The translations under genes were made by a program, and so were the position numbers. From a virus: DNA of 5,643 bases. The stretch spans positions 1 through 5,643 of IMG/VR virus record IMGVR_UViG_3300020428_000005, one strand, 5' to 3'. The notes under the pieces are model-generated. The model was not told the origin of the DNA. It did not search any database and worked only from the letters and a program-made list of their open reading frames with translations. Numbering within the stretch: position 1 is the first letter of the stretch; every line of letters starts with the position of its first letter. Positions 1-5,643 of this stretch are shown piece by piece.

Positions 1-55
1 ACAAGGACGGAAAGAATTCATCTTCATGGGATATTGTGGACAGACGAAGTAGAAG
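1..55. repeat. Terminal direct repeat, copy 1 (identical to 5589..5643). It is the overlap of a circular genome, not a biological repeat.
   Basis: Base-by-base comparison shows acaaggacggaaagaattcatcttcatgggatattgtggacagacgaagtagaag at both ends, 55/55 identical. The reading frame is continuous across the join. An overlap of exactly 55 nt is typical of a de Bruijn assembler k-mer overlap on a circular contig. Confidence 0.95.
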
Positions 56-600
56 ATATAAAGGAAAAATGGGGGTATGGATTTGTATATATAGGGGATT
101 ATGTTGGAGATATAACAATAAATTATATAGTTAAATACGTAAATAAAGTAGATGAAAAGCATAAGGAATACAATAGTAAAATATATACGTCCAAAGGTAT
201 TGGGGCAAATTATATGTTACGAAATGATGTTAAAAGGAACGAGTATAGAGGCGATAAAACAATCGAAACCTACAAAAATAGAACGGGAATAGAACTGGGG
301 TTACCAATATATTACAGGAATAAAATATATAATGATCAGCAAAGAGAAAAATTGTGGCTATATAAATTGGATAAAGAAGTAAGATATGTAAATGGTATTG
401 AAGTTGACGTGAGTGAAAGTGATGATGAATATTATAAATTATTATATCAAGAAAGAAGAAAAAACAGGTATTTGGGATATGGTGATGATAGGATAAATTG
501 GGAATTAAAAAAGTACGAGGCAGAAAGGAGACATATAAAAAAAATAGAGAGATTAAAAAAAATTGAAGAAATTAACAATGTTTACAAAAATATGTTGTAA
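1..600 (+). CDS. VP4: Replication initiator protein (VP4 / protein A homolog), C-terminal part. This is the same gene as 5205..5643 and is 5'-truncated only by linearisation.
   Basis: Frame 1 is open from base 1 to the TAA at 598..600. HLH lies at 19..27. The catalytic double-tyrosine motif NYIVKYVNK has Tyr codons at 124..126 and 136..138 and closely matches the YVAKYVNK active site of phiX174 protein A as I recall it. The M at 34 in the ORF track is an internal Met, not the start. Confidence 0.93.
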   Translation, partial: TRTERIHLHGILWTDEVEDIKEKWGYGFVYIGDYVGDITINYIVKYVNKVDEKHKEYNSKIYTSKGIGANYMLRNDVKRNEYRGDKTIETYKNRTGIELGLPIYYRNKIYNDQQREKLWLYKLDKEVRYVNGIEVDVSESDDEYYKLLYQERRKNRYLGYGDDRINWELKKYEAERRHIKKIERLKKIEEINNVYKNML

Positions 601-605
601 GTTTG
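598..605 (+). promoter_or_regulatory. TAAGTTTG, which matches the Bacteroides-type -7 promoter consensus TAnnTTTG and overlaps the Rep stop codon. Weak candidate.
   Basis: The same octamer recurs at the capsid stop codon (3694..3701). Both open the two longest intergenic regions. No clear -33 TTTG partner is seen, and the degenerate motif is expected a few times by chance. Confidence 0.15.
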
Positions 606-691
606 TTAAAATAATGTTCACAAGTCTGTGGATTTGACATAGTATAAATTATAAGACAAATTCTACGGAGGAGTGAGGTAAAACGCTATAA

Positions 692-1147
692 ATGTTAATA
701 ACTCATATAACACTCAAAAGAACACATCAAAATAAATATAGCTTGTTTGGACATTTAACAGTGCATACGAAAAGATATGGAAGGTTTATGTTTAATACGG
801 TAGAGAATTATGAAGCGAAAATCGAAGAAGGAGAGTATCCGATATATAGGGAGTATAGTCCTCGTTTTGGTCGTTTTATGCTTACGGTGGGCGGAGTACC
901 TAGAAGACGAGGCTTGCGTATACATGCTGGTAATAGTGGTATTGATTTCAGAGGGTGTATTGGGATCGGACAATTTGGAATAAGTGAAGATATACCGCAA
1001 TATATATATAATAGCAAGTTAGCCGTAGCAAGTTTAGAAAGATTAGTAAAACAAAGAACAACAATAAAAATTATAGATAATGAAAAGAAAGATATTGGAA
1101 TTATTAGTAGAGAAGTTAGTACCGGAATTGGTGAGACTGTTAGTTAA
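692..1147 (+). CDS. Accessory protein resembling the DUF5675 family, with a His...Gly-Cys signature reminiscent of L,D-transpeptidase-like (YkuD-like) enzymes. It is a candidate cell-wall-active or lysis enzyme; the function is unproven.
   Basis: This is a 151-aa ORF that starts directly after an in-frame TAA (689..691). The segment IEEGEYPIYREYSPRFGRFMLTVGGVPRRRGLRIHAGNSGIDFRGCIGIG fits my memory of the DUF5675 pattern (IPxGxY...YSPKF...L..VPxRxxILIHxGN...D..GCI.xG). The His codon is at 923..925 and the Cys codon at 956..958. It is the only gene here preceded by a Shine-Dalgarno-like GGAGGAGTGAGG (667..678). I see no obvious signal peptide or TM segment. Confidence 0.7.
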   Translation: MLITHITLKRTHQNKYSLFGHLTVHTKRYGRFMFNTVENYEAKIEEGEYPIYREYSPRFGRFMLTVGGVPRRRGLRIHAGNSGIDFRGCIGIGQFGISEDIPQYIYNSKLAVASLERLVKQRTTIKIIDNEKKDIGIISREVSTGIGETVS

Positions 1148-1182
1148 AGTACTAGAGGAAGTAACTAAATTGGATATAGACA

Positions 1183-1383
1183 ATGATGGAAAAGTGGGTG
1201 ACTGAAAGCATATATGTTGACGTAGATACAGGCGAAATAATTAACAAAATATTAACTAAAAAGAGAAATTATAAAATAATAAGAAAAACATCAAAAATTA
1301 AAAATTATGACGGACAAAAAAGTAAAACAATTATCAACGAATGTAAAAGACATCAATACGGATTTGAATTCGGAAAATGTTAA
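1183..1383 (+). CDS. Hypothetical small basic protein (66 aa).
   Basis: The ORF fills what would otherwise be a 159-nt gap in a compact genome. It has a K/R-rich centre (TKKRNYKIIRKTSKIKNYDGQKSK) and an N-terminal YVDVDTGEI segment. Its last 77 nt overlap the next ORF in another frame, which is common in Microviridae. No recognisable domain and no SD. Confidence 0.45.
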   Translation: MMEKWVTESIYVDVDTGEIINKILTKKRNYKIIRKTSKIKNYDGQKSKTIINECKRHQYGFEFGKC

Positions 1384-1609
1384 AAGAGAAGTAATAGAAA
1401 ATACACCGTTTACAGTAATAACGGTAGATGAAAAAAGCTTTGGAAGTATGGGTGATTATAGAATTACAGAACCAAAGGATTCAGTGGATGAAGTAATGAA
1501 AGAATTAGATCAAAAAAGTTGGAACAGAATAATCCAAGTATGTATGATACTTATGGATATGAACAATAAAGACAATAAATTAATCGATAAAATCAAAAAA
1601 GAAAAATGA
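1307..1609 (+). CDS. Hypothetical small acidic protein (100 aa), translationally coupled to the capsid gene.
   Basis: Its stop overlaps the capsid start in an ATGA quartet (1606..1609). Composition and codon usage look like the neighbouring genes, and the product is D/E/K-rich. I cannot support any functional assignment; an assembly or scaffold role is only a guess from position. Confidence 0.6.
   Translation: MTDKKVKQLSTNVKDINTDLNSENVKREVIENTPFTVITVDEKSFGSMGDYRITEPKDSVDEVMKELDQKSWNRIIQVCMILMDMNNKDNKLIDKIKKEK
1535..1545 (+). promoter_or_regulatory. Third copy of the motif core (CAAGTATGTAT), inside the 100-aa ORF and 60 nt before the capsid ATG.
   Basis: Exact 11-mer match to 4182..4192. 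It lies in coding sequence, so it could be coincidental given that AAGTATG is generally frequent here. Confidence 0.2.
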
Positions 1610-3696
1610 AAACAACAATCGGAGGAGACCGTTTAGGCTCGGGCAATAAACAAGAAGTAAGTCTAAAGAATTATAATAGAAGTTCACATGATTTGGGATA
1701 TGTGTGGCGTTCAAGTATGTCAAGTGGTACGCTTGTACCCTTTATGACAGAATTAGCACTCCCAGGGGATAGTTTTGATATAGATATGGCGTGTGATGTG
1801 AAGACGTTACCAACAATCGGACCATTATTCGGAAGTTATAAAGTACAATTAGACGTATTTCAAGCGCCAGTAAGATTATACCAAGGAAAATTGCATATGA
1901 ATATGTTAAATATAGGGATGGACATGTCAAGTGTAAAATTACCACAAATGGTAGTATCAGCAGATTATGTAAGGAGGAATTATAGCGATAACGCACAAAT
2001 AAATTCTAGTTGTATATTATCATATTTAAATGTAAGAGGAGTAGGAAGAACTGACGACAATGCTGACAGTACAATAGCAAGAGAATTCAACGCAGTACCA
2101 TTATTAGCATATTGGGATATATTTAAACAGTATTATGCAAATAAACAAGAAGAAAAAGCGTATGTAATAAGCGCAAGTGATCAAGGGTTAACTTGGCAAT
2201 GTAATTACGCATTCGTACAAATATTTACAACAGGAAGTGCGCAATATTCAGGTAATATATTAGACACTGAAAGTGGAGAAATAGAAAACGTAACGAGTGC
2301 AACGTTAAGGTTAGAATTTCAATGGGATGCTGGGGGTAGTAAGAAAGGATTATATCCAGATTTAGATGATTTAAATATGAGATATATTAATAGTAGTGGA
2401 AATTATTCAACAGAAAAATTAAAAGACGTATTTACAAATTTAGAATGGGAAGACCCAAATGATTATCAAACAGTAGCAAGATTAAGTGGATGGTTACCAG
2501 AAATAGATCCTGATAGTTTTATAGTACAAGTACAAAGTGTAGATCAAAATGGAATGGTAGGTATAGTGAATATTCAAGGTGAAACACCTGTAAGATTACA
2601 AAGATTTGACCTAGATAGTATAGATAAACAAAGAATGAAAATTCTAGAAGCAGTAGCATCAAGTACACCGGTATATTTAGATAAAGATAGCATAGAGCCA
2701 TATAATAAAGTGTTAAAAAGAGTTAGTGAAGAAACAATATATGAGGTACAACCATGGGCATGTACGTTCGCACAAGAGGGGTTAGCAGTAAAAACATATC
2801 AAAGTGATTTATTTAATAACTGGATAAGCACAGAATGGATTGATGGAGATAATGGTATTAATGCAATTACTTCAGTAAGTACGGTAGGAAATGAGTTTAC
2901 AATTGATGCGTTAAATCTAGCGAATAAAGTATATACAATGTTAAATAGAATAGCAATATCAGGTGGTACGTATGATGATTGGTTAGATGCAGTGTATACT
3001 CATGAAAGAAGTAAAAGTGTAGAAAATCCTATATATCATGGTAGTTTAATAAAAGAACTAGCATTTGAGGAAGTAGTTTCACAGGCGGACGTAACAGACC
3101 AACAAGGAGATCAACAACCATTAGGAACGTTAGCGGGACGAGGAAGATTAACACAAAAGAATAAGGGTGGTAAAGTGAAAATTAAAGTAGATGAGCCATC
3201 ATATATTTTAGGGATAGTGAGTATTACACCAAGGGTAGATTATAGTCAAGGAAATAAGTGGGATATGAATTTGAAAACAATGAATGACTTACATAAACCG
3301 GCATTAGACGCGATTGGATATCAAGATTTAGTGACAGACCAATTGGCGTGGTTTGATACAACAGTGGATGCAGACGCAGACCCAGATAATTATGATTTCG
3401 GGAATGTAACATATAAATCAGTAGGTAAACAGCCGGCATGGATTAATTACATGACAAATGTGAATCAATGTAGGGGAACGTTTGCAGAAGAAAATAATGC
3501 AATGTTTATGACGTTAAATAGAAAATATGAGAATTTTGGTACTGGTATTTATGATATAACAACATATATAGACCCAACGAAATTTAATTCAATATTTGCT
3601 GAAACAAGTATAAGTAGCCAAAACTTCTGGGTACAGATTAGTAATAGAATAACGGCAAGAAGAAAAATGTCAGCTAAGGTAATACCAAATTTATAA
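1606..3696 (+). CDS. VP1: Major capsid protein (Microviridae VP1 / phiX protein F homolog), 696 aa.
   Basis: This is the longest ORF. The N-terminus SHDLGYVWRSSMSSGTLVPFMTELALPGDSFDI, the block LLAYWDIFKQYYANKQEE, the block ALNLANKVYTMLNRIAISGGTYDDWLDAVY...NPIYHGS, and the C-terminal FWVQISNRITARRKM all follow the conserved layout of microvirus F/VP1 capsid proteins as I remember it. The size fits the large Alpavirinae-type capsids rather than phiX F. Confidence 0.93.
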   Translation: MKTTIGGDRLGSGNKQEVSLKNYNRSSHDLGYVWRSSMSSGTLVPFMTELALPGDSFDIDMACDVKTLPTIGPLFGSYKVQLDVFQAPVRLYQGKLHMNMLNIGMDMSSVKLPQMVVSADYVRRNYSDNAQINSSCILSYLNVRGVGRTDDNADSTIAREFNAVPLLAYWDIFKQYYANKQEEKAYVISASDQGLTWQCNYAFVQIFTTGSAQYSGNILDTESGEIENVTSATLRLEFQWDAGGSKKGLYPDLDDLNMRYINSSGNYSTEKLKDVFTNLEWEDPNDYQTVARLSGWLPEIDPDSFIVQVQSVDQNGMVGIVNIQGETPVRLQRFDLDSIDKQRMKILEAVASSTPVYLDKDSIEPYNKVLKRVSEETIYEVQPWACTFAQEGLAVKTYQSDLFNNWISTEWIDGDNGINAITSVSTVGNEFTIDALNLANKVYTMLNRIAISGGTYDDWLDAVYTHERSKSVENPIYHGSLIKELAFEEVVSQADVTDQQGDQQPLGTLAGRGRLTQKNKGGKVKIKVDEPSYILGIVSITPRVDYSQGNKWDMNLKTMNDLHKPALDAIGYQDLVTDQLAWFDTTVDADADPDNYDFGNVTYKSVGKQPAWINYMTNVNQCRGTFAEENNAMFMTLNRKYENFGTGIYDITTYIDPTKFNSIFAETSISSQNFWVQISNRITARRKMSAKVIPNL

Positions 3697-3701
3697 GTTT
3701 G
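3694..3701 (+). promoter_or_regulatory. TAAGTTTG, the second copy of the octamer matching TAnnTTTG, overlapping the capsid stop codon. Weak candidate.
   Basis: Identical octamer to 598..605. It lies at the start of the 3697..3784 intergenic region. Confidence 0.15.
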
Positions 3702-3716
3702 GTAGAGTGTGTTTTT

Positions 3717-3756
3717 TAGTTTAGTTATAAGGGGGTGAAAGTCCCCCACTAAACTA
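3717..3756 (+). other. Intergenic stem-loop: a 9-bp outer stem, a 5-nt asymmetric bulge, and a GGGGG/CCCCC inner stem with a 7-nt loop.
   Basis: tagtttagt (3717..3725) pairs perfectly with actaaacta (3748..3756). ggggg (3731..3735) pairs with ccccc (3743..3747) around the loop tgaaagt. tataa (3726..3730) is unpaired. It is the most striking GC cluster I noticed in this AT-rich genome and lies 21 nt downstream of the capsid stop. No T-tract follows it. Confidence 0.8.
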
Positions 3757-3766
3757 GTATGTATAA
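3756..3766 (+). promoter_or_regulatory. Shared upstream motif AGTATGTATAA, copy upstream of the 119-aa gene. It contains a perfect TATAAT at 3762..3767.
   Basis: Exact 11-mer also present at 4184..4194. It ends 18 nt before the ATG at 3785. Function unknown; it could be a promoter -10-like element or another cis signal. Confidence 0.3.
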
Positions 3767-3784
3767 TAATTAAATAATAAAAAA

Positions 3785-4144
3785 ATGTATAAGTATAGAA
3801 AAAGAAGTAAAACAATATTGGGTGGAGTTGAAAAAGTAGAAGGAGAACCAATAGAGCATAAAATTGAAAGAATTGTAGATAATAATGAACCAATTAAAGA
3901 TGGAGCACCAGAGATATTTACAGAAAGAAAAGATGGTGTAGTTAGTGCTTATAATATTAGAACTGACAGATGGGAAATAGCGACAGATGGAATGTCATTA
4001 GTTGAAAGAAGTATAACTGCAAAAAGAGATAATAAAGGAAAAAAACCAGAAACAGAAGAAAGTAAAAAAGAAGCAAAAGTGGTTGATATTAAGGACGGGG
4101 TACCCGAGTCAATAAAAGGCACAGGAACGGATACTAGTAAATAG
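3785..4144 (+). CDS. Conserved small microvirus protein (119 aa), possibly an internal scaffolding or assembly protein (VP3-like). The function is uncertain.
   Basis: The ORF lies between the capsid and pilot genes. The core EGEPIEHKIERIVDNNEPIKDGAPEIFTERKDGVVSAYNIRTDRWEIA resembles a small protein I recall as conserved in Alpavirinae-like genomes. The tail is lysine/glutamate-rich. The upstream leader is A-rich with no SD, as for the other genes. Confidence 0.7.
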   Translation: MYKYRKRSKTILGGVEKVEGEPIEHKIERIVDNNEPIKDGAPEIFTERKDGVVSAYNIRTDRWEIATDGMSLVERSITAKRDNKGKKPETEESKKEAKVVDIKDGVPESIKGTGTDTSK

Positions 4145-4181
4145 TATTACAACAGAGTAGTACGCATTTATTCTTATATAT

Positions 4182-4194
4182 CAAGTATGTATAA
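4182..4194 (+). promoter_or_regulatory. Shared upstream motif CAAGTATGTATAA, copy upstream of the pilot gene.
   Basis: 4184..4194 is identical to 3756..3766, and 4182..4192 is identical to 1535..1545. It ends 21 nt before the ATG at 4216. Confidence 0.3.
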
Positions 4195-4215
4195 CGCTTT
4201 TAAAAAAGCGCGAAA

Positions 4216-5205
4216 ATGACAAATAATTATAATAATAATAATAATAATAACAATAATATGAATTGGCAAGCAGCAGCAACTCAAGGGTTATCGATGTTAG
4301 GTGGATTTATTGGGGCAAATAATCAACACCGAAGACAAAAAGATTTAATGGGAATTCAGCATCAAAATCAAATGAACTTAAATAGACAGGGACACAGATT
4401 GCAAATGGATATGTGGAAAAATACATCATATCCAGCTCAATTAAAAATGATGAAAGAAGCGGGATTATCACCAGGATTAATGTATGGTGGTGGACCAGGT
4501 GCAAGCGGAACAACAGGAAGTCAAGGTGGTGGAAGTGCAGTAGGTGGAAATGCTCAAGCATTTAAAACAATGGATTTATCAAATATGTTGATAGCGTCAG
4601 AAATAGCTAAGAAAAATGCGGAGACAAAAAACATAGAGACGGATACTAAAAAGACAGGGGGAGTTGATACAGAAGAAGCAGAACAAAGAATTGCTAATAT
4701 GAAAGAAAGCAAAGATTATATAAGATTGCAAAGTGATTATCAAAAAATATTAAATGCGAATAAGCAAGACGAAATTGATGCATTCTTGAAAAATATTGGA
4801 CAAGAGACAAGTAATTTGAAACAACAGTTTGATTTGACAGATGAACAATGGGGAGACTTATTAAAAGAACAAATGGGTAAGGCGTTGACGGCAGTAGAAA
4901 ATAGTAATTTATTGAAATCAAAAGTGGAGTTAACTGATGCACAAGAGCAAGAGATATGGGAGAAATTAGAAATAGCATATAATAAATTAGAATTAGAGGG
5001 ATTAAGTGTAGATGCGTCATTAAAACAAGCTGACGCAAGTATGATTAAAGCAACAGTAGAAGAAGCAATGCGACCAATGGAACTAGAAGTTGATAAGAAG
5101 AAAATTATGGTTAATAGTATGACGAATATAATTACAAGTATTATTAGCGGAATAAGTAGTTCGGCAAGTTCATTCGTGGGAAATTATACGAAGAATAATA
5201 TGTAA
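4216..5205 (+). CDS. VP2: DNA pilot / minor capsid protein (VP2 / phiX protein H analog), 329 aa.
   Basis: It sits between the capsid-side genes and Rep. It has a hydrophobic-glycine N-terminal segment (GLSMLGGFIGA), a Gly-rich linker (GGGPGASGTTGSQGGGSAVGG), a long charged heptad-like region (about aa 130..290) and a Ser/Ile-rich hydrophobic C-terminus (MTNIITSIISGISSSASSFVG). This architecture is typical of microvirus pilot proteins. The assignment rests on architecture and synteny, not on recognised sequence identity. An alternative start is the ATG at 4258. Confidence 0.75.
   Translation: MTNNYNNNNNNNNNMNWQAAATQGLSMLGGFIGANNQHRRQKDLMGIQHQNQMNLNRQGHRLQMDMWKNTSYPAQLKMMKEAGLSPGLMYGGGPGASGTTGSQGGGSAVGGNAQAFKTMDLSNMLIASEIAKKNAETKNIETDTKKTGGVDTEEAEQRIANMKESKDYIRLQSDYQKILNANKQDEIDAFLKNIGQETSNLKQQFDLTDEQWGDLLKEQMGKALTAVENSNLLKSKVELTDAQEQEIWEKLEIAYNKLELEGLSVDASLKQADASMIKATVEEAMRPMELEVDKKKIMVNSMTNIITSIISGISSSASSFVGNYTKNNM
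4222..4257 (+). repeat. Imperfect AAT trinucleotide repeat encoding NNYNNNNNNNNN at the N-terminus of the pilot protein. The perfect (AAT)6 core is 4231..4248.
   Basis: Read directly: aat aat tat aat aat aat aat aat aat aac aat aat, followed by atg at 4258..4260. Confidence 0.9.
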
Positions 5206-5643
5206 TGTGTTTATATCCTAAATTAATTAAAAATAGGAAATACACAGTAACTAAAAAAAATGGCGGGAATGTACCGGAACTCAACGATATGAGGGCAAAG
5301 TATGTTCCCGTTGGTTGTGGAAAGTGTATGGAATGTAAGCGACAAAAGAGTCGTGAATGGCAAGTAAGATTAGCAGAAGAAATTAAGATAAATAAGAATG
5401 GGAAGTTTGTAACACTAACGTTTAGTGATGAAGAACTACAAAAGCTAGATGATATAATACCGGAAGAATATACAGGGTACGAAAGGGATAACGAAATATG
5501 TAGATTATCAGTAAGAAGATTTTTAGAAAGATGGCGTAAAAAGTATAAAAAATCAATTAGACATTGGTTAGTTAGTGAAATAGGTGGGACAAGGACGGAA
5601 AGAATTCATCTTCATGGGATATTGTGGACAGACGAAGTAGAAG
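5205..5643 (+). CDS. VP4: Replication initiator protein (rolling-circle HUH endonuclease; Microviridae VP4 / phiX protein A homolog), N-terminal part. It continues through the circular junction into 1..600, giving a full protein of 327 aa.
   Basis: The ATG at 5205 overlaps the TAA stop of the upstream gene (TAATG). My manual translation reads MCLYPKLIKNRKYTVTKKNGGNVPELNDMRAKYVPVGCGKCMECKRQKSREWQVRLAEEIKINKNGKFVTLTFSDEEL...RHWLVSEIGGTRTERIHLHGILWTDEVE. It contains a CxxCxxC cluster (Cys codons at 5316, 5325, 5334), RCR motif 1 FVTLTF (5406..5423) and HUH motif 2 HLH (5607..5615). The frame is open to the window end and in phase with 1..600. Confidence 0.93.
   Translation, partial: MCLYPKLIKNRKYTVTKKNGGNVPELNDMRAKYVPVGCGKCMECKRQKSREWQVRLAEEIKINKNGKFVTLTFSDEELQKLDDIIPEEYTGYERDNEICRLSVRRFLERWRKKYKKSIRHWLVSEIGGTRTERIHLHGILWTDEVE
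5589..5643. repeat. Terminal direct repeat, copy 2 (identical to 1..55). The unique circular unit is 1..5588.
   Basis: Same 55-nt string as 1..55. Position 5589 begins a codon in the Rep frame, just as position 1 does. Confidence 0.95.

Follow-up and report, generated by a model that had tools for sequence, protein, structure and literature searches.

A candidate overprinted lysis cassette in a marine microvirus: a DUF5675 protein and a candidate membrane-protein reading frame encoded by the same DNA

The window, by which is meant the whole stretch of DNA analysed (5,643 nucleotides, positions 1 to 5,643 of IMG/VR record IMGVR_UViG_3300020428_000005), is a circular microvirus of 5588 nt, the final 55 nt repeating the first 55. 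The source is a small marine single-stranded-DNA phage, the host of which is Gram-negative and probably belongs to the Bacteroidota. The genes and features to which the argument refers are as follows.

5205..600 (wrapping the origin of numbering), Rep
601..691, + strand, Rep-DUF5675 intergenic region, conserved in an alignment of 10 relatives and containing GAGGTAAAA at 675..683
692..1147, + strand, DUF5675 gene, ATG start, 151 aa, following Rep
810..983, + strand, ORF57, 57 codons in the +1 frame within the DUF5675 gene
914..970, + strand, catalytic-motif block of the DUF5675 protein, LRIHAGNSGIDFRGCIGIG, residues 75-93
923..925, + strand, His78 codon
956..958, + strand, Cys89 codon
1080..1205, + strand, ORF41, 41 aa in the +1 frame, running across the stop codon of DUF5675
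1183..1383, + strand, ORF66, 66 aa, +2 relative to DUF5675, a conserved small ORF
1606..3696, capsid
4216..5205, pilot protein

An earlier, sequence-only reading had picked out the free-standing 151-aa gene after Rep, and it is indeed there; what is more the gene is syntenic after Rep in all members of the clade, and on these comparisons is ancestral across this clade of microviruses. Several peculiarities of the locus had been taken together as signs of horizontal acquisition. The noncoding region upstream, of 91 nt, is the longest in the genome by no more than 3 nt (88 nt lie after the capsid), and that only when two downstream ORFs overlooked in the earlier reading are counted. The sequence resembling a Shine-Dalgarno element is real and unique among the genes, although its GGAGGA part is not conserved, the conserved part being GAGGTAAAA with its GAGG ending 13 nt before the ATG. 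Positions 880..960 are GC-rich as claimed (48% against 32% for the genome, within the top 1.6% of windows) but are not the genome maximum. Horizontal transfer is supported neither by GC content nor by the Shine-Dalgarno-like element. The bump coincides with the overprinted ORF57: 810..983 is 43% GC and the remainder of the DUF5675 gene 28%, so that the bump is a dual-coding core inside a gene ancestral in the clade. In an AT-rich phage, then, a local rise in GC can mark dual coding and need not mean horizontal transfer. A scan of 560..1400 for a sigma-70 promoter and for a terminator gave nothing above chance. The 159-nt spacer supposed to lie 3' of the DUF5675 gene was rejected as such, since the region holds the conserved ORF41 and ORF66. 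ORF66 overlaps with ORF41 as well as with the beginning of the scaffold-like gene, and its motif W..S.YVD.DTGEI...EC[KR] is kept in the clade and also in relatives that have no DUF5675 gene; it probably lies outside the lysis module discussed below.

Membership of the 692..1147 product in DUF5675, at first a resemblance noticed by eye, is established by profile search: the protein matches the Pfam model (PF18925) at E 1.2e-18 and 67.5 bits, against a gathering threshold of 26.7 bits, over model positions 1-113 of 114, and also matches PHROG 1501 at E 1.9e-14. The NCBIfam search returned no matches, nor did direct sequence searches of the PDB with the single sequence and with a 64-sequence profile. 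The family is large (at least 14,770 clusters at 50% identity) and common in Bacteroidota, in crAss-like phages and in many microviruses, where its members are labelled 'hypothetical protein'. The proposed active-site residues stand in the order first described, His78 then Gly88-Cys89, invariant across 64 homologs and kept in at least 90% of 150 diverse representatives. They belong to a set of eleven positions (R10, G20, G47, Y49, S56, R76, H78, N81, G88, C89 and G93) that are invariant in the 64 sequences and all present in the window protein. In the AlphaFold2 model residues 1-130 have a pLDDT of 85-90 and residues 135-151 one below 50, and so the predicted folded domain comprises roughly residues 1-130, followed by a low-confidence tail. 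The earlier observation that no transmembrane segment is visible holds for the DUF5675 protein (maximum KD 0.57) but not for the locus, given ORF57.

A distant link of DUF5675 to the L,D-transpeptidase (YkuD/Tlde1) fold, as first suggested from the His and Gly-Cys arrangement, is partly supported, the profile and structure results each being not decisive alone. The window protein has no match to the YkuD (PF03734) or Tlde1_dom (PF10908) Pfam models at E up to 1, and single-domain DUF5675 members give no significant direct match to either, although their sub-threshold matches to Tlde1_dom (E 0.04-0.25) are collinear. Strong Pfam cross-matches (Tlde1_dom 9.2e-10, YkuD 4.6e-08) were rejected as evidence of DUF5675 homology; they come from a separate domain of P0220, a protein in which DUF5675 is fused to a Tlde1/YkuD domain. 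In profile comparison by hhalign, DUF5675 against a Tlde1-like profile gives P 4.2e-5 and a probability of 69.6% over 80 collinear columns, pairing the DUF5675 catalytic block with GFSIHGG....GCIDL of the Tlde1-like domains, while reversed and column-shuffled controls give P of at least 0.12. The signal comes mostly from the catalytic-motif block, because shuffles in 10-column blocks reach P 6.7e-5. As a yardstick the known-homologous pair of Tlde1 and E. coli YkuD scores P 0.0027, weaker than the DUF5675-Tlde1 value; DUF5675 against E. coli YkuD alone scores P 0.059. Thin profiles (the 64 DUF5675 sequences against six E. coli YkuD domains) yield a probability of 0.3%, which is uninformative because both profiles have an Neff of about 3, and an E. 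coli YkuD HMM finds nothing among the 150 DUF5675 representatives. Structure points the same way as the profiles: with the P0111 family model (pLDDT 95.6) the top Foldseek match in the PDB is Tlde1a (7UMA; TM 0.51, probability 0.89, E 0.13), every other PDB match having TM of 0.23 or less, but the model of the window protein itself (pLDDT 82) matches nothing in the PDB. The DUF5675 motif is H-x10-C, a spacing of 11, in which the Gly-Cys belongs to E/R-G-C-I and is not preceded by a His. It departs in this from H-x(14-17)-(S/T)-H-G-C-h, the motif published for L,D-transpeptidases; the shorter spacing noted at the outset is confirmed. The Tlde1-like domain of P0220 has a spacing of 10, and therefore a short His-Cys spacing does exist in the superfamily. 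A preprint already terms DUF5675 'C82-like' (bioRxiv 10.64898/2026.04.11.717860).

The best functional evidence for a peptidoglycan-acting lysis role comes from gene context. Among 73 examples of a conserved Bacteroidales module, the position that follows a PrimPol-like gene is filled by DUF5675 in 52, by the PHROG 873 endolysin (PDB 7Q47) in 10 and by Peptidase_M15_3 in 4. DUF5675 thus shares that slot with two recognised endolysin families, which supports the lysis role proposed for it earlier. Small transmembrane proteins flank DUF5675 in the cultured Cellulophaga phage phi39:1 and in Dulem virus 260, and in crAss-like phages DUF5675 has been annotated as a transpeptidase. The DUF5675 gene product is, on this comparative evidence, a probable cell-wall-cutting enzyme, and a candidate cytoplasmic cysteine peptidoglycan peptidase (endolysin) for which we infer both the activity and the bond specificity. 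Alternatively the protein does not act on peptidoglycan at all, and is a thiol enzyme or binding protein with some other substrate, tied for instance to the Bacteroidales primase-like module. Formally DUF5675 is of unknown function with no direct significant match to a characterised enzyme family, and the Bacteroidales copies adjoin a PrimPol/VirE-like gene and do not sit in a prophage lysis cassette. However two bona fide muralytic families occupy that same slot, the fusion with a Tlde1/YkuD domain exists, structure and profile both indicate Tlde1a, and a reading as a defence system was dropped because neither PADLOC nor NCBIfam gave a match; a role away from the wall seems most improbable. 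That microviruses have no enzymatic lysis genes is itself an outdated premise, M15 peptidases and amidases being already documented as microvirus accessory lysis genes. An enzymatic lysin in a microvirus is thus known as a kind, to which DUF5675 would add a member.

How a protein with no signal peptide reaches the wall is where ORF57 comes in. It opens with MKRKSKKES and closes with SDNLE; between these, two hydrophobic segments flank an acidic loop, with mean KD of 2.15 (residues 10-26) and 2.32 (residues 36-52), an N-terminus of charge +4 and a loop of −4. No other ORF of 25 aa or more on the + strand is transmembrane-like. Start and length are identical in 11 distinct relatives and the start is also kept in 5 more divergent ones, that is in 16/16 distinct relatives down to 43% identity. 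Upon synonymous randomisation, which holds the protein sequence of the DUF5675 gene, ORF57 survives uninterrupted in no more than 0.08% of trials (P(open) not above 0.0008), and a conditional test with inherited codons frozen gives 0.001-0.036. Fisher's combined P over five divergent lineages is 1.5e-4. Control tests in unrelated DUF5675 genes are not significant. Selection keeps ORF57 open, and ORF41 likewise.

It could nonetheless be held that DUF5675 is the lysin and ORF57 a non-functional, lineage-specific by-product, the wall being reached via ORF41, by leakage or through host factors. Suppression at synonymous sites of the overlap falls short of significance (p 0.24), related AT-rich genomes commonly contain hydrophobic +1-frame ORFs as noise, and in divergent relatives the second hydrophobic segment weakens, with ORF57 of the L128 relative truncated to 24 aa and one transmembrane segment. 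Against such an origin stand the improbability of the open frame under both randomisation tests, the start kept in every relative, the silent controls in other DUF5675 genes and the lack of any other transmembrane-like ORF on the coding strand, and we regard it as unlikely. A survey of transmembrane-like ORFs near DUF5675 in other microviruses was uninterpretable because the AT-rich genomes are too noisy, and a 72-codon +1 ORF in the DUF5675 gene of Dulem 260 was dismissed, its length not exceeding what codon usage predicts (P 0.31).

Set against the features used to recognise holins, ORF57 is small, has at least one transmembrane segment and is encoded within a putative endolysin gene; its C-terminal tail, of 5 residues and net charge −2, is short and acidic and so unlike the highly charged, usually basic, hydrophilic C-terminal domain expected. 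Against the PHROG families nothing better than E 0.13 was found, and no described holin family among them. On its sequence ORF57 is therefore put forward as a candidate overprinted holin or small lysis membrane protein, which would have to be expressed and inserted into the membrane for that role.

A different division of labour would have ORF57 bring about lysis alone, as E of phiX174 and L of MS2 do, through a membrane peptide that blocks wall synthesis or otherwise triggers autolysis, and would give DUF5675 some other wall role such as virion-associated DNA entry or remodelling. Overprinted single-transmembrane lysis genes are an established microvirus solution (E inside D), divergent relatives keep only the first transmembrane segment well (L128 having the one alone), and the DUF5675 domain is found inside very large, possibly virion-associated phage proteins. 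Yet ORF57 is without exception physically linked to the DUF5675 gene, DUF5675 has its Bacteroidales slot in common with free-standing endolysins and lies among small transmembrane proteins in the cultured Cellulophaga phage, and the packaging of a 17-kDa enzyme in a T=1 capsid is without support. This arrangement is thought rather unlikely, though it keeps some weight.

The second overprinted frame, ORF41, begins with basic residues, continues in a helix that is amphipathic or hydrophobic, and finishes with LDIDNDGKVGD, which resembles an EF-hand. Compared between clades, ORF41 has an identity of 0.70 where the DUF5675 tail encoded by the same DNA has 0.35, and the motif is kept in Ciona microviruses and in divergent relatives. 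ORF41 may be a third component of the lysis cassette.

Our preferred reading is that the DUF5675 enzyme and ORF57 together probably form a compact host-bursting system. DUF5675 would be a small cytoplasmic thiol enzyme with a divergent, Tlde1-like L,D-transpeptidase fold, and would use His78 and Cys89 to attack, via an acyl-enzyme intermediate, one of the peptide bonds of the peptidoglycan stem. By analogy with Tlde1a the most likely target would be an L,D bond, making the enzyme an L,D-carboxypeptidase or endopeptidase. A pure L,D-carboxypeptidase leaves cross-links uncut and so rapid lysis would not be guaranteed; periplasmic Tlde1a causes cell swelling and death. Because DUF5675 has no signal peptide a membrane lesion is needed for it to reach the wall, and this lesion ORF57 would make, acting as the holin from the +1 frame of the same DNA, its N-terminus basic and cytoplasmic and its chain crossing the membrane once or twice. 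The main doubt of the earlier reading, the lack of a route to the wall, probably finds its answer in this conserved membrane-protein ORF, which that reading had missed. ORF41 at the 3' end could be a further accessory component, and no spanin is evident. That the locus is in this sense a compact overprinted lysis cassette, of a Tlde1-like DUF5675 thiol enzyme with the ORF57 holin and perhaps ORF41, is a proposal we hold with belief and doubt in equal measure. The broader claim, that this marine microvirus clade has a holin-endolysin system compressed by overprinting, with a new class of Cys/His endolysin, a +1-frame holin and ORF41, is more tentative and leans somewhat to the doubtful side.

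Microvirus lysis has been worked out only for phiX174 E; most microviruses are poorly documented, and surveys skipped overprinted genes outside the Bullavirinae. Were the proposal true, overprinted lysis genes would for the first time be on record beyond the phiX174-like Bullavirinae, a function would be assigned to DUF5675 with its many protein clusters, and a Cys/His L,D-peptidase type would join the endolysin repertoire for Gram-negative and Bacteroidota targets. With a candidate wall enzyme and the candidate for its membrane partner encoded by one 456-nt stretch, the locus offers a concrete model.

Close counterparts within the Microviridae are the Peptidase_M15_3 putative endolysins (Roux et al. 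2012, PMC3394797; Kirchberger 2022; Zhang 2024), which like DUF5675 are accessory, free-standing and of about 130-170 aa. Their genes adjoin Rep or VP1, and the family shares the Bacteroidales-module slot with DUF5675. In contrast to the Cys/His DUF5675, M15_3 is a zinc metallopeptidase of unrelated fold, and an overprinted membrane partner is unreported for M15 genes. Within the Pfam family itself the 'C82-like' lysin candidate LysPd160 (bioRxiv 10.64898/2026.04.11.717860) and the 'transpeptidase catalytic domain protein' of crAss-like phages are the subject of the same proposal of a lysin with an L,D-transpeptidase-like fold. LysPd160 and the crAss-like proteins come from dsDNA phages, and microviruses and overprinted partners are not mentioned with them.

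As to the enzyme, Tlde1a (a Salmonella T6SS effector, PF10908) and YkuD (PF03734, MEROPS C82) resemble DUF5675 in being small, mostly beta domains with the catalytic His ahead of a Gly-Cys-hydrophobic motif, and in the collinear order of the blocks 'IPeGxY' and 'IHxG...GCI'. Tlde1a is moreover a stand-alone domain as DUF5675 is, toxic in the periplasm, and its structure is the best PDB match. Unlike both, DUF5675 has the His-Cys spacing of 11 and not 14-17, is without the (S/T)HGC histidine and has no significant direct match to their Pfam models.

For the gene arrangement, Staphylococcus aureus phage 187 reportedly offers a precedent, work attributed to Loessner et al. in 1999 being said to describe hol187, a small holin-like gene that lies entirely inside the ply187 endolysin gene and is read in the +1 frame. 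The embedding of a holin-like gene in an endolysin gene is as for ORF57 in DUF5675, but phage 187 is a dsDNA phage with a Gram-positive host and a CHAP/amidase endolysin, in contrast to an ssDNA microvirus with a Gram-negative host and DUF5675. Lysis protein E of phiX174 is, as ORF57 is proposed to be, a +1-frame microvirus membrane protein with an N-terminal transmembrane segment, embedded in gene D. However E acts alone by inhibiting MraY and its host gene is a scaffold, that is structural, gene, whereas ORF57 lies within the gene of a putative muralytic enzyme, and a two-component system is therefore implied.

With its exact 55-nt terminal direct repeat (1..55 = 5589..5643), the window represents one whole circular microvirus genome with a unit of 5588 nt and 32% GC, and all of its genes are carried on the + strand:

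5205..600, wrapping across the ends, + strand: Rep, 327 aa
692..1147, + strand: DUF5675 gene, 151 aa
810..983, + strand, +1 frame within the DUF5675 gene: ORF57, MKRKSKKESIRYIGSIVLVLVVLCLRWAEYLEDEACVYMLVIVVLISEGVLGSDNLE
1080..1205, + strand, +1 frame across the DUF5675 stop: ORF41, 41 aa, ending ...LDIDNDGKVGD
1183..1383, + strand: ORF66, 66 aa, with the motif W..S.YVD.DTGEI...EC[KR]
1307..1609, + strand: scaffold-like gene, 100 aa
1606..3696, + strand: capsid (PHROG 514, E 1.3e-45)
3785..4144, + strand: 119-aa gene
4216..5205, + strand: pilot protein

The pilot protein opens with a run of ten asparagines (MTNNYNNNNNNNNNNMNW; 4216..4260, + strand), and the strand opposite holds poly-Ile/Tyr ORFs there. 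The SD-like GAGGTAAAA upstream of the DUF5675 gene, although conserved, stands 13 nt away from the ATG, and the absence of an SD sequence at every other window gene fits the Bacteroidota-type host that we infer.

The sequence-only reading of the gene after Rep as DUF5675-like is confirmed by a match of the 151-aa protein to the full Pfam model (67.5 bits where the threshold is 26.7, E 1.2e-18). PHROG 1501, a family of unknown function, is also matched, while NCBIfam, PADLOC and PDB sequence searches gave no match. Across 64 sequences R10, G20, G47, Y49, S56, V69, R76, H78, N81, G88, C89 and G93 are invariant, and H78, G88 and C89 are conserved at 90% or more among 150 diverse family representatives. 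The tail is modelled at pLDDT <50 and varies among clade members of 151-167 aa; the window protein stops at residue 151 by a TAA (1145..1147) where most relatives run to 163-167 aa, which fits a weakly constrained tail. The family is large (at least 7980 matches in a word-indexed search and at least 14,770 clusters at 50% identity in an exhaustive one), its named sources being for the most part Bacteroidota. GenBank phage records hold it in about 21 microviruses (Dulem 260, bajarodmic, Peromfec, Dipodfec, Ciona, porcine), every one labelled 'hypothetical protein'. Cellulophaga phages have it as well, and so do crAss-like phages, whose records label it 'transpeptidase catalytic domain protein'.

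Close relatives (57-100% identity) are 5-6-kb marine contigs, including some from Tara Oceans samples, with the common order Rep, DUF5675, ~100-aa gene, capsid, ~120-aa gene, pilot, and so the gene is a stable component of this clade and not a recent insert. The nearest GenBank capsids are 50-54% identical, and DUF5675 is present in two of these six relatives, only the Ciona-gut microviruses and again directly after Rep; thus the Rep-to-scaffold interval behaves as an accessory slot in which DUF5675 is old within one sub-lineage. In the Dulem, Dipodfec, Peromfec and bajarodmic microviruses it is flanked by the pilot gene and Rep, with ~30% identity, and the closest relative of the Dulem 260 copy is a crAss-like phage protein (44% identity). 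These placements and identities suggest that microviruses acquired DUF5675 more than once.

The proposed likeness to YkuD enzymes has partial support, from remote comparisons of profile and structure and not from direct matches. The window protein matches neither Pfam YkuD nor Tlde1, a PDB sequence search with the DUF5675 profile returned no match, and Foldseek of the window-protein model (pLDDT 82, pTM 0.74) against PDB found nothing. Among the 150 diverse representatives, Tlde1_dom is reached by 36 and YkuD by 10. The strong matches (9.2e-10, 4.6e-08) were rejected as DUF5675 homology, since both fall on the separate C-terminal domain of P0220, a 282-aa metagenomic protein that naturally fuses a DUF5675 domain (4-117) to a Tlde1/YkuD domain (146-270). 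On single-domain proteins Tlde1_dom matches reach only E 0.04-0.25, yet are collinear. Alignment by hhalign of a DUF5675 profile (231 sequences) with a Tlde1-like profile (121 sequences) gave, across 80 collinear columns, a probability of 69.6% with P 4.2e-5, pairing 'TAIPeGxY' with 'GPiPEGxY', 'GIRIHaGN' with 'GFSIHGG' and 'GCI' with 'GCI'. In the same set-up the known-homologous Tlde1 and E. coli YkuD reached only P 0.0027, a reversed template gave P 0.55 and 30 column shuffles P >=0.12; 10-column block shuffles came down to P 6.7e-5, which shows that most of the score comes from the catalytic block. For P0111, a typical family member with a predicted model of pLDDT 95.6 and pTM 0.89, the best of 350,542 PDB chains is Tlde1a (7UMA; TM 0.51, probability 0.89, E only 0.13), with TM <=0.23 for all other matches. 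Sequence and structure independently point towards one divergent L,D-transpeptidase fold, and DUF5675 is probably a remote relative of that superfamily, not to be filed as a member; a 2026 preprint (bioRxiv 10.64898/2026.04.11.717860) takes a similar view, 'C82-like, but significantly different'. The short His-Cys spacing that had been a worry (11 residues) does depart from the published motif H-x(14-17)-(S/T)HGC, but in the Tlde1-like domain of P0220 it is similarly short at 10.

On function the best evidence is genomic context. In Bacteroidales chromosomes DUF5675 ends a conserved module of a 94-aa, a 107-aa and a ~800-aa PrimPol/VirE-like protein. The final slot was compared over 73 modules of different species: DUF5675 fills it in 52, a ~145-aa 'RGIRNNNPLNIR' protein in 10 and Peptidase_M15_3 (PHROG 894 'endolysin') in 4. 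The 'RGIRNNNPLNIR' family finds its matches in PHROG 873 'endolysin' (E as low as 6e-42), in a tail-injection transglycosylase family and in PDB 7Q47 'Endolysin', and Peptidase_M15_3 is the family that Roux et al. (PMC3394797) put forward as the endolysin acquired by other microviruses. Non-orthologous displacement of this kind is an argument for DUF5675 having the same type of role as the endolysins sharing its slot. Further support for the predicted action on peptidoglycan comes from the P0220 fusion, from small membrane proteins encoded next to DUF5675 in Cellulophaga phage phi39:1 and Dulem virus 260, and from DUF5675 domains within phage proteins of very large size, possibly wall enzymes associated with the virion. 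BFVD matches with the fold include A0A8S5VTR0 (868 aa), A0A1L7N1E2 (Ralstonia phage RP31, 1251 aa) and A0A7H0XAI4 (1210 aa). There is precedent in Tlde1a, an L,D-carboxypeptidase of the Tlde1 fold that kills cells from the periplasm. A Cys/His wall enzyme for lysis is a reasonable proposal with indirect support from several directions, although several of the arguments first offered for it were wrong. The Bacteroidales modules (loci L038-L121) lie amid housekeeping genes, often in several copies per genome; a minimal mobile element and a satellite are possibilities for them.

The DUF5675 protein is without a signal peptide or TM segment. In Cellulophaga phage phi39:1, a cultured Bacteroidota phage, DUF5675 (gp30) neighbours small membrane proteins (gp27-29, 31, 32), and this stretch (1969..3783) has the look of its lysis cassette; gp31 and gp32 overlap in spanin-pair fashion. 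In Dulem virus 260 a 71-aa protein (4038..4253) directly follows DUF5675 with a 4-nt overlap. This protein is hydrophobic near its N-terminus, contains a lipobox-like LTSC, and could serve as a membrane or lipoprotein partner encoded beside the DUF5675 gene instead of embedded in it.

Among ORFs of 25 aa or more on the entire coding strand of the window, ORF57 alone is TM-like. From its N-terminus (charge +4) it runs through a hydrophobic segment (KD 2.15) and a loop (charge -4) to a second hydrophobic segment (KD 2.32). Its ATG (gene nt 119), stop and pattern are identical in 11 of the 11 distinct relatives first examined, at a peptide identity of only 33-98%; the length is 57 aa in ten and 68 aa in one with an upstream in-frame ATG. 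That ATG, at gene nt 86 in L024/L125, makes a dual start possible there. In none of these relatives is the +2 frame open for more than 37 codons. When synonymous codons were randomised given each DUF5675 protein sequence and genome codon usage, the 57 codons stayed open in <=0.08% of cases, the longest +1 ORF expected was 24-28 codons, and the observed hydrophobicity was at least 3 SD over expectation. With window-shared codons frozen and only changed ones resampled, ten relatives gave P(open) 0.001-0.036. Five further relatives at 43-47% identity keep the ATG at gene nt 119-122, four with a 52-57-aa ORF and one (L128, nt 122) with a 24-aa single-TM ORF; per-gene P ranges from 0.010 to 0.079, and combining the five by Fisher's method gives P 1.5e-4. 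The same randomisation was not significant for DUF5675 genes of unrelated phages (Dulem 260 P 0.31, Dipodfec 0.25, crAss cr10_1 0.11). As caveats, AT-rich phages often show hydrophobic ORFs in alternate frames as noise, divergent lineages have a weaker second hydrophobic segment, and synonymous-site suppression over the overlap is not significant (p 0.24). Overall these comparisons of coding sequence provide evidence that ORF57 is conserved and under selection. The GC-rich stretch from which transfer had been argued falls on this overlap (43% GC within 810..983 against 28% in the remainder of the gene).

ORF41 is 70% identical between two sub-clades, against 35% for the DUF5675 tail from the same DNA. 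It ends in an EF-hand-like D.[DN].DGK[VI]G loop. ORFs at the corresponding position in the Ciona microviruses (L030 4973-5215; L033 4842-4985) and in divergent relatives have this loop too, and in Ciona65 it is joined to a TM segment in one 80-aa ORF. ORF66 overlaps both ORF41 and the start of the scaffold-like gene and is conserved in the clade and in DUF5675-less capsid relatives (flamingo, porcine, Manatee Spring and Antarctic microviruses); gene callers missed it on the related contigs.

No report of ORF57 or ORF41 was found in the literature, and surveys of microviral gene content explicitly leave out overprinted genes. Enzymatic lysins are not new in microviruses, contrary to the premise of the sequence-only reading that such genes were missing there; what is new is a conserved, overprinted candidate membrane-protein gene inside a candidate enzyme gene, together with a second overprinted ORF.
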